Shown here: positions 1-64,000 of the stretch, one piece after another
How positions within the stretch are numbered: the stretch's first letter is position 1
Layout of the letters: every line of letters starts with the position of its first letter
DNA from: Candidatus Aenigmatarchaeota archaeon
GTDB lineage: Archaea; Aenigmatarchaeota; Aenigmatarchaeia; QMZP01; QMZT01
Direction of reading: 5' to 3'
Assembly (NCBI GenBank): GCA_043808015.1
Contig: JAZDFI010000008.1
Location: 13,271 to 77,270, forward strand
Length of the DNA stretch: 64,000 nt
Notes under the pieces: generated by a model
Told to the model about the DNA's origin: nothing
Seen by the model: the letters and a program-made list of their open reading frames with translations, nothing else
The model's database searches: none
Translations under genes and position numbers: made by a program

Positions 1-1251
1 ACAGAAGAGATAAAGAGCATAATCATGAGGATACGCGGCATGGACCCCGGGAAAAGCGATGTTATCCGGTACTACGTACAACGAGACATCATCGGCCTGG
101 GCAGGATAGAGCCGCTCATGAGGGACAAGAACATCGAGGAAGTATCGTGCGACGGCGATAAAATCCCGCTTTACATCTACCACAGGAACCCGCTTTTCGG
201 CTCGACCGTGACCAATATAGTTTTCGACGACGCTGACGTTCTGGACACGTTCGTCATGAAGATGTCGCAGAAATGCGGCAAGTCGATTTCCGTCGCGGAT
301 CCCATGATAGAAGGCTCGCTGCCGGACGGCTCGAGGGTCCACGCGACGCTGGGAACGGACATAGCCAGACGAGGTTCGAATTTCACGATACGCAAGTTCA
401 CCAAGACACCGCTCACTCCGATACACATGCTGGAATACGGCACGCTCGACTCGACACAGCTCGCATACCTTTGGCTCGCGATAGAGAACCGCAAGTCCAT
501 GCTAATCTCCGGTGGTACGGCATCGGGCAAGACGTCGCTTCTCAATGCGCTGTCGCTTTTCATCAGACCCAACATGAAGATAGTTTCGATAGAGGATACG
601 CCGGAGCTGAGCCTGCCGCACCCCCACTGGGTGCCGGAAGTCGCCAGAACTCCGATATCCGAGGGCAAGAAGACCGGCGAGGTCAGCCTTTTCGACCTGC
701 TCAAGTCGTCGTTAAGACAGCGACCGGACTACATAATAGTCGGCGAGGTGAGAGGCACGGAAGCGTACGTCCTGTTCCAGCAAATCGCTACAGGTCACGC
801 CGGGATAGCGACGATTCACGCGGCGAATCTGCAGCAGCTCGTAGACAGACTTACGACGCCTCCCATCAACCTGCCGTCGAGCCTTATACAAAATCTGGAC
901 ATCATAGTGTTCATAATGCAGGTCAAGTCGCGCGACCGCTACGTGCGCAGAGTCAACCAGATTCTCGAGGTCACGGGAGTCAAGGGCGACAAGCCCGTGA
1001 CAAGCGAGGTCTTCAAATGGAAGCCCATCGATGACAAGTTCGAGCTTTCCGAGAGGAGCACCATGCTGGAGCACATCGCCAGGTCGCTCGGCCTGACAGA
1101 AATTACGCTAAAGGAAGAGATGCGCACCAGGAAGATCATCCTAGAGTGGATGTGGGAAAAGCGCATGTTCGACTACAGGGACGTGTCTAAAATGATAACC
1201 GGCTACTATTCCAATCCTGAAAGGATAATCGGCCTCGTCGAGGGCATATGA
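1..1251 (+). CDS. Archaeal type IV pilus/archaellum assembly ATPase (FlaI/ArlI/TadA/VirB11 family), 5'-partial; the frame stays open to window position 1
   Basis: Walker A GGTASGKTSLLNAL and Walker B DYIIVGEVRG; ATIHA motif typical of secretion ATPases; no stop in frame upstream of the first Met. Confidence 0.8.
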   Translation, partial: TEEIKSIIMRIRGMDPGKSDVIRYYVQRDIIGLGRIEPLMRDKNIEEVSCDGDKIPLYIYHRNPLFGSTVTNIVFDDADVLDTFVMKMSQKCGKSISVADPMIEGSLPDGSRVHATLGTDIARRGSNFTIRKFTKTPLTPIHMLEYGTLDSTQLAYLWLAIENRKSMLISGGTASGKTSLLNALSLFIRPNMKIVSIEDTPELSLPHPHWVPEVARTPISEGKKTGEVSLFDLLKSSLRQRPDYIIVGEVRGTEAYVLFQQIATGHAGIATIHAANLQQLVDRLTTPPINLPSSLIQNLDIIVFIMQVKSRDRYVRRVNQILEVTGVKGDKPVTSEVFKWKPIDDKFELSERSTMLEHIARSLGLTEITLKEEMRTRKIILEWMWEKRMFDYRDVSKMITGYYSNPERIIGLVEGI

Positions 1252-1286
1252 GGTGCGACTAAGGCTGAGTTTTTCGTAATCCAGAC

Positions 1287-2156
1287 ATGCCTTGGCAAGG
1301 AAAATTTATGTTGGGAAGATTCGCATACAAACTTTTCGGGAGGGTAGTGGAATCATACGCCGAATATTTTGATTCTCTCAGCCTGCAGCTGAAGCAGGCC
1401 AAGATGAAATACCCGGTCGAGGAATACGTTTCGCTGCTGATGCTGGCGTCGCTCATAACCTTCGCGGCAGTTATAATGGCTGGCTCGTTCTACATTACCA
1501 TAACAACGGCCCGCGCTTTCTACTCGTACACGTTCTCCATCATAATCTCCTGCGTTGCGGCAGTCGGCGTGTTCTTCCTGGGCATGTATTATCCGACCAT
1601 GAAGGCGAAGGGCATACAGAGCGAAATAAACAAGTCCATTCCATTCGCCACGATTTACATGGCGACAGTCGCGTCTGCAGACACGAATGCGGCGCAGCTG
1701 TTCAAGATAGCTTCGCTCAGGGGCGGCCACATAGGCAAGGAGTGCGAAAAAATCTACCGCGACATACACATGCTCGGCATGGATGTTTCGACCGCGATAA
1801 CGAAGGCTGCGAACCGCACGCCGTCAGCGAAGTTCTCCGAGATGTTGTGGGGCATGCTTTCCGTGATAAAGCGCGGAGGCGACCTGGGCGAATACCTCGC
1901 GGACAAGTCCAAGGAATACATGAACGATTACAGGCGCTCGCTGGAAGACTATTCGAAGCAGATAAGTTTCTATACTGAGATTTACATAACGCTCATAATC
2001 GTGGGCACGCTGTTCTTCATCGTGCTCTCGTCGATAATGTCGCCGCTCGTGGGTGGCGATATACTCATGGTGCAGACGTTCCTGGTGTTCTTCTTCATAC
2101 CGCTCATATCCGCGGGATTCCTGGTATTGATGAAGAGCCTTTCACCTTCGAATTGA
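1287..2156 (+). CDS. Polytopic membrane protein, TadC/FlaJ-like platform protein (T2SS-F-like), half-size
   Basis: Immediately downstream of the secretion ATPase; multiple hydrophobic helices flank a cytoplasmic helical domain typical of TadB/TadC/FlaJ. Confidence 0.5.
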   Translation: MPWQGKFMLGRFAYKLFGRVVESYAEYFDSLSLQLKQAKMKYPVEEYVSLLMLASLITFAAVIMAGSFYITITTARAFYSYTFSIIISCVAAVGVFFLGMYYPTMKAKGIQSEINKSIPFATIYMATVASADTNAAQLFKIASLRGGHIGKECEKIYRDIHMLGMDVSTAITKAANRTPSAKFSEMLWGMLSVIKRGGDLGEYLADKSKEYMNDYRRSLEDYSKQISFYTEIYITLIIVGTLFFIVLSSIMSPLVGGDILMVQTFLVFFFIPLISAGFLVLMKSLSPSN

Positions 2157-2175
2157 AGGAAAATAGAGTGAACAT

Positions 2176-3102
2176 ATGGACAAGGAAAGGAGAGTGCTAC
2201 TGGTTTCGATGATAATAGCTGTCGTGCTGGTCAGCGTTTTCGCCGTCCTTACCCAGGATGTCGGCATCATAGTTAACGTGAGCGTCATAGCGCTGTTCAT
2301 AGTCATCACTCCGCTTTTCCTGATAAAATACACGGAATTACTCTGGTTAAAATCGATAGAGAAAGAGTTCCCTGCATTCATCCGCGACCTCGCAGGCTTA
2401 AAGCGCTCCGGCATCACGCTTTCCGAAGCGATAAAGATGACGACGAAGAACAACTATGGCAAGCTCACGCCTGAAATCCAGAAGTTCTCCAACCGCTTGT
2501 CCTGGGGCGTGCATTTCATCAGGGCGCTTGAAATTTTCGGCAAGCGCTTCCGCGCCTCGAAGCTCGTAACGGAGATACTGAGCATCGTAAGAGAAGCGTA
2601 TGTCTCGGGCGCCAACATATCGGTCACTCTCGATTCGCTTTCCAGGGATATGGTCACGCTCAAGGAGATCGATGAAGAGCGCAAGTCAGTCGTTCGCCAG
2701 CACGTCATGATAATGTACGGCATATTCTTCATGTTTGTCGCGATATCCATTTCCATAATCTACGTCCTCGTGCCCATGATGAGCCAGACGCAGCAGACGT
2801 CTGTAGCGAATTCGCCGTTAGTCATGTCCTTCGCCGACCCGTGCCAGAGGATGAACATCCCGTTCCCGTGCGCGTATTTCGGCGTGGTCTGCGAGTCGTT
2901 CTCAGTAAACCAAGGAGTGGGCTGCTATTACTTCTCGCTGTTCTTCACCGTGCTTGTCATACAGGCGATATTCATGGGCCTGATATCAGGGCAGCTCGGT
3001 GAGAATTCGATCGTCGCTGGCGTCAAGCACTCGCTCATAATGCTCGCTTCCGTGTTCATGATATTCATGTTCGTGGTCAGGAGCGGGCTGCTGCCGGTTT
3101 GA
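2176..3102 (+). CDS. Second TadC/FlaJ-like polytopic membrane protein
   Basis: N-terminal TM helix, then a soluble helical domain (LAGLKRSGITLSEAIKM...), then C-terminal TM helices; operonic with the ATPase. Confidence 0.5.
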   Translation: MDKERRVLLVSMIIAVVLVSVFAVLTQDVGIIVNVSVIALFIVITPLFLIKYTELLWLKSIEKEFPAFIRDLAGLKRSGITLSEAIKMTTKNNYGKLTPEIQKFSNRLSWGVHFIRALEIFGKRFRASKLVTEILSIVREAYVSGANISVTLDSLSRDMVTLKEIDEERKSVVRQHVMIMYGIFFMFVAISISIIYVLVPMMSQTQQTSVANSPLVMSFADPCQRMNIPFPCAYFGVVCESFSVNQGVGCYYFSLFFTVLVIQAIFMGLISGQLGENSIVAGVKHSLIMLASVFMIFMFVVRSGLLPV

Positions 3103-3154
3103 TTCTGCAATATTTCCAGGCTAAATATTTTAAGAATACAAGCCAATAAAGAGT

Positions 3155-4009
3155 ATGGACTTCATCAGCGAATACTTCCTGAACCCCATTCTATCGAACG
3201 GCTGGTTCAACCCCGTCAATTCACTGGTTTATGGAATTATTCTTGTCGTGGCTGTATATTTTGTTTTCAAGCTCCTGAAGCGCATGCGCGTACGCATAGA
3301 CCGGCATTTCCTGTATGCGATAACGCCGTTCATCTTATGGGCGGCCATAACGCGCGTGCTTCACGACGCCGCGTTCGCTGGTGCGCTCAAAGGCGATATA
3401 GGCGATTTCTTCTCGATGCCGGTATTCCCGACGCCGGGCTCGTATTTCATCACGTTTACGCTCGCACTAGGAGTTTTAGTCATCTCTTTAGGCATACAGA
3501 AATATGCGAAAGCGATTCCGTACTGGAAATCCATGGCCGGGATTGGCGTGGCGCTATCGGCTATCGAATTAGCCATTATGCCAAAATTCGATATCATTCC
3601 AGTGGGCATGATTCTGGGCATCACTGGCCTATGGACTCTGCTGTTCTTCCTGTTCCACAAGTTTTCTGTTTCCTTGCAAAAAAAATCCATGCTGAAAACG
3701 CTTAAGCAGATTTTCACACTCGACAACTCGGCCATACTTTCGGCCCACATGCTCGATGCCAGCGCGACTTTCGTCGCCCTCGCGTTTTTCGGTTACGCCG
3801 AGCAGCATCCGCTGCCGCGCACGCTTATCGAGTTCTCCAACCCCGCGGCCATGTTCCTGCTCAAGCTCGTCGTGCTGATACCTGTTTTATACATAATCGA
3901 CCGTCACGCAGAGAAGGGCGAGTTCAAGAACTTCCTGAAGATAGTCATCTTCATACTAGGGCTCGCGCCAGGCCTGCGCGACATGATAAGGCTGATGGCA
4001 GGCGTCTAA
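3155..4009 (+). CDS. Polytopic membrane protein of unknown function (possibly DUF63-like archaeal family)
   Basis: About 8 predicted TM helices; last gene of the + strand cluster; the family label rests on memory only. Confidence 0.5.
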   Translation: MDFISEYFLNPILSNGWFNPVNSLVYGIILVVAVYFVFKLLKRMRVRIDRHFLYAITPFILWAAITRVLHDAAFAGALKGDIGDFFSMPVFPTPGSYFITFTLALGVLVISLGIQKYAKAIPYWKSMAGIGVALSAIELAIMPKFDIIPVGMILGITGLWTLLFFLFHKFSVSLQKKSMLKTLKQIFTLDNSAILSAHMLDASATFVALAFFGYAEQHPLPRTLIEFSNPAAMFLLKLVVLIPVLYIIDRHAEKGEFKNFLKIVIFILGLAPGLRDMIRLMAGV

Positions 4010-4014
4010 CGATT

Positions 4015-7000
4015 TCAAGAATCAGAACCAGATTCTGCAGTGTATTGCGCCAATTCCTTCGGCCAGCATATATCATTGAATGTTATCAGCGTGTCCTTGG
4101 TGTCCTTCTTGGTGAAGCTGTACGTCGCACTCGCTGTTATAGTGTATGTCTTTTTCGGAACTTCTAACCTGCTGATACCGTTGTAGCTGCATACGCCGTC
4201 ATTTGAAAAGCCCAGCTCAAAAATATAGGCGGAAACGTTCGCGTCTTTATTGTTCAGATCAAATTTGAAACTTCTCGTGCACGTAGGTTCGCCCAAATCC
4301 TTGGTTACGTTTAAGGACACTTTGGCATTGCTTACCGCAGTGTTTTTCGGATCCCAAGTGGTTGAAAGATTGAAACCGATATAGAATCCTGTGCTTGCCT
4401 TTATTGGCTGGTCCATTGAACCGAGATTGAGGTTGGCAGGCGAAGTTGAAAGCAGAGAAGGCTTCTGCGCTCTTACAAGCTTGTCTTCTGATGAGAGCCT
4501 CTTCCATTCCTGGTCTGAAATGAAATCTATCTGCAGATTCGACGTCGACTCGTATTCGTAAGTCACGTTAATCATGAAAGGTATGTATTTCTCCCTCACC
4601 GTATGCTCTTGGCCGCCGATAAATCCGAAATCGTTCCACGCAGTGCTTCTGAAGTCTTCGCATTCCAGTTTACCGTAAAGTAGGATTGGGATGGTTTCTT
4701 TCATTTCTATATCTTCTATATTTATTCCCATAGCCTGGTTGATGTAATTTTTATCCATTGTGAACCTGTACCATTGTTCATTGGTCTTCTCGTTCTTGGG
4801 CAGCTTTTCCATTTTGTTTGTTGGGACGGTATTATGTCCAATCTTGAAATCCCTTATAGTCGTTAGTAAATCAATTCTGACGTTCTTTGCGTGGAATTGT
4901 CCCTTGTTCTCCAGCTCCATTTCTATCAAGAAAGGCTCCCCGAGATATATTGGATGGACGTCAAACTTCCTTATCTCCAGGCCGTACGCCCCTGATATTC
5001 CCATCTCGTTTTGCGCGTATTGGCCATTCGTTATCTGTTGAGCATACCCGACCGGGTTGGTGAACAGCATCCATCCCTGGCCGAACGTGTTCTGGAACTG
5101 ACCGAACATGTCGCCCATCGGCTTGAAGAAGTCATTTACGCCATTGTGGACTGACGGCCACCACTCGCCGAAGAAGGCCACGCCCACCGACTGCTGGCCG
5201 GAGCCAAGGCCGAAAATCACGAAACCTATCACGAGTATTATTACACCCATCCATGGCCTCGTCTCTGCCGGGGTTGTGAGCCCGGCTACAAGACCGAGAA
5301 TCCAAACGGCACTGAATACTATGCCGCCTGTTCCGGAGAAGAAGCCGCCAGCTAGGTTGAAGCCACCTATGACGGCAAAAATTACCATTATCGCAACGAA
5401 TACGACTTTGTCTATCATGTCGTAGCTTGCCCCTGACGCATTGCCTATTTTACCCAGAGCCTTTGCCAGGTTGTTCTTTTCTGTTGCGACAGGCAAAACG
5501 ACGAAGAAGGCCAACGTCAGCCAGCCAAGCTCTTTCGACTGGAATATGCCTCCGCCCAAAACGCCGAATATGAAAAAGGCTATGAAAAGTGCCAGCAGAA
5601 CCCTAACGAATGAAAGGATGAAGTCGTATGGCTTTGATGGTTCGAACTCTATCGGCATCTTGAAGTAAAAGCCGAACGCAAGGAACAGCAGCAGAAGATT
5701 GGAGCCCGGGAACTGCTGCGAATAAAGGCCGCCGATGAAGCACACCACGATGCCTGCCATCGCAACGGCTTTCAGAAAAGCTATGCCAGTGTTCGTTCTG
5801 TTTTCCGTATTAGTGAAAAGGCTGCCGAAAGTAGTGAATTCCTCGGCGTCGAGCTTGTTTTCCTTTGGGTTTGGAAGTATCATGTGGAAGCCCCAGAAAA
5901 TGAATCCGATAAGATACCATATGTTGCTTGTGTAAGCCGATATGGCAATTCCAATTATGACCAGAACCAGCGAAGAAATTATGTGATTGACGCCGTGACC
6001 AGTCTTCCTGGAAAAATCCGAGATGAGTCTGGAGCCTTTCGTCGCCTTTCCCAATGCTCGACCAGGACCCTTTTCTAAAATCGTGCTATCTGGCCTTTCG
6101 CCCTTACCGTCTAGATAATCTTTTATTTGCTCTTCTCTTGACCTGTTTTTTTCTTTTGCCTGTCCTTCTACCGACCGATTTTTTATTTCCAGTTTTATTA
6201 CGTCGGGGTCTGTCGGGCTGACTTCACCAGCGCTTACGACCACGCTTGCCGTTGCACTCACTTCCCTTACCTGCGTTGAAAATTCATCGGTGTATTCCTT
6301 CGTCACAGATACTTTGTATGACTTTACGCGCACTGCCGGCTGCCATGGTATCCTGCCGGCAGGAATGTCGGGAATGAAAAACTTGCCGTTCTTGCCGGAT
6401 GTGCCTTTATAATGCGTGCCGTTGACATCAATCAAGATTATTGCACCATCAACAGGAGAGCCGTGCAGGTCGGATATAATTCCGGTAGCAGCCCCGACTG
6501 CTTTGTCCGGGTCAGCCTGTTTGTTCCCTTCATGATTATGATAATGTAATTCTACATCTACAGGGTTGTCATGCACGTCAACATTGGTATTTCTATTTTT
6601 AGTGTTGTGAGTAGTGGTTTGTGTGCTACGCTGGTAGTTCTGATAGTTGAAATTAAATCCACCCTTGCCTTTTCCTCCGCCACCGCCTCCCCCACCGGAA
6701 CCGTCGAATTTTTTCGTTTTGACTTCTTTGAGCTCTTTTTTTAGCAGGAAATGACAGCCTTCTATGGCATAATGCGGATTGAAACCAGCGTTTGCCAGAG
6801 ACTTATTAATATCGATAGCTTTCGCATCTCCGGATTGAATATATGTGGGAATATCCTGAAGGTATCTCATAAGATCGTTGTATCTGGCTATTTTTTCCTT
6901 TGTGCCCATTCCCACCCATTGAACACCCGGAAAAAATATGTCCCTTGCGATTCTCAGCGCCTGCATATCCCTTCGTACTAAAGAAACTTCGTCCGGGTTT

Positions 7001-7053
7001 AAATCTGGCCCTTTCTTGCCTCTGCCTGTTAATCTGAACCTTTCAAGCACCAT
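4015..7053 (-). CDS. Large (1012 aa) multi-domain membrane protein. N-terminal soluble region has a poly-Gly/Lys tract and His/Asn-rich linker. A carboxypeptidase-regulatory-like beta-sandwich segment follows, then about 8-10 TM helices and a large C-terminal extracytoplasmic domain
   Basis: Long uninterrupted ORF; GGGGGGGGKGKGG tract; GSPVDGAIILIDVNGTHYKGTSGKNGKFFIPDIPAG resembles CarboxypepD_reg; hydrophobic core block; Asn/Thr-rich C-terminus. Confidence 0.7.
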   Translation of the reverse strand: MVLERFRLTGRGKKGPDLNPDEVSLVRRDMQALRIARDIFFPGVQWVGMGTKEKIARYNDLMRYLQDIPTYIQSGDAKAIDINKSLANAGFNPHYAIEGCHFLLKKELKEVKTKKFDGSGGGGGGGGKGKGGFNFNYQNYQRSTQTTTHNTKNRNTNVDVHDNPVDVELHYHNHEGNKQADPDKAVGAATGIISDLHGSPVDGAIILIDVNGTHYKGTSGKNGKFFIPDIPAGRIPWQPAVRVKSYKVSVTKEYTDEFSTQVREVSATASVVVSAGEVSPTDPDVIKLEIKNRSVEGQAKEKNRSREEQIKDYLDGKGERPDSTILEKGPGRALGKATKGSRLISDFSRKTGHGVNHIISSLVLVIIGIAISAYTSNIWYLIGFIFWGFHMILPNPKENKLDAEEFTTFGSLFTNTENRTNTGIAFLKAVAMAGIVVCFIGGLYSQQFPGSNLLLLFLAFGFYFKMPIEFEPSKPYDFILSFVRVLLALFIAFFIFGVLGGGIFQSKELGWLTLAFFVVLPVATEKNNLAKALGKIGNASGASYDMIDKVVFVAIMVIFAVIGGFNLAGGFFSGTGGIVFSAVWILGLVAGLTTPAETRPWMGVIILVIGFVIFGLGSGQQSVGVAFFGEWWPSVHNGVNDFFKPMGDMFGQFQNTFGQGWMLFTNPVGYAQQITNGQYAQNEMGISGAYGLEIRKFDVHPIYLGEPFLIEMELENKGQFHAKNVRIDLLTTIRDFKIGHNTVPTNKMEKLPKNEKTNEQWYRFTMDKNYINQAMGINIEDIEMKETIPILLYGKLECEDFRSTAWNDFGFIGGQEHTVREKYIPFMINVTYEYESTSNLQIDFISDQEWKRLSSEDKLVRAQKPSLLSTSPANLNLGSMDQPIKASTGFYIGFNLSTTWDPKNTAVSNAKVSLNVTKDLGEPTCTRSFKFDLNNKDANVSAYIFELGFSNDGVCSYNGISRLEVPKKTYTITASATYSFTKKDTKDTLITFNDICWPKELAQYTAESGSDS

Positions 7054-7125
7054 GTCGACCTGATAATAATTAATTAGGAATGTATAAATTTGTATAAAAA
7101 GAGAAAAGCGGTTCTAGCGACTACT

Positions 7126-7557
7126 TTACTTGCCGAACCAGAGCTTGAGCTCGGCTTTCGCTTCATCGGGCGTGCCGGAGGCGTGAATGAGATTGTAGAT
7201 GGAGCGGTGCTCTTTGTCGGCCTTCTCGCACGAGTCGTCGCCCAGATCGCCTCGTATCGTGCCCTTGTCGGCCTTGCTGGGGTCGGTAGCGCCGACTATT
7301 CGCCTCACGTGCGCGACCGCGTCCTTCCCTTCGAGCACCATAGCGACGACCTGCCGGTTGGCCAGGTATTTGATGAGCAGCTCAAAGAACGGCTTCCCCT
7401 TGTGCATGGCGTAATGCGTCTCAACAAAATCGCTGGTCGGCGCGACCATCTTCATGTTTCGCACTTTCAGGCCGCCGTCTTCAAAGCGCCTTATTATCTC
7501 GCCGATCAGGTTTCTGTCGACTCCGTCGGGCTTTATCAGGACTAGCGTTTTCTCCAT
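7126..7557 (-). CDS. ndk: Nucleoside diphosphate kinase
   Basis: MEKTLVLIKPDGV...NLIHASG with active-site His context; the ORF-track start is probably a 6-codon upstream extension. Confidence 0.9.
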   Translation of the reverse strand: MEKTLVLIKPDGVDRNLIGEIIRRFEDGGLKVRNMKMVAPTSDFVETHYAMHKGKPFFELLIKYLANRQVVAMVLEGKDAVAHVRRIVGATDPSKADKGTIRGDLGDDSCEKADKEHRSIYNLIHASGTPDEAKAELKLWFGK

Positions 7558-7561
7558 AAAA

Positions 7562-8212
7562 TCACTCCTCAGCAAGCTTGTTTTTCTTCATGTAAGCATC
7601 AACCGATTTCAACATCCTGCGCGACACGTCTTCGATGCCGCCCACGGCGTCAACCTCTATTAGCACGCCTTTCTTCGTGTAGAAATCCACAAGCGGCTTC
7701 GTCGCCTTTTCATACACTTTCAGGCGCTTTTTGACCACGTCGTTTTTCTGATCCTCGCGGACGTAAAGTGCGCCTTTGCATTTGTCGCACATGCCGCTCT
7801 TCTTCGGCTTCGCGAACTTGTGGTGGTATATTTCCCCGCAATATCCGCATGTCAGGCGGCCTGTCATCCTTTCCAGGATGTTCCTGTTCGGCGCGACGAA
7901 GTTGATGACCATATCGATAGCGGCCGTCTTTTCGAGTTCTTTGGCCTGCACCAGCGTCCTGGGGAAGCCGTCGAGAATGAACCTCTTCCGCCCCTTGATG
8001 GCTTTCTTCATTATTTCCATAACTAAAGCGTCCGGCACCAGCTCGCCGCGGTCCATGTAAGCCTTCGCCTTTCTGCCTATTGCCGTGCCTTTCTTTGATT
8101 CGTTGCGCAGCATCTCGCCCGTGCATATGTTGGGTATCTTCATTCTGGTTGAAAGTATGCTGCACTGGGTTCCTTTGCCTATGCCCGGCGGGCCAAGGAG
8201 AATTATTTTCAT
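7562..8212 (-). CDS. adk: Adenylate kinase, archaeal type with Zn-finger lid
   Basis: MKIILLGPPGIGKGTQ P-loop; CGYCGEIYH...CDKC zinc knuckle. Confidence 0.9.
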   Translation of the reverse strand: MKIILLGPPGIGKGTQCSILSTRMKIPNICTGEMLRNESKKGTAIGRKAKAYMDRGELVPDALVMEIMKKAIKGRKRFILDGFPRTLVQAKELEKTAAIDMVINFVAPNRNILERMTGRLTCGYCGEIYHHKFAKPKKSGMCDKCKGALYVREDQKNDVVKKRLKVYEKATKPLVDFYTKKGVLIEVDAVGGIEDVSRRMLKSVDAYMKKNKLAEE

Positions 8213-8404
8213 GAATGTTCCTCTAGCTAGGATTATTATTCTTCAAAACGCATGCTTAAAACCTTTTCGCTACGCTCTCGTTTCTATCCCTTTCCTTATG
8301 CTCTTTATGAAATCCTCTGGCTTGACGTCGAACTTGACCTCCACTTTGGTCTGTAATGTCCTTGCTAACAACTTATTCATGTCTCCTATGACAATAATGT
8401 TACA

Positions 8405-9545
8405 ATGAGATTTAACATTCTGCAATATCTGCCTAAAGAAACAAAGATAATGATTGACAAAGATTTAGCGCAAATTCTATTTGCCAATAAAAAACTTTGC
8501 GAATTTTCCAGAGAATACGGAATCGGCTTAAAAAATATGAGCAGATACAGAAACTGCACCCGCTCGATTCCTATAAAATTATTTCAAAAAATAGCTCAAA
8601 ATTCTCCCATTAGAATGGAAGAATTCCAAGGAAAGATGCGAATTAAAATAAACAGAATGGGCAAGTATGTCAAAATAGGACCTGTTATAAACATTGATGA
8701 AAAGTGGGTATATATTTCGGAACTCATTAAAGGTGATGGTTATATCCCGTCTACTTACTGGTATATAGTTTTTGTTAATAAAAATGAAAATTTGATTAAT
8801 GTTGTCAAGAACTTTTTTTTTATCTTTGGGCTTGCCTGAAAAACAAATTGATATTCGAAGAAGATCAGATGCAACATTCCTTACAGTCAGATCATCTCCT
8901 ATTGCATACATCCTCAACGGAATACTTGGAGTGCCTGTTGGGAAGAAGGGCGAGATCGGTATCAAAAAGTTTGTTATGAATGATAAAATATTGTCGGTGG
9001 CGGCCGTTAGAGGGGCATTTGATGCGGAAGGTGCCGCTACATTCACCGGGTCGCGGAGGATATCCATAACGTCAAATAGTCAAACATGGCTCCTATATTT
9101 AAGTAAAATATTGAAGAATCTCGGTATAAAATCCACAATATATGAAGAACGGAAAGGTAGAAAAAAACCGATATATCGTTTGTTTGTGCAACATATTATT
9201 AACATTCGCAGGTTTTATGAAATAGTCCAACCTCAGCATACGCAAAGGAGTAGAAAACTTAGAGAAATCATTGAAACGTACAGCAAACCATATTTTGGTG
9301 TCGGGTATCTGAGGAAACCCATACTTCTTTCGATAAAATCAGGAAATACGAGAAGATCAAAAATAGCAGAAGACATATCACAAAATCCTATAACAGTTGG
9401 AAATAATATCAAATGGTTAAGAAAAAGAGGACTGATAAGGCCTTCAAAAATGGTTTATACGAACAATGGTGGCTTCTATGAATATATTTTGACAGAGATG
9501 GGGCTGAAATACCTAAGAGATGACACTCTCTCTTTTTTTGATTAG
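8405..9545 (+). pseudogene. HTH + double-motif LAGLIDADG homing-endonuclease-like gene, split by a +1 frameshift in a T9 homopolymer (8813-8821); either a pseudogene or a homopolymer sequencing error
   Basis: Motif 1 ISELIKGDGYI lies in frame A (8405-8839); motif 2 VAAVRGAFDAEGAA lies in frame B (8799-9545); removing one T joins ...NVVKNFF to LSLGLPEKQ; the region is visibly AT-rich relative to its flanks. Confidence 0.6.
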
Positions 9546-11240
9546 CTTGGTTATTTCGCTAATGAAGTCATCAATCTTAACGTTAAATTTCACCTTACCA
9601 TCTCTCGTTCTAACTGCCAAAGTGTTATTTTTTTCCTCTTTATCGCCAATTGTAATTACAAAAGGTATTTTATTTACAGCCGCATCCCTTACTTTGTATT
9701 CCACTGTGTTCGATTTCAGGTCGCATTCCGCCCTTATCCCCGCATTTTCAAGGCTTTTCAAGATTTCACCGGCCGCCTTATTGTTCCTGTCCGTGAAGGA
9801 CAGGACGCGCACCTGGACAGGCGAGAGCCAGACCGGAAGGTTGCCGTCAAAGTGCTCGAGAAGTATGCCTATGAACCTTTCCAAAGAGCCGTATATGACC
9901 CTGTGCAACATTACCGGCCGATGGTCCTCGTTGTCTTCCCCTTTGTACGTCAGGTCGAACCTTTCCGGCATGGCGAAGTCGAGTTGTATGGTTGCGCACT
10001 GCCAGGTCCTGCCCTGGCTGTCCTTGATGTGATAATCAATTTTCGGGCCGTAAAACGCACCATCGCCCTTGTTTATCTTGAAGTTCATTTTTTTGTGTTT
10101 GAGTGTCTCCTCGAGCTTCGCCTCCGCCTTGTCCCATATTTTGTCGTCGCCTATCCTTTTCTCGGGCCTGGTGGAAAGCTCGACGTGGTATTCGAACCCG
10201 AACTTTTTGTAAAATTTATCGACCAGTTCCATTATCCTTCCTATCTCGCTCTCCAGTTGTTCTTCGGTGCAGAAGATGTGCGCGTCGTCCTGAGTGAAGC
10301 GAATTACCCTGAAAAGCCCTGTGAGCACGCCGGACAGCTCCTGGCGGTGGACTACGCCAAGCTCGCCGACGCGAAGGGGGAGATCTTTGTAGGACTTGGG
10401 CCTGTTCTTGTAAACCATCATCCCTCCGGGGCAGTTCATGGGCTTGACGGCAAAGCTCCGGCCCTCGTACTCGGTTATGAAGTTGTTCTGGTATTTCTCC
10501 CAATGGCCTGAAATCTGCCACAACTTCTTGTCCATGATTTGCGGAGTCGAAATCTCCTGGTATCCAGCCTTCCTGTGCTGCTCCCTCCAGAAGCTGATTA
10601 GTTCGTTATATATGGTGAGACCCTTATCATGCCAGAACACCATACCTGGAGCGACTTCGCTGAAGCTGAAGAGGTCCATCTTCTGGCCGAGTATGCGGTG
10701 ATCGTTGTCCTTGAGGTTATCCTTGTCGAGCCGCGTCTTCGAGATGTCTCTCATAAGCTGCTTGTAGTCAAAACTCTCTTCCTTCGTTACCTTGGTTTTT
10801 GTTTTGGTCCTCTCGACCCCCTCGGGCAGTATGTCCCTGCTGAGCTCCGAAAGAGGATGCCCCTTGCACTTTATGTCGAAGGCCTTGTACCAGCCGAAGG
10901 GAGCGCGCTTAACCGGGACTTTCGCTTCGATTAGCGCTTCTTCCACGCCCTTGAGCACGTAGAGAGCGGAATCCGGCGACGATAGATCGCTGGACAGGTG
11001 GGCATACGGATAAACGACTACGTTTTTGGCGTTTACCTGGTTTCTGACGGATATGATTTCCTTGGCGGCTTTCTTGACCACGTCATCGAGGTTTGCCTGG
11101 TCCAGCTTCTCGACCGCGCTGAACACGACGAGGGCGTCTTCGACTCGTACGGGTTTCTTCTCGATTTCCTCCGCGCTTGAAATGGCTTTCTTCTTCGGCT
11201 CCCACTCTATGAAATCCGAATGCAGCAATAATATCTTCAT
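9513..11240 (-). CDS. thrS: Threonyl-tRNA synthetase, archaeal type
   Basis: Class II motifs (FRVIRFTQDDAHIF, ...GPKIDYH...); archaeal N-terminal editing-type domain. Confidence 0.9.
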   Translation of the reverse strand: MKILLLHSDFIEWEPKKKAISSAEEIEKKPVRVEDALVVFSAVEKLDQANLDDVVKKAAKEIISVRNQVNAKNVVVYPYAHLSSDLSSPDSALYVLKGVEEALIEAKVPVKRAPFGWYKAFDIKCKGHPLSELSRDILPEGVERTKTKTKVTKEESFDYKQLMRDISKTRLDKDNLKDNDHRILGQKMDLFSFSEVAPGMVFWHDKGLTIYNELISFWREQHRKAGYQEISTPQIMDKKLWQISGHWEKYQNNFITEYEGRSFAVKPMNCPGGMMVYKNRPKSYKDLPLRVGELGVVHRQELSGVLTGLFRVIRFTQDDAHIFCTEEQLESEIGRIMELVDKFYKKFGFEYHVELSTRPEKRIGDDKIWDKAEAKLEETLKHKKMNFKINKGDGAFYGPKIDYHIKDSQGRTWQCATIQLDFAMPERFDLTYKGEDNEDHRPVMLHRVIYGSLERFIGILLEHFDGNLPVWLSPVQVRVLSFTDRNNKAAGEILKSLENAGIRAECDLKSNTVEYKVRDAAVNKIPFVITIGDKEEKNNTLAVRTRDGKVKFNVKIDDFISEITKLIKKRESVIS

Positions 11241-11414
11241 CCGCCATCACCTTTATCTTTATTTTTTACCATCACGGTTAATTAAACTCCCGGCTGGCCG
11301 GAGACAAATAAAAATCAGCCCGGCCGCAGACCTTTGGCTAGCACGTGGTCGTCGTAGTCGTCGTTTCGCTAGCGGTCTTGCCGGAATTCATAGAAGTTAA
11401 TTGTACAGGAAAGT

Positions 11415-12263
11415 TTAAAAGTTTTTCAGGAACGAGTAAACGCATTCCGGCAGCTTCTCGCTGTATCCGCCTTCCAGCACTGCGAATCTCGATATTTTCA
11501 GATCGGCTATCATCTTGGCGATTTTTGCATAAGTGGCGACGTTGAGCTTCAGCCCGCCAATCGGGTCGCCATCGAGCGTGTCGAAGCCCGCCGATATAGC
11601 CAGCGCATCCGGCTTGAAGTTTTCTATTATCTCCATCGCAGCTCCGAGCCTGTCGAGATAAAGCGTTTCTTCCGTCCCTGCGTCGAGCGGGAAGTTGTAA
11701 CAGTTCGCTTCAGAATGCTTGCCGGTGCCCGGATAGAAAAACGCTCCATATTGATGCAGCGATACGACTATCACGTTCTTTTTGCCAAGAAAGATTTCCT
11801 GCGTGCCGTTGCAGTGATGTACGTCGATGTCGAGAACCGCGACCTTCTTTTTCTGTTGCAGAAGCCTCGAGACCGCGAGCGCGATGTTGTTGAAATAGCA
11901 GAATCCCTCGAAATTCGTCTTGCCCGCGTGATGGCCGGGCGGGCGCATTAACGAGAATGCTTTTCCTTCCTTCAGCGATATATCGGCGGCCAGCATAGCC
12001 GCTCCTGCAGCGAGTTTCGCGTGGTCGTAAATGCCCGGGAGCGCTGGCGTTTCCGGATTGAAGAAACGGTCGTGCTTTATTTCGTTGACCATCGCCTTAG
12101 AATGGACGAGCAGCAGGTCCTGCCGCTCGCACGGCTCCGGCTGGACGAACTCGAAGCCCTTGAAATTCTGCAGGAACTCGTAACTCCTTCTCACCCGCGC
12201 GCTCGACTCGGGGTGGCCCGGCGCATCGTATCCGAGACACTTGGGCGAGAATATTATCTTCAT
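11415..12263 (-). CDS. Histone deacetylase / acetoin utilization (AcuC) family deacetylase
   Basis: MKIIFSPKCLGYD...; DIDVHHCNGTQ and SAGFDTLDGDPIGGL motifs of the arginase/deacetylase fold; start taken at ATG 12263. Confidence 0.8.
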   Translation of the reverse strand: MKIIFSPKCLGYDAPGHPESSARVRRSYEFLQNFKGFEFVQPEPCERQDLLLVHSKAMVNEIKHDRFFNPETPALPGIYDHAKLAAGAAMLAADISLKEGKAFSLMRPPGHHAGKTNFEGFCYFNNIALAVSRLLQQKKKVAVLDIDVHHCNGTQEIFLGKKNVIVVSLHQYGAFFYPGTGKHSEANCYNFPLDAGTEETLYLDRLGAAMEIIENFKPDALAISAGFDTLDGDPIGGLKLNVATYAKIAKMIADLKISRFAVLEGGYSEKLPECVYSFLKNF

Positions 12264-12323
12264 ATATAATACATGGGGAGGCGTATCAAATAATTTAACC
12301 CCTGCCCCCAATCTATAGGTATT

Positions 12324-13637
12324 ATGATGGATTTGAGAGGGGTGCACGAGTATTATGCAAGGGAGGATGTGCAGAACTTCCTGCTCGAGTTCGGTAGAGA
12401 CAGGGAAGTCGTTGGCGTGTTCAGGAACGGCAGTTTCTCTCAGAGGCCTAACGTCGTTCTCTACCCGAATGACGTTCTCGCTATGGTCAAGACGGGCGTC
12501 GTCGAATTCCACTCGTCTCTCGAACGTTGGTCACAGCCCATGAGCCTGAAGCAGGACAACCATGGCCAGCTGCGCAAGGGATGGGACCTCATAATGGACG
12601 TGGACTGCGAGCTTTTCGAGCACGGCAAAATCGCCTCGGAGGCGTTCATCTGGGGCCTGCGCAAGCACGATATAAAAAACGTGTCCATAAAGTTCACTGG
12701 CGGCACTGGGTTCCACATAGGCATACCATGGGAGTCGATACCAAACGTCATAGACTATAAACCAGCGGCTTCCCTTTATCCCGAGCTCGCCCGAAAGATG
12801 GTGCTGTACCTGAAAGATTATGTTTTTGAAAGGCTGGAAAAGAACCTGTTCAAAAAATTCTCGGCCGAGGAAATGGCACAGCAGGTGAACAAGCCTCTCG
12901 GCAAGATACTCACGGAAGACGGCCTGAACGCGTACGCGGTGGTCGACGTCGACCCGGTCCTCATATCGCCGCGGCATCTATTTAGAATGCCTTACTCGCT
13001 AAACGCGAAGACGTTTCTCGTTTCGCTGCCCATCGATCCAGACAGGCTTGACAGCTTCGACCGCATGCAGGCCAAGGCAGAGCGCGTGCGAGTGCTGACG
13101 CCCTTCCTCTCCGGCGAAGGCAGGGACGGCGAAGCCGATACGCTCATAGCCGAGGCGCTGGACTGGAACGCGCGGATGCGCAAGAAGGAGGAGAAGCGGC
13201 TCGAACACAGAAACGAGATAACACGACCCGTCCCCATCGAGCGTTTCCCGCCGTGCGTCAAGAACATACTGAACGGGCTGCAGGATGGACGAAAGCGCTC
13301 GATGTTCATCCTCATCAACTTCCTGCGCTCCTCAAAGTGGACGTGGGACGACATAGAGAAGTTCGTCACCGAATGGAACAAGAGCAACAAGCCGCCGCTT
13401 CCGGAGAGCCACGTCCGCTCGCATATAAGATGGCACAGGACGAGGAACAAGGAAGTCCTGCCTCCGAATTGTTCGAACGAGGGATGGTACAAGAACTTCG
13501 GCGTGTGCGCGCCTGACGAGAAATGCGCCAAGGTAAAGAATCCGGTCAACTACGCGCTCCGCGGCATGAAGGCCGAGGAAGAGAAGAAAGACAAAACAAA
13601 AACCAAAACTAAGAAGCGCGCCCGCCGTCAGATGTAA
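12324..13637 (+). CDS. priS: DNA primase catalytic subunit (PriS-like) with a C-terminal four-Cys helical domain resembling the PriL C-terminal Fe-S domain; possibly a fused PriS-PriL(CTD) primase
   Basis: WDLIMDVDCE (DxD catalytic motif); FTGGTGFHIGIPW; C-terminus FPPCVKN...PPNCSNEGW...GVCAPDEKCAK carries four Cys. Confidence 0.7.
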   Translation: MMDLRGVHEYYAREDVQNFLLEFGRDREVVGVFRNGSFSQRPNVVLYPNDVLAMVKTGVVEFHSSLERWSQPMSLKQDNHGQLRKGWDLIMDVDCELFEHGKIASEAFIWGLRKHDIKNVSIKFTGGTGFHIGIPWESIPNVIDYKPAASLYPELARKMVLYLKDYVFERLEKNLFKKFSAEEMAQQVNKPLGKILTEDGLNAYAVVDVDPVLISPRHLFRMPYSLNAKTFLVSLPIDPDRLDSFDRMQAKAERVRVLTPFLSGEGRDGEADTLIAEALDWNARMRKKEEKRLEHRNEITRPVPIERFPPCVKNILNGLQDGRKRSMFILINFLRSSKWTWDDIEKFVTEWNKSNKPPLPESHVRSHIRWHRTRNKEVLPPNCSNEGWYKNFGVCAPDEKCAKVKNPVNYALRGMKAEEEKKDKTKTKTKKRARRQM

Positions 13638-13792
13638 AAACTTGTCCAGCAGAATTTCCAGTCGACGCAGTTGCTGAAGCCGCCATTCTCATTTGTACAA
13701 CAGTCTCTGCATAGCGGTTTCTGCGTTTTCTTGCACACCACGACTTTCAATGTTTTAGTGCATTTTTCGCACGCGTGCTTTTCGCTTTCCAT
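13628..13792 (-). CDS. Candidate small Cys-rich protein (54 aa, 8 Cys), unsupported beyond ORF structure
   Basis: MESEKHACEKCTKTLKVVVCKKTQKPLCRDCCTNENGGFSNCVDWKFCWTSFYI; same strand and spacing as the DRG and RpoP-like genes; below the ORF-track size cutoff. Confidence 0.25.
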   Translation of the reverse strand: MESEKHACEKCTKTLKVVVCKKTQKPLCRDCCTNENGGFSNCVDWKFCWTSFYI

Positions 13793-13876
13793 CAGAACAC
13801 TGGTGATTTTTAATTTAGAAATGTAGTTAGTTGGATTACTAATAAGCTTGATTGCGTGTGTTCCAGAAAAAACTGC

Positions 13877-13996
13877 TTAACCCCTCTTCAGCTTCTCAAG
13901 CCTGACAGAACCGCATTTGGGGCAGACTTTCGTCGCCGGCTCCATTATGACGGGCTTGACGTCTTTCCCGCACTGCAGACATCTGTATTTTGCCAT
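13877..13996 (-). CDS. Small zinc-ribbon protein, RNA polymerase subunit P (Rpo12/RPABC4)-like, 39 aa
   Basis: MAKYRCLQCGKDVKPVIMEPATKVCPKCGSVRLEKLKRG; CxxC-x15-CxxC ribbon with the R(I/L)L.K.R tail typical of RpoP; not in the ORF track (<60 aa). Confidence 0.5.
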   Translation of the reverse strand: MAKYRCLQCGKDVKPVIMEPATKVCPKCGSVRLEKLKRG

Positions 13997-14035
13997 GATT
14001 GTTATTCATGCTGGCAGAATTTAAATTCGCTGGCA

Positions 14036-15112
14036 TTAGTCCATGTGCAGCTCGACGATGTCGCCGTCCCTGAGAAGATGTTTTATGCCGACCTTCTGGC
14101 CATCAAATCTTGCCGTCGGTCCCCATATGCGCGCGTGGTCAAGATTCCTGGCGAACTCCCTGTGTATGCGTTCCGCTGCATCGTATACTGTCACGCCTTT
14201 CTTCATTATGAGCGGTTTTTCCATGTCCGGCGGCTTGCCGATTCGCTTCAGGTATATCCTGACCAGCTCGAGACGATTCCATATCGCCCTCTTCATCTCT
14301 TCCACACCCTCGCCCTTCAGTGATGAGATTTTCATATAATCCTTTGGAATAGTTTTCCTCCGCTCGTCCGTAAGGAGGTCGGACTTGGAAAAAACAATCA
14401 TCACCTTGACGTAAGCCCTGTTGCCTGACGTCGCGTCAATCAGTCGGTCGAGCGTTATGTCCTCGCGAATTATGACGTCGGCGTTGTGTATGCCGCGCTC
14501 GTTCATGATCAACTTGACCATTTTTTCGTCAACGTGCCGCAGGCGTACGCCTGCACTCACTTTGACTCCACCCCTGTCAGTCTTTTTTATCGTCACGTTC
14601 GGCGGTTTTTCGTTCAGCCTGAATCCCGCTTCGTAAAGTTCGCGCTGTATAACTTGCAGCTGCTGCGCGCTTTCTATCATTATCAGAATCAAATCGGCAT
14701 TCCTTACAACCGAGAATATCTCCTTGCCGCGCCCGCGGCCGGCTGAAGCGCCAGTCACGATGCCTGGGATGTCCAGGACCTGTATTTTCGCGGAGTTGTA
14801 TTCCAGTACGCCCGGCACGACGTCTAGAGTCGTGAAGTCGTATTCTCCGACCTTCGAATCCGCGGATGTTATCTTGTTAAGCAGCGTCGATTTGCCGACG
14901 GAAGGAAAGCCAACCAGCAGAACCGTCGCGTCTCCGCATTTCTTGACAGAAAAAACCTTACCGCCCACACCAGACTTGCCGCCGCTTTCTATTTCCTCCT
15001 TCAGTCGCGCTAGTTTACACTTCAGCTGGCCGACGTGGTATTGCGTGGCCTTGTTGTATTTGGTTTTGTGTATCTCCTCTTCTATCTTCTTCATTTCCTC
15101 TTCGCGACCCAT
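14036..15112 (-). CDS. Developmentally regulated GTP-binding protein (DRG/Rbg1 family) with C-terminal TGS domain
   Basis: G1 GFPSVGKST, G3 DIPG, TGS-like C-terminus; KNKATQYHVGQLKCKLARL N-terminal helix typical of DRG. Confidence 0.85.
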   Translation of the reverse strand: MGREEEMKKIEEEIHKTKYNKATQYHVGQLKCKLARLKEEIESGGKSGVGGKVFSVKKCGDATVLLVGFPSVGKSTLLNKITSADSKVGEYDFTTLDVVPGVLEYNSAKIQVLDIPGIVTGASAGRGRGKEIFSVVRNADLILIMIESAQQLQVIQRELYEAGFRLNEKPPNVTIKKTDRGGVKVSAGVRLRHVDEKMVKLIMNERGIHNADVIIREDITLDRLIDATSGNRAYVKVMIVFSKSDLLTDERRKTIPKDYMKISSLKGEGVEEMKRAIWNRLELVRIYLKRIGKPPDMEKPLIMKKGVTVYDAAERIHREFARNLDHARIWGPTARFDGQKVGIKHLLRDGDIVELHMD

Positions 15113-15127
15113 ATGCCCTCTTTTATT

Positions 15128-16792
15128 ATGGAGTTTTCAGAATTATATTATATGGCTTTGCCTCTTTTATTCGATATTGGCATGATTATAGTCATTTCTG
15201 CGGTCCTAGCATACGTTGCCAAGTTTCTCAGACAACCGATACTGGTCGCATACGTGATTGCCGGCATTATCGTAGGACCCATGGGCATGGGCATAATAAC
15301 TAACAGCGAAGAGATAGCGTTACTGTCGGAGCTGGGCATAGTTTTCCTGCTGTTTTCCGTAGGGCTGGAGATAGATTTCCGCAAGCTCAGGCATGTGGGA
15401 TTCTCGTCGCTGGTCGGCGGCGCGATACAGATAGCGCTCATGTTCGGCCTCGGTTTCGTCGTCGCTGGCATGTTCGGTCTGGGCTCGATGCTCGCCGTTT
15501 ACATCGGCCTTTTGCTGGCGTTTTCGAGCACCATGATAGTCGCCAAGATACTCGCGGACAAGGATGAACTCAACACCATGCACGGCAGGATAATGCTGGG
15601 CATACTGCTCCTGCAGGACGTCATCGCCATAATCGTTCTTCCGCTGATGGCGAACATGGCGGCGGTAACGTCGCTTGATTTTACGTTGTCCATCGCCATG
15701 CGCGGCCTGGGGCTTTTCGCCCTTGCCATAGTTCTGAACAAATTTTTCTTCCCGCTCATACTCGACTACGCCGCGGAGAGGCATGAAGTCCTGTTCGTCA
15801 CGGCGGTCGCGAACTGCTTCTTCTTCATAGGCGCCTCGTATTTCCTCGGCTTTTCGATAGCGATAGGCGGCTTCATAGCCGGCATATCGATGGCCAACTT
15901 CCCGTACAACGTCGAAATCGCTGGAGAAGTCCACGCGCTGAGAGACTTCTTCTCGATACTGTTCTTCTCGACGCTCGGCATGCAGGTCAATTTCCTGGTC
16001 TTGCAGCAGTCGCTTCCGCTTTTCGTGACGCTCATGCTTTTGCTCGTGCTGCTCAAGCCGGTACTGCTATCGTTCATCTATCTCCTGCTCGGATACGGCG
16101 GCAGGACGTCCGGATACATCGGTCTTGGCCTCGGCCAATCCAGCGAGTTCATGTTCATACTGGCCGCCGAGATGCTCGTCATAGGCTCCATAACGCGCGA
16201 ATTTTATTCGCTGATCATAAGCGTCGTCGTGCTTTCGATAGTAATCACTCCATATGCCATGAACGCCAGGAGCGGTTTCTATAATATGTTCTCCCGTTTC
16301 AGGCTGCCGAAGCGTCTGCTGCATCCGAAAAGCATCCACGTCATAGAGAACCAGCCGAAAGACCAGATGAAAGCGCATGTCATAGTTTTCGGGGCGCACA
16401 GGATGGGAGGTAAAATAATAAAATACCTGGCCAGCGTGAAAGAGAAGTTCGTGGTCATAGAGCGCGACCCCGAGATAGTCAAGGAGCTCGGCAGGCAGAA
16501 CGTTTACATAAAATATGGCGACGCGGAAAACGAGGAGATACTCGAAAAGGTCGGACTCGCCAAAGCCAGGATGGTGATACTCACCATACCTTATGCCGAC
16601 ACATCGTCGTTCGTGATAAGAAGGGCCAGGAGGCTCAATCCCGGCATCAGGATCATAGCCCGCGCCCAGTGTGAACAGGACGCCGAAAGCCTTTATCTCG
16701 CCGGCGCGGACGCGGTCATAATACCCGAGATCGTTTCAGCGGAGAAAATAATAAAGAAAATAGACCATTTTCGTAAAGAGAAAAAACTATGA
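15128..16792 (+). CDS. Kef-type (CPA2) cation:proton antiporter with C-terminal TrkA-N (RCK) domain
   Basis: About 12 TM helices followed by VIVFGAHRMGG Rossmann-like NAD-binding motif; start chosen at MEFSELYY to avoid overlap with DRG. Confidence 0.85.
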   Translation: MEFSELYYMALPLLFDIGMIIVISAVLAYVAKFLRQPILVAYVIAGIIVGPMGMGIITNSEEIALLSELGIVFLLFSVGLEIDFRKLRHVGFSSLVGGAIQIALMFGLGFVVAGMFGLGSMLAVYIGLLLAFSSTMIVAKILADKDELNTMHGRIMLGILLLQDVIAIIVLPLMANMAAVTSLDFTLSIAMRGLGLFALAIVLNKFFFPLILDYAAERHEVLFVTAVANCFFFIGASYFLGFSIAIGGFIAGISMANFPYNVEIAGEVHALRDFFSILFFSTLGMQVNFLVLQQSLPLFVTLMLLLVLLKPVLLSFIYLLLGYGGRTSGYIGLGLGQSSEFMFILAAEMLVIGSITREFYSLIISVVVLSIVITPYAMNARSGFYNMFSRFRLPKRLLHPKSIHVIENQPKDQMKAHVIVFGAHRMGGKIIKYLASVKEKFVVIERDPEIVKELGRQNVYIKYGDAENEEILEKVGLAKARMVILTIPYADTSSFVIRRARRLNPGIRIIARAQCEQDAESLYLAGADAVIIPEIVSAEKIIKKIDHFRKEKKL

Positions 16793-17601
16793 GACACGCA
16801 ATTTCTGCAGAACCCGTCCCGAAAGACCAGCATCTAATGACGAATCAGGGCACAGTTGATAAAATAGTGGCCGCCGCCAAATTGAAGCACGGCGACTACG
16901 TGCTCGAGATAGGTGCCGGTTCTGGTTTGCTGACGTTAAGGCTCGCTAGTAAGGGAGCCAGGGTGCTGGCGATAGAGATGGACAAACGCTTCGCAACAAC
17001 GCTTGGAAAAATCGAGGCGGCTAACGTCGAAATAATATACGCCAATGCCATAGACCTCATCGACAAAATAAAGTTCAACAAGGTAGTGTCCAACATACCG
17101 TATGCCATATGCGAGCCGCTTGTCAGCAGACTGATGAAAAAGGAGTTCGAAATCGCGGTTCTCAGCGTACCGGAGAGCTTCTACAAAATACTCACATCGA
17201 AGCCCGGGGAAAAAACGCATTCCATCCTTTCGCTGAAGGCGCAGAGTTTTTTCAGCACAGAGTTACTGTTCATCATAGACAAAAACGACTTCTCGCCGCC
17301 ACCTAAGACGGAGTCAGTAGCCATCGCCATAAGGCCGCTCTCGAAGAGCGATTACGAAAAAAATCCGGGCGCGTTCGTCTTCAGGGAGCTTTTCATGCAG
17401 AAGACCAAGAAGCTCGGCAACGCCCTGGCTGAAGCGCTCATAAACGCAGGCCGCATGCCACATGGCGAACAGCTCACCAAAAGGACAGCCAAGGCGAAAA
17501 TAAAGGAAATGGAATTAGGCAAGCTGTTGCAAAAGAAAGTCGAAGAGATGCGGCTTGATGATTTAATGGCCGTGAAAAAGAAGCTCACAATTTCTTCATG
17601 A
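16789..17601 (+). CDS. ksgA: 16S rRNA (adenine-N6,N6)-dimethyltransferase KsgA/Dim1
   Basis: VLEIGAGSGLLT SAM motif; NIPY catalytic motif. Confidence 0.85.
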   Translation: MRHAISAEPVPKDQHLMTNQGTVDKIVAAAKLKHGDYVLEIGAGSGLLTLRLASKGARVLAIEMDKRFATTLGKIEAANVEIIYANAIDLIDKIKFNKVVSNIPYAICEPLVSRLMKKEFEIAVLSVPESFYKILTSKPGEKTHSILSLKAQSFFSTELLFIIDKNDFSPPPKTESVAIAIRPLSKSDYEKNPGAFVFRELFMQKTKKLGNALAEALINAGRMPHGEQLTKRTAKAKIKEMELGKLLQKKVEEMRLDDLMAVKKKLTISS

Positions 17602-18295
17602 AGGCTTCGTCACCGGACTGGACGCTTACACCTTTATCGGTTATCTTGTACGGGTGAAGCTTTTTCGAATGGTCGGAGCCGCTCATCTTCCATACCTGTA
17701 TAGCGCGGTTGAATGAGAATTCGTCCCTCTCGTAGTAAAGCACTACCACACTGTCGGTGACGAATTCTTCGACGCCGTAGCGCGAAATCTTGCCCGCGCT
17801 GCCAGGAACGATTTCAGAGACCAGAAGCGCCGTGCATCCCAGCTTGCGCAGGATGACGGAAAGGTTGAAAATCATGCGCCTCAGCTCGGCTTTGTCGCGT
17901 ACGTGGATGCCTAGAGCCGAAACAGAGTCGATTACGACGCGCTGGGCCTTGGTGTCGCGTATGGAGTTCTCGAGTATCTCGAAAACCTCTTCTATGTGAT
18001 AAGGGTCGTATTTTATGAAAGAGAACTTGCCGGCCTTTTCGTAAGGCTCGAAGTTGATGCCGAACTGGCTGACATTGTTCTTTATGCTCTGGGGCATTTC
18101 CTCGAACGACAGGTAAATGCCATTTTCCTTGAACTTGGTCAGGCCGTTGTATATGTATTGCGTGCATATGGTAGTCTTGCCAGTGCCGCAAGTGCCCGAA
18201 AGCAGGACGAGCTGCCCTTTCGGTATGCCGCCATTCATTATTTCGTCAAGGCCTTCTATACCCGTTTTTACGCGCTCCAACATAAGACCAACCAT
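17585..18295 (-). CDS. KaiC-like / RecA-superfamily single-domain ATPase
   Basis: GIEGLDEIMNGGIPKGQLVLLSGTCGTGKTT Walker A in a KaiC/RadB-like context; Walker B VVIDSVS. Confidence 0.7.
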   Translation of the reverse strand: MVGLMLERVKTGIEGLDEIMNGGIPKGQLVLLSGTCGTGKTTICTQYIYNGLTKFKENGIYLSFEEMPQSIKNNVSQFGINFEPYEKAGKFSFIKYDPYHIEEVFEILENSIRDTKAQRVVIDSVSALGIHVRDKAELRRMIFNLSVILRKLGCTALLVSEIVPGSAGKISRYGVEEFVTDSVVVLYYERDEFSFNRAIQVWKMSGSDHSKKLHPYKITDKGVSVQSGDEAFMKKL

Positions 18296-18375
18296 GAAAA
18301 ATTTACAGTGTTATTCTTTTTCCGAGGCAGTATATATTGTTATTTGTCGCCCGATTCTTAAAAACGATTTTGGCG

Positions 18376-19401
18376 CTATCCCGATAGCCACCTGTTCAGA
18401 CTGTCGCAGCTTTTGCCGCGGTTTGAGCAGATGCGCTCTATGGTCTTGCCAATGCGCTCTTCCGAAAAGTCGAAATCGAGCATGAAGTCCCTGAGCGTCG
18501 CCATGTCAGGTTTCGTCCTCTTTATCTCCACGTCGCTCACCGGCGGCTTCATGAAGAAGTCGAATATCTCCTGCGCGCTCGTCTCGTTATCCCAGGTGAC
18601 GCGGGAAATCACGCCATCGAGGCTTTTATGATCCTTCACCATCTTCAGCGCGGTTTTCGGACCGATGCCTTTGACGCCGCCCGGATTGTAGTCCGTGCCT
18701 ATGAGAATCCCTGTTATTATCATCTGCTCGCGGCTCAGGCCGAGTTTCGCCAGCACGTCCTTTAGCTCGATAATCTCAGGCCTGACTTCGACGTAATCCT
18801 CCTTGCGCGCAACTTTGCGCCTGCCGCTGACTGTAAGGTTCTTTATCATCCTGTTCGCCCCGAAAAGCACAGAGTCCCAGTCCTGCGAGCCGCTCGCCCA
18901 GACGACGCCCGCGTTCGCCATATAAGCAGCCTGTGCCTCTCCTTCGCTCGGCGCCTGGACGACAGGTATGCCCATTAGCTCTAGCAGTTTTTTCGCATCG
19001 CTTATCATGTCGCCTGTAAGCCGCGAAGTAGCCTGCGCATATCGCCTCACGGCCTCGATATCGCCGTCGTCCCTCGCCTTCTCGAGTTTCGCCTCAGCAT
19101 TCTTCTTTATCGCGCTTCTTATCTCTGCAGTCCTGTGCTTGAACGCGGGCGGTTTGCCGTCGAATACGAATATCGGGTCTATGCCGTTCTCTATCAGGTT
19201 GGTCGTGCGGTAGAACAGCCCCGAGAGATGCGACGTGACGCGACCCTTCGAATCTTTCAGCGACTCGCCCGTGAAGCGGTCGCGTATTATGGAAAGGAAC
19301 TGGTACATCGTGTTGAACGCATCTATCGCTATCATCCGTCCCTTCAGGTCCGCTAGTTCTATCTGCCTGCCTGTGACCAGTTCTGAAAGATTCACGCCCA
19401 T
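18376..19401 (-). CDS. fen: Flap endonuclease 1
   Basis: MGVNLSELV...AIDAFNTMYQFL N-domain; acidic metal-binding residues; H3TH region; C-terminal PIP-like tail. Confidence 0.9.
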   Translation of the reverse strand: MGVNLSELVTGRQIELADLKGRMIAIDAFNTMYQFLSIIRDRFTGESLKDSKGRVTSHLSGLFYRTTNLIENGIDPIFVFDGKPPAFKHRTAEIRSAIKKNAEAKLEKARDDGDIEAVRRYAQATSRLTGDMISDAKKLLELMGIPVVQAPSEGEAQAAYMANAGVVWASGSQDWDSVLFGANRMIKNLTVSGRRKVARKEDYVEVRPEIIELKDVLAKLGLSREQMIITGILIGTDYNPGGVKGIGPKTALKMVKDHKSLDGVISRVTWDNETSAQEIFDFFMKPPVSDVEIKRTKPDMATLRDFMLDFDFSEERIGKTIERICSNRGKSCDSLNRWLSG

Positions 19402-19447
19402 GCTAAAAATTGCCTTGGTGTTTAATAAACAATAAGCGCATACGATG

Positions 19448-27970: not shown

Positions 27971-28540
27971 TCACTTCTTGCCTTTGTCTTCCTTTGAACC
28001 GGCACCAGCGCCCGGTTTGGCCTTGCTCCTCTGCACGCCTATCGTGCTGCCGCTCCTGAATGAGCTTCTGGTTCTCTGGCCGCGGACTGGCTGGCCCAAC
28101 GAGTGTCGAACGCCTTTGTAGCATCTTATCTTCTTCAGCCTGTCGATATCGTTCTTCTCAGTCAGATCGAGCTGTGACGTTGTAAGATGGAAAGTGCCAC
28201 CCTTTTCAGGGTCTTTTCTCCTGTTGAACATCCATGAGGGGATTTTGTGCTTATCCATGCTGTTTATGATATCCTCTAGCTTGCTGAGGTCATGCTCGCT
28301 CAGTTCTGACAACTTCTTGTCGCCAAAACCGGATATGTCGGCTATCGCGCGCGACAAAGAATATGATATGCCTGATATGCCCATGATGGCGTGCTGGACC
28401 TTCCTGTTGCCATCGAGATTAGTCTCGCCCAGCCTGATTATGTTTTTTAATCGCTTGTCAGCTCCGAATTCTTTCCTCTCTTCCTTCTTCTTGTCGGTCT
28501 TTTCGACCTTCTCTTTCTTTTGCGCTTTTTCGTCAGCCAT
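27971..28540 (-). CDS. rps13: 30S ribosomal protein uS13, with a Lys/Glu-rich N-terminal extension
   Basis: IIRLGETNLDGNRKVQHAIMGISGIS core; basic C-terminal tail. Confidence 0.9.
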   Translation of the reverse strand: MADEKAQKKEKVEKTDKKKEERKEFGADKRLKNIIRLGETNLDGNRKVQHAIMGISGISYSLSRAIADISGFGDKKLSELSEHDLSKLEDIINSMDKHKIPSWMFNRRKDPEKGGTFHLTTSQLDLTEKNDIDRLKKIRCYKGVRHSLGQPVRGQRTRSSFRSGSTIGVQRSKAKPGAGAGSKEDKGKK

Positions 28541-28628
28541 GAATACACCGATATATACAGTATGTCAATATGTAAAGACAATTATATAAATGAATATTTA
28601 AATATTCTCCGTTGCCGGTTTTCGGGGA

Positions 28629-29327
28629 CTATGTCACTTTTCTTGCAAATTCCTCAGCTTTTCCCCGCATATCGCTTGCCTGGTATAACGCCCGTCCGAT
28701 TATGGCGTGCCATTCCTTTCCGGCCGCGCGAGCCGCGTCGCTGATGTCGCCGCCCTGCGTTATCATGCCAGGCGAATAGAAAACGGGCTTTACACCTTTT
28801 GTTTCGAGCGTGCGCTTGTATTCGGCTATGCGCTCAGGCTTGTTGCCAGGCACGACGAAGTCGCTTACGCCTAGCGACGCCGCAAGCTCGTATATCGCCT
28901 GGGGCGCGCTGTTGCGTATGAAGCCGCCGTCGCTTTCGAGATATTTGGGGTGGGTCATCTCCCCGCCTATTATCACACCCAAACCCTCTTTCTGCGCGGC
29001 CTCAATCCATCGCCTCTCGGTTTCAGGCCCGGCCTGCGGGAAGAGAATCACAGCATCGACACCTTTGCACGCTTTCATGAACTTCTCACCGGTGTCGGGA
29101 ATGTCCGTCCCGGCCTTCTGGTGATCGTAAATTATCGGCAGTTCCGTGTGCATGCGTATCGTGTGTATGACGCTTTTCATGCCAAAAGGAATTACCAGCT
29201 CGAAGCCGATCTTGTAGCCGCCAATCCCTTTCACATCGCATGTTTCCCTGACCAGTTTATCGAGCGTTTCCAGCGTAGCGACGTCGCAAGCCGGTATTAT
29301 GCTCCTGTCTGCTTTTATTATTTTCAT
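28629..29327 (-). CDS. pyrF: Orotidine 5'-phosphate decarboxylase
   Basis: IYDHQKAGTDIPDTGEKF aligns to the DxKxxDIP(N/E)T active-site region; last gene of the pyr operon; start set at ATG 29327. Confidence 0.8.
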   Translation of the reverse strand: MKIIKADRSIIPACDVATLETLDKLVRETCDVKGIGGYKIGFELVIPFGMKSVIHTIRMHTELPIIYDHQKAGTDIPDTGEKFMKACKGVDAVILFPQAGPETERRWIEAAQKEGLGVIIGGEMTHPKYLESDGGFIRNSAPQAIYELAASLGVSDFVVPGNKPERIAEYKRTLETKGVKPVFYSPGMITQGGDISDAARAAGKEWHAIIGRALYQASDMRGKAEEFARKVT

Positions 29328-29363
29328 ATCATCACCTTTCCATTTTTGCCATTGCAATTACTT

Positions 29364-30011
29364 TTATTCGAAACCCATTTTTCTGCCCCAGTTCGGAGGA
29401 TCCTTGTTCCATTCCAGAGCCTTGGAGGCCTCGTCGTGACTTATGTATTTCATATCACCCGCCACGCTTATCAGCGTCGTGAAGTCGCTCAGGGGGATGA
29501 GCTCGCATTTCGCCTGGATAAACGCGGCTTTCGCCTTCGCCATCTCGTATGTGAATATCGCCAGGCAATGCTCGACCACGCCTCCTTGGTCGCGCACGGC
29601 TTCGACGCCTGCGATGCTGGAGCCACCCGTCGAGATGAGATCCTCGACTATCAGTACTCGCTGTCCGCGCTCCATCTTCCCTTCGATCAAATTCTCCTTG
29701 CCGTGGTCTTTCGCTTCCTTGCGTATGTAAATCATGGGCTTGCCCAGTTTCTCGGCCAGCCACGCTGCATGCGGAATGCCAGATGAAGCGATGCCCGCGA
29801 CTATGTCGAAATCGAGCTTCCGCTCTTTGACGACTTTTGCAAAATAATCGACTATCATGGCGCGCTTATCGGGGTAGGACATTACAAGACGGTTGTCGCA
29901 GTAAATCGGGCTGAGTATGCCTGACGCGTATCGATAAGGCTTCTGCGGATTAAGCGTGACAGCCTTTATTTCAAGCAGAATCTTCGCGACGTCTTTTGCT
30001 ATATCACCCAT
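29364..30011 (-). CDS. pyrE: Orotate phosphoribosyltransferase
   Basis: PRPP-binding motif VLIVEDLISTGGS. Confidence 0.9.
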   Translation of the reverse strand: MGDIAKDVAKILLEIKAVTLNPQKPYRYASGILSPIYCDNRLVMSYPDKRAMIVDYFAKVVKERKLDFDIVAGIASSGIPHAAWLAEKLGKPMIYIRKEAKDHGKENLIEGKMERGQRVLIVEDLISTGGSSIAGVEAVRDQGGVVEHCLAIFTYEMAKAKAAFIQAKCELIPLSDFTTLISVAGDMKYISHDEASKALEWNKDPPNWGRKMGFE

Positions 30012-31215
30012 AAACTATCCCCCTCCCCTTGTTTTTCACGACATCACCATCATCGAAAACTATTTTTCCTCTCACGATGGTTTTCACCGGCCAGCCGCGT
30101 ACCTCGAAGCCGTCGAAAGGCGACCAGCCGCATTTCGTGCGCATCTCGTCGTTCCTGATTTTTTTCTGGGCCTTCATGTCCACTATCACGAAATCAGCGT
30201 CATACCCCTTTTTTATGAAGCCCTTGTTTTTGAGCCTGAAAATTTTTGCAGGGTTCTCGCACATGGTCCCGACCAAACGCCTCAGCGTGAGCCTGCGCTT
30301 GTTGACAGCGTCCAGCATTAGCGGAAGGCGCGTTTCGACGCCTGGCACGCCGTATAAATCGCCGGCTTCCTTTTCCTCGATGGTATGCGGCGCGTGATCG
30401 CTGCCTATCGTGTCTATCAGTCCAGCGTTAAGCGAATCCCAGAGCGCGCGCCTGTCGCTCTCGTTCTTGAGCGACGGCTTCATGCGGATGAGCTGCGTCT
30501 GGTCGGTCTCGGTCAGGAAAAGGTGGTGCGGCGTAACTTCGGCGAAAACGTTTTTGCCGTGGTTTTCCTTGACGTATTCCAGTTCGTTAAGTGTGCTCAC
30601 ATGACAAAGATAAAATTTCTTCTTCAGCTTTTCGGATATTTCTATCGCCTTCCTGGCGTTACGTCCCTCCGCGTGAATGGTGCACATGCGGGACGCCGCG
30701 ATTATGCCGCTGATTATTTTATCGTCCTGTATCAGCATGTTGCCCGTGGAAGCGTCCATGAAAATTTTCGTGGATGCGGCTTCCCCTGATTTTTCAACCT
30801 TATTGATTTCCTTTATGTTGTCAGCAGACGATCCGAAATGAAAACCGAAATCAACTATAGACTTGCTGGAGGCGAGCGAGATTTTTTCCTCAAGAAGCTT
30901 TCCCGTGAGAGTCGGTGGTTTCGTGTTCGGCATGTCCAGCACACTGGTTACCCCGCCCGCGGCTGCCGCCTGGCTGCCTGTCCTGAAATCCTCCTTGTGC
31001 GTCAGGCCGGGTTCGCGGAAATGGACGTGAGGGTCTATGGAGCCCGGAAGGATTAGCATATCGCTAGCGTTTATCGTCTCGTCCGCGGCTGTCTTGCCAC
31101 TGAATATTTTTTTGATGGTGCCGTTTTCAACTAGAATGTTTTTCCTGACAATCCTGCCGTCGATATAGACCATGCCGTTCTGGATAAAAAGCGTGTCGCT
31201 CATTGGCATCTCCAT
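30004..31215 (-). CDS. pyrC: Dihydroorotase
   Basis: DPHVHFREPG metal-binding motif; amidohydrolase fold. Confidence 0.85.
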   Translation of the reverse strand: MEMPMSDTLFIQNGMVYIDGRIVRKNILVENGTIKKIFSGKTAADETINASDMLILPGSIDPHVHFREPGLTHKEDFRTGSQAAAAGGVTSVLDMPNTKPPTLTGKLLEEKISLASSKSIVDFGFHFGSSADNIKEINKVEKSGEAASTKIFMDASTGNMLIQDDKIISGIIAASRMCTIHAEGRNARKAIEISEKLKKKFYLCHVSTLNELEYVKENHGKNVFAEVTPHHLFLTETDQTQLIRMKPSLKNESDRRALWDSLNAGLIDTIGSDHAPHTIEEKEAGDLYGVPGVETRLPLMLDAVNKRRLTLRRLVGTMCENPAKIFRLKNKGFIKKGYDADFVIVDMKAQKKIRNDEMRTKCGWSPFDGFEVRGWPVKTIVRGKIVFDDGDVVKNKGRGIVYG

Positions 31216-32006
31216 CTGGCGTAATCGCTTATCGCGACTTTCTCGCCGCTCTTCAGGCGCGCGAAGGCGCCGAAGTCCTTTATCTTCCTGAGCTGTTCGC
31301 TAGCGAAAACGGGACCGTCCTTGCACACGCGTAAACCATCGGCTTCGCACTGGCCGCAGACGCCGAAGCCGCATTTCATGAAGCGCTCGAGGCTCGCCTC
31401 GCATTCGATTCCGTTCCGTTCGCATATCTCGAATACGCGCTTCATCATTATCTCGGGGCCGCACGTGTAAACGATGCTGAATTTCTTTTTCGCCAGTTGC
31501 GCTTCGAGAACGTCGGTGACGAAGCCCTTCGTCCCGGCAGTGCCGTCGTCCGTCGTTATGTTCGCGCCTTTAAAGCGCCCTTTGAAAATTATCCTGTCTT
31601 GCGACCTCGCTCCCTGGATGACGAGCGGGTTTTTCAGGCGCTCTATGAGCGTCGATAGCGGCGCGACGCCGCAGCCCCCGGCGACGACGCATGCGTCCGC
31701 CTTCAGCGTGAATCCATTGCCATACGGGCCGCGAATGCCTATCTTATTCCCAATTTTCATGCTGAAAAGCGCGTTCGTGAACTTGCCTTTCTCCTCGACT
31801 GTTATCGCCGTCTTATTGCCGGCGTAGGAGAGCGAAAACGGCTTTTCGTCCAGGCCCGGAAGCCATACCATTACGAATTGTCCTGGTTGCGCAACGATTT
31901 TCTTATTGATGAAAAAAGTCCTGACGTAAGGATTCTCGTACACGACTTTTGTTATCTTCACCATCTCAGGCAGTTCCGGTTTTTTGCAGTTATCCATGGG
32001 CGGCAC
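31200..32006 (-). CDS. pyrK: Dihydroorotate dehydrogenase electron-transfer subunit PyrK (FAD/NAD-binding, 2Fe-2S)
   Basis: Ferredoxin-reductase-like fold; C-terminal CGFGVCGQCEADGLRVCKDGPVF cluster. Confidence 0.85.
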   Translation of the reverse strand: MPPMDNCKKPELPEMVKITKVVYENPYVRTFFINKKIVAQPGQFVMVWLPGLDEKPFSLSYAGNKTAITVEEKGKFTNALFSMKIGNKIGIRGPYGNGFTLKADACVVAGGCGVAPLSTLIERLKNPLVIQGARSQDRIIFKGRFKGANITTDDGTAGTKGFVTDVLEAQLAKKKFSIVYTCGPEIMMKRVFEICERNGIECEASLERFMKCGFGVCGQCEADGLRVCKDGPVFASEQLRKIKDFGAFARLKSGEKVAISDYARWRCQ

Positions 32007-32901
32007 CTATTATTTCATCGAAGCGCTCGTATCCGTTCTCGTACATCCACTCGCTCATCTCGGAGCAGATTTTTTTGAAAACATCCATACCCCTGTAATG
32101 CACGGCCGAGCCTACGCCTATCGCCGTCGCGCCCGCCATCATAATCTCAATCGCATCCCGCCCTGTCGCGACTCCGCCGGTTCCTATTATCGGAATTTTG
32201 ACGCTTTCGTAAATGTCGTAGACGCAGCGGACAGCGACCGGCTTTAGCGCCGGTCCGGAAACGCCGCCCATCCTGAAGCCGAGAACCGGCGTCTTCGCGT
32301 CTATGTTTATTATCATGCCGGGACCCATCGTGTTGACAGCCGTTATAGCAGACGCTCCTGCCTTTTCAGCTGCCCTGGCGACGTCTCCGATGTTCCTCGT
32401 GATGGGTGATAGCTTTACGAAAACAGGAAGCTTGGTCTTCTTTATCACGGCTTTCACTATCTCGTGCGTCTTCTCGGGCGTGTCCTGTCCGGCGAGAGTG
32501 CCGAAGCCCGGGGTGTGAGGACATGAAAGCGGAATTTCTATCGCGGAGAACTCGAGACCTTCCAGCGCCTCGGCGACTTTCTCGAATTCGTCAACGTCCT
32601 GCCCTATCATGCTGGCGAAGACGGGAGCGCCCAGTTTTTTCAAACCAGTGAACTCTTTTTTCGCGTTGCTGGCGCCGGGATTCGAATAGCCTACCGCGTT
32701 CATGAGGCCGGCGTCGAAGGCGATGACAGTCGGGTTCTTGTGGCCCTCCCTGGGTTCGAGGGAAATCGATTTTATCGTCACTGCGCCGGCGCCGTTTCTT
32801 ATGACTTCAGAAAGAAGCGAACGTGAAACGCCAAGAATGCCGGAAGCAAGGATTATGGGGTTCGCGAGCTTTATGCCGCAGAGGTTCGTTTCAAGGTTCA
32901 T
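31990..32901 (-). CDS. pyrD: Dihydroorotate dehydrogenase catalytic subunit (class 1B)
   Basis: MNLETNLCGIKLANPIILASG N-terminus; TIM-barrel FMN motifs. Confidence 0.9.
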   Translation of the reverse strand: MNLETNLCGIKLANPIILASGILGVSRSLLSEVIRNGAGAVTIKSISLEPREGHKNPTVIAFDAGLMNAVGYSNPGASNAKKEFTGLKKLGAPVFASMIGQDVDEFEKVAEALEGLEFSAIEIPLSCPHTPGFGTLAGQDTPEKTHEIVKAVIKKTKLPVFVKLSPITRNIGDVARAAEKAGASAITAVNTMGPGMIINIDAKTPVLGFRMGGVSGPALKPVAVRCVYDIYESVKIPIIGTGGVATGRDAIEIMMAGATAIGVGSAVHYRGMDVFKKICSEMSEWMYENGYERFDEIIGAAHG

Positions 32902-32911
32902 GCCTCTCTTC

Positions 32912-34365
<1,454 letters not shown>

Positions 34366-34501
34366 TTATTAATTCTGCCGGTATGACAAGCAGTTGCATG
34401 CACTACAAGTTGGTGGGCAATAATACGAAAATGCTCGAAATTTATATTAATAATACAATATAATTAACTAACTTTGTATGGTTAGTGTGAGAGGTGTGTT
34501 T

Positions 34502-35671
34502 ATGAAAAAAGAGATGTTATCGGTTTTCGTGATTGGAGCGTTCATGCTTACAATCATGTCTTCGGTCTTCGCGGCCACGATGGTGACAGGGGGTCTGCAA
34601 ATAATACTAACACGGCAGAATCCGTACCCCGTCGAGCCTGGTCAGGTCGTGGACATAGAAATCTCGCTGCAGAACAACGGTTACGCCGAGGCGCAGAATA
34701 TCATACTTGAGATAAATCCCAATAATCCGTTCACGCTTTTGCCTGGTCAGGAGAAGATCAAAAGCTTTTCCAGAATAGCCGCTCGCGATCATGTCACGGC
34801 GACTTACAAGCTGCTCGTCGCTCAGGATGCGATAACCAACAACTACGAGCTCGATTTCAAATATTACCAGCCTGGCAGCACCGACGTGCAGAGTACGGAC
34901 AAGGTGATCATACATGTCCAGGGAAAGCCGAAGCTCGTGCTGGACGGCATAGTAACGGATCCTGTTGAAATACAACCAGGCGACACAGTTACTATAAAGA
35001 CCATGGTAAAGAACATGGGAACCGGTTCAGCATCGCTGACAGAAGCGGTTCTTTTTTCCAACACGTCGTACATACTCCCGGTTTTTTCAGGCGGCATGTA
35101 TTTCATTGGTGAAATAAATCCGGGACGGACAGTCGAGGCGACTTTCACCATGAGCATAGACAATTCCGCCGAATACAAAAACTACCCGAGCATGCTCACG
35201 CTTTCTTACAAGGACGAAAGCGGCAATGACCAGACTACAAGCTTCTACATCGGCATGCCGGTAAGAGGAAGCCCCGTAATAGAGATATTGAATGCTAAAG
35301 TGGAAGGCTCGGACTTCAAGGTTGACCTTGAGAACATAGGCACTGCCAATGCGAAAGCGCTTAAGATATCGCTGGTCCAGTCAGGGCAGGTAAAGGACTC
35401 GCAAATCGCTAGCGAGTTGCGACCGTCGAAGCAGAAGACGCTGCGTTTCCGCGGCTTCGAGTACGGCAATGCGATAATAAACATTTCCTATCTGGACGAG
35501 AGCAACGAGTTTTTCAGCAACGAGATTCCGCTTTCGATTGCCCAGTCGGCATACGCCGAAGAACAGTCTGGGAATGGCGGCCTCTCGCCGCTGATACCGG
35601 TGCTGATAGTGGTCGTGGTGCTGGAAAGCTATTACGTGTGGAGACTGCGCAAAAAGTCCGGCAGTAAATAA
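34502..35671 (+). CDS. Secreted/surface beta-sandwich protein (COG1361 'S-layer domain'/CARDB-like) with signal peptide and C-terminal TM anchor; partner of the downstream ABC/FtsX transporter
   Basis: Signal peptide MKKEMLSVFVIGAFMLTIMSSVFAA; repeated Ig-like segments; C-terminal hydrophobic anchor plus RKKSGSK; conserved archaeal neighbourhood with MacB-like ABC systems. Confidence 0.65.
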   Translation: MKKEMLSVFVIGAFMLTIMSSVFAATMVTGGLQIILTRQNPYPVEPGQVVDIEISLQNNGYAEAQNIILEINPNNPFTLLPGQEKIKSFSRIAARDHVTATYKLLVAQDAITNNYELDFKYYQPGSTDVQSTDKVIIHVQGKPKLVLDGIVTDPVEIQPGDTVTIKTMVKNMGTGSASLTEAVLFSNTSYILPVFSGGMYFIGEINPGRTVEATFTMSIDNSAEYKNYPSMLTLSYKDESGNDQTTSFYIGMPVRGSPVIEILNAKVEGSDFKVDLENIGTANAKALKISLVQSGQVKDSQIASELRPSKQKTLRFRGFEYGNAIINISYLDESNEFFSNEIPLSIAQSAYAEEQSGNGGLSPLIPVLIVVVVLESYYVWRLRKKSGSK

Positions 35672-35690
35672 GCCATAGCGCCGCTCCAGG

Positions 35691-36377
35691 ATGGTAAGCA
35701 TGAAAAAGGTAATGTTTGAGCTGAAGGACGTCTGGAAGGTTTACTGCATGAAAGGCGCCGAAACGCAGGCGCTGAGAGACATAAGCCTGAAGATAGAGAA
35801 CGGCGAATACATAGCGATAGTCGGCCAGTCCGGCTCCGGCAAATCGACGCTCATGCACGTTATCGGGTGCCTCGACACACCCACGCGCGGCAGCGTAGTC
35901 GTCGACGGGAAAGAGATATCAGAACTCGAGGACGACGATCTTGCCAAGATAAGAAGAGAGAAGATAGGCTTCGTTTTCCAGGCTTTCAACCTTATAGGCA
36001 GTTTGACGGCGGCGGAAAATGTAGCGATGCCCATGAGGTTCAGCGGCTACGGAAAAGCGGAATCCATCAAAAAGGCAAAGGAGCTTCTCAAGAGGGTCGG
36101 CCTCGAAAAGCGAGTGGATCACAAACCAAACCAGCTTTCCGGCGGAGAGCAGCAGAGGGTCGCGATTTGCCGCGCCCTGGCGAACGACCCGGAAGTCATA
36201 CTTGCGGACGAGCCAACGGGCAACCTCGACAGCAGGTCCGGCAGCGAAATAATCGAACTTATTGAAGAACTTCACAAGTCGGGCAAGACTATAATAATAG
36301 TCACCCACGACCAGAGCCTTGCAAGGCGCGCGAAAAGGCAGATAAAACTGAAGGACGGACAGATAGTGAATGAATAG
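35691..36377 (+). CDS. ABC transporter ATP-binding protein (MacB/LolD-like)
   Basis: Walker [10 protein letters not shown]; signature [11 protein letters not shown]; Walker [12 protein letters not shown]. Confidence 0.9.
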
Positions 36378-36379
36378 TT

Positions 36380-37507
36380 ATGATCGACTTTGCGCTAAAG
36401 GACCTGAAGGGTCACAGGGTTAGAACAATTCTCACCGGACTAGGCATACTCATAGCCATAACGGCAATCGTTTCTCTTGGTTCCATATCGGCCGGCATAA
36501 ACGAGATGGTCACATCGACCACGAGCAAAGTTGGTTCCGATACGATTTTCATCATGAAAACTTTTGATATGTCATCGATGTCCGGCCCGCCCACGTCTTG
36601 GCAGATAAGCGACATAAGCCAGGAGGACGTCGAAGCCATAAAATCCATTTCCGGCATCAAGCGCGCGGTCCCTGTTCTTTCAAAGAGCATGGGCGGCATC
36701 ATGGAAGTCGACGCTATCGACATAGACAACCTCGACATTTTCGGCGCTGACGACCTCACGTTCAAGGAAGGCTCGATGCCCGGGAACGATGATCAGGGAG
36801 CGGCGCTAGGATACACCGCTGCCAAAATTCTCGGCGTGAGCTCCGGCGACTACATAACGCTGAACAAAAAAGAAGTCGAAGTGATGGGCGTCGTCGAGGA
36901 AGGATACGGGTCTTATGACCTTGTCATACTTCTGCCTTACAAATACGGCGAGGAGATTTACGACGCAGAGGGCGAAGCCACGCAAGTCATGGTGGAGCCG
37001 CAGGACGTCTCTCTTGTCGATGAAATAAAAAATACAGTCAAGGATGAATTCGATGGGCTTGACGCCATGACCATGGAGGACGCGCTCTCCATGTCGAAAC
37101 AGATGACCCAGACGCTCGACATCATGACACTGGGCATAGGTTTCATCGCATCGCTCGTCGCTGCAATAGGCATCATAATAACGATGTATACGTCCGTTCT
37201 CGAGCGACGAAGGCAACTGGGCATAATGAAAGCCGTAGGCGCGCTGAGAAGAACGATAATGAAGCAGATACTCGAAGAAGCGCTTTTGATTTCGCTGGTA
37301 AGCAGCATGATCGGCCTCGGCATATCTTTCGTTTTCGTGGACCTGATAAACAACGTCCTGCTCGGCGGGACGAAAATAGCGACCATAACGCCGCTCCTTG
37401 GCATAGGGGCGGTCGCGTATGGCGTGATGATTACAATCATATCCAGTCTGTATCCGGCATGGGTGGCGGTTAAAATCGACCCCATAGAGGCGATAAGAAA
37501 GGGTTAG
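36380..37507 (+). CDS. ABC transporter permease, FtsX/MacB-like with large extracytoplasmic domain
   Basis: N-terminal TM helix; about 200-aa extracytoplasmic domain; three C-terminal TM helices (FtsX fold). Confidence 0.8.
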   Translation: MIDFALKDLKGHRVRTILTGLGILIAITAIVSLGSISAGINEMVTSTTSKVGSDTIFIMKTFDMSSMSGPPTSWQISDISQEDVEAIKSISGIKRAVPVLSKSMGGIMEVDAIDIDNLDIFGADDLTFKEGSMPGNDDQGAALGYTAAKILGVSSGDYITLNKKEVEVMGVVEEGYGSYDLVILLPYKYGEEIYDAEGEATQVMVEPQDVSLVDEIKNTVKDEFDGLDAMTMEDALSMSKQMTQTLDIMTLGIGFIASLVAAIGIIITMYTSVLERRRQLGIMKAVGALRRTIMKQILEEALLISLVSSMIGLGISFVFVDLINNVLLGGTKIATITPLLGIGAVAYGVMITIISSLYPAWVAVKIDPIEAIRKG

Positions 37508-37508
37508 C

Positions 37509-38615
37509 ATGCTTTGGGAAAATATTTTAAGGGAATTCGGAAGGCATAAGTTCAGGACAGCGCTAACGATACTCGGCGTTATGATAGGCATATTCCTCGT
37601 AACCAGCGTTTCCTCATTTTCCGAGGGGATAATCTACTACGTCAACGACCAGATAAAAGTGACGTCCGGCCTTATCACAGTCCACCAGAGCGACATCGCC
37701 GGTTTCAACATACAGGCCAGCGAGATAGACCAGGCCCTCGTGAGCGACGTGGAAGGCATATCCGGCGTGGAAAAGGTCGCGCCCATACTTTACGCTAACA
37801 TAGACGGCGTCGGCACCGCGATAGGCATATCAAAAGAAGGAGAAAACATACTGCGCGGCGTTAACATGGAGATAGAAGAAGGACGGGATTTCAGCGAGGG
37901 ACAAAAAGAAGTTGTTGCAGGAAAGACGTTCGCGGACAACAGCAATTACGTGGTCGGCGACCTGATCAAAATTGAAAACACGGAATTCGAGATAGTAGGC
38001 ATACTGCAGAAGACGGGCAGGAGCGACATCGACAACGCGATAAATCTTGACCTGGCCGAGCTGCAGGACGCCACCGGTAAAAAAGACATGATAACCCTGA
38101 TGATGATACAACCGTCGACACCCGAAGACGCGGATTACATAGAGCAGGCGGTCAACGACAATTTCGACGAGATAGAGGCGATGACGGACAAGAGCATAAT
38201 GAATTCGGTCAATGACATGCTGGGTCAGCTCAACGCGCTCACGTTCGCGCTAGGCAGCATAGCCGCTCTCATTTCCGGCATAGTGATAATGAACGTGATG
38301 ATAATCGCCGTGCGCGAGAGACGCAGGGAGATAGGAACGATGAAAGCGATAGGAGCGACCAACCGCCAGGTGTTACTATCGATTCTTTTGGAATCGATAA
38401 CCATAAGCCTCATCGGAGCGGTGATAGGCGTGGCCTTGAGTTTCGGAGGAGCGGCTTTCATCAACAGCATATTGTTCAGTCCCATCGCCCTCATAACGCC
38501 GCGCCTCATGCTACAGAGCATTCTATTCGCGACTTTCATAGGCGCTGTTTCGGGCATCGTTCCCGCAAGACAGGCCGCAAAACTCAATCCCATAGAATCG
38601 CTGAGATACGAATGA
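37509..38615 (+). CDS. Second FtsX/MacB-like ABC permease
   Basis: Same architecture as the upstream permease; one-nt intergenic spacing. Confidence 0.8.
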   Translation: MLWENILREFGRHKFRTALTILGVMIGIFLVTSVSSFSEGIIYYVNDQIKVTSGLITVHQSDIAGFNIQASEIDQALVSDVEGISGVEKVAPILYANIDGVGTAIGISKEGENILRGVNMEIEEGRDFSEGQKEVVAGKTFADNSNYVVGDLIKIENTEFEIVGILQKTGRSDIDNAINLDLAELQDATGKKDMITLMMIQPSTPEDADYIEQAVNDNFDEIEAMTDKSIMNSVNDMLGQLNALTFALGSIAALISGIVIMNVMIIAVRERRREIGTMKAIGATNRQVLLSILLESITISLIGAVIGVALSFGGAAFINSILFSPIALITPRLMLQSILFATFIGAVSGIVPARQAAKLNPIESLRYE

Positions 38616-38619
38616 ATTT

Positions 38620-39387
38620 TTAGTGGCCTTCGAAAACAATTTTCATAACAAGTATTACAGCTATTCCCATTATCAGCATCGCAACCTGGATGAACGACTT
38701 CTTTTTGTCGCTGCTGCTACGATGAAGCTCCGGTATCAGGTCCGAAGCGGCGATGTATATGAAACCTCCGGCCGCGAAAGGCACGAGAAAAATCGCTAGG
38801 TTATCAGCGAAGTAGCTTGCAATTATAGCCACCGCGGCTCCTGCGACCGCTGTCAGCGCGGTCATGAAGTTCATCATCAGCGCCTTTTTGCGCTTGAAAC
38901 CGCCGTGCATGAGCACGCCGAAGTCGCCTATCTCCTGAGGTATTTCATGGAGTATTACGGCGAACGTTGTAGTGATGCCCAGCGGCACGGAGACGAGATA
39001 GCTGGCGCCTATTATCAGACCGTCTATGAAGTTGTGCACGCTGTCGCCTACCAGATTCATGTAAGCGAACGGGTGAGGATGGGATTCGCTGGTCGGCACG
39101 TGGCAGTGGCGCCAGTGCACGAATTTTTCGACCACGAAAAAGATAATCATGCCCGACAATAACGATATCGATATCTCAAGGCCGAAACCCGACGCTTCGA
39201 CGGCTTCCGGTAGCAGGTGTATGAAAGCGCCGCCCAGCAATCCGCCTGCCGAGAATCCCACGAGATAAAGCAGTATTTTTGACAGTTTCTCTTCCTTTAT
39301 GGAAATCGTTATTACGCCTATTAGCGAAATGGCGCTGACAATCAGAACACTCGCGATTGCGTAGAACCAGGTTTCCAGCAAAACCAT
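38620..39387 (-). CDS. zupT: ZIP-family metal (Zn/Fe) transporter ZupT-like, intact
   Basis: HNFIDGLIIG and HEIPQEIGDFGVL motifs; 8 TM helices. Confidence 0.85.
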   Translation of the reverse strand: MVLLETWFYAIASVLIVSAISLIGVITISIKEEKLSKILLYLVGFSAGGLLGGAFIHLLPEAVEASGFGLEISISLLSGMIIFFVVEKFVHWRHCHVPTSESHPHPFAYMNLVGDSVHNFIDGLIIGASYLVSVPLGITTTFAVILHEIPQEIGDFGVLMHGGFKRKKALMMNFMTALTAVAGAAVAIIASYFADNLAIFLVPFAAGGFIYIAASDLIPELHRSSSDKKKSFIQVAMLIMGIAVILVMKIVFEGH

Positions 39388-39439
39388 GCAAACTATTATT
39401 ATTTTCTTCTATAAAAGCGCGCTCGAATTTAATATCTAT

Positions 39440-40753
39440 ATGGCCAATAAAGTTGTCCATCACGATGCACATCCAGCACTCAAACGCGAGATAACGCTGT
39501 GGCAGGCGACCCTTACGGGCATAGGCCTTATCCTTGGCGCAGGCATTTACGCGCTGATTGGAAAGGCGTCAGCTATCGCTGGTAACGGCGTGTGGCTTTC
39601 ATTCGCACTGTCTGCGCTGGTGGCGATATTTACGGGCCTGAGCTACGCTGAGCTCAGTTCGATATTTCCCAAGGCCGGCGCAGAGTATGTTTACAGCAAA
39701 CACGCGTTCGGCAGGAAGCTCGCCTTCATAATCGGCTGGCTGGTAATAATATCCGGGTTCGTGTTTTCAGCGACGGTTGCGTTCGGCTTCGCCGGCTATT
39801 TCGAAAAGCTTTTCGGCGCGCCTTACATGCTGACAGCAGTAGTGCTCATTTTGCTGCTATCCTTCCTGGTTTTCTATGGCATCAAGGAATCGGTCTGGTT
39901 CGGGGTGATAGCGACATTGATCGAGATGGTAGGCCTTATCATAGTAATCATACTCGGCATTCCCTACCTAGGCCGGGTGGATTATTTTGATTTTCCAAGT
40001 CTTACGGGCGTCTTCACAGCGGCAGCTCTCGTGTTTTTTGCGTATGTGGGATTCGAACAGATATCCCGTTTGTCCGAGGAGACGAAGAATCCGAGGGTCA
40101 ACATCCATCGCGCGACTCTGTTGGCCATCGCAGTAACGACAATACTTTACATACTCGTCGCTGTCGCTGCTGTATCGATACTCGACTGGAACGTCTTAGG
40201 CGCTTCGAATGCCCCGATTGCGGACATCGCTTCAAAAATACTCGGGCCGCAGGGCTTCGTCGTTCTCTCGATAATCGCGCTGTTCGCGACTGCGAATACC
40301 GTCCTCTTCATGATGGTGGCGACCGCGCGCATGATTTATGGCGTAGGCAAATCGTTCTCGCACGAAAGCATATTGGCGCGCGTGCACTCGAAGACCCGCA
40401 CGCCCTGGGTGGCGACAATAATAACTGCCGTATTTTCGGTCGTCGCGCTCGGCTTCGGAAAGATAGACGTAGTCGCGAACATGACGGACTTCCTGATATT
40501 CGTCGTGTTCATCGTCATAAACGCCGCGGCGATAAAGCTGCGCTACACCAGCGAGCGCGAAGCGCATCATTTCAAGATGCCACTCAATATAGGACGCTTC
40601 CCGATTATACCCGTATTCGGCATAGTGTCATGCATCGCACTGATGGCCCACGTGAATTTAGACATAGTGGTTTATTCCGTTATTACGATCGCGATAGGCT
40701 TCGCGATAGCCGAAATCCTGGAGAGAAAAGGCATAAAGGCAAAATTCGAATAA
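39440..40753 (+). CDS. APC-superfamily amino acid permease
   Basis: 12 TM; AGAEYVYS/GFEQIS motifs typical of APC transporters; start set at MANKVV to avoid overlap with the ZIP gene. Confidence 0.85.
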   Translation: MANKVVHHDAHPALKREITLWQATLTGIGLILGAGIYALIGKASAIAGNGVWLSFALSALVAIFTGLSYAELSSIFPKAGAEYVYSKHAFGRKLAFIIGWLVIISGFVFSATVAFGFAGYFEKLFGAPYMLTAVVLILLLSFLVFYGIKESVWFGVIATLIEMVGLIIVIILGIPYLGRVDYFDFPSLTGVFTAAALVFFAYVGFEQISRLSEETKNPRVNIHRATLLAIAVTTILYILVAVAAVSILDWNVLGASNAPIADIASKILGPQGFVVLSIIALFATANTVLFMMVATARMIYGVGKSFSHESILARVHSKTRTPWVATIITAVFSVVALGFGKIDVVANMTDFLIFVVFIVINAAAIKLRYTSEREAHHFKMPLNIGRFPIIPVFGIVSCIALMAHVNLDIVVYSVITIAIGFAIAEILERKGIKAKFE

Positions 40754-40784
40754 TTTTATCGCGTGTTTTTCTGAAAAAATTTTA

Positions 40785-40903
40785 AGCGGAGGGAGGGAGT
40801 TGAACCCCCTTATGCCGGTATCTGCTCAGGATGACGCAGATTGCATCTGCGTCCGTCGCTTAGTCCGCTGCAGCCGGCCACATGGCCGTTTTGTTACCTC
40901 CGC
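40785..40903 (-). tRNA. tRNA-Cys(GCA) with a 48-nt canonical-position (37/38) intron (about 40820-40867)
   Basis: Acceptor GCGGAGG/CCUCCGC with U73 (Cys identity); anticodon stem GCCGG/CCGGC; loop CUGCAG|A; T-arm GGGGG-UUCAACU-CCCUC; D-arm somewhat irregular. Confidence 0.7.
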
Positions 40904-41038
40904 TTGTTTTCGGCTTTGTCTTGGTTATAATGTGTAATAATTACATAGCATATAGATTATTAAAAATTACATTTTTCCCGTTTCCTTGGAAATGGAAGGA
41001 TAATATATATTTATGTAAAATTTCCATCTTAATTTTGT

Positions 41039-41383
41039 ATGACAGACAATGATTCATATTTGTTGTCGCTGAAACACTCCTTATGGAATGTCCTTGCCGG
41101 AACGAGGGGCGGCGTGACCAGAATATGCATACTGAAACTGCTCAGGAAGAGGCCCTACAACATAAATCAGCTCCATGAAAAACTAAAGCTGGATTACAAA
41201 ACAATTCAACATCACATAAGGGTTTTGACAAACAACAAAATAATCACGGTCGAGAACGAAAAAAAATACGGATCGATGTATTTCATCTCGCCATTTTTGG
41301 AGAAACATATGTATCTTTTTGATGAAATCTTGGGGAAAATTGGGAAAAGGGAGTTAAATAACAACGAAAATAGTATTGTATAA
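41039..41383 (+). CDS. Winged-helix (ArsR-like) transcriptional regulator
   Basis: ICILKLLRKRPYNINQLHEKLKLDYKTIQHHIRVL HTH segment; AT-rich gene. Confidence 0.6.
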   Translation: MTDNDSYLLSLKHSLWNVLAGTRGGVTRICILKLLRKRPYNINQLHEKLKLDYKTIQHHIRVLTNNKIITVENEKKYGSMYFISPFLEKHMYLFDEILGKIGKRELNNNENSIV

Positions 41384-41392
41384 AGTGATTGG

Positions 41393-41680
41393 ATGAACTA
41401 CGTGGCATTGTCGTCGCTGGTAATCGACATATTGAACATAGTAGTCGTTGGTATGCTTTTCTACGTTTATATCAAAAATTACAGGCTAATAAGGTCGAGA
41501 TATAATTTGGGTCTGGTGGTTTTTTCCCTGATTTTCCTTCTGCAAAACATAGTTATCACGCACTTGAGCTTTTTTGCGTGGCCGGCCAGCATCGGCGATG
41601 CGGTAATGCTTGACATAATAACAATAAACTTCATCGAGCTTGTCGGCATGGCGACTCTTCTTTACATAACTTGGAAGTAA
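41393..41680 (+). CDS. Small 3-TM membrane protein, unknown function; likely co-transcribed with the upstream regulator
   Basis: 95 aa, three hydrophobic helices; 9-nt spacing from the regulator gene. Confidence 0.45.
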   Translation: MNYVALSSLVIDILNIVVVGMLFYVYIKNYRLIRSRYNLGLVVFSLIFLLQNIVITHLSFFAWPASIGDAVMLDIITINFIELVGMATLLYITWK

Positions 41681-41784
41681 ACTGGAGTTTTGTGGGAATA
41701 AATTAGGAATACCGATATAAAGCGGTTTTGGCAAATAGAGTCTAGAAAAGCTATCAAGTAAAATCTTTTAAGAATAACATTAAA

Positions 41785-41865
41785 TCCACGGTCTGGTCAA
41801 AGAGGTGCGGCATTAGCCCCCCGTGATGCAGGGTTAAAATTCGCGCCCTGATCAGAAGGCCATGG
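41785..41865 (+). ncRNA. Copy 1 of an exactly duplicated 81-nt GC-rich structured element; candidate small RNA gene with upstream TATA-like box and downstream oligo-T
   Basis: Identical to 51988-52068; predicted coaxial helices CCACGG/CCAUGG, UCUGGUCA/UGAUCAGA and GGUGCG/CGCGCC; internal GUGAUGC...CUGA; followed by GGUUUUACC. Confidence 0.5.
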
Positions 41866-41920
41866 ATGGTTTTACCTGAGTACGGTTTTTAAAAACAACT
41901 AAAGAGGGAGGAGTGTATAC

Positions 41921-42277
41921 ATGAAAGTCGTAAAGAAGGATGGAAGAGAGGAAAATTTCGACCATAACAAAATCAAAATAGGCATTGAAAAAGCGGCAGA
42001 GAGGGTTGGTGTCGAAAAGGAAAGAGCTAGACTGATAGCAGAAAAATTGGCGAAGGATGTGGAAAACCATTTAAGAAGCACCGCTACTGAGAGCAATCTC
42101 ACAAGCGTGAAAAGCAGTGATATAAGACATAGGGTCATCGAGGCTCTCGAAAAAGAAGAAAAGACAATCGCCGATTCTTTGAGGGAGTACAAAAAAGAGC
42201 AGACCCACAAACAGAGCCAGGAGCAGATTCACCACACAGAAACAAGAGCAGATCCACAAACAGAAACAAAATGTTAG
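41921..42277 (+). CDS. Stand-alone ATP-cone domain protein
   Basis: MKVVKKDGREENFDHNKIKIGIEKA... matches the ATP-cone N-terminal consensus (M.VIKRDG..E.F...KI..AI.KA); GGAGG SD upstream. Confidence 0.6.
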   Translation: MKVVKKDGREENFDHNKIKIGIEKAAERVGVEKERARLIAEKLAKDVENHLRSTATESNLTSVKSSDIRHRVIEALEKEEKTIADSLREYKKEQTHKQSQEQIHHTETRADPQTETKC

Positions 42278-42541
42278 TGCTGATGACTCATGCCACAGCC
42301 TTTATTTATTTTTTTAACAATGGCACGTGAAGCAAAGCCGGACTGATGCGGAATGCTATCGAGAAAAATCAAAATATGAACTGTCAAACATGATGATCAT
42401 CCCATGGTCAAATTCTTTTGAACTGTATTTTACCACTTTAGTTGACTAAAAAACAAATTTATTGAAAAGCTATTTAAGAGGGCGCCGGGTTAACTTAAAA
42501 TATCCAGAACACTTCTTGTTTTGGCTATCGAGGGTTGTATC

Positions 42542-42976
42542 ATGGTAAAAACCACGGAAATAGTCGTCATCGATCTGATGAAACCGGCAAAGACTGTAAT
42601 GAAGGATATGGATATACACAAGGCACTCCACATGATGAGAACGGAGAACATCGATTTACTTTCCGTGGTTGACGACAAGCACACTCTGATAGGCGCGGTC
42701 AGCGAAGCGAACATGTTAAAACTGGTGAAGCAGGACCCGCCATCTCTGGGCGATCCGGTTTGGTACGACTCGCTTGAACATGACGCGGGCAATAAACCAA
42801 TAGAGACGATAATGACGAGAGGCATAACCACGATAGGCACGAATGACACGGCTGCCACCGCCCTCAAGGTCATGAGCGCGACCGGCTACAAACTTCTTCA
42901 CGTTGTCGGCCCGGCAGGAAGGCTGCTTGGCATCATAAGGATGAAGGATATAATCGATAAGCTGCTCGGTGCTTGA
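42542..42976 (+). CDS. CBS-pair domain protein
   Basis: Two CBS motifs (...HTLIGAVSEANMLK..., ...GRLLGIIRMKDII...); 4-nt overlap with the downstream antiporter. Confidence 0.8.
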   Translation: MVKTTEIVVIDLMKPAKTVMKDMDIHKALHMMRTENIDLLSVVDDKHTLIGAVSEANMLKLVKQDPPSLGDPVWYDSLEHDAGNKPIETIMTRGITTIGTNDTAATALKVMSATGYKLLHVVGPAGRLLGIIRMKDIIDKLLGA

Positions 42977-44141
42977 CATGGAACCTCTACTTGATTTGGC
43001 GTTGCTGCTCTTCGGGGCAAAGCTCGGCGGAATACTTTTCAGCAAGCTCAAGCAGCCCAGCGTGATAGGCGAGCTGGTGGCGGGCATTATACTCGGACCG
43101 TCGTTGCTGGCACTGGTCAATCCTTCAGACCTGGTCAAGGTCGTTTCTGATCTCGGCCTGCTGTTTATGATTTTGCTCGTAAGCCTCAGCATAGACTGGA
43201 AAATCCTCGAAGGACGCGCAGAACGCTTCAGCTGGATGGAACTTACGAGAGTCATACTTGTAATAATCGCGGTTTATGCGATAGGCACCGTACTGGGATG
43301 GAACATATACACCATGGTCGTGATGGGAACTGTGATAGCGATAGCTAGTACAGCGATAGTCGCGCGCACTCTCACCGACATGAAACTTTTCAGCACGGCT
43401 GAAGGACAAACGCTGATAGGACTGGAAGTCATTGACGAGGTCGTCGCCATAGTAAGCGTCGCGATAATAGCGAATGTCATGGGAGGCTCGGAGATAACGT
43501 TGTGGCCCATAATAACCACGATATTTCTCGTCGTGGGGTTGTTCGTCGTCATGAGCCGCGTTGGTTTCAAGTTCGTCACGAGGGTCACCAGCTCTATCCA
43601 GAAATACGGCATAGACGAGGCGTTGTTCGCTTTCACGTTGCTTTTCGCTTTCCTGCTTGGCAGCATCACTGAAGGCCTTAATCTGGCGTCCGTGCTTGGC
43701 GTATTCATCGCCGGCATGATACTCTGCAGAAGCGCGCAGCATCCGATAATAACGCGCAAGGTGAAGGAGATAGGCGAAAGCTTTTTCATACCGGTGTTTT
43801 TCGCGTCCGTCGGACTGTCAATAAACCTTTTTGCCGCATCCAGCCAGATAATCCCAATACTGATGATAATGGGCATCATCGTCGGAGTCAAGTTTGTCAC
43901 GGCCATGGCGGCTTTCAAGCTGTTCCGCTACAGCCTATCGGACGCGCTGAAGCTTTCGTCAGGCTTCGTCACGCTCTCCGAAATGACTGCGGTGATAGTC
44001 GCCGTCGCTATAGCGAAACTCGATCCGGTTTTCTACGTAGGGCTAATAGCGTCGTTCGTGCTGATTAATGCAGTATCGCCTCTCCTGATAAAATTCGCAT
44101 TCGGTCGCAGGGCAAGCGCAAACAGAAGGGGATGGAGTTAA
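42969..44141 (+). CDS. CPA2-family cation:proton antiporter (Kef/NapA-like), no RCK domain
   Basis: GELVAGIILGPSLL N-terminal motif; 12-13 TM helices. Confidence 0.8.
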   Translation: MLDMEPLLDLALLLFGAKLGGILFSKLKQPSVIGELVAGIILGPSLLALVNPSDLVKVVSDLGLLFMILLVSLSIDWKILEGRAERFSWMELTRVILVIIAVYAIGTVLGWNIYTMVVMGTVIAIASTAIVARTLTDMKLFSTAEGQTLIGLEVIDEVVAIVSVAIIANVMGGSEITLWPIITTIFLVVGLFVVMSRVGFKFVTRVTSSIQKYGIDEALFAFTLLFAFLLGSITEGLNLASVLGVFIAGMILCRSAQHPIITRKVKEIGESFFIPVFFASVGLSINLFAASSQIIPILMIMGIIVGVKFVTAMAAFKLFRYSLSDALKLSSGFVTLSEMTAVIVAVAIAKLDPVFYVGLIASFVLINAVSPLLIKFAFGRRASANRRGWS

Positions 44142-44160
44142 TTAAAATTTTTAATGATTT

Positions 44161-45639
44161 TCAGTAAGCTTTGGCGAAAAGCGCGGTCGCTTTCGCTGGT
44201 TTTCCGCAGATGGCGCATGCGCCTGCGTGAGCGTCACCTTCGATGCAGCGGATTGTCGCCGTCGTTTTCTCCTTCGTCTTCTCTTCGCATTCCGCGTAGC
44301 CGCACCAGTGGGCGCGGACCATCTTCTTGTTCTGTATGAGTTTTTCAAGTTCTTCGAAGTTTCTCGCGTCCTTTATGTTCGCTGTCAAAAACTCCTTGGC
44401 CTTCCTGAAAAGATTTTCCTGTATGTGATCGAGCGTAGTCGCTGCCGCGTGCTCTACGTCGCATTCTCTGACCGGTTTCTTCTCAGCCGTGTCGCGCCGC
44501 ACGAAGACGACCTGCCCGCTCTTTATGTCGCGGGGCCCGATTTCTATGCGAAGCGGCACGCCCTTCATCTCCCATTCGTTGAACTTCCAACCGGGAGAAT
44601 ATAAGTCGCGGTCGTCGAGCGTGACGCTGAATTTATGCTCCAGCGCCTTTCTGATCTTTTCGCCTTCTTTAAGCACGCTCGCTTTCGTGTCGTTGTCGTA
44701 AATAGGTATTATGACTATCTGGGTCGGGGCGATCTTCGGCGGAAGGACGAGGCCCTTGTCGTCGCCGTGCGTCATTGTAAGCGCGCCTATCGTGCGCGTC
44801 GTCAGGCCCCATGACGTCTGCCAGACCAGGCGTTCTTTTCCCTTGTCGTCCATGAACTTGATGTCGAACACTTTTGCGAAATGCTGGCCGAGCTTGTGCG
44901 ACGTCGCCATCTGCAGGCCGCGTCCGTCAGGCATCAGCGCCTCGAGCGCGATGGTGTAGTCCGCGCCTGCGAACGTTTCGCTCCTCGATTTCTTGCCCAT
45001 TAAGACGGGAATTGCGAGCTGGGTTTCTATTAGTTCTTTGTATTGACTCGCGCGGAGGGCGACTTCTTCTTCGCACTCCTTCTCGGTCGCGTGCGCGGTG
45101 TGGCCTTCCTGCCACAGGAATTCGCGTGTTCTCAGGAAAAGCCTGGTCGCCTTCACTTCCCAGCGGATTATGTTGCACCACTGGTTGATGCGAAGGGGAA
45201 GGTCACGCCAGGAGCGAATCCATTTCGCGTAAGAATCATACATTATAGTCTCGGATGTCGGGCGCAGCGCGTAGCGCTCTTCACCGTCGTCTTTCTTCTC
45301 AACCCAAGCGACTTCAGGCATGAAGCCTTCAAAATGCTCGGACTCCTTCTTCAGGAAGCGCTCGGGGATGAAGAGCGGGAAATACGCGTTCGATACGCCT
45401 GTCGCCTTTATCCTGTCGTCGAACCAGCGCTGTATCTTTTCCCATATGGCGAAGCCGTAAGGCCTTATGATCATGCAGCCGCTTATCGGAGCGTAATCCG
45501 CGAGGCCGGATTTCTGCACGAGCTGGTTATACCATTCGGAGAAATCGTCAGACTTCTTGATTTTCAGCCTGTCAGCTTCTTCTTTTGTGCCCTCTGGTTT
45601 CATGGCTTCGTGCTTTTGTCCGGCTTTTTTGTGCTCCAT
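44161..45639 (-). CDS. proS: Prolyl-tRNA synthetase, archaeal/eukaryotic type with C-terminal Zn domain
   Basis: Class II motifs; IRPYGFAIWE; C-terminal CIEGDAHAGACAICGKPA. Confidence 0.9.
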   Translation of the reverse strand: MEHKKAGQKHEAMKPEGTKEEADRLKIKKSDDFSEWYNQLVQKSGLADYAPISGCMIIRPYGFAIWEKIQRWFDDRIKATGVSNAYFPLFIPERFLKKESEHFEGFMPEVAWVEKKDDGEERYALRPTSETIMYDSYAKWIRSWRDLPLRINQWCNIIRWEVKATRLFLRTREFLWQEGHTAHATEKECEEEVALRASQYKELIETQLAIPVLMGKKSRSETFAGADYTIALEALMPDGRGLQMATSHKLGQHFAKVFDIKFMDDKGKERLVWQTSWGLTTRTIGALTMTHGDDKGLVLPPKIAPTQIVIIPIYDNDTKASVLKEGEKIRKALEHKFSVTLDDRDLYSPGWKFNEWEMKGVPLRIEIGPRDIKSGQVVFVRRDTAEKKPVRECDVEHAAATTLDHIQENLFRKAKEFLTANIKDARNFEELEKLIQNKKMVRAHWCGYAECEEKTKEKTTATIRCIEGDAHAGACAICGKPAKATALFAKAY

Positions 45640-45750
45640 ACATCCACCAATACGATGACAATTACTAAATTGTTAGCCTAAGTTATTAAATAATCATTCA
45701 CGTTTGGGTAAATTGAACTGCAAATCACTGAAAACAAAGCTGGCGGGACG

Positions 45751-46149
45751 TTAGCGCTCTTCTTCGTACGGCCTGTAATGGGTCAGCTGCCTGCCGATTA
45801 TGTATCTGATGTTCTTGGATACGATGTTGGTCGTTATCTTGCCGATTATCTTGCCGTCCCTGACGACTGCGAGTCTTCTTACCATTCTCTTGTCCATGAT
45901 TTCGCTCGCCTTTGATACGTCTTCGTTGGCGTCGATTGTTATGACTGGCGAGTTCATTATGCGTTTTACCGTGACGTAAGCCGGGTCCTTGCCCGCGGCC
46001 ACGACTTTTCTAAGAATGTCGCGTTCCGTCACCACTCCAAGCGGCGTTCCGTTCTCGGACACGAGAGCCGAGCCGGTGGCGTGCTTTTCAAGCGTCTTGG
46101 CAAGCTCGGTTACTGTGGTTTCAGGGCTCACTTTTACCCATTCCTTCAT
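45751..46149 (-). CDS. CBS-pair domain protein
   Basis: MKEWVKVSPETTV...; two CBS motifs; start at ATG 46149. Confidence 0.8.
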   Translation of the reverse strand: MKEWVKVSPETTVTELAKTLEKHATGSALVSENGTPLGVVTERDILRKVVAAGKDPAYVTVKRIMNSPVITIDANEDVSKASEIMDKRMVRRLAVVRDGKIIGKITTNIVSKNIRYIIGRQLTHYRPYEEER

Positions 46150-46375
46150 GACGTCTTTTACCTTCAAGGATGACACCAAAATATATTGGAACTGTAAATC
46201 TTTAAAAAGACCTCCCACATATAATATATGCTCATAGATGCCACAAACTCGGCGGCGCATAACCCTATGTGCCAATGCTGACAGGCATTTATGACGAAGA
46301 TGTGAGCTTAATTACATTCAGAAAATTAAGTTTGAAGTAGGAGAACGTGAGAAAAGCAGCGAGATTTACAAGGAG

Positions 46376-46385
46376 TTTAAATAAA
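46376..46385 (+). promoter_or_regulatory. TATA-box-like element (TTTAAATAAA) about 20 nt upstream of the mature 16S 5' end
   Basis: AT-rich box directly upstream of ATTCCGGCTGATCCTGCCGG; no evident long processing-stem complementarity in the flanks. Confidence 0.4.
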
Positions 46386-46400
46386 TCCCGCCAATTTTTA

Positions 46401-47993
<1,593 letters not shown>

Positions 47994-48083
47994 ATATATA
48001 TCTCGCGCTCTCAACGCGTCTCCTACTTCTTCACACAGTCTTCAGCGATTGGCGCATACTCGTATGCGTCTTTCGTCAGTATT

Positions 48084-48216
48084 GGGCCGATAGATCAGCG
48101 GTAATGCGCGGGCGCAAGCCTGCGGTCGCTTGAGATCGCTCGCTTTGCAAGCGAGAGGCCGTGGGTTCAAATACGCCTTCGGCACGCCGCAGGCGATGGG
48201 AATCCCACTCGGTCCA
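48084..48216 (+). tRNA. tRNA-Ala(UGC) in the 16S-23S spacer, carrying two non-canonical introns: D-loop (about 26-29 nt within 48105-48133) and T-loop (about 30 nt, about 48171-48201)
   Basis: Acceptor GGGCCGA/UCGGUCC with G3-U70 and A73; D-stem GAUC/GAUC; anticodon arm CUCGC-UUUGCAA-GCGAG; T-stem GUGGG...CCCAC split by an insert containing GCCUUCGGC; D-loop insert contains a GCAA-tetraloop hairpin. Confidence 0.75.
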
Positions 48217-48694
48217 TAAAAGCCTTTTAGAAAAAGGCTTTAGCGAAAAACGAAAGCGCGAACAATGTATATAAAGACCTGGCAACAATAATTAGTTGCT
48301 CACGCTTACGGAAAACGCAGGTGATGTCTGCGGTTTCCAAAACAATGGCTATCCAAAGCTGTTCAGAGCTGTGTCGTATCCGTGACAGGGAATGGCATTG
48401 CAGTCGGAGGGTGGCGTACGCGAGTACGATATCTGTTTTTCTGGACAAGCTAGGGCTAGCGACAACCAAATCTCAATGTCACGGATCATGCTAACCACAT
48501 TACACCGAACCGATTGCGGTTGATGCAAACCCGCTTTCGGCATATGAAGCCTTTCAGCGAACGCTGATGGGTGGATTAGAGAGGAGCGATGAATATCATA
48601 CAGTCACCTGAACGGACGCGCAAGCGCCTGTAATGACGAGGTGAACACCAATTGAGTTCCTTGATGATGAAACATTGGCGAGTTGTCCTGACAA

Positions 48695-51600
48695 AAAGGA
48701 TCTGCTACGTTGTGTGGTGGATGGTTTGGTTCGAGGGCCGAAGAAGGACGTGGCAAGCTGCGATATGCCGGGGGTAGACGCAAGCAGTCTTTGAACTCCG
48801 GATCTCTCAATGAGACTTCTTAACTTCGGTTGTTGGCCTTCGGGTCATCGGTGACGCCCTGAATTGAAACATCTTAGTAGGGGCAGGAAAAGAGAACAAT
48901 AGTTATTCCCTTAGTAGAGGCGATTGAAAAGGGAAGAGGACAAACCGAATCTTCTGGTGTAAGCCAGGAGAGATGTGGGGTTCGGACCTGTGCTCATCCT
49001 AACTTCTAAGTCCGAAGTGATCTGGAAAGATCCACGGCAAAGGGTGATAGTCCCGTAGGAGGACAGAAGAAGGTTGATAGCGGGTATCCAGAGTACCAAT
49101 GGTCGAAGATCCATTGGGAATACGGGAGCCAGTAACTCCTAATCCTAAATACACCTCGAGTCCGATAGCGCACAAGTACGGTGACGGAAAAATGAAAAGT
49201 ATCCTTAATCGGAGATTAAAAGAGCCTGAAACCATGCAACTATAGGTAGACATTGCTTCTGCTTTGCAGGAGTTTTGTCGCCCGTGCGGAAACACGCGTC
49301 AAGGAGTTTATTTTTGTGGCGAGGGTAATTCAAGTACCCATAGCGAAAGCGAGAACTGCGCAGCGGCTTCGTGCCGTCAGGCAGTCAGGTTTGAAAGAGC
49401 CTACAGTCACAAGGATAAGACCTGAAGCTAGTCGATCTAGCCCTTGGTAGGGTGAAGTCTGGCGAAAGCCAGATGGAGGCCCGGTAGAGATGCTGAGATT
49501 CAAATCGCTCACGTAACCTGGGGCTAGGAGTGAAATGCTAATCGAGATTAGCGATAGCTGGTTCCTCTCGAAATATGCCTCAGCATAGCCTGGTCGGAGA
49601 TGGATGGCGGGGTATAGATACTGATTGGGCAACCAAGGACCGAAAGGTCCAGTTGTCCTGTCAAACTCGGAATCTACCATCATCGCAGAAGACCGGAGTG
49701 GGAGCGCCGGGGTAAGCTCGGTGTTCGAAAGGGCGAGAACCCAGCCTAAAATTAAGGTCCCTAAATTCAAGCTAAGTGATAAAAAGCGTCTTCAACCTTA
49801 TACAATAGGGAAGTTGGCTCAGAAGCAGCCACCTTTTAAAGAGTGCGTAATAGCTCACCTATCTAGGTTGTGGGCCTTGAAAATGGACGGGACTAAGCTT
49901 GGTACCGATATTTTAGATTCCTAAAAGGAATATGGTAGAGAGGTGTCCTGCTAGGGCAGAAGTTCTCTCGTAAGAGGGAATGGACCTTGCAGGAATAAGA
50001 ATCTTGATGATAGTAGCAGCAATAGTGAAGTGAGACACTTCACCACCTAAAGGGCAAGGGTTCCTCAGCAACGTTCGTCGACTGAGGGTTAGTCGGTCCT
50101 AAGGCAAGCCCCAATTGGAACTTGCCGAAAGGGAAGCAGGTTAATATTCCTGCACCATGAGAATACGAGTGGCGACACAAGTTCATTTCCTGACGCTTCT
50201 GGATAAATCGATCATTTCGGTGATTAACCGGTTAAACCTGTGGAGTACCGTAATGGTGAGAAACAGGCCAAGCCGGCAATAGCTGACGTATGTCAGTTCG
50301 GTTGACTTCAGGAGCCCGTGAAAAGGGAAATGGAATGGATTTTTCATGTCCGTACCAAGAACCGTTACTGGTGCCCCTCGCTGAGAAGGCGAAGGTGTAA
50401 TAGGAAAATTCAGGTCAAGGAATTCGGCAAAATCGCCCTGTACCTTTGGTATAAGGGGTGCCTAATCTTCTGGCTCAGCCAGAACGATTAGGTCTCAGTA
50501 ACTAGTGGGTTGCGACTGTTTAACAAAAACGTAGGGGGCTGCTAGGTGGAAACGCTTTGTATAGCTCTTGAGGCCTGCCCAGTGCCGGTGTGTTAAACTG
50601 GCTAAAACCAGCCAAGCCCCGGTAAACGGCGGCGGTAACTCTGACCGTCTTAAGGTAGCGTAATCCCTTGTCGATTAATTGTCGACCTGCATGAATGGCT
50701 TAACGACATCCCAACTGTCTTGATCTGAAGCCTAGCGAACTTAGTTGTCCAGCGAATATCCTGGAGTCCTTCAGCGGGACGAGAAGACCCCATAGAGCTT
50801 TACTGCAGTCTGTTGTTGTAGTATGCTGATGGTCGCATAGCGTAAGTGGGAGCATCGCACTCAAGTCTTCGGGTTTGAGGAAGGCGTCAATGTAACACCA
50901 CTCCACCGTCAACATATTGCTTACCTTTAGGGGGACAGCAATTGATGGGCAGTTTGGCTGGGGCGGTACGCCTCTGATAAAGGATCAGAGGCGCCCTATG
51001 GTCGGCTCATTCCGGTCAGAAATCGGAAGCAGAGTGTAAGGGCAAAAGCCGGCCTGATAGGATTCTGCAAGGCAAAGAATCCTAACGCGAAAGCGTGGCC
51101 TAGCGATCCGCTGTGTCTCTATTAGCTGAGAGCCAGCTCTGTCAGAAAAGTTACCTTGGGGGTAATGGAGTCGTGGCGCGTGAGAGTCCATAACTCATTT
51201 CTCGTTCTCGATAAGTCTGAACAAAAAACGATACATACCTTGTGTATGTTAAAGCTTTTTGTCAGGACAAGCAGAAAGCAGAATATATAATCATCTGTTG
51301 GCTGTTGAGTCACACGTATCTATGCCCATTCATTGGGCTGCAAAGGTGCGTGTGATGATGAAAAATCGAGAAGTGAGAGGTCAAATCGACCGCGCTCGTT
51401 GCTTCTCCGCCGTCGGCTCGGCTCTTCCTGGACGTGCAGCAGCGTCCAAGGGTGGAGGTGTTCACTCATTAAAGAGTCACGCTAGCTGGGTTAAATACGG
51501 TGCGAGCCAGTATGGTCTATATCTGCTGAAGGTGTTGGTTACCTGAGGGTAGAATGCAATTAGTACGAAAGGAACACTGCGTTGTGGCCTCTGGTGTATC

Positions 51601-51825
51601 GGTTGTGTCTGCATTGCCGAGTAGCTACGCCGCTGAGGATAAAGGCTGAAAGCATCTAAGCCTGAAGCCTCTCCCGAAAATAGGTAACCGTTCATCAAAC
51701 TGATACGCAAGTATCGGCGCGATGAGGAAGGTCTCGTAGACGACGAGGTTGATGGAAGCGGGGTGTAAGTACCAAGCTTAGGCGAGGTATTCAGCCCACG
51801 TTACCCAATCACCTGACAGATCTTT
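48695..51825 (+). rRNA. rrl: 23S rRNA gene (archaeal), with an insertion of about 180-190 nt in the peptidyl-transferase-region sequence; boundaries approximate
   Basis: 5' region GGTGGATGG...GAAGGACGTG; sarcin-ricin-region AGTACGAAAGGAAC; helix-1 pairing GGAUCUG(48699-48705)/CAGAUCU(51817-51823); about 2945 nt excluding the insert. Confidence 0.85.
51195..51385 (+). other. Candidate 23S rRNA intron/insertion splitting the conserved ...AAGAGUUCAUAUCGAC... (E. coli about 2470-2480) segment; flanked by an imperfect 15-nt duplication of the target (GUGAGAGUCCAUAAC / GUGAGAGGUCAAAUC)
   Basis: Upstream exon matches archaeal consensus up to ...AGUCCAUAAC, and consensus resumes at ...GGUCAAAUCGACCGCGCUCG; no endonuclease ORF inside. 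Confidence 0.5.
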
Positions 51826-51987
51826 GTCAAAAGGACAACTCGCCAATTATGTTTCCTCTATTTTTATTAATGGAGAACTGCATAGCGTCAGCTATCGCTG
51901 GCGTTACTTGATTTTGAGTCGGTAAAACCGGCAACCAGCGGACGCCAGAGTAACATATAAAAAACTTTGTGAACCAATAATAATTGG

Positions 51988-52068
51988 TCCACGGTCTGGT
52001 CAAAGAGGTGCGGCATTAGCCCCCCGTGATGCAGGGTTAAAATTCGCGCCCTGATCAGAAGGCCATGG
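51988..52068 (+). ncRNA. Copy 2 of the 81-nt structured element; preceded by ATATAAAAAA (about 51957-51966) and followed by a T-rich tract
   Basis: 81/81 identity with 41785-41865; lies between the 23S 3' end and the RNase P RNA promoter. Confidence 0.5.
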
Positions 52069-52127
52069 GCTTTGTTTCTAGCGCTTCGCTTAAATCAACC
52101 TTTTTAAAGCGAAAAACGAAGGAATCT

Positions 52128-52470
52128 TGTTGAGCCGGGTGGATAGCTCGCCTTGCGCAAGCAGGGAGGTAAGTTCCATACACTCAAGCCAGCACCCAAA
52201 CGTGCTGGTAAAGCACGCTGATGAAAATCAGGGTTCGAGAGAGCCTGTCCGATCGCAGAAACCACCTTCGCTTCGGAGCCATGACTCCGCAAGGGAGAGC
52301 GACGAAGGAGCGCAAGGGTGAAATTGAACCGGGCCGTGCGGGTGAAAGCGTAGGGCAAGCATGCAGGTTTCCTGTGTGAACCCGATCGCGAGTCAGAAAA
52401 ATGCTATCGCCACGTTCGCGCTTCAAAGCGCGCGTGATGACAGAAAATGGGCTATGCCCGGCACAACACC
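52128..52470 (+). ncRNA. rnpB: RNase P RNA (archaeal type A-like)
   Basis: CR-I-like AGGGAGGUAAGUUCCAUAC; CR-II/III-like AAGGGUGAAAUUG...GGGUGAAAGCG; CR-V-like GAUGACAGAAAAUGGGCUAUGCC; P1 pairing UGUUGAGCCGGG/CCCGGCACAACA; TTTTTAAAG box about 20 nt upstream; overlapping ORFs in the track are judged spurious. Confidence 0.65.
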
Positions 52471-52501
52471 TTTTAAATCCATACTGGATATATGTGATAT
52501 T

Positions 52502-52663
52502 ATGAGCAAAGAAAAGACGATGATGCCTCAGTCGACGGCTGGCCTAATCCGTTATTTCGAGGATTCTGAATCCGCGATAAAACTGAAGCCGGAGCACGTC
52601 ATAGGCGGCGCGGTCGCAATCATAGCGATTGAAATAGCCCTCAAGTTCCTTATAGTCGTTTAA
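52502..52663 (+). CDS. secG: Preprotein translocase SecG (Sec61beta homolog), 53 aa
   Basis: MSKEKTMMPQSTAGLIRYFED...KLKPEHVIGGAVAIIAIEIAL matches the archaeal Sec61beta consensus (SAGLIRYFDE...PE.V); the longer ORF-track version overlaps RNase P RNA. Confidence 0.75.
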   Translation: MSKEKTMMPQSTAGLIRYFEDSESAIKLKPEHVIGGAVAIIAIEIALKFLIVV

Positions 52664-52850
52664 TCGTTTTATTTTCCGATATTCTTAAACGGTTTTCCTC
52701 GTCTTGCTGCAATATGGTTTTATATGCCTTGTTTTTTGTGTGACTATCCGCCAGTTGCGCAGCGAACAGCGTCCGTTTTTATATCATAACTGTTCCCTGC
52801 TACTACTTTAAATTTGTTTGGCCCGAAAATTATATTAGGGTTGGGAGGGG

Positions 52851-53510
52851 TTGTATATGGTAATGCCTTTGGTTACTAAGATAAACGATAAGATAACGCT
52901 CATTCATCTTTCAGACTTGGATTCCAATATCTACCTGCTGGGGAAGGATACTGTAATCGATTCGGGCACGGGGTCGAATTTTGTGAGACTGTATGACATA
53001 CTGAAGCGCCTGAAGCTCGATTTCGAACTGGTAAAGAATATCGTCAATACGCACATGCACTGGGACCACGTAGGCGGGAATGGATTCTTCTCGAACGCGA
53101 AGATACACATACACGAGAAGGACGCGGTGATTCTAGAGAAGGGCGACGCGAACATGAGCAACGCCGCATACTTCAGCGGCAAGATGAAACCGGTCAAAGT
53201 CGCCGTGAAACTCAAGGACGGCGACGAGATTTTCGGCTTCAAGGTCCTGCATACGCCCGGCCACACCCAGGGCTCGATATGCCTTTACGACGCGAAAGAA
53301 AAGATTCTCATTTCAGGCGACACGTTATTTGCCGACGGAGTTGGAAGGACCGACCTCGCCGGCGGTAGCGAAGACGATCTGAGCGCTTCGATAGAGCGGC
53401 TCTCGTCGCTGAAAATAGACAAGATACTGCCCGGACACGGAGAGCCCGTCCTTAAAGGCGGGGACAAGGCCATAAAGAGCATAGTTTCGTCTGTAGATGA
53501 AGAAGTTTAA
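52851..53510 (+). CDS. MBL-fold metallo-hydrolase (glyoxalase II-like)
   Basis: NTHMHWDHVGGN (HxHxDH) and downstream His/Asp ligands. Confidence 0.8.
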   Translation: MYMVMPLVTKINDKITLIHLSDLDSNIYLLGKDTVIDSGTGSNFVRLYDILKRLKLDFELVKNIVNTHMHWDHVGGNGFFSNAKIHIHEKDAVILEKGDANMSNAAYFSGKMKPVKVAVKLKDGDEIFGFKVLHTPGHTQGSICLYDAKEKILISGDTLFADGVGRTDLAGGSEDDLSASIERLSSLKIDKILPGHGEPVLKGGDKAIKSIVSSVDEEV

Positions 53511-53536
53511 AGCCAAAAAACAGATACTCGAAAGCG

Positions 53537-53929
53537 CTATTTTTTCTCTTCTATGAGGACGCCGTTCACGACCCCGTGCTGGCCCGGCTTCGACGTCACG
53601 CGCACAGAGCCGATTTCCGTTTTGACTATCGCTCCCTTCGTGATGACGTTCATTCGCACGTAATGCGGGTTGGCCGGGTTCTTTTCCACGGTAATGATCT
53701 TGAGCTTCCTGATTTTTTTGGTCTTGGGGTCAGCCACGTTTATCTCGTTGACCATGAGCAGGTTGAGCTTTGTGTTGCCGCCTCTCGTGCGGTTTATCTT
53801 TACCCGCCTCTTTTCGCTCAGCTTGGTCATGATAAACTCGTTACCTCTGTCCATTTTCCTCTTCTTCCTGAGCCTGCGAATAAGCTTCCCGGTAGGCCCT
53901 CTCCTTGAACGCAAATGCCATTTCACCAT
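53537..53929 (-). CDS. rps8e: 30S ribosomal protein eS8 (S8e)
   Basis: MVKWHLRSRRGPTGK...RTRGGNTK...TKGAIV...SKPGQHGVVNGVL. Confidence 0.8.
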   Translation of the reverse strand: MVKWHLRSRRGPTGKLIRRLRKKRKMDRGNEFIMTKLSEKRRVKINRTRGGNTKLNLLMVNEINVADPKTKKIRKLKIITVEKNPANPHYVRMNVITKGAIVKTEIGSVRVTSKPGQHGVVNGVLIEEKK

Positions 53930-54055
53930 ATGCAGCACCGATTCTATATAATTAAAGACGTTATATTTAAATAGATAGTTGGCTTTTAATTATTATAAGT
54001 TAAGTATACACGAATCTATTTTACCCGATTTTGAATTGGGTTTTGGGAGGAGGTT

Positions 54056-54289
54056 ATGGAAATGCAACAAAGGCCACTGGACGTCCTTGGCAGCGCTGAA
54101 CACAAGAGAATAATCATACAGGTCAAGAACAGGGACAAAATAATAGGAACTCTTAAAGCGTTCGATTCTCACCTTAACATCTGGCTCGACGACGCAGAGG
54201 TGCAGAGCGCGGACGGCGAAAGGTCGGAAAAGCTTGGAACGGTCCTGGTAAGAGGGGACAACATAGTGCTTATTTCTCCCGGAAAATAA
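54056..54289 (+). CDS. Sm-like archaeal protein (SmAP/LSm)
   Basis: PLDVL...IIIQVKNRDKIIGTLKAFDSHLNIWLDDAE...LVRGDNIVLI (Sm1/Sm2 motifs); GGAGGAGG SD upstream. Confidence 0.85.
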   Translation: MEMQQRPLDVLGSAEHKRIIIQVKNRDKIIGTLKAFDSHLNIWLDDAEVQSADGERSEKLGTVLVRGDNIVLISPGK

Positions 54290-54329
54290 GGCTGCAAGCT
54301 TATAAATAAACGAACCAAAACGTGATACT

Positions 54330-54518
54330 ATGTCAAAGGGAACGCCCAGCATGGGTAAGAGGAACCAGAAGACGCACATTTTATGCAGACGTTGCGGTCG
54401 CCATGCTTACCATGCTTCAAAGAAGGTATGCGCAGCCTGCGGCTTCGGAGCCTCGAGAAAGCTGAAGAAGTTCAACTGGCAATGGAAGACTGTGCAGCGC
54501 GACAAGAGGACAGAGTAA
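54330..54518 (+). CDS. rpl37e: 50S ribosomal protein eL37 (L37e)
   Basis: [25 protein letters not shown]...CAACG zinc ribbon; conserved Sm-L37e gene pair. Confidence 0.9.
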
Positions 54519-54657
54519 GCGTCTTACCCGCATATAAATAACCTGTTATATATCATATGTTATCGGCTGACGACTTGTAACTAGAATTACAAGGTGCCTT
54601 CGAGAACAAGCGACTGACAGCTTGGGTTTAAGGTTCGGGCTGTCTTTCGATACAACT

Positions 54658-54766
54658 GGGCCTGTAGCTCAATCGGCAGAGCACCAGACTCTTAGATGTT
54701 ATGAGGCGCTTGCGCCCGTGACTGCGTGATATCTGGGGGTCGCGGGTTCGATTCCCGCCGGGCTCA
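54658..54766 (+). tRNA. tRNA-Lys(CUU) with a 36-nt canonical 37/38 intron (54695-54730)
   Basis: Acceptor GGGCCUG/CGGGCUC; D-arm GCUC-AAUCGGCA-GAGC; anticodon stem CCAGA/UCUGG; loop CUCUUA|A; T-arm GCGGG-UUCGAUU-CCCGC; A73. Confidence 0.8.
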
Positions 54767-54811
54767 TTTACCATTTTTATGCGTTTGCGGCTGCCACAGA
54801 AATTAGCAATC

Positions 54812-55228
54812 CTAGAGCCTGAAAGAAATGAGATGCTTCACGTGTTTTACGGCCTTGGGCTGGGCGCTTATTATGTCGCTAGCGGTTATTATCCCCACAA
54901 GCCTGCCTTTGCCGTCAACCACAGGGAGCTTCTTGATTTTGTTCTCGCTCATGAGCATCGCTGCCTTGATGACGGTCCTCTTCGGGCCTATGTTTATTAC
55001 ATAATGAGTCATCACGGCTTTGACTTTCGTTTTCTTTAAGTCTTTAATCTCTTCTGATGCTATCGCGACCAGAACGTCCCTTTCGGTGAGCATGCCGACT
55101 GGTTTGCCGTCCTTCGCGACGATCACGCATCCTATGTGGTTGTCAGCCATGATCTGCATGGCTTCAAGAAAACTTGTATCTGGTTTTACGGTAATCACGT
55201 GCTTGTTCATGATTTTTTCAACCAGCAT
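54812..55228 (-). CDS. CBS-pair domain protein
   Basis: Two CBS motifs (HIGCVIVAKDGKPVGMLTERDVL; KLPVVDGKGRLVGIITASDII). Confidence 0.8.
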   Translation of the reverse strand: MLVEKIMNKHVITVKPDTSFLEAMQIMADNHIGCVIVAKDGKPVGMLTERDVLVAIASEEIKDLKKTKVKAVMTHYVINIGPKRTVIKAAMLMSENKIKKLPVVDGKGRLVGIITASDIISAQPKAVKHVKHLISFRL

Positions 55229-55299
55229 GCTACCAAAAAACTATTGTGAAAGATGCTTTTTAAATGCGGCCTAGCCGGATAAAACTGGAGAATTAGAAT

Positions 55300-55626
55300 T
55301 TATCTGAGTTCTATGTCTATCTTTACGTCTTCCGGGATGGGAAGGCGCACGACCTGGCGCAACGCTCGCTCGTTCGAGCCGATGTCTATGACGCGCTTGT
55401 GGATCCTCATCTCCCATCGGTCATACGTCGCGTTGCCGTGGCCGGTTCCATCGCCGCATGGCGTTTTCATCGTAACGACCTTGAGCTTCTTGGTGGGCAT
55501 CGGTATCGGGCCGCGTATGGAGACTCCGTATTTCTCGGCGATTTCCTTTATCATGTTGCATATCTCGTCGAGCTTCTGGTAGCTCTTCCCCGCCAGCTTG
55601 ATCCTTGCGTATTCCATGAGCATCAC
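55300..55626 (-). CDS. rps10: 30S ribosomal protein uS10
   Basis: ARIKLAGKSYQKLDEICNMI...RWEMRIHKRVIDI. Confidence 0.85.
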   Translation of the reverse strand: MMLMEYARIKLAGKSYQKLDEICNMIKEIAEKYGVSIRGPIPMPTKKLKVVTMKTPCGDGTGHGNATYDRWEMRIHKRVIDIGSNERALRQVVRLPIPEDVKIDIELR

Positions 55627-55649
55627 GTATGTTTCGAGTCTTTTTAACC

Positions 55650-56108
55650 TTACCTCTTGGATCTCTGCTTATATCTCCTCGGGCCCTGAGACGACCTCGG
55701 TGGCTTGTGCGGCTCCGTTCTCCTCGGGTCGTATACCAGCAGATTCCTGTCGTAGTCCATGAGTTTTTTCTTCAGCACAGCGCCGAATATCTCGCTGAGG
55801 CCGCGCGCAAAAGCCTGGCGGACCGCATCGGATTGTCCGGTAGCGCCGCCGCCCTTTGCAATCGCTACATAATCATAAGTCTTCCAGTCCTCGCTTTCCA
55901 TTACTATGAACGGCTCCTGGATGCGCATGCGTAAAATATCGTTTTTCATGTTCTCAAGCGGCTGGCCGTTGATGCTGATTTTGCCGGAGCCCGGCTTTAT
56001 AGTCGCATTTGCAACAGCTTTCCTGCGCTTTCCTGTAGTGAATATGATGTCAGTGCTTCTCTTCGCGGCTTCCTTCTGATTCGCTTGCGCGTCTTTCTTT
56101 TTCGTCAT
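55650..56108 (-). CDS. rps9: 30S ribosomal protein uS9
   Basis: GKRRKAVANATIKPGSGKISINGQ...GGGATGQSDAVRQAFARGL...RSKR tail. Confidence 0.9.
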   Translation of the reverse strand: MTKKKDAQANQKEAAKRSTDIIFTTGKRRKAVANATIKPGSGKISINGQPLENMKNDILRMRIQEPFIVMESEDWKTYDYVAIAKGGGATGQSDAVRQAFARGLSEIFGAVLKKKLMDYDRNLLVYDPRRTEPHKPPRSSQGPRRYKQRSKR

Positions 56109-56110
56109 GT

Positions 56111-56530
56111 TTACACACCAAAGTTCTTTGAAATGTCCTCTATGCGGACGAATTTGCAGCCCGAGTTCGTTTTCGTGCTGCTTATTATTTCCGCCTTGTC
56201 ATCCTTGAATGCAATGGGAACTTCCCTGAAGACCTTGAGTTTTCTGTAAGCCGTCCTGCCTCTCGGCTTGTGGAACGGCAGCATGCCCCTGATTATGCGC
56301 CTGAGAATCCTCTCCGGTTGCTTCGGGTAAAAGGGTCCATGGTACGGGTCGCCTCTCTTTATTTTCTGCTCGTAATCGGCTGCCGTGGCTTTCGGATTAC
56401 CCGTTATTATCGCCTTCTCGGCGTTGACTATGACTATCTCTTCGCCGTTAAGTAGCCGCTTCGCTACCGTGGACGCGAGCCTCCCTGCAACACAATCCTG
56501 GGCGTTTATCACGGCGACCATATCAATCAC
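56111..56530 (-). CDS. rpl13: 50S ribosomal protein uL13
   Basis: VINAQDCVAGRLASTVAKRLLNGEEIVIVNAEKAIITGN. Confidence 0.9.
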   Translation of the reverse strand: MIDMVAVINAQDCVAGRLASTVAKRLLNGEEIVIVNAEKAIITGNPKATAADYEQKIKRGDPYHGPFYPKQPERILRRIIRGMLPFHKPRGRTAYRKLKVFREVPIAFKDDKAEIISSTKTNSGCKFVRIEDISKNFGV

Positions 56531-56890
56531 TTAAGCTATTATCCTGACATCCTTGCCTTTGGGGTTCTTCTCGTAAAGCTCTTCTATCGAGAGACATGTC
56601 CCGCCAGCCTTCTCGATTTTCTGGCGAGCGCTTCCGGAAAACTTGAGAGCCGCGACATTCACGTGCTTGCTTATCTGGCCTGAACCGAGCACGATGCCGG
56701 GAACGACCAGCGTCTCTTTCGCCTGAGCGAGCTTCTCTATGCTGGTAAGGTTGACCTCGAATCTCACTCTGGTCGGCCTGTTAAGGCTTTCAGCGACGGC
56801 TTTCCATACACCGCTTTTGTTCTTGACGCCGTCCACGTAAAGCTTCTCCACAAGCGCCTTCATGTAGTCGTTCTTGTTCCTTACTTTCAT
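56531..56890 (-). CDS. rpl18e: 50S ribosomal protein eL18 (L18e)
   Basis: Conserved position upstream of L13-S9; ...VVPGIVLGSGQISKHVNVAALKFSGSARQKIEKAGG. Confidence 0.85.
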   Translation of the reverse strand: MKVRNKNDYMKALVEKLYVDGVKNKSGVWKAVAESLNRPTRVRFEVNLTSIEKLAQAKETLVVPGIVLGSGQISKHVNVAALKFSGSARQKIEKAGGTCLSIEELYEKNPKGKDVRIIA

Positions 56891-56985
56891 AGGTATCAGC
56901 CTAATATCGATAGGATAATCTTATGCTAATATATATTTAAATATTAATTAACCATGCAATTAGCTTTAACGCCCTCGCCGTTTCG

Positions 56986-57609
56986 CTATTTCAACACCTT
57001 TCCGGTTTCCAGATACCACAGGTAAAGGTCCAGCTCGGCGAGGTTCACGCCTATTCTTGCAGCGAATCCCTTCAGAACGCGCTCGATTTCCAGATACTTG
57101 TTTTTTGTCAGCGTTTTCGGGCGAACAATCGCACCACAGCGCTCGAGTATGTCGATTATGTGGAAGTCAAGTATCGCGACGTCGGTGAAACCTACGTTTC
57201 GCAGGAAATGGCTAGCCTCCTTGTAGCCGAGTCCCTTTACGTTGGTCACCAGCCACTCGCGCAGGCTTACGCCGTTCGAAGACGAGACTATCCTTTTCAG
57301 CGAACCAAGATGCTTTCTCGCCTCCACGATGTATTGCGCGCGCGCGTTCGGGTAGCGGTGGCCAAGCGCTTTCAGCCGCGTCGCTAGCGCAGCCTCGGGA
57401 AGCGTGGCGAAGCCATCGCCTATCGCATTCTGGATTCGAATCCCGCCTTCCGCGCTGTAATTCGCCGTCAGTATGCAGAAGCACAGCTCGCTGAATAACG
57501 CTCGTTCGTCCTTCCGGCCGAGTTCCGCAAATTCGCTGACACGCGCATCGACCACATTCTTCATATCGCTGGTCATGAGTTCGCACACGCGCTTTATTTC
57601 CCTTTCCAT
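56986..57609 (-). CDS. ogg: 8-oxoguanine DNA glycosylase / N-glycosylase-DNA lyase (HhH-GPD, archaeal Ogg type)
   Basis: HhH-GPD core (VKGLGYKEASHFLRNVGFTDVAILDFHII); matches Methanocaldococcus-type Ogg. Confidence 0.7.
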   Translation of the reverse strand: MEREIKRVCELMTSDMKNVVDARVSEFAELGRKDERALFSELCFCILTANYSAEGGIRIQNAIGDGFATLPEAALATRLKALGHRYPNARAQYIVEARKHLGSLKRIVSSSNGVSLREWLVTNVKGLGYKEASHFLRNVGFTDVAILDFHIIDILERCGAIVRPKTLTKNKYLEIERVLKGFAARIGVNLAELDLYLWYLETGKVLK

Positions 57610-57675
57610 GTTTCATCCTCTAAGGCTGTAAAGCTTTGCTTGAGCAAATAGTGGTTTGTCAGAGGAAATAAATAG

Positions 57676-58545
57676 CTACCTGCATTTCTGGTAGGGGTTT
57701 CTGGGCACGATTATCCACAATACGATGTAAAGCAGTATGCCGAAGCCCCATGCGAGCGTCCCGATTATCCAGAGTATTCTTACTATCGTCGGGTCGATGC
57801 CCAAGTATTCGGCTATGCCGCCGCAGACGCCGCCCAGAATCTTGTCCTTGCATGACCTGTAAAGCCTGTGGACTTCTTCCATGTTCTGCGCTTTCACGGG
57901 TTTTGTTCTTTTCACAACACGCTCCTCCTGATGGTAAAGCGTCTTTTCAGTCGCGATAATTATAGCCAGGACGATGTAGCCCACGCAAAGGAAAAGCCAG
58001 AATACTAGAAATATGCTCTGGCCTATGTAGGAGACGAGGCTGGATATGAAGGGTATGTTCAGCGTCGTGTTCATGATCTGCAGTGCGTGCGCCCCTATCC
58101 AGAAGCACGTCGCTATGCCGACGGCGACAGAAACCGGGGAGAAAATCCTGTAAAGCCTGTAGTTGACCTTGGAGAAATGCGAAGTGTACGAGAAGAACAG
58201 CATGAGCATGAATAACACGCCTATGTTGCTAGTGAGGAACGCGTTTATGTCGTTGAGCAGCCAGCTCTGGACGTTGTTGTTTATGAAAGACATGACCCAC
58301 GTGAGAAGGACCATTATTATGATGCCTATGACGCTGGTTATGAGCGGCCCCAGCACGCCGAAAGTCTTGCTGAAAGAATTATCAAATTCGCAGCCTCGCC
58401 TTTCCCATGCCCTTCCCCGTCGCTCCATGTGCCTGCCGAAGCGGTTGCCGATATCCTCGACTTCCTCTCCGAAATCCTTGAAGCGCTTCTCGACGACGGT
58501 CTTTTCTTTCCTGACGTTTCTCGCGGGCTTTTTCCTTTTGACCAT
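57676..58545 (-). CDS. PspC-domain membrane protein with Lys-rich N-terminus
   Basis: C-terminal KILGGVCGGIAEYLGIDPTIVRILWIIGTLAWG (PspC signature); 4 TM helices. Confidence 0.65.
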   Translation of the reverse strand: MVKRKKPARNVRKEKTVVEKRFKDFGEEVEDIGNRFGRHMERRGRAWERRGCEFDNSFSKTFGVLGPLITSVIGIIIMVLLTWVMSFINNNVQSWLLNDINAFLTSNIGVLFMLMLFFSYTSHFSKVNYRLYRIFSPVSVAVGIATCFWIGAHALQIMNTTLNIPFISSLVSYIGQSIFLVFWLFLCVGYIVLAIIIATEKTLYHQEERVVKRTKPVKAQNMEEVHRLYRSCKDKILGGVCGGIAEYLGIDPTIVRILWIIGTLAWGFGILLYIVLWIIVPRNPYQKCR

Positions 58546-58612
58546 ACAATTATTTTGTTCTGCTACTTAAAGTATTTTACCATGGTCCTGAAACAAGCAA
58601 TTTATTGGGCGC

Positions 58613-59369
58613 GTGCCAATTATTAACATGCTTAACGTTTTCATAATCAGCCTTCTGGCAGGCCTTGCCACGGCGCTCGGCGGGGCGCTGGTGCTCCATT
58701 CGAAAAAGATCGGCGACAAGACTCTTGGCTTCGGCCTGGGCTTTTCAGGCGGCGTTATGATTATCATAGCGTTTCTCAGCCTGTTATTCAAAGCAATAGA
58801 ATTCGGGACATATGCCGGCGCTGTCGTATGGTTCGTCATTGGCGCACTGATCATGCTCGTTCTCGACTTCTTCGTGCCGCACCAGTATTTCATAAAGGAA
58901 AAGCGCTTCGAAAGCGAAAAGAAGCTCAAGTTCATGAGGGTCGGCCTCCTTGTCGCTGTCGGGATGACGCTGCACAACTTCCCGGAAGGTGCCATAGTAG
59001 GGATAGGATATAACGTGATGCCTGCCTTTTGGCCTGATGCTCGCGTTCGCGATAGCCATGCACAACATACCTGAGGGCGTTGCCATCGCCATTCCGCTTC
59101 AGGCCGGCGGAATGAAAAGGAAAAAAATATTTATCATAACGCTTCTTTCAGGCCTTACGGAAACTTTCGGGGCGATGGTCGCGGCCTTGTTCCTGTCCGC
59201 GATTCCTGGCATAATACCAATAGCCCTCGCGCTGACCAGCGGCGTGATGGTTTACCTGTCCATGGACGAGCTGATACCTTTGGCGACGAAAAGCTGCAAC
59301 CCCCATTCGATAAGCATAGGGCTGATAGTCGGCATGGCCGCGGCGCTGCTTCTGGAAGCGATTGTTTAA
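58613..59369 (+). pseudogene. zupT: ZIP-family metal transporter (ZupT-like) disrupted by a 1-nt insertion near 59020
   Basis: First fragment carries HNFPEGAIVGIGYNV, second carries LMLAFAIAMHNIPEG; the two reading frames differ by +1 across atgcctgcc. Confidence 0.7.
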
Positions 59370-59382
59370 AACATCTAACGCC

Positions 59383-59994
59383 CTAGCTCTTCAGCAGGTC
59401 TTCCAGGCGTTTGTTGACAGCGTTCCAGTCGACGACGTCCCAGAATGCCTCGATGAATTTCGCGCGGTCGTTCTTGTAGTCAATGTAATACGCATGCTCG
59501 AACACGTCTATGACGAGCAGAATTCTGAACATCGGGTAGACGTTCGTGTTGTGCTTCTCTACTTGCATGATTATCGGGCGATGCGTCTGCCTGCAGAACG
59601 TCAGCGCGGCCCAGCCGCTGCCTTCGACGCTCATCGCGGCTTGAGTGAACTCTTTTTTGAAGCGCTCGAAGCTGCCGAACTCGTGATTTATGACTTCGAG
59701 TATCTTGCCGTGGGGCTGCGTCTTATTCGGAAGCGAGAGATTGCCCCAGAACAGCGAATGCATCAGGTGGCCGCCGATATGGAATGACAGTTCTTTGAGC
59801 GTCGCTTTCATGTCGGCGTCGCTGCCGTCGACGCGCGCCTTGTCCAGTTTTTGCAGTATCGCGTTCGCGCCGTTCACATACGCCTGATGATGCTTCTCGT
59901 AATGTATCTTCACCTGTTCTTCCGATAACGAGGGAGCCAGGTCACCGTAAGCAAAATTAAGCTTTGGCATTGCATAGAAGCCTTTGCCTTCCAT
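59383..59994 (-). CDS. sod: Fe/Mn superoxide dismutase
   Basis: LPxLxY...HH..HH N-terminus; D...WEHAYY C-terminal metal ligands. Confidence 0.9.
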   Translation of the reverse strand: MEGKGFYAMPKLNFAYGDLAPSLSEEQVKIHYEKHHQAYVNGANAILQKLDKARVDGSDADMKATLKELSFHIGGHLMHSLFWGNLSLPNKTQPHGKILEVINHEFGSFERFKKEFTQAAMSVEGSGWAALTFCRQTHRPIIMQVEKHNTNVYPMFRILLVIDVFEHAYYIDYKNDRAKFIEAFWDVVDWNAVNKRLEDLLKS

Positions 59995-60017
59995 AATTAC
60001 ACCTCTCTTTTAAACGA

Positions 60018-60149
60018 CTATTTCTTTTTCTTTTCTTTATCGAGCTTCATGGGCTGGCCGCAGCATACCAGCGTGCCTGCGCCGTTCTCGACGACTTTCA
60101 CGACGTTGCCGCATATGAGGCATCTGTAAGTTTCCCCTACTTTTGTCAT
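60018..60149 (-). CDS. Desulforedoxin-like small Fe(Cys)4 protein, 43 aa (not in the ORF track)
   Basis: MTKVGETYRCLICGNVVKVVENGAGTLVCCGQPMKL matches the desulforedoxin consensus [27 protein letters not shown]. Confidence 0.6.
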   Translation of the reverse strand: MTKVGETYRCLICGNVVKVVENGAGTLVCCGQPMKLDKEKKKK

Positions 60150-60183
60150 ACCTATCACTTTCCCCTTAATTATTTTTTGCTGG

Positions 60184-60471
60184 TCATTTTATTTTCATGA
60201 AAAGGCCGCACCAGCAGCGTCCTTCGTCTGCCCATATATCCTGCGCCTTGAAGTTGCAGGGACATATTAGTTTTAAGTCCCCGTCCTTAGTTCCGTCCCT
60301 CAGCCTGCACGGGCAGAGTTTAATGCCGTATTTCTTCTCGTTCACCCTGAGTCCTTTGAAAATCAGGCCCACGTGATTTTTGTCCGGGTTGAGCGCGAAG
60401 TCTTTTTTGTCGGCGAACTTGTTCCAGAGTGTGATCATATTCTCAAGTTCCGATACCTCGCCGCGCGTCAT
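60184..60471 (-). CDS. Ferredoxin:thioredoxin reductase catalytic-subunit-like protein (FtrB family)
   Basis: CPCR...CPC...CWC spacing as in the FTR catalytic subunit (CPC...CPC...CHC). Confidence 0.6.
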   Translation of the reverse strand: MTRGEVSELENMITLWNKFADKKDFALNPDKNHVGLIFKGLRVNEKKYGIKLCPCRLRDGTKDGDLKLICPCNFKAQDIWADEGRCWCGLFMKIK

Positions 60472-60989
60472 TTTTTCAGGCGCTCCTCCGACAGATGGAG
60501 ATGGTCAGTCTCGATTTCAACCAGCGACTGGAATATCTCCTTCACCCGAGGATTCGTCGCTTCTCCGGCGGCCCTGCTGTAAAATTCGATAGCATTCGTC
60601 TCCCTCGTGTGCGAGTCTTCCAGGTTCTCGCGATTCGCTGCGTGACACTGCTCGCTACCGTCGGGCGTCTTGACCAGTTTCAGTATCTTTCTCCATATGG
60701 CCGCGTGCTCCGCCTCTATTTTGCCCAGCGCCTTGAACAGGAGCCGTCCCTCGTCATCGTCGGTCTTGCCGGCCGCGCAGAAATAAAATGCCGCGTTGCT
60801 AACTTCAACTTTCAGCGCGTGCTCCGCATTCTCCTTGTCTTTTGCGTTGAGCTCCACGTCGAAATTCGCTTTCGCGACTTTCGCCACTTTTATGTATTTC
60901 TGGTGCGCCCCGCAGAACGGGCAGTTTTTCGGGGGCGAATCACCCACGTAAGGATCTCCGCAAATCTCGCATCTCCACAGCACTACCAT
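60468..60989 (-). CDS. Rubrerythrin (N-terminal rubredoxin-like domain plus ferritin-like diiron domain; 'reverse' rubrerythrin)
   Basis: CEICG...CPFCG rubredoxin motif; two E..H diiron motifs. Confidence 0.85.
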   Translation of the reverse strand: MVVLWRCEICGDPYVGDSPPKNCPFCGAHQKYIKVAKVAKANFDVELNAKDKENAEHALKVEVSNAAFYFCAAGKTDDDEGRLLFKALGKIEAEHAAIWRKILKLVKTPDGSEQCHAANRENLEDSHTRETNAIEFYSRAAGEATNPRVKEIFQSLVEIETDHLHLSEERLKK

Positions 60990-61008
60990 ATTATCACCAT
61001 CGATTCAA

Positions 61009-61272
61009 TTAACCATCAACTTCTTTCCTGCCGTTTTCCAGCTCCTTTATCTGCTCCTTGTCGAACTTGAGCAGCATGGTCTGGAATTCGCCCATGTGCG
61101 TCTTCTCTTCCTTCGCTATGTCCAAAAGCGTCTCCTTAAGTTTCCTGTCAGTCGCCATCGCAGCCATCTGCTCGTAAAGGTTGACGGCGTCGAGCTCGGC
61201 TATCATGCCGACTCTCGCGATCTGCCCGTCTATGTTTTCCTTGCCTATCCTCTTCGGAATGTCCGACATCAT
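61009..61272 (-). CDS. Small ferritin-like / rubrerythrin-family helical protein
   Basis: [15 protein letters not shown]...EEKTHMGEF (ExxH-type motif); annotation tentative. Confidence 0.45.
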
Positions 61273-61985
61273 ATTCCCTGCCTCCCTTTATGACCTTTTG
61301 GCTCTTCCAGTTTCTTGTGGCACAGCCACCAGTCAAAGCATTGTATTTCTCCCTTGCTAACCTGATCCTTTCTTTCGGCTATCATACTCTCGCTTCCAGC
61401 AGGCGGGACAATCACCTCGTCGCCGACAAGCTCGTTGTTCGGCCAGTTCGCAGGGCACGCCACTTTATGCGCGTCCACTGTCTGCAGTCCCTTCAGCATG
61501 CGCAATATCTCGTCCATGTTCCTGCCCAGCTCCTGCGGGTAGTAAAGCATCGCGCGAAGGGTGCCGGACGGGTCTATGAAAAACACCGCTCGCACGGTGT
61601 TCGTCCCCTTGCCAGGGTGTATCATGCCCAGCATCTCAGCTATCTTCCCCCGGTCGTCGGCTATGACCGGGAATTTTATCTCGACACTCAGCTTCTCTTT
61701 TATCCATTCGATCCATTTCAGATGGCTGAAGACCTGGTCTATGCTCAGACCCACCAGCTCCGCGCCGAGTGCCTTGAACTGGTCATAGCGCTTCTGGAAA
61801 GCGACGAATTCTGTGGTGCAGACTGGCGTGTAGTCTGCCGGATGGGAGAAAAGAACGACCCATTTCCCTTTGTAATCATGCGGAAAATTGAGCATTCCGT
61901 GCGTTGTTTTTGCCTCGAACTCAGGCACCTTTTCGCCAAGCAATGGCATTCTTGAATTTTCCATAATCCACCCCTCTTTATTCAA
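61269..61985 (-). CDS. Peroxiredoxin (AhpC/TSA family, archaeal Prx)
   Basis: [14 protein letters not shown] peroxidatic-Cys motif. Confidence 0.9.
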
Positions 61986-61999
61986 AATCTTTAGATGCT

Positions 62000-62260
62000 T
62001 TATAAATTTAGTTCCTTGTCTATTGCGGCCCTGTCGAAGCCGACTATAACCTTGCCGTTTATCTCTATCTGCGGCACTCCGGTAAAGCCGGATTTGGCTA
62101 TCATTTCCCTAGCTGCACTCTCGTTAGACGATACGTCTATGTCCTCGAATTTCACATTCTTGGCTTTAAGATAGTCCTTTGCCATGTGACAATAAGGGCA
62201 TGTCGGAGTCGAATATATTTTCACGCTCGCTGTTTTTTTCTTGTTTGTCATTTCAACCAC
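62000..62260 (-). CDS. Glutaredoxin
   Basis: CPYC active site; [10 protein letters not shown] motif. Confidence 0.85.
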
Positions 62261-62325
62261 TCTCCTGTATTTTCAATATAATAAGTTACGATAAGTATAT
62301 AAATATGTTCGGATATATAAACATT

Positions 62326-62751
62326 ATGGTTCGAATTTCAAACTTAGAACTTGTAAAGTTATTGAAAGAAAATTCGCGTTCTTCGTATGTCGATATGGCC
62401 AGGCACTTCGGCGTCACCGAAACAGCCGTTAGAAAACGCGTCAAGAATCTTGAGACGATAGGCGTGATAAAAAAATACACCATAGACGTGGACCCGAAGA
62501 AAATCGGCTTTGACGTCGACACACTTATAGGCATCGACACGATGCCGGAAAAATATATCCGCGTGATGGAGAAGCTCAAGCCCATGCAAGAAGTGATGAG
62601 GCTTTGCTCATCGTCAGGAGATCATATGCTCATGATAGAGTGCTGGTTCCAGACCTCGCGCGAGTTCACGAAATTCATAAAGATGCTGGAAAAAATGGAC
62701 GGCGTTACAAAGGTCTGCCCGGCAATAATAAGCGAGAAGATGAAGTGCTAG
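62326..62751 (+). CDS. lrp: Lrp/AsnC-family transcriptional regulator
   Basis: N-terminal HTH (SYVDMARHFGVTETAVRKRVKNL); C-terminal RAM domain. Confidence 0.85.
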   Translation: MVRISNLELVKLLKENSRSSYVDMARHFGVTETAVRKRVKNLETIGVIKKYTIDVDPKKIGFDVDTLIGIDTMPEKYIRVMEKLKPMQEVMRLCSSSGDHMLMIECWFQTSREFTKFIKMLEKMDGVTKVCPAIISEKMKC

Positions 62752-62754
62752 GTG

Positions 62755-63549
62755 CTAGAGCCCCGCGCCTTTAAGCGCGCTCGCGCATGCGCACTCGCGC
62801 TCCTTTGGGAATTTGGTCACGAGCCTTTCCAGAACTTTTTTGACATTTTCCGTGCTCTTGTGCATCGCCTTTATGACTTCTTCTGCGGATACGGCGCCCT
62901 CTTTCCAGCAGTCGTAGTCAGTGACAGTCGCAATCGTCAGATAACAGATTTCCTTTTCCCTAGCCAGCGTGACTTCAGGCACGAGCGTCATGCCGATTAC
63001 GTCCGCTTTCATCATGCGCCACGCGTTCGACTCGGCTCTTGATGAAAAGCGCGGGCCGTCGATGCAGATGTACGCGCCTTCTTCGTGGTGACGCAGCTTC
63101 AGCTCTTTCAGGACTTTCATTGCGGCCGTCCTCATATCGTTACAGAACGGGTCGGCAAGCGAAACGTGCACGACTTTCGGCCCGTCGTAAAATGTAGTGA
63201 TGCGCATTTTAGTCATGTCTATGAACTGGTCCGGGATGACAATATCGCCTGGTCTCATATCCTCTTTCAAGGAGCCGACGGCGGCGATGCCTATTATTCG
63301 CTTGACGCCGAGTTTCTCGAGCGCTGCTATGTTCGCCCGGTAGTTTACCTTGTGCGGCGGTATCGAATGCGTTTCACCATGCCGGAAAATGAATGCGACT
63401 TTCACGCCCTTGCAAGTCCCGAGTATGATTTTGCTTGAAGGATTGCCGAACTGCGTGCTTACATCAACTTTCTTCACGTTCTCGAGCATGCTTTCAGAAT
63501 AAATTCCAGTCCCGCCGATGATGCCGATCTGCGCTTCCGCCATACACAT
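62755..63549 (-). CDS. mtnP: S-methyl-5'-thioadenosine phosphorylase / purine nucleoside phosphorylase
   Basis: IGIIGGTGIY...FIFRHG...GMTLVPE motifs of the MTAP family. Confidence 0.85.
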   Translation of the reverse strand: MCMAEAQIGIIGGTGIYSESMLENVKKVDVSTQFGNPSSKIILGTCKGVKVAFIFRHGETHSIPPHKVNYRANIAALEKLGVKRIIGIAAVGSLKEDMRPGDIVIPDQFIDMTKMRITTFYDGPKVVHVSLADPFCNDMRTAAMKVLKELKLRHHEEGAYICIDGPRFSSRAESNAWRMMKADVIGMTLVPEVTLAREKEICYLTIATVTDYDCWKEGAVSAEEVIKAMHKSTENVKKVLERLVTKFPKERECACASALKGAGL

Positions 63550-63673
63550 TTTTTGTTGCTGTGGCTTAAATAATCCACTTTTATCGTTTGAAAAACAAGC
63601 GAAAAATTCTTAAATCCAGATATGTTAAAATAAAGATACTTTAAAAGGAATAATGTTAATAAAATAATTGATT

Positions 63674-64000
63674 ATGACTGCCAAAGAGACTGCGAAAGAG
63701 AAGATTCTCGTCATCAGCGTAGACAGGGATAACGATGTCGGCCAGAAGACGGGCATCGAAGGCCCGATTGTCGGACGCGAGAAGGCGATAGATGCAGCCA
63801 CGAAACTCAGCGTCAAGGACCCGGAGGAAAGCGACAGCAACGCCATATTCGGCGCGGTCAAGCTTCTCGACGAGCTCGGTGAGAAGTACGAAGCGGAAGT
63901 CGCTGTCTTAACCGGCCACAAGAACAGAGGGATTGACGCTGACCGTGAAATATCCAGGCAGCTGGACCACGTCCTCGAAAAGAGGCCGAGCGATTTTGTC
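63674..64000 (+). CDS. 3'-truncated ORF, possibly a DUF373-like archaeal protein
   Basis: MTAKETAKEKILVISVDRDNDVGQKTGIEGPIVGREK...; open to the window end; family label from memory only. Confidence 0.4.
   Translation, partial: MTAKETAKEKILVISVDRDNDVGQKTGIEGPIVGREKAIDAATKLSVKDPEESDSNAIFGAVKLLDELGEKYEAEVAVLTGHKNRGIDADREISRQLDHVLEKRPSDFV

Follow-up and report, generated by a model that had tools for sequence, protein, structure and literature searches.

In archaea, the bulge-helix-bulge (BHB) consists of a 4-bp helix between two 3-nt bulges, and the products of its processing are circularised (PMC7714728). The processing stems of archaeal 16S and 23S rRNA carry this motif and are cut by the splicing endonuclease EndA before circularisation. 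Outside tRNA and rRNA, BHB introns have been described in crenarchaeal cbf5 and in Haloferax HVO_1309, where a 46-nt intron lies within the 5' UTR (PMC7714728). The permuted SRP RNA of Thermoproteus is reported to be a stand-alone non-coding RNA gene flanked by a BHB (PMC4731332), and the termini of this gene, like those of permuted tRNA genes (PMC3218864), form a BHB through which EndA cleavage and circularisation mature the RNA.

In this study, we analysed an element, hereafter X, that occurs twice in a 64-kb stretch of DNA (the window). The DNA is aenigmarchaeal, its ProRS sharing 85% identity with that of an Aenigmarchaeota MAG. Judged from sequence comparison, X is a real small structured RNA gene that has not been described before. 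It is confined to one clade of Aenigmarchaeota (DPANN archaea) and belongs to a stable-RNA gene cluster made up of 16S rRNA, 23S rRNA, X and RNase P RNA. A sequence-only reading of this DNA had proposed a novel small structured RNA gene, transcribed on its own and present in two copies, and the Rfam, conservation and 5'-leader tests all came out in favour of that core claim.

The repeat, its neighbours and its signals

X is an exact 81-nt repeat found at 41785-41865 (copy 1) and 51988-52068 (copy 2); these and all features given below lie on the plus strand. There is no mismatch between the copies and their flanks are unrelated to each other, just as the earlier reading had it. No third copy was found in the window with up to three mismatches allowed, none being expected by chance, and a search of the window with the covariance model R1 returned the same two copies and no others (copy 1, 77.3 bits, E 5e-16). 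The neighbours had also been named correctly. Copy 1 precedes an ATP-cone ORF of 118 aa (41921-42277; Pfam PF03477) that starts 55 nt after it, and both lie in a segment of about 1.5 kb (~40976-42465) together with an ArsR-like ORF and orf95. Copy 2 starts 159 nt beyond the 23S rRNA (48693-51828), and the RNase P RNA gene (52130-52466), a conserved neighbour of X that scores 56 bits (E 8e-15), under Rfam's gathering score, begins 61 nt after it.

Eleven related lineages (L001, L084, L087, L089, L095, L097-L109 and L128) carry homologues of X, 81-88 nt long, one of which is truncated by the end of its contig. Wherever upstream sequence is available, the 23S rRNA precedes X, and the gene order at 11 loci is 23S rRNA, sometimes a PqqD-like gene, X, EamA and RNase P RNA, the EamA gene intervening between X and RNase P RNA in the relatives. 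The position of copy 2, between 23S rRNA and RNase P RNA, is orthologous in L001, L084, L087, L089, L095 and L097-L109, and it is the ancestral position of X. Moreover, X can be aligned between relatives where the spacer separating it from the 23S rRNA cannot.

Copy 2 is preceded by the TATA-like box ATATAAAAAA (51955-51964), a putative promoter element that ends 23 nt before X. Such a spacing suits an archaeal TATA box. In relatives the box, with GGAAATG ahead of it, reads TTTAAAAA(A) or TATAAAAAA and ends 23-35 nt from X, and a putative promoter block, GGAAATGYTTAAAAA, is conserved in front of X. The box of copy 2 also resembles that upstream of the 16S rRNA (AAATCTTTAAAAAG, ~46196-46209). 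The sequence-only reading had seen a TATA-like box 20-30 nt upstream of both copies. This stands for copy 2, but the box named for copy 1, TTTTAAGAATAA at 41766-41777, leaves just 7 nt to the start of X, less than a TATA box requires, so that the promoter of copy 1 is doubtful and not established. Oligo-T close after both copies was correctly recognised. Copy 2 is followed by the T-rich tract GCTTTGTTTCT (52069-52079; TTT/TTT at 52071-52077), a putative archaeal terminator, and copy 1 by candidate tracts at 41866-41890 (T4 at 41870-41873, T5 at 41886-41890), the second of which is part of TTTTTAAAAA, probably the TATA box of the ATP-cone gene. At the matching place, relatives have five to seven T, as TGCTTGTTTTT(T), overlapping the TATA-like box of the next gene; genes downstream of X carry such boxes of their own. 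The 23S stem is likewise directly followed by an oligo-T tract in all lineages.

Covarying structure and bulge-helix-bulge layout

The comparative structure is based on 13 sequences from four to five clades, among which the P3 stem proper is mostly invariant. In the RNAalifold consensus, helices P1, P1b, P2 and P3 are paired in 93.6% of cells and five base pairs show changes on both sides (18 cells). The covariation score was reached by none of 500 shuffles, and slid controls were paired in 24-56% of cells. This covariation supports the hairpins P2 and P3 and a terminal stem made up of P1, a 3-nt bulge and the 4-bp P1b. The folding z-score of X is modest (about -2.2, on both strands), and the structural evidence is the comparison with relatives, not energy.

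P1 pairs CCACGGUCU (51989-51997) with AGGCCAUGG (52060-52068; copy 1, 41786-41794 and 41857-41865) over 9 bp including one C.A mismatch; 92% of its cells are paired, and pair 7:86 switches from GC to AU. P1b, the central helix, joins GGUC (51998-52001) to GAUC (52053-52056; copy 1, 41795-41798 and 41850-41853). It has exactly 4 bp in all 13 sequences, with 100% of cells paired, and its pair 13:77 is UA in seven sequences and CG in six. Hairpin P2 (52007-52023; copy 1, 41804-41820) reads GG, a 3-nt bulge, GGC-AUUA-GCC and CC in the window and GGCU-NNNN-AGCC in relatives, with compensatory pairs 26:33 (CG/GC) and 27:32 (UA/CG) below a loop of variable sequence. Hairpin P3 (52027-52057; copy 1, 41824-41854) has the core AGGGU/GCCCU (52033-52037 with 52048-52052) and an apical part of 10 to 20 nt depending on lineage; pair 50:72 is GC in nine sequences and AU in four. 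The five covarying pairs back the terminal stem and the two hairpins, whereas the third helix drawn in the sequence-only reading (GGUGCG/CGCGCC) is paired in 67-72% of cells and has three pairs broken in 6-10 of the 13 sequences; the outer stem of that drawing exists, in a different register. Sequence conservation within X is highest in the terminal stem. Loops and junctions are the most variable parts and differ between lineages, so that no functional site can be named.

The base of X, in which a 3-nt bulge lies on either side of a 4-bp helix, has the layout of the archaeal BHB. On one side of P1b lies the inner bulge of the proposed motif, AAA at 52002-52004 (copy 1, 41799-41801), three unpaired nucleotides in the 5' strand; on the other lies the outer bulge, AGA at 52057-52059 in the 3' strand (copy 1, 41854-41856). 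This 3-4-3 geometry is free of insertions and deletions in the 13 sequences, and the outer bulge is AAA in most relatives and always 3 nt long (13/13). Of the 13 sequences, 13, 10 and 13 retain the first, second and third pair of the inner helix, respectively, the second being an A.C mismatch in the window's clade. In L098 and L101, a C to U change at column 72 is matched by changes in its alternative partners, columns 21 and 50. As a reference for the layout we took the 23S processing stem of the same operon, whose 5' arm (48674-48704) pairs with 51817-51847 and contains a textbook BHB (GUUGUCC-UGAC-AAA-AAGGAUCUG against CAGAUCUUU-GUCA-AAA-GGACAAC). The base of X matches it in layout, handedness and A-rich bulges, and the two are close in sequence (CUGAC-AAA-AAGG / GUCA-AAA-GGAC in the 23S stem, CUGGCC-GAA-AGG / GGUC-AAA-AGGCC in X). 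The earlier reading mentioned neither the BHB layout nor a link to the position of 5S rRNA.

We give roughly even credence to the idea that X encodes, as a gene of its own, a small stable RNA that acts in trans, with a core released by EndA through this BHB. X would be transcribed from its own BRE/TATA-type promoter, beyond the oligo-T tract at the end of the rRNA operon, and transcription would stop at its own oligo-T tract. The 5' and 3' ends of the transcript would pair into the 9-bp stem, followed by the 3-nt bulge of the 3' strand, the 4-bp helix and, after three unpaired nucleotides in the 5' strand, a short inner helix, an arrangement of the kind recognised by EndA. Assuming cuts inside both bulges, at positions that are approximate, a core of about 55 nt would be released (52004-52058; copy 1, 41801-41855), 55-61 nt across relatives and possibly circular. 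The freed CCCU-GAUC strand could then re-pair with an internal look-alike segment, UGAU-N-CAGGG, to give a dumbbell of the two hairpins P2 and P3. The excised core is predicted to fold in this way in 10 of 12 distinct core sequences, with P3 able to extend through UGAU/AUCA once the GAUC strand is free; for the cores of the window and L084 the minimum-energy fold stays a rod. The RNA would probably be a protein-bound structural RNA tied to the translation or RNA-processing machinery.

Somewhat doubtful, in our view, is the reading that X works at full length as an uncut three-way-junction RNA, its 3-4-3 base being a protein-binding or architectural look-alike of the BHB. Of the consensus folds, the three-way junction has the best support. 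Energy predictions also favour it over the BHB form in 7 of 12 distinct sequences, namely L098, L101, L089 and every member of clade B but L106; the margin is 2-6 kcal/mol in six of these and 0.4 kcal/mol, effectively a tie, in L089. For L001, L087 and L106, the BHB form has the minimum energy. Conservation of the terminal-stem sequence would, in addition, be unexpected for a stem that is discarded. At low stringency BHB-like layouts are frequent by chance: a relaxed 5+4+3-bp descriptor, which misses the window's own X, matched 58 times in the window and about 35 times in shuffled sequence. The argument for processing rests, therefore, on the conserved geometry and the likeness to the 23S stem rather than on rarity. 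In this sense, the exact conservation of bulge lengths, helix length and handedness, the closeness to the 23S sequence, the covariation of the inner helix at 21:72 and the ability of the look-alike segment to take over the freed strand all argue for cleavage.

Other identities considered for X

X matches no Rfam family even at E<=10, the 5S model included (301-nt stretch), and ARAGORN calls no tRNA at X, which bears out the novelty and the lack of tRNA likeness claimed from the sequence alone. A K-turn-like pair, GUGAUGC...CUGA, had also been proposed. X is similar in size to archaeal C/D-box sRNAs and both motifs are present in the window's X, but other clades read AAGCAUC and CUGG instead. 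Since neither motif is conserved beyond the window's own clade, and covariation lends the pair no support, we reject the K-turn and C/D-box readings; X also lacks C' and D' boxes and a terminal stem adjoining the boxes.

X may instead, with lower probability than processing into a trans-acting core, be the drastically reduced 5S rRNA of its clade, in whose genomes a canonical 5S gene would be missing. Either the three-way junction or the excised core would then be the small RNA of the central protuberance of the large subunit, which is compatible with BHB processing. X occupies the usual place of 5S, just after the 23S rRNA, and shares with 5S rRNA (Rfam RF00001) a general shape of a terminal helix with two arms, a strong putative promoter of stable-RNA type and the occurrence of identical copies, common for 5S genes. 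No 5S was found in the 64-kb window (E<=1), in L001 (at Rfam's gathering score) or at 11 related loci (E<=0.01), which makes a reduced substitute possible. In the neighbouring DPANN phylum Nanobdellota, 16S-23S-5S operons are typical (203 of 208 complete genomes; bioRxiv 10.64898/2026.05.13.725050). Reduced 5S rRNAs also have organellar precedents, as in Polytomella, whose 5S lacks domain alpha and has a truncated beta domain (PMC9576764), and in other divergent or permuted forms (PMC4267664). However, X has at most two-thirds of the length of 5S (81-88 nt, core 55-61 nt, against about 120 nt), no covariance-model match and neither a loop C nor a loop E motif, and its loops and junctions are the most variable parts, the reverse of the 5S pattern. 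5S is detectable in 6 of 8 MAGs of other Aenigmarchaeota (PMC8407114), and the search covered about 6% of a genome of ~1.1 Mb, so that a canonical 5S could lie elsewhere. X further has a BHB-type stem, and processing at such a motif is not known for archaeal 5S rRNA (PMC12918454).

We find it very unlikely that X is a cis-acting leader of the EamA or ATP-cone gene, either a riboswitch-like sensor or a 5' UTR BHB intron like that of Haloferax. X does lie on the same strand, 45-60 nt upstream of the EamA/DMT transporter gene, in 10 of the 11 EamA-bearing lineages, and copy 1 has the ATP-cone gene downstream. However, an oligo-T tract (5-7 T) separates X from EamA, and EamA has a TTTTTTAA box that stops about 23 nt short of its ATG, pointing to a separate promoter and a leaderless mRNA; in L110, where X is absent, EamA has this box as well. 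The window's clade has lost EamA, yet identity among these strains is 99-100% for X against 83-88% for the adjacent spacers, and X there precedes an RNA gene with its own TATA box. Lineages also differ in their junction nucleotides, which is not the pattern of ligand-binding aptamers. Finally, a mobile or repeated DNA element (for instance a miniature transposon or an integration site) is hardly credible: the copies are identical, with sharp borders and imperfectly palindromic ends, and copy 1 sits in the 1.5-kb insertion missing from the closest relative, L001, but X keeps its orthologous position and shows compensatory changes across lineages diverged to ~50% EamA identity, neither copy has target-site duplications, a single copy was recovered per relative, and X was not found in viral contigs.

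Comparison with known processing systems

Compared with the 16S and 23S processing stems, X likewise lies at an rRNA locus and has flanks that form a long stem with a 3-4-3 bulge-helix-bulge. It differs from them in enclosing 55-61 nt rather than 1.5-3 kb, in having its own putative promoter past the oligo-T tract of the operon, and in its short inner helix (3-4 bp), which competes with a core hairpin; its processing is predicted. X resembles the permuted SRP RNA and tRNA genes in being a stand-alone RNA gene with BHB-type termini, but it has no SRP or tRNA motifs. A search for local Rfam matches to either half of X found none, giving no sign that circularisation would rebuild a known RNA. Like the introns of HVO_1309 and cbf5, X has a segment of about 50 nt flanked by a BHB-type motif, and it precedes a protein-coding gene. 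Unlike them, it is parted from the next gene by a putative terminator and promoter, and it persists where that gene has been lost.

The duplicated element and the rRNA locus

The window contains two exact occurrences of the 81-mer TCCACGG...GGCCATGG, at 41785-41865 (copy 1) and 51988-52068 (copy 2), both on the + strand and with flanks that are unrelated to each other. A search allowing up to three mismatches found no third copy in the window, and none is expected by chance. This confirms the duplication noticed by the sequence-only reading. Copy 2 lies 159 nt 3' of the 23S rRNA (48693-51828) and 61 nt 5' of an RNase P RNA (52130-52466), which was recognized with 56 bits and an E-value of 8e-15, under the Rfam threshold. 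Copy 1 precedes by 55 nt the start of a 118-aa ATP-cone ORF and sits in a 1.5-kb segment that is lacking in L001, a 1.1-Mb contig of a Candidatus Aenigmarchaeota MAG. This segment (40976-42465) comprises an ArsR-like regulator, a 95-aa ORF, copy 1 and the stand-alone ATP-cone protein, and stands in place of ~30 nt that in L001 lead from an amino-acid permease gene to CBS / Na+/H+ exchanger genes. Since the context of copy 1 was absent from all the contigs recovered from close relatives, copy 1 looks like a recent duplicate.

The ProRS encoded in the neighbourhood shares 85% identity with that of L001, which carries a copy of the element with ~77% identity, located ~180 nt past its 23S rRNA. 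The spacer between the 23S rRNA and the element is no longer alignable between L001 and the window. A pattern scan of metagenomes returned five further close copies, every one of them after a 23S rRNA; the other 12 of the 17 matches were discarded as chance matches in GC-rich coding sequence. In L001 and in the related contigs L087 and L089, a gene for an EamA/DMT transporter begins ~50 nt 3' of the element, and EamA homologues were used as anchors to locate further, diverged loci. Diverged versions of the element were found just 5' of EamA in L098-L109 and L128, in lineages with EamA identities down to 49%. The sole exception is L110, which has EamA and lacks the element. A distant EamA homologue, P0023, was set aside because its gene context is unrelated. 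An Rfam scan of 11 loci revealed a conserved order of 23S rRNA, element, EamA and RNase P RNA. Other DPANN and archaeal loci, 818 kb in all, gave no further match to a covariance model of the element.

Several features of these loci deserve a separate mention. In this clade, the scores of the RNase P RNA range from 36 to 100 bits and are mostly below the gathering score of 84 (window, L087, L089, L098-L109), and in L087, L089 and L098-L109 its gene is always found a short distance downstream of the element and EamA. In clade B, one of the subgroups, a small PqqD-like gene (Pfam PF05402) is placed between the 23S rRNA and the element on the opposite strand (L102:1029-1259; L104:238-465; L107:1812-2018; L109:701-1066). 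The contig L128 (1-66) starts within the element, at the P2 hairpin, where the assembly may have broken at a repeated or unevenly covered element. The 23S rRNA of L101 bears a group I intron (L101:4277-4478, 44.8 bits), and ~550 nt of extra sequence are found within the 23S 3' domains of L107 (1-1667) and L109 (1-564), insertions that confound a cross-clade comparison of 23S 3' ends. In the window, the Rfam match to the 16S rRNA ends at 47839, and the true 3' end (GGATCACCTCC) is found at ~47982-47992. Within this 3' region (47817-47992), AAGTCGTAA and ACAAGGTAACCG are separated by ~125 nt; an inverted repeat of 11 bp, GTGACGAGATG/CATCTCGTCAC, closes this intervening stretch, which is probably an intron or insertion. 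We also found two intron-containing tRNA genes that were missed by ARAGORN, at 48086-48184 and 54658-54766. One sits in the 16S-23S spacer and scores 25 bits, under threshold; the other is likely a tRNA-Lys(CUU) with an intron of ~36 nt.

Structure and putative transcription signals of the element

The RNAalifold consensus of 13 sequences, 81-88 nt long, is a three-way junction. Helix P1 (9 bp) is followed by a 3-nt bulge in the 3' strand and by P1b, of exactly 4 bp; the P2 hairpin reads GG / 3-nt bulge / GGCU-NNNN-AGCC / CC, and the P3 hairpin pairs AGGGU with ACCCU and has a variable apical part. In a model-based alignment 93.6% of the cells are paired, as compared with 24-56% in slid controls. 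Five pairs, numbered by alignment position, have changed on both sides (7:86, 13:77, 26:33, 27:32 and 50:72), and the covariation score was reached by none of 500 shuffles. These counts lean towards the three-way junction, to which the alignment had been fitted. The folding energy is unremarkable, with a z-score of about -2.2 on either strand. This consensus revises the structure first proposed, three stacked helices with a K-turn-like internal pair. The third of those helices (GGUGCG/CGCGCC) and the outer register leave just 67-72% of the cells paired, with pair 9:81 broken in 9 of the 13 sequences. As for the internal pair, GUGAUGC reads AAGCAUC, AAGAUUC or AAACAUC elsewhere and clade B has CUGG for CUGA; moreover, inspection of the alignment revealed no tandem G.A pairs beside the 3-nt bulges. 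This lack of conservation defeats a K-turn or C/D-box reading, and a C/D-box sRNA was discarded because a C box RUGAUGA and a D box CUGA beside the terminal stem are not kept. The claim of a novel small RNA gene is supported, with the structure thus amended.

All lineages have an oligo-T tract after the 23S processing stem, which indicates that the rRNA operon probably ends before the element. Upstream of the element there is a conserved block, GGAAATGYTTAAAAA (ATATAAAAAA in the window clade), that ends 23-35 nt before it and resembles the box found 5' of the 16S rRNA. This block fits the TATA-like box that had been proposed for copy 2; the one proposed for copy 1 is doubtful, as it ends only 7 nt before the element. 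The sequence TGCTTGTTTTT is found 3' of the element, and the downstream gene has its own TTTTTTAA box, which ends ~23 nt before the ATG and is also present in L110. EamA has been lost from the window's clade, where the element is still 99-100% identical among members, as opposed to 83-88% for the spacers on both sides. Taken together, these features point to an independent gene maintained by selection. A riboswitch or cis-regulatory leader is unlikely, given the putative terminator and separate TATA box between the element and EamA and the retention of the element where EamA is lost. A further block of ~55 nt, TGTATATTTCCAAAAATCTATTT-N6-ACGGAAATGYTTAAAAA, is kept across lineages 5' of the putative promoter of the element (L001:4150-4215, - strand; L102:1380-1434; L104:590-641; L105:1365-1416) and is missing from the window's clade.

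A bulge-helix-bulge layout at the termini

The motif termed bulge-helix-bulge (BHB), which is the substrate of the archaeal splicing endonuclease EndA, is defined as a 4-bp helix with a 3-nt bulge at either end, one on each strand (PMC7714728). In the window, the stem that serves 23S processing (48674-48704 with 51817-51847) conforms to this definition and represents a textbook case, 5'-GUUGUCC UGAC AAA AAGGAUCUG / 3'-CAACAGG AAA ACUG UUUCUAGAC, which is kept in all relatives. We found that the base of the element has the same layout and handedness, reading 5'-CCACGGUCU GGUC AAA GAGG / 3'-GGUACCGGA AGA CUAG UCCC in the window and GGCC GAA AGG / CCCU GGUC AAA AGGCC in clade B. P1b has 4 bp and the 3' bulge 3 nt in all 13 sequences, the 5' strand has three unpaired nucleotides, and no insertion or deletion affects this part of the element in any of the 13. 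The outer helix (9 bp) is well supported by the pair counts. The inner helix has 3-4 bp, of which the first three pairs are kept in 13, 10 and 13 of the 13 sequences, respectively; it contains an A.C mismatch in the window clade and faces competition from P3 and the P2 extension. In L098 and L101, column 72 has U instead of C, and A likewise takes the place of G at the two positions with which it can alternatively pair, column 21 of the inner helix and column 50 of P3. This double match suggests that both conformations are in use.

According to the predicted folds, the BHB form is the minimum-energy structure in L001, L087 and L106 only. Among the 12 distinct sequences, seven favour the three-way junction over it, the margin being 0.4 kcal/mol in L089 and 2-6 kcal/mol in the other six. 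When the 55-61-nt core is notionally released by cuts within both bulges, 10 of the 12 distinct cores are predicted to fold into a two-hairpin dumbbell, in which the freed GAUC/GGUC strand would re-pair with J2/3, the segment joining P2 and P3. The minimum-energy fold of the window and L084 cores is a rod. Layouts that resemble a BHB under relaxed criteria often arise by chance, and a genome-wide descriptor scan was discarded as a statistical argument for being too unspecific.

Nature of the RNA and the 5S question

The best-supported interpretation of these data is that the element represents a new small RNA gene, stand-alone, with termini that would form a BHB-type processing stem. Its helices are conserved and its loops variable, a combination that argues more for a structural, protein-bound RNA than for a ligand sensor or guide RNA. 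We found no description of the element in the literature searched.

A different explanation, which we regard as rather unlikely, is that this clade has no canonical 5S rRNA and that the element, as an RNA of 55-88 nt that would be processed via a BHB, as are the 16S and 23S rRNAs, and might be circular, would be the third ribosomal RNA. The element occupies the 5S slot of the rRNA locus, and no 5S gene was seen near it in the loci examined; in Nanobdellota, a neighbouring phylum, a 16S-23S-5S operon is present in 203 of the 208 complete genomes (bioRxiv 10.64898/2026.05.13.725050). In addition, the element has three helices as in 5S rRNA, with P1/P1b, P2 and P3 in the place of terminal helix I and the beta and gamma arms. 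A search for 5S rRNA was negative in the window (at E<=1), in L001 and in 11 related loci, ~6% of the genome being covered. However, the sequence motifs of loops C and E are missing, the loops and junctions vary between lineages, the element measures 81-88 nt as opposed to ~120 nt for 5S rRNA, and the 5S covariance model (RF00001) gave no match at E<=10 to the element plus its flanks. A likeness to 5S helix I / loop A, GGUCAAAGAGGUG versus GGCCAUAGCGGUG, is gone in other clades. Furthermore, other Aenigmarchaeota possess an ordinary 5S rRNA (PMC8407114), and maturation via a BHB motif is not known for archaeal 5S rRNA (PMC12918454). No report of a missing 5S rRNA in Aenigmarchaeota was found in the literature searched. 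If true, this would be the first case of a 5S-type RNA radically reduced in a free-living organism, and would bear on how far the ribosomal central protuberance can shrink outside organelles. Genome-quality standards demand a 5S gene, and hence a lineage with an unrecognizable substitute would systematically count as incomplete.

Other candidates were set aside. No Rfam family matched the element plus its flanks, even at E<=10. A tRNA, including intron-containing and permuted forms, was discarded because ARAGORN made no call and no Rfam tRNA was found on the element at E<=10, and a trial D-arm pairing of a cloverleaf clashes with the covariation-supported P1b and P2. Inspection of the alignment also disposed of an SRP RNA (GNRA/GNAR tetraloops missing, AGCA unconserved), an H/ACA sRNA (neither an ACA box nor a modification pocket) and a hammerhead ribozyme (CUGAUCA has C in place of the essential G8, and the junction lengths are wrong). 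As an antisense RNA to the pre-rRNA, the element gave RNAduplex energies no better than those of its shuffled versions. A MITE-like mobile repeat is contradicted by a single copy per relative locus at an orthologous position, with two in the window, and by the lack of target-site duplications; a viral or mobile origin was dismissed after two scans of viral contigs found no real copy.

The element constitutes a new RNA family, best placed among the BHB-flanked RNAs of archaea as a novel variant. BHB-dependent excision is currently known for tRNA introns, the 16S and 23S rRNAs, a small number of mRNAs, and permuted genes for SRP RNA or tRNA; with the element, these BHB-matured RNAs would be joined by a small RNA family that stands alone. 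It has the three-way junction in common with 5S rRNA, but its arms are much shorter. Given its location at the usual 5S position of DPANN operons, the element would be either a new product of the BHB pathway or a miniaturized 5S-type RNA.

Follow-up and report, generated by a model that had tools for sequence, protein, structure and literature searches.

A probable spacer tRNA-Ala(UGC) gene with predicted D-loop and T-loop introns in an Aenigmarchaeota rRNA operon

Structure and detection of the spacer tRNA-Ala gene

The window, by which is meant the whole 64-kb stretch of DNA that was analysed, contains an archaeal rRNA operon in which Rfam locates the SSU rRNA from position 46401 and the LSU rRNA at 48693-51828. 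The 3' end of the 16S rRNA, GGAUCACCUCC, was found by reading of the sequence at 47982-47992, and positions 48084-48216 therefore fall within the 16S-23S spacer. This segment reads, on the plus strand, as a 133-nt pre-tRNA-Ala(UGC) in which three exons are separated by one intron in the D-loop and another in the T-loop (Table 1). An earlier note on this DNA had proposed introns in these two loops of a spacer tRNA-Ala(UGC). Reading of the sequence confirmed the 133-nt span that it gave, and in-silico splicing, the geometry of the bulge-helix-bulge (BHB) motifs and a comparison with relatives bear out its interpretation.

Table 1 Exons and introns of the pre-tRNA-Ala(UGC) gene in the order exon 1 / intron 1 / exon 2 / intron 2 / exon 3
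Feature	tRNA position	Window positions	Strand	Length	Sequence	Content
Exon 1	nt 1-20	48084..48102	+		GGGCCGAUAGAUCAGCGGU	GGGCCGA acceptor 5' strand, U8 A9, GAUC D-stem 5' strand, AGCGGU D-loop
Intron 1	U20/A21, D-loop	48103..48132	+	30 nt	AAUGCGCGGGCGCAAGCCUGCGGUCGCUUG	
Exon 2	nt 21-59	48133..48171	+		AGAUCGCUCGCUUUGCAAGCGAGAGGCCGUGGGUUCAAA	A21, D-stem 3' strand, CUCGC-UUUGCAA-GCGAG anticodon arm, AGGCC variable loop, GUGGG T-stem 5' strand, UUCAAA T-loop
Intron 2	A59/U60, T-loop	48172..48202	+	31 nt	UACGCCUUCGGCACGCCGCAGGCGAUGGGAA	
Exon 3	nt 60-73	48203..48216	+		UCCCACUCGGUCCA	U60, CCCAC T-stem 3' strand, UCGGUCC acceptor 3' strand, A73

In-silico excision of 48103-48132 and 48172-48202 yields a 72-nt RNA that ARAGORN identifies as tRNA-Ala(tgc) with a canonical cloverleaf. 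The AlaRS identity elements, G48086 (G3) paired with U48213 (U70), A73 at 48216 and the UGC anticodon at 48146-48, are kept in all relatives. G3:U70 and A73 had been recognized from the letters alone, as had the UUUGCAA anticodon loop and the T-arm divided into GUGGG and CCCAC, and all of them are present. Position 37/38, the canonical site, is uninterrupted in this gene, as had also been claimed, and no CCA is encoded at its 3' end. The three exons are colinear and lie on one strand within 133 nt, so that the gene does not qualify as split or permuted. An ordinary intron at 37/38 is present in Lys-CUU, the other tRNA of the window.

The standard tools overlook this gene. ARAGORN, run over the whole window, found no tRNA, and Rfam at its gathering threshold found none in the 16S-23S spacer. 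When the spacer was scanned permissively with Rfam, 48084-48216 was the sole locus, with 25.2 bits compared with a gathering score of 29; the alignment takes in a 31-nt insertion in the D-loop and misaligns the 3' half. Nowhere else in the spacer did the permissive Rfam scan or ARAGORN, used with and without its intron options, reveal a conventional tRNA. A tRNA-Leu call on the unspliced gene, which ARAGORN returned only when its score threshold was lowered (-ps90), was dismissed as spurious. Because ARAGORN is blind to the gene and its Rfam score stays below the gathering threshold, annotated Aenigmarchaeota genomes will seem to lack both tRNA-Ala(UGC) and a spacer tRNA.

Folding of the intron junctions

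According to the BHB rule, two 3-nt bulges are separated by a 4-bp helix and each bulge is cut after its second nucleotide (PMC3239211). BHB structures were found at both proposed intron boundaries. The junctions of intron 1 form a strict 3-4-3 hBHBh' motif, in which helix h is the D stem GAUC/GAUC (48093-96/48134-37) and helix H arises from the pairing of exon nucleotides AGCG (48097-100) with intron nucleotides CGCU (48127-30). GU↓A (48101-03) and UG↓A (48131-33) form the bulges, the arrow marking the predicted cut, and h' consists of AU/GU (48104-05/48125-26), followed by a 7-bp stem (48107-13/48118-24) closed by a GCAA tetraloop. The GCAA hairpin had been recognized in the earlier note, which put the insert at about 27 nt; its actual length is 30 nt. 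In the predicted ensemble of the full precursor, the pairs of H have probabilities of 0.74-0.86, and the BHB fold is the minimum free energy (MFE) structure of the isolated D-arm.

The same register is found in the relatives introduced below. Their intron-side strand of H is CGCU or CGUU, opposite AGCG, and 93.8% of the cells of H are paired, with an A.C apposition in L121 and L142; when the register adopted here is compared with slid ones, 92% of cells are paired versus at most 38.6%. Covariation at this junction is thin, since the 8 distinct introns are related, and its score was reached by 29 of 500 shuffles. An alternative register in which H is formed by GCGG/UCGC and the cut falls 1 nt later was rejected; it generates differing mature D-loops among the relatives and, as judged by eye, is unpaired in L128 and L156.

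At intron 2, helix h is the T stem GUGGG/CCCAC (48161-65/48204-08), and H is formed by exon nucleotides UUCA (U54-A57, 48166-69) with intron nucleotides UGGG (48197-200), including two G.U pairs. Both bulges have the sequence AA↓U (48170-72 and 48201-03). Helix h', CGCCU/AGGCG (48174-78/48191-95), lies beyond an A.A mismatch (48173/48196), and as a result the T-loop motif is not strictly 3-4-3; strict BHB motifs are required by some types of EndA (PMC3239211). Within the intron, CGCCU/AGGCG continues into CGG/CCG around a CACG loop, a hairpin that is both predicted and conserved. The presence of an insert in the T-loop, which had been estimated at about 30 nt and measures 31 nt, thus stands, but the UUCG-tetraloop hairpin assigned to it does not, because C-UUCG-G has a single closing pair and the supported hairpin is the one that closes the CACG loop.

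The BHB structure predicted at the T-loop junction is supported by the relatives, and the energy of the window's own sequence is its main weakness. When the T-arm of the window is folded in isolation, the MFE structure is a shifted UUC/GAA fold, 5.5 kcal/mol below the BHB conformer, and the ensemble probability of the H pairs is about zero; among the relatives, the T-loop BHB is the predicted MFE structure in only 5 of 22. The intron could be real and yet be excised in a different register or at a different site, at 58/59, at 60/61 or from the UUC/GAA fold, instead of at 59/60. Besides the greater stability of the shifted fold in the window, this reading draws on the repetition of A and U at both junctions of the window, where cuts at 58/59, 59/60 and 60/61 would all yield the mature sequence UUCAAAU. 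It is nevertheless improbable in the light of the relatives. The shifted register is fully paired in the window only and retains one or two of its three pairs elsewhere, whereas the BHB register is paired 4/4 in 21 of 22 distinct sequences. Moreover, a uniform UUCAAAU is obtained across the relatives only with the 59/60 cut, as exemplified by L136, whose 3' bulge is UU↓U. The UUC/GAA fold, although the MFE structure of the window, was therefore rejected as the functional register.

The substitutions in the relatives also support the BHB register. Over the four intron positions before the 3' bulge, the 22 sequences with T-loop introns read UGGG, UGGA, UGAA or UGAG, and in one case UGAU. In constructs with a fixed register, 98.8% of the cells of H are paired, U-A and U-G being the sole variants, and the first pair of h' occurs as AU, CG, UA and GU across the relatives. 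The register proposed here is paired in 83.8% of cells versus no more than 57.5% in any slid register.

According to a further scenario, the two inserts would pair with each other through GCCUGCGGU (48118-26) and GCCGCAGGC (48186-94) and form one composite motif that is removed or acts jointly. The 9-bp complementarity exists in the window, where the duplex has a calculated energy of -24.7 kcal/mol. This is no better than the values obtained with shuffled sequences (z = -0.61; 27% of the shuffles are at least as stable), the pairing is significant in none of the 10 two-intron relatives, part of it is missing in L152, the closest relative (z = +0.72, again no better than shuffled sequences), and in many relatives the T-loop intron occurs alone. 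Joint pairing, with its shuffle-level stability and its lack of conservation, was rejected as highly improbable in favor of two separate introns, between which a comparison of the window's two intron sequences revealed no significant relation.

Introns and exons in related genomes

Species-representative genomes were searched first, by means of a degenerate pattern of the middle exon, and 120 loci were obtained, mostly from Thermoplasmata and Methanomicrobia. Their rRNAs are distant from those of the window (about 74% identity for 16S and 66-68% for 23S). The tRNA-Ala was uninterrupted in 117 of these non-Aenigmarchaeota loci; the other three (L018, L093, L107) have an insert directly after UUCAAA, and a D-loop insert was found in none of the 120. 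Closer relatives were reached through the ProRS gene that adjoins the operon (44161-45639, minus strand). Its best named homologs, with 75% identity, belong to Candidatus Aenigmarchaeota, which assigns the window to this lineage, and other relatives reach up to 92%. The conserved ProRS-CBS-rRNA synteny provided direct access to the spacers of relatives, which were retrieved by this route. In L121 and in L122/L123, whose ProRS proteins are 84-85% identical to that of the window, the exons are the same as the window's and inserts are located at both of its sites; these measure 39 and 49 nt in L121, a locus from a 1.1-Mb contig (ERZ25039515 contig_22876), and 30 and 38 nt in L122/L123, and their sequences are unlike those of the window.

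A scan of metagenomes with the exact 39-nt middle exon, which is blind to the flanking sequences, added 30 contigs. This selection makes the conservation of exon 2 in the metagenome set a matter of design; the exact 39-mer is also present in L121-L123 and in L156. The 30 contigs, the window and L121-L123 comprise 23 distinct versions of the gene. An intron at 59/60, 26-147 nt in length, is present in 22 of the 23, that is in all 22 complete ones; in L145, which is truncated at the start of its contig, the T-loop intron is absent. An intron of 30-60 nt at 20/21 occurs in 10 of the 22 versions with the 59/60 intron. The earlier note had called a T-loop intron in an rRNA-operon tRNA rare. This does not apply to position 59/60 as such, which is an established non-canonical site (PMC3239211), but an intron there is uncommon in spacer tRNA-Ala outside the Aenigmarchaeota, as is evident from the 3/120 loci versus the 22/23 versions reported here.

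Four further loci come from genomes named Aenigmarchaeota by NCBI. L155 has the 59/60 intron only, whereas L156 has introns of 17 nt at 20/21 and 59 nt at 59/60. The 603-nt precursors of L157 and L158 contain three introns, of 40 nt at 20/21, 456 nt at 37/38 and 35 nt at 59/60. The 37/38 intron is bounded by a strict BHB and carries an ORF of 139 aa, for which a Pfam search of the L157 sequence yielded nothing significant. In-silico splicing of all four loci yields a 72-nt RNA that ARAGORN again identifies as tRNA-Ala(UGC).

The two intron positions differ in their distribution. The 59/60 intron is kept, for example, in L141, L127, L125 and L136, the 16S rRNAs of which are 77-84% identical to that of the window. 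By commonly used thresholds, such identities correspond roughly to the depth of an order to a class. The 20/21 intron is patchy: it is missing in L138 (16S identity 96.5% over a 403-nt fragment) and in L129/L131 (90.8%), and in L128/L141 (77%) the intron at this site has an unrelated sequence. A 17-nt hairpin module, CAGGAGCUGACGCUUCC, occurs in L142, in its 20/21 intron, and also in the long introns that the L127/L128 groups have at 59/60.

The exons behave in the opposite way to the introns, in that inserts recur at the same sites in the spacer tRNA-Ala of the relatives while their sequences diverge. Exons 1 and 3 are 91-100% identical to those of the window, compared with 20-75% for the introns; in L152, the values for the introns are higher, 93% and 84%. 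The window and L152 differ in the tetraloop, GCAA versus GCGA, which is still a GNRA loop, and in the pair U48105-G48125, which becomes U-A; these differences are compatible with the proposed fold. Exon 1 is identical in 11 of the 22 distinct complete versions, the window included, and its variants retain pairing with exon 3. In the acceptor stem, four distinct sequences have a compensatory change from A-U to G-C at pair 7:66 and two have one from C-G to U-A at pair 5:68, and the strands that covary lie on opposite sides of both introns.

These data also bear on the proposal that the gene is a decaying pseudogene in which two insertions have accumulated. In favor of it, one may cite the failure of the standard detectors and the Thermoplasmata locus L093, in which a normal copy is accompanied by one that bears an insert and whose 3' acceptor strand is defective. 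Arguing against decay are the perfect cloverleaf to which all 72 exon positions contribute, the identity of the exons in relatives at 91-96% 16S identity, the compensatory changes at 5:68 and 7:66, and the retention of the 59/60 insert down to about 77-84% 16S identity. A pseudogene is accordingly regarded as most unlikely.

Somewhat less remote, though still very unlikely, is that the inserts are retained and that the locus forms a tRNA-like element of the spacer, enlarged in its D- and T-loops, which would serve solely as a signal in pre-rRNA processing and not provide a working tRNA. Spacer tRNAs do serve as processing sites for RNase P and RNase Z, and the inserts are predicted to form stable hairpins. 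Yet a processing signal of this kind does not account well for the strict conservation of the AlaRS identity elements and the anticodon loop, nor for inserts that range from 17 to 456 nt and are free to change in sequence while the 3-4-3 geometry of their junctions is held. The inserts also sequester G18 and U54-A57, which are needed for the folded elbow, and in L157 and L158 an ORF-bearing insert of 456 nt occupies the canonical site, 37/38. Introns of 147 nt (at 59/60) and of 456 nt with an ORF (at 37/38) cannot plausibly stay in a working tRNA.

Since the exons are identical in relatives while the introns differ in both sequence and length, the arrangement at 48084-48216 goes far beyond chance. 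It very probably represents a functional tRNA-Ala with two BHB introns whose removal is predicted.

Proposed splicing and known systems

In the proposed precursor, exon nucleotides A14-G18 would pair with the final stretch of intron 1, and U54-A57 with that of intron 2. Each of these 4-bp exon-intron helices, with a 3-nt bulge at either flank, would stack on the D or the T stem. The splicing endonuclease EndA would then cut after the second nucleotide of each bulge, and an RtcB-type ligase would join the three exons and probably circularise the introns. The elbow between the D-loop and the T-loop, formed by G18 and G19 with U55 and C56, is expected only after splicing; because both H helices occupy elbow nucleotides (G18 in one, U54-A57 in the other), its formation would wait until both introns have been removed. 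Splicing would in this way precede the elbow-dependent steps. Completion of the ends would be achieved, as in established archaeal biology, by RNase P, RNase Z and the CCA-adding enzyme, the last of which is invoked because the gene does not encode CCA. A scan of 50 ORFs of the window turned up neither an EndA nor an RtcB gene.

The location of the gene places its introns on the same transcript as the rRNAs. In the same operon, the 16S rRNA contains a BHB-like insert of 144 nt and long processing stems surround both rRNAs. According to two reports, the EndA-type enzyme that cuts BHB motifs in archaeal pre-rRNA also cuts tRNA introns (PMC7714728, PMC10515664), and a single enzyme could therefore serve every cut of this transcript. 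Removal of the introns alongside rRNA maturation, as suggested in the earlier note, is plausible on these grounds, and the presence of several predicted EndA substrates on one primary transcript offers a convenient system in which to study the order of tRNA splicing and rRNA maturation.

A more far-reaching model would view the 59/60 intron not as a neutral passenger but as an element that is maintained in Aenigmarchaeota for the processing of the rRNA operon. Cleavage by EndA within the tRNA would time or gate the processing of the spacer and the release of tRNA-Ala relative to the excision of 16S and 23S rRNA, or the intron would shield the tRNA of the single rRNA operon from integrating elements. 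The model derives from the persistence of the 59/60 intron at about 77-84% 16S identity despite a complete turnover of its sequence and length, and from the repeated gains at 20/21 and 37/38, one of them with an ORF. It is put forward as a speculation that has a small chance of being correct.

A literature search for intron-bearing spacer tRNA-Ala or for tRNA introns in Aenigmarchaeota retrieved no report from the library searched, which does not prove that none exists. New are the lineage, the kind of gene (a tRNA of the rRNA operon), the combination of introns at 20/21 and 59/60 while 37/38 is unoccupied, and the depth to which the 59/60 intron persists. Both positions and tRNAs with multiple introns are already known from ARMAN, Methanopyrus and Thermoproteales and will not surprise a specialist in archaeal tRNA processing. 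Multi-intron disruption of tRNAs at non-canonical sites now extends to the Aenigmarchaeota and to a tRNA of the rRNA operon. Versions with one, two or three introns, 17-456 nt in length, constitute a natural series within one gene for studies of intron gain, loss and turnover and of the substrate range of EndA. In several DPANN lineages, variants of EndA go together with a larger number of disrupted tRNAs, and gaps in the tRNA set indicate disrupted genes that have escaped detection (PMC5829648).

The closest parallel in position is found in ARMAN-2, where tRNA-Cys has a 59/60 intron that is cut in vitro by EndA and tRNA-Pro has introns at 53/54 and 59/60 (PMC3239211). Common to ARMAN-2 and the window are the affiliation with DPANN, a BHB-type intron at exactly 59/60 and more than one non-canonical intron in a single tRNA. 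In ARMAN-2, however, other isoacceptors are affected, and these lie outside an rRNA spacer. The motif of its tRNA-Cys is a relaxed hBH, in contrast to the window motifs with both bulges and both flanking helices, the second intron in ARMAN-2 is likewise in the T-loop and not in the D-loop, and the ARMAN enzyme is of the special epsilon2 type.

D-loop introns have been described in the pre-tRNA-Glu(UUC) of Methanopyrus kandleri, with introns at 20b/21 and 37/38, and in the pre-tRNA-Thr of Aeropyrum pernix, and it has been argued that the tertiary core cannot form before splicing when an intron is present in the D-loop (PMC5829648, PMC3241643). The M. kandleri tRNA resembles that of the window in having a D-loop intron just before position 21 and a second intron in the same tRNA. 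It differs in its relaxed HBh' D-loop motif, compared with the strict 3-4-3 hBHBh' of the window, and in its partner intron, which is at the canonical position 37/38 instead of 59/60.

In Thermoproteales, tRNAs contain up to three introns each and intron transposition has been described (PMC4033280). The three BHB introns of L157 and L158 conform to this number, and the 17-nt module, a related intron sequence at different positions (20/21 and 59/60), bears some likeness to such transposition. The Thermoproteales are Crenarchaeota, and their introns are distributed genome-wide over many tRNAs; the present case concerns DPANN and the one gene that was examined. With the BHB motifs of archaeal pre-rRNA processing stems and the rRNA introns that EndA cuts (PMC7714728, PMC10515664), the window's introns have in common the structural signal, probably the enzyme and the primary transcript. 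There, the motifs release or circularise rRNA, whereas those of the window would restore a tRNA that lies between the rRNAs.

A BHB-like insert in the 16S rRNA and the length of the 23S rRNA

The Rfam SSU match to the 16S rRNA stops at 47839 and a separate orphan 3' match lies at 47957-81, because an insert of 144 nt is located near the 3' end of the gene. According to our own alignment, the insertion site falls in the helix 44-helix 45 linker, at about E. coli position 1499/1500. The insert folds into a structure resembling the bulge-helix-bulge (BHB) splice motif, with a 4-bp GUCG/CGAU helix, the bulges UA|A and AA|A, and an inner stem of 12 bp. Inserts of 69-212 nt were observed in 27 of the 30 readable loci of relatives (28 of 31 when the window is counted), and their inner stems show compensatory changes; the remaining three readable loci (L136, L144 and L146) contain no 16S insert. 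The BHB-like element may be an intron; alternatively, it may be an expansion segment that stays in the rRNA. The 23S rRNA of the window comprises 3136 nt compared with the 2987 nt of the model, and therefore at least one insert is probably present in this gene as well.

Features in the window and in compared rRNA-spacer loci
Feature	Location	Strand	Details
16S rRNA insert	47808-47951		144 nt, near 3' end, between AAGUCGUA and ACAAGGUAACC
Conserved hairpin AAGCCUUUU-AGA-AAAGGCUU	48220-48240	+	directly 3' of the tRNA-Ala discriminator
23S rRNA	48693-51828	+	
Candidate archaeal RNase P RNA	52130-52466	+	Rfam RF00373
tRNA-Lys(CUU)	54658-54766	+	ordinary intron of ~38 nt at 37/38; Rfam 58.7 bits
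Free-standing LAGLIDADG_3 ORF	8799-9545	+	E = 3.7e-13
Free-standing LAGLIDADG_3 ORF	20538-21422	-	E = 3.4e-9
Three-intron spacer tRNA-Ala precursor	L157, 1890-2492; L158, 1094-1696	-	NCBI GCA_012975005.1, GCA_011772255.1
L018	JALWPZ010000216.1		archaeal rRNA contig binned into 'Campylobacteraceae bacterium' MAG
L107	WOYO01000059.1		Thermoplasmata MAG; 42-nt insert at 59/60, H (central helix) = UGAA
L093	SKVC01000086.1		insert-bearing tRNA-Ala copy with defective 3' acceptor strand, adjoining a normal copy

Other genes in the window

The RNase P RNA candidate follows the 23S rRNA at a distance of about 300 nt. With 56 bits (E = 5.7e-13) it falls short of the gathering score, which is 84, and it is 337 nt long versus 288 nt for the model. 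It may share one transcription unit with the tRNA that RNase P would process. The tRNA-Lys(CUU) was missed by ARAGORN, as run here, though found by Rfam. Both LAGLIDADG_3 ORFs of the window are situated outside the rRNA genes, and the ThrRS gene region overlaps at its 3' end with the first of them; LAGLIDADG ORFs occur within the rRNA regions of the relatives L156-L158. A stretch of about 1.7 kb (40753-42490) contains no ORF of at least 120 aa on either strand.

Modules and introns of the spacer tRNA-Ala

The hairpin 3' of the spacer tRNA-Ala is kept in the window and in L121, L122, L133, L134, L140 and L142, with a compensatory change from C-G to U-A in L134 and L140, and could function as a processing or pause signal. 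The D-loop (20/21) intron of L142 contains a near-copy of this hairpin together with the AGCGAAAAC that follows it. The same intron has a 17-nt hairpin module, C(A/G)GGAGCUGACGCUUCC, in common with the T-loop (59/60) introns, 135-147 nt long, of other lineages (L127, L128, L135, L137, L139 and L141). The occurrence of the module in both D-loop and T-loop introns suggests that intron sequence has moved between the two tRNA positions.

Outside Aenigmarchaeota, the 59/60 insert of the spacer tRNA-Ala is sporadic (L018, L107 and L093), and the bacterial assignment of L018 is likely the result of mis-binning. Within Aenigmarchaeota, the precursors of L157 and L158 are 603 nt long and carry three BHB introns. 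The intron at the canonical 37/38 site comprises 456 nt, has the strict hBHBh' form, and encloses an ORF of 139 aa whose end coincides with the 3' edge of the intron. A Pfam search with this ORF yielded no significant match; by eye, its pattern CLFCG...ICHRKDG...VCFKCHKAIH is HNH-like in appearance. A protein-coding BHB intron in a tRNA seems unusual.

Follow-up and report, generated by a model that had tools for sequence, protein, structure and literature searches.

A probable bulge-helix-bulge intron in the apical loop of 23S rRNA helix 89 of a Candidatus Aenigmatarchaeota archaeon

The stretch of DNA analysed here (64,000 nucleotides, called the window below) carries a 23S rRNA gene interrupted in helix 89 (H89), which raises the question of whether the extra segment stays in the ribosome or is removed from the RNA. 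The host is, going by its sequence, a Candidatus Aenigmatarchaeota (DPANN) archaeon. The Rfam model LSU_rRNA_archaea matches positions 48693-51828 of the + strand (cmscan, 2477.5 bits), and within this match 195 bases, at 51191-51385, stand against 2 model positions, flanked by GUGAGAGUCCA (ending at 51190) and UCGACCGCGC (starting at 51386). The initial annotation had described an insertion of 180-190 nt in conserved 23S sequence at 51195-51385; the model alignment bears this out, and those coordinates lie within a few bases of the refined segment, 51192-51384 (193 nt, + strand), as delimited by cmscan, the junction analysis and insert-free circular contigs. Its assignment to the peptidyl-transferase center (PTC) region holds in so far as the insert lies beside the PTC loop, but the position, at about model position 2571, is the apical loop of H89, a helix leaving the PTC central loop, and not the central loop itself.

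Using our own alignment for the E. coli numbering of the H89 loop, G51186 to U51191 correspond to G2472 to U2477, placing the insert between E. coli positions 2477 and 2478. The 5' exon segment (51169-51191) comprises the H89 5' strand and the first six loop bases, and the 3' segment (51385-51403) comprises the last loop base, A2478, and the H89 3' strand, both on the + strand of the cmscan alignment. As an A is repeated at the boundary, excision of 51193-51385 would leave an identical product. The gene is otherwise intact (2477 bits), sharing 99.6% identity with that of an Aenigmatarchaeota MAG (JAPLVC010000006.1), where the same insert is present, and 90.7% with that of CAVSBQ010000002.1, where the insert is found too. 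The insert folds at -93.3 kcal/mol (z = -7.7 against shuffled sequence) and contains no ORF, in agreement with the earlier statement that no homing-endonuclease gene lies inside; nine ORFs of at least 20 aa overlap it, the longest of 95 aa, and most of them cross its borders. The two other interruptions that had been cited as context are also present, namely an insert near the 3' end of the 16S gene and an interrupted tRNA at 54658-54766. Automated callers mis-annotated this operon, the 16S gene being truncated by cmscan and the tRNA missed by ARAGORN.

Regarding the junctions, a search for bulge-helix-bulge (BHB) motifs, as had been proposed by the initial annotation, revealed a relaxed BHB there, having two 3-nt bulges on opposite strands around a 4-position central helix, with flanking helices on either side (2-bp outer, 11-bp inner). 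In the fixed-site BHB analysis of the + strand, the 5' half (51186-51192) consists of the central-helix strand GUCC (51186-89) and the bulge AUA (51190-92), and the 3' half (51379-51385) of the strand GGUC (51379-82) and the bulge AAA (51383-85). The outer helix is the top of H89, where GA pairs with UC (G51184-C51387 and A51185-U51386) and continues into the rest of that helix. The inner helix joins CUCAUUUCUCG (51194-51204, + strand) to CGAGAAGUGAG (51367-51377, + strand) over 11 bp, A51193 and A51378 being mismatched beside the 5' bulge. Three of the four central positions are paired, while the second is a mismatch, U51187-U51381. If each bulge is cut behind its second base, the predicted splice sites are 51191/51192 and 51384/51385, and the predicted product is GAGUCCAU followed by AUCGACC, in which the canonical loop GUCCAUA is restored; the same junction is read in the RNA-derived contigs L121, L127, L187, L189 and L198. 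The motif emerged only with the tRNA-like register fixed and one mismatch permitted, as a strict scan of both junction regions, made without position constraint, gave no candidate restoring H89. In addition, the BHB conformer (-87.4 kcal/mol) lies about 6 kcal/mol above the minimum free energy fold (-93.3), which forms two small hairpins instead.

Among relatives, 33 distinct inserts of 39-347 nt occur at exactly the H89 site in related metagenome contigs, and the fixed-site BHB fits 32 of them, 11 with all four central pairs and 21 with three of four. Covariation links the central helix to the exon loop, GUUC being found with GAAC or GAAU, and GUCC with GGAC or GGAU. When a 17-member family was aligned, 92.6% of the cells of the whole structure were paired and 8 pairs were changed on both sides, values reached by none of 500 shuffles, slid controls being 33-58% paired. 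In the inner helix, whose 3' strand is supported by this covariation, 6 of the 11 pairs were changed on both sides and 95.7% of the cells were paired (17 homologous introns), and the U51187-U51381 mismatch was kept in 17 of 17 members. Named structures were tested in this way since RNAalifold, applied to a MAFFT alignment, recovered the inner helix only, because the variable hairpins misalign. No homing-endonuclease ORF was found in any of the 33 variants. Among the 190 inserts mapped in 23S genes of the clade, H89 2477/2478 is the most often occupied site, in a sample chosen by a pattern adjoining that very site. The conserved intron motif was found at the H89 site only, save for one match in an apparent coding sequence (contig L161). 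A 15-mer search of genome contigs proved too short, as 118 of its 120 listed matches were random and two were true rRNA.

The fate of the insert in RNA can be read from the processing stem that encloses the 23S unit. Its 5' strand (48675-48704, +; read from the sequence) consists of an outer part, UUGGCGAGUUGUCC, the central UGAC (48689-92), the bulge AAA (48693-95) and an inner part, AAGGAUCUG, and its 3' strand (51817-51846, +; from the sequence and the circular-contig joint) of the inner CAGAUCUUU, the central GUCA (51826-29), the bulge AAA (51830-32) and the outer GGACAACUCGCCAA. Cleavage at the sites deduced from this BHB would release a unit of 3137 nt including the intron (48695-51831, +), and the predicted ligation product, AUCUUUGUCAAA joined to AAAGGAUCUGCU, is identical to the joint in the circular contigs L127 and L121, the rule of cutting after the second bulge base being the same as at the H89 site. 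Both are circles of 2944 nt, exactly 3137 minus 193, match the window 23S at 97-98% identity along their entire length, and have GAGUCCAUAUCGACC at the H89 site, with no insert. Because their joint sits exactly at the cleavage sites predicted from the window processing stem, they are regarded as derived from RNA; for the circular intron-less contigs in general, this origin is deduced from the circular permutation at BHB cut sites and not from sample metadata. All 17 circular 23S contigs found lack the insert. Retention in mature 23S, which had been named beforehand as an observation against an intron, was sought in the RNA-derived contigs and was not encountered (0 of 17 circular). The segment is thus missing from processed RNA by indirect evidence, that of 17 circular contigs of relatives, including two at 97-98% identity, so that splicing in the window organism itself is inferred by phylogenetic bracketing.

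The explanation that survives best besides an intron, although it is improbable, is that the intron-less contigs represent strains, or a second rRNA operon, whose DNA lacks the insert, in which case the window insert would be left unspliced and the gene could be a pseudogene. The closest intron-less sequence is 97-98% and not 100% identical, and empty sites do exist in the DNA of more distant clade members, both of which are compatible with that explanation. However, the intron-less contigs are circular, with their joints at BHB cut sites, as expected of RNA, and the sub-clade is divided accordingly: all ten contigs with non-rRNA flanks carry the insert (the window, L088, L116, L123, L155, L165, L236, L163, L201 and L221), whereas none of the four circular contigs does (L121, L127, L189 and L232), a split that random assignment would give about once in 1000 cases by our own arithmetic. 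The contigs made of 23S sequence alone (L141, L187, L198 and L215) are likewise all without it. A pseudogene is also at odds with a 23S sequence that scores 2477 bits and has no other defect.

It is very improbable that the insert is a stable expansion segment of H89, kept in mature 23S rRNA, despite its strong structure (z = -7.7), its conservation with covariation among relatives and its presence in every genomic contig of the sub-clade. Homologous inserts do recur in relatives, but they do not behave as a stable expansion, since the site is occupied in some DNA contigs of the wider clade and empty in others, the length there varying between 0 and 347 nt in the clade. Furthermore, none of the 17 RNA-derived circles contains the segment, the two at 97-98% identity having the length of the gene minus 193 nt. 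The tip of H89 adjoins uL16 and the A-site tRNA accommodation corridor, leaving little space for such an appendage. A comparably slight chance is given to an intervening sequence cut out without religation, resulting in a fragmented 23S rRNA like those caused by bacterial helix-25 and helix-45 intervening sequences. The position at a helix tip and the long closing stem would suit it, but the RNA-derived contigs run through the site unbroken and have the canonical loop back in place, and it is a BHB, not an RNase III-type duplex, that the junctions fit.

A mobile-element scar with target-site duplication had been offered as the alternative to an intron, because the insert has an imperfect repeat of some 15 nt at either edge, and now appears hardly credible. 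The repeat does exist, with GUGAGAG identical in the two copies (51180-86 and 51373-79) and some 10-11 matches over 15 bases in all, but it does not stand as a duplication, since it is lineage-specific, occurring in 8 of the 33 inserts, all of one sub-lineage, and its 3' copy is structural, forming the inner-helix 3' strand together with the central helix and bulge of the BHB. A repeated 7-mer is also about what would be expected by chance over some 200 nt. Neither terminal inverted repeats nor an ORF were found at the insert, and the restriction of the conserved motif to the H89 site, apart from the L161 match, argues against an element that moves. Self-splicing, whether as a group I or as a group II intron, can practically be dismissed: group I introns are known from DPANN LSU genes close to the PTC (LSU 2500 and 2593; PMC6125680), and a U/G boundary pair can be drawn at 51187/51188 and 51380/51381, but this is not the junction used, as it would yield a GUUCAAA loop where the RNA contigs show GUCCAUA, the 193-nt insert is predicted as hairpins closed by one helix with no P3-P7 core, and searches with E up to 10 gave only chance-level matches, with none to Intron_gpI, and hence to its P3-P8 core, or to another Rfam intron family.

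Taken together, the insert is very probably an archaeal BHB intron in the H89 apical loop, between E. coli 2477 and 2478, on the basis of the relaxed BHB junctions, the recurrence in 33 relatives at the same site and the absence from RNA-derived 23S of close relatives. The initial annotation, which had favoured an intron as the likeliest explanation, is strengthened on all three counts.

Inside the intron, the inner helix encloses three hairpins. P2 (51215-51268, +) is a variable domain recognised from the fold and missing from shorter homologues, with compensating changes in its apical stem relative to L116. P3 (51270-51306, +; from the fold and alignment A1) ends in the near-invariant motif UUGGCUGUUGA, the columns of that alignment for T126-G136 being invariant or almost so. 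It is followed by a kink-turn-like hairpin (51305-51363, +), proposed from its consensus match and covariation, which is laid out as UU (the non-canonical stem), GA (51307-08), a 13-bp C-stem hairpin (51309-51356), the bulge GAU (51357-59), GA (51360-61) and AA (51362-63). The hairpin is flanked by invariant UUGA and (A)UGA, matching the kink-turn consensus, and across 23 sequences U8, U9, G10, A11, U32, G33 and A34 are invariant. Of the 26 distinct introns that are 80 nt or longer, 19 have the motif, compared with a mean of 0.65 after shuffling. All seven stem pairs are changed on both sides, with a covariation of 0.756 against 0.269 when shuffled and 0 of 500 shuffles as high, in a mini-alignment whose hairpin ends were picked by a stem-maximising script, which favours basal pairs. 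By consensus and covariation, the conserved hairpin therefore qualifies as a kink-turn at the level of sequence.

Two extensions of this finding were considered and rejected. The kink-turn is not a general trait of 23S introns in the clade, as a loose motif was present in 26 of 34 inserts at the H89 site, whereas two sites with short inserts had none (0 of 14 and 0 of 8). A box C/D sRNA or guide function was also discarded, since there is one kink-turn only and the conserved UUGGCUG upstream of UUGA has just a 7-mer complement in 23S, which is at chance level; Rfam box C/D models matched the insert with E values of about 3-5 and scores far short of the gathering thresholds. The 16S intron and the tRNA-Lys intron of the window have similar GA-[hairpin]-NNN-GA modules.

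Archaeal BHB introns are removed by cleavage with the tRNA-splicing endonuclease EndA and RtcB-type ligation, and the intron is circularised. By analogy with this established pathway, EndA would cut after the second base of each bulge, an RNA ligase would join the exons, giving back the canonical loop GUCCAUA, and the excised 193-nt intron would probably be circularised. Cleavage of a relaxed BHB by EndA is plausible, given that DPANN EndAs carry an L3 loop, a feature that goes with more disrupted tRNA genes and has been linked by its describers to broader substrate specificity (PMC5829648). The protein L7Ae may bind the conserved kink-turn hairpin, which might act as a scaffold for the imperfect BHB or link splicing to the assembly of the ribosome. 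It is also conceivable, although rather doubtful, that H89-site introns are a distinct BHB class whose splicing or fate depends on L7Ae recruited by the kink-turn, either holding a cleavable conformation, as a 50S assembly checkpoint at the PTC, or stabilising the excised circle as a functional small RNP. If so, the similar modules of the 16S and tRNA-Lys introns would point to a lineage-wide manner of handling introns.

The intron is of an ordinary kind, and its site was not found described in the archaeal 23S intron literature that could be searched, so the H89 loop (2477/2478) would be an addition to the known rRNA intron sites. The ribosome would be built without a 190-nt appendage on H89, the gene being interrupted and the RNA repaired. 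In addition, pre-23S rRNA circles assembled from metatranscriptomes can be used as direct evidence of intron removal in uncultured archaea, and the presence of a conserved putative kink-turn module within a BHB intron can be tested with L7Ae.

Among known systems, archaeal group I introns at LSU 1923, 1931, 2500 and 2593 also occupy DPANN LSU genes around the PTC, but the H89 insert has neither a ribozyme core nor an Rfam match, and its site and junction rule are different. The BHB of the pre-23S processing stem, known from circular pre-rRNA intermediates (PMC7714728, bioRxiv 10.64898/2026.03.23.713588), shares the motif and the cut rule, the window processing stem being a textbook example; however, that stem releases the rRNA, while the H89 BHB removes an internal segment. 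The euryarchaeal tRNA-Trp intron, which hosts a box C/D sRNA, is likewise a BHB intron with an L7Ae-type kink-turn, predicted in the H89 case; unlike it, the H89 intron has a single hairpin-closed kink-turn, with UUGA opposite AUGA, no C'/D' pair and no convincing guide, its best rRNA complement being a 7-mer. Canonical archaeal tRNA introns at position 37/38 have an identical geometry, in which the 7-base loop comes after a closing helix, loop bases 1-4 pair with the 3' end of the intron, and cleavage takes place behind base 6 and in front of base 7 of the loop, although the H89 intron lies in an rRNA hairpin loop, is much longer and is internally structured. Archaeal rRNA BHB introns have been described in the 23S of Desulfurococcus mobilis and Staphylothermus marinus, the 16S of Pyrobaculum and Thermoproteales, and DPANN LSU genes (PMC3608112, PMC4496867, PMC6125680). 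The H89 introns differ from them in the conserved U-U of the central helix, the kink-turn hairpin and the lack of a homing-endonuclease ORF (0 of 33), and resemble them in occupying a highly conserved rRNA region, in their BHB junctions, in a product that restores the helix, in their patchy distribution and in the existence of ORF-less forms.

The window holds an archaeal rRNA operon; Rfam models locate the SSU rRNA (46401-47839), the LSU rRNA (48693-51828, 2477.5 bits) and a tRNA with an interruption (54658-54766). In a focused cmscan alignment, the LSU matches the model without a break, apart from 195 bases opposite 2 model positions, flanked by GUGAGAGUCCA (last base 51190) and UCGACCGCGC (first base 51386). 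The insert is placed by cmscan in the apical loop of the model helix <<<-<<<<<<<<---<<_____>>--->>>>>>>, which is helix 89 (H89), emerging from the peptidyl-transferase central loop. According to our own alignment, anchored on the known modified positions D2449, Psi2457, Cm2498 and m2A2503, G51186-U51191 is equivalent to G2472-U2477 of the E. coli 23S and A51385 to A2478. The fold predicted for 51165-51410 has -93.3 kcal/mol, compared to -62.2 +/- 4.0 for shuffles (z = -7.7), and no ORF of note lies inside, thus confirming the ORF-less insertion in conserved 23S sequence described by the initial annotation.

The insert is supported as an intron with bulge-helix-bulge (BHB) junctions in tRNA-intron geometry, rival readings being unlikely. 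A strict, unconstrained BHB scan gave no sensible match; the register was revealed by short inserts, as in the related contig L172, where the loop GUUC pairs with GAAC at the insert 3' end, flanked by the bulges CUA and AUA and the inner helix GGAG/CUUC. With the 5' site then fixed at the H89 loop, the geometry fits 32 of the 33 distinct inserts among the matches listed, with 4/4 central pairs in 11 and 3/4 in 21, the outer helix being GA/UC at the top of H89. Exon loop and central helix covary, GUUC occurring with GAAC or GAAU and GUCC with GGAC or GGAU. In the window, this fixed-site structure pairs GUCC (51186-89) with GGUC (51379-82), the bulges are AUA and AAA, and an 11-bp inner helix (51194-204 with 51367-77) begins past an A-A mismatch; the U-U mismatch of the central helix is kept in 17/17 members of the intron family. 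On the alignment of these 17 homologous introns, the named structure has 92.6% of cells paired and 8 pairs with changes on both sides, values reached by 0/500 shuffles, while slid controls are 33-58% paired. Cleavage following the second nucleotide of both bulges would release an intron of 193 nt (51192-51384), leaving the mature loop GUCCAUA.

Regarding relatives, an unspecific 15-mer scan of species-representative genomes gave two true rRNA matches: Candidatus Aenigmatarchaeota MAG LacPavin_0920_SED3_MAG_50_31 (L088, JAPLVC010000006.1), with 99.6% identity over the 3' half of the 23S, and Ca. Aenigmarchaeota MFD04408.bin.2.45 (L116, CAVSBQ010000002.1), with 90.7%. Both carry the insert (188 and 159 nt, respectively) between identical flanks, and the changes in its internal hairpins compensate. 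A metagenome collection scanned with the 3' strand of the lineage's unusual peptidyl-transferase centre (PTC) sequence yielded at least 120 contigs; among the 120 matches listed, the H89 region has its normal length in 77, an insert of 39-347 nt occupies the same position in 35, and the 5' anchor was not found in 8, at least one of which (L153) does not appear rRNA-like. In L154 (SMTZ1_10005022), the H89 insert abuts GAGCGUUCGUUGCU directly, without the UCGACC of the H89 3' strand, so this contig may reflect either misassembly or damage to the rRNA gene. Across the 23S genes of these metagenome contigs (L121-L240), 190 inserts of at least 30 nt were mapped at more than 40 positions, and some clade members have 23S genes above 5 kb, such as L161 (LSU of 5043 nt). 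A second much-used site, at about window 51441, holds 14 inserts of 36-108 nt in these contigs and none in the window.

Five contigs (L121, L127, L187, L189 and L198) have flanks identical to those of the window but read ...GUGAGAGUCCAUAUCGACCGCGC..., the predicted spliced product. L127 and L121, with 97-98% identity to the window 23S over its whole length, are circular (2944 nt each, the contig ends overlapping by 123 and 62 nt), with the 3' end of the 23S fused directly to the 5' end. The 23S processing stem of the window is a textbook BHB, with a 14-bp outer helix, a 9-bp inner helix, central UGAC with GUCA and bulges AAA and AAA; canonical cuts after 48694 and 51831 predict a joint of AUCUUUGUCAAA to AAAGGAUCUGCU, exactly matched by both circles, whose size agrees with 3137 - 193 = 2944. 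Since the joint lies at BHB cut sites and such circles are known archaeal circular pre-23S intermediates (PMC7714728; bioRxiv 10.64898/2026.03.23.713588), these two contigs derive from RNA. The H89 insert occurs in 0/17 circular 23S contigs recovered among the matches listed. Within the sub-clade, defined as about 86% 23S identity or more, it is present in all contigs with genomic flanks (the window, L088, L116, L123, L155, L165, L236, L163, L201 and L221) and absent from all circular contigs (L121, L127, L189 and L232) and all those of 23S sequence only (L141, L187, L198 and L215). Splicing in the window's organism is therefore supported by sequence comparison, bracketed by relatives with the insert in DNA (99.6% and 90.7%) and without it in RNA (97-98%). 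Together with the BHB junctions and the same-site inserts, these insert-less contigs support an intron as the likeliest explanation, as initially proposed.

The edges had also been read as a duplicated target segment. A 7-base identity upstream of both central-helix strands does occur in 8/33 inserts among the matches listed, all from this sub-lineage, the remaining ones agreeing at 0-4/7 bases. The 5' copy is exon (H89 strand and loop), and the 3' copy consists of the inner-helix 3' strand, central helix and bulge; target-site duplication is thus rejected, and the pseudo-twofold symmetry of the BHB accounts for part of the resemblance.

The homologous introns share a 5' CUUCUCG, a near-invariant UUGGCUGUUGA and a 3' GAUGA-AAAU-AUCGRGAAG. 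A hairpin bounded by UUGA and by the (A)UGA of GAUGA varies freely in stem sequence with pairing always kept, and its order UU-GA-[C stem]-NAU-GA-AA is that of the kink-turn consensus, in which a canonical stem is followed by a bulge of 3 nt, the tandem pairs G-A and A-G, and a non-canonical stem. This motif is present in 19/26 distinct introns of at least 80 nt among the matches listed (shuffle mean 0.65). In a mini-alignment, with hairpin ends chosen by a stem-maximising script and apical parts swapped for GAAA solely to bring the stems into register, both sides change in 7/7 stem pairs, 92.5% of cells are paired, and the covariation score is 0.756 vs 0.269 (0/500 shuffles as high; slid controls 0.08-0.18). 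The motif is confined to the H89 site, being no general property of the clade's other 23S inserts, where it was checked. Judging from its sequence, the hairpin would bind L7Ae, the kink-turn-binding ribosomal protein. A box C/D guide function of the intron was tested and found unsupported.

The BHB-constrained fold reaches -87.4 kcal/mol, compared to -93.3 for the free fold, which shifts the inner helix to another register and favours a pair of small hairpins, GAGU/ACUC and GGUC/GACC. The shift is possible because of the tandem UUCUCG UUCUCG at the intron 5' end (51199-51210), giving two alternative registers, one fitting the BHB and the other favoured by the free fold, which in these models suggests a conformational switch. 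As the BHB fold is the less stable, the cleavable conformer probably needs help from protein or co-transcriptional folding. Such a need is compatible with published work linking the L3 loop of DPANN tRNA-splicing endonucleases (EndAs) to broader substrate specificity (PMC5829648), and possibly with the intron kink-turn.

The interruptions of the 16S and tRNA that the initial annotation cited as introns are also present. The 16S truly ends at about 47991 (GGAUCACCUCCU at 47981-91), and the cmscan match stops at 47839 due to an insert of about 142 nt (about 47814-47955) between AAGUCGUAA and CAAGGUAACCGUA, near E. coli 1500/1501. It has an 11-bp closing helix (GUGACGAGAUG/CAUCUCGUCAC) and a kink-turn-like hairpin, UUUGA[GGGAUUC..GAAUCCU]UAUGACA (47828-47854), and L116 has a 16S insert at the same site. 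The tRNA-Lys(CUU) gene (54658-54766), found by Rfam while ARAGORN reported no tRNA in the entire window, is interrupted after position 37 by about 37 nt, AUGUUAUGA[GGCGC-UUG-GCGCC]CGUGACUG..., with the GA-[hairpin]-NNN-GA design common to the rRNA introns. Moreover, an 81-nt repeat is present on the forward strand in two 100% identical copies, at 41785-41865 and, about 155 nt beyond the 23S, at 51988-52068. The predicted fold of this repeat is one long hairpin (-37.4 kcal/mol, z = -2.6), and Rfam gave no match up to E = 5; as the repeat includes GUGAUGC and CUGAUCAGA, it could represent a miniature repeat element or a small RNA.

In our own E. coli numbering, the sarcin-ricin loop (51586-51599) reads AGUACGAAAGGAAC in place of AGUACGAGAGGAAC, that is, G2661A. 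The PTC central loop (51159-51168 and 51404-51413) deviates from the near-universal sequence in the window and in L121-L240, with GGGAUAACAG changed to GGGGUAAUGG and ACCUCGAUGUCGG to UCUCCGCCGUCGG in the window, corresponding to A2448G, C2452U, A2453G, A2497U, C2499U, U2500C, A2503C and U2504C. The pair A2453-C2499 becomes G-U and C2452/U2504 becomes U/C, so the changes may be partly coordinated. The 3'-strand variant occurs in at least 120 metagenome contigs, 17 of them RNA-derived circular 23S, indicating an expressed, clade-wide feature rather than that of a pseudogene.

No publication on this variant PTC was found in the literature search, and it may be more surprising than the H89 intron. 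Likewise, the search found no published BHB intron in the loop of H89 and no rRNA BHB intron described as having a kink-turn, older subscription literature lying outside its reach. Archaeal rRNA BHB introns as such have been known since 1985, and the LSU genes of DPANN are intron-rich (PMC3608112, PMC6125680), with archaeal group I introns reported at LSU sites 1923, 1931, 2500 and 2593 and SSU site 1498 (PMC6125680).
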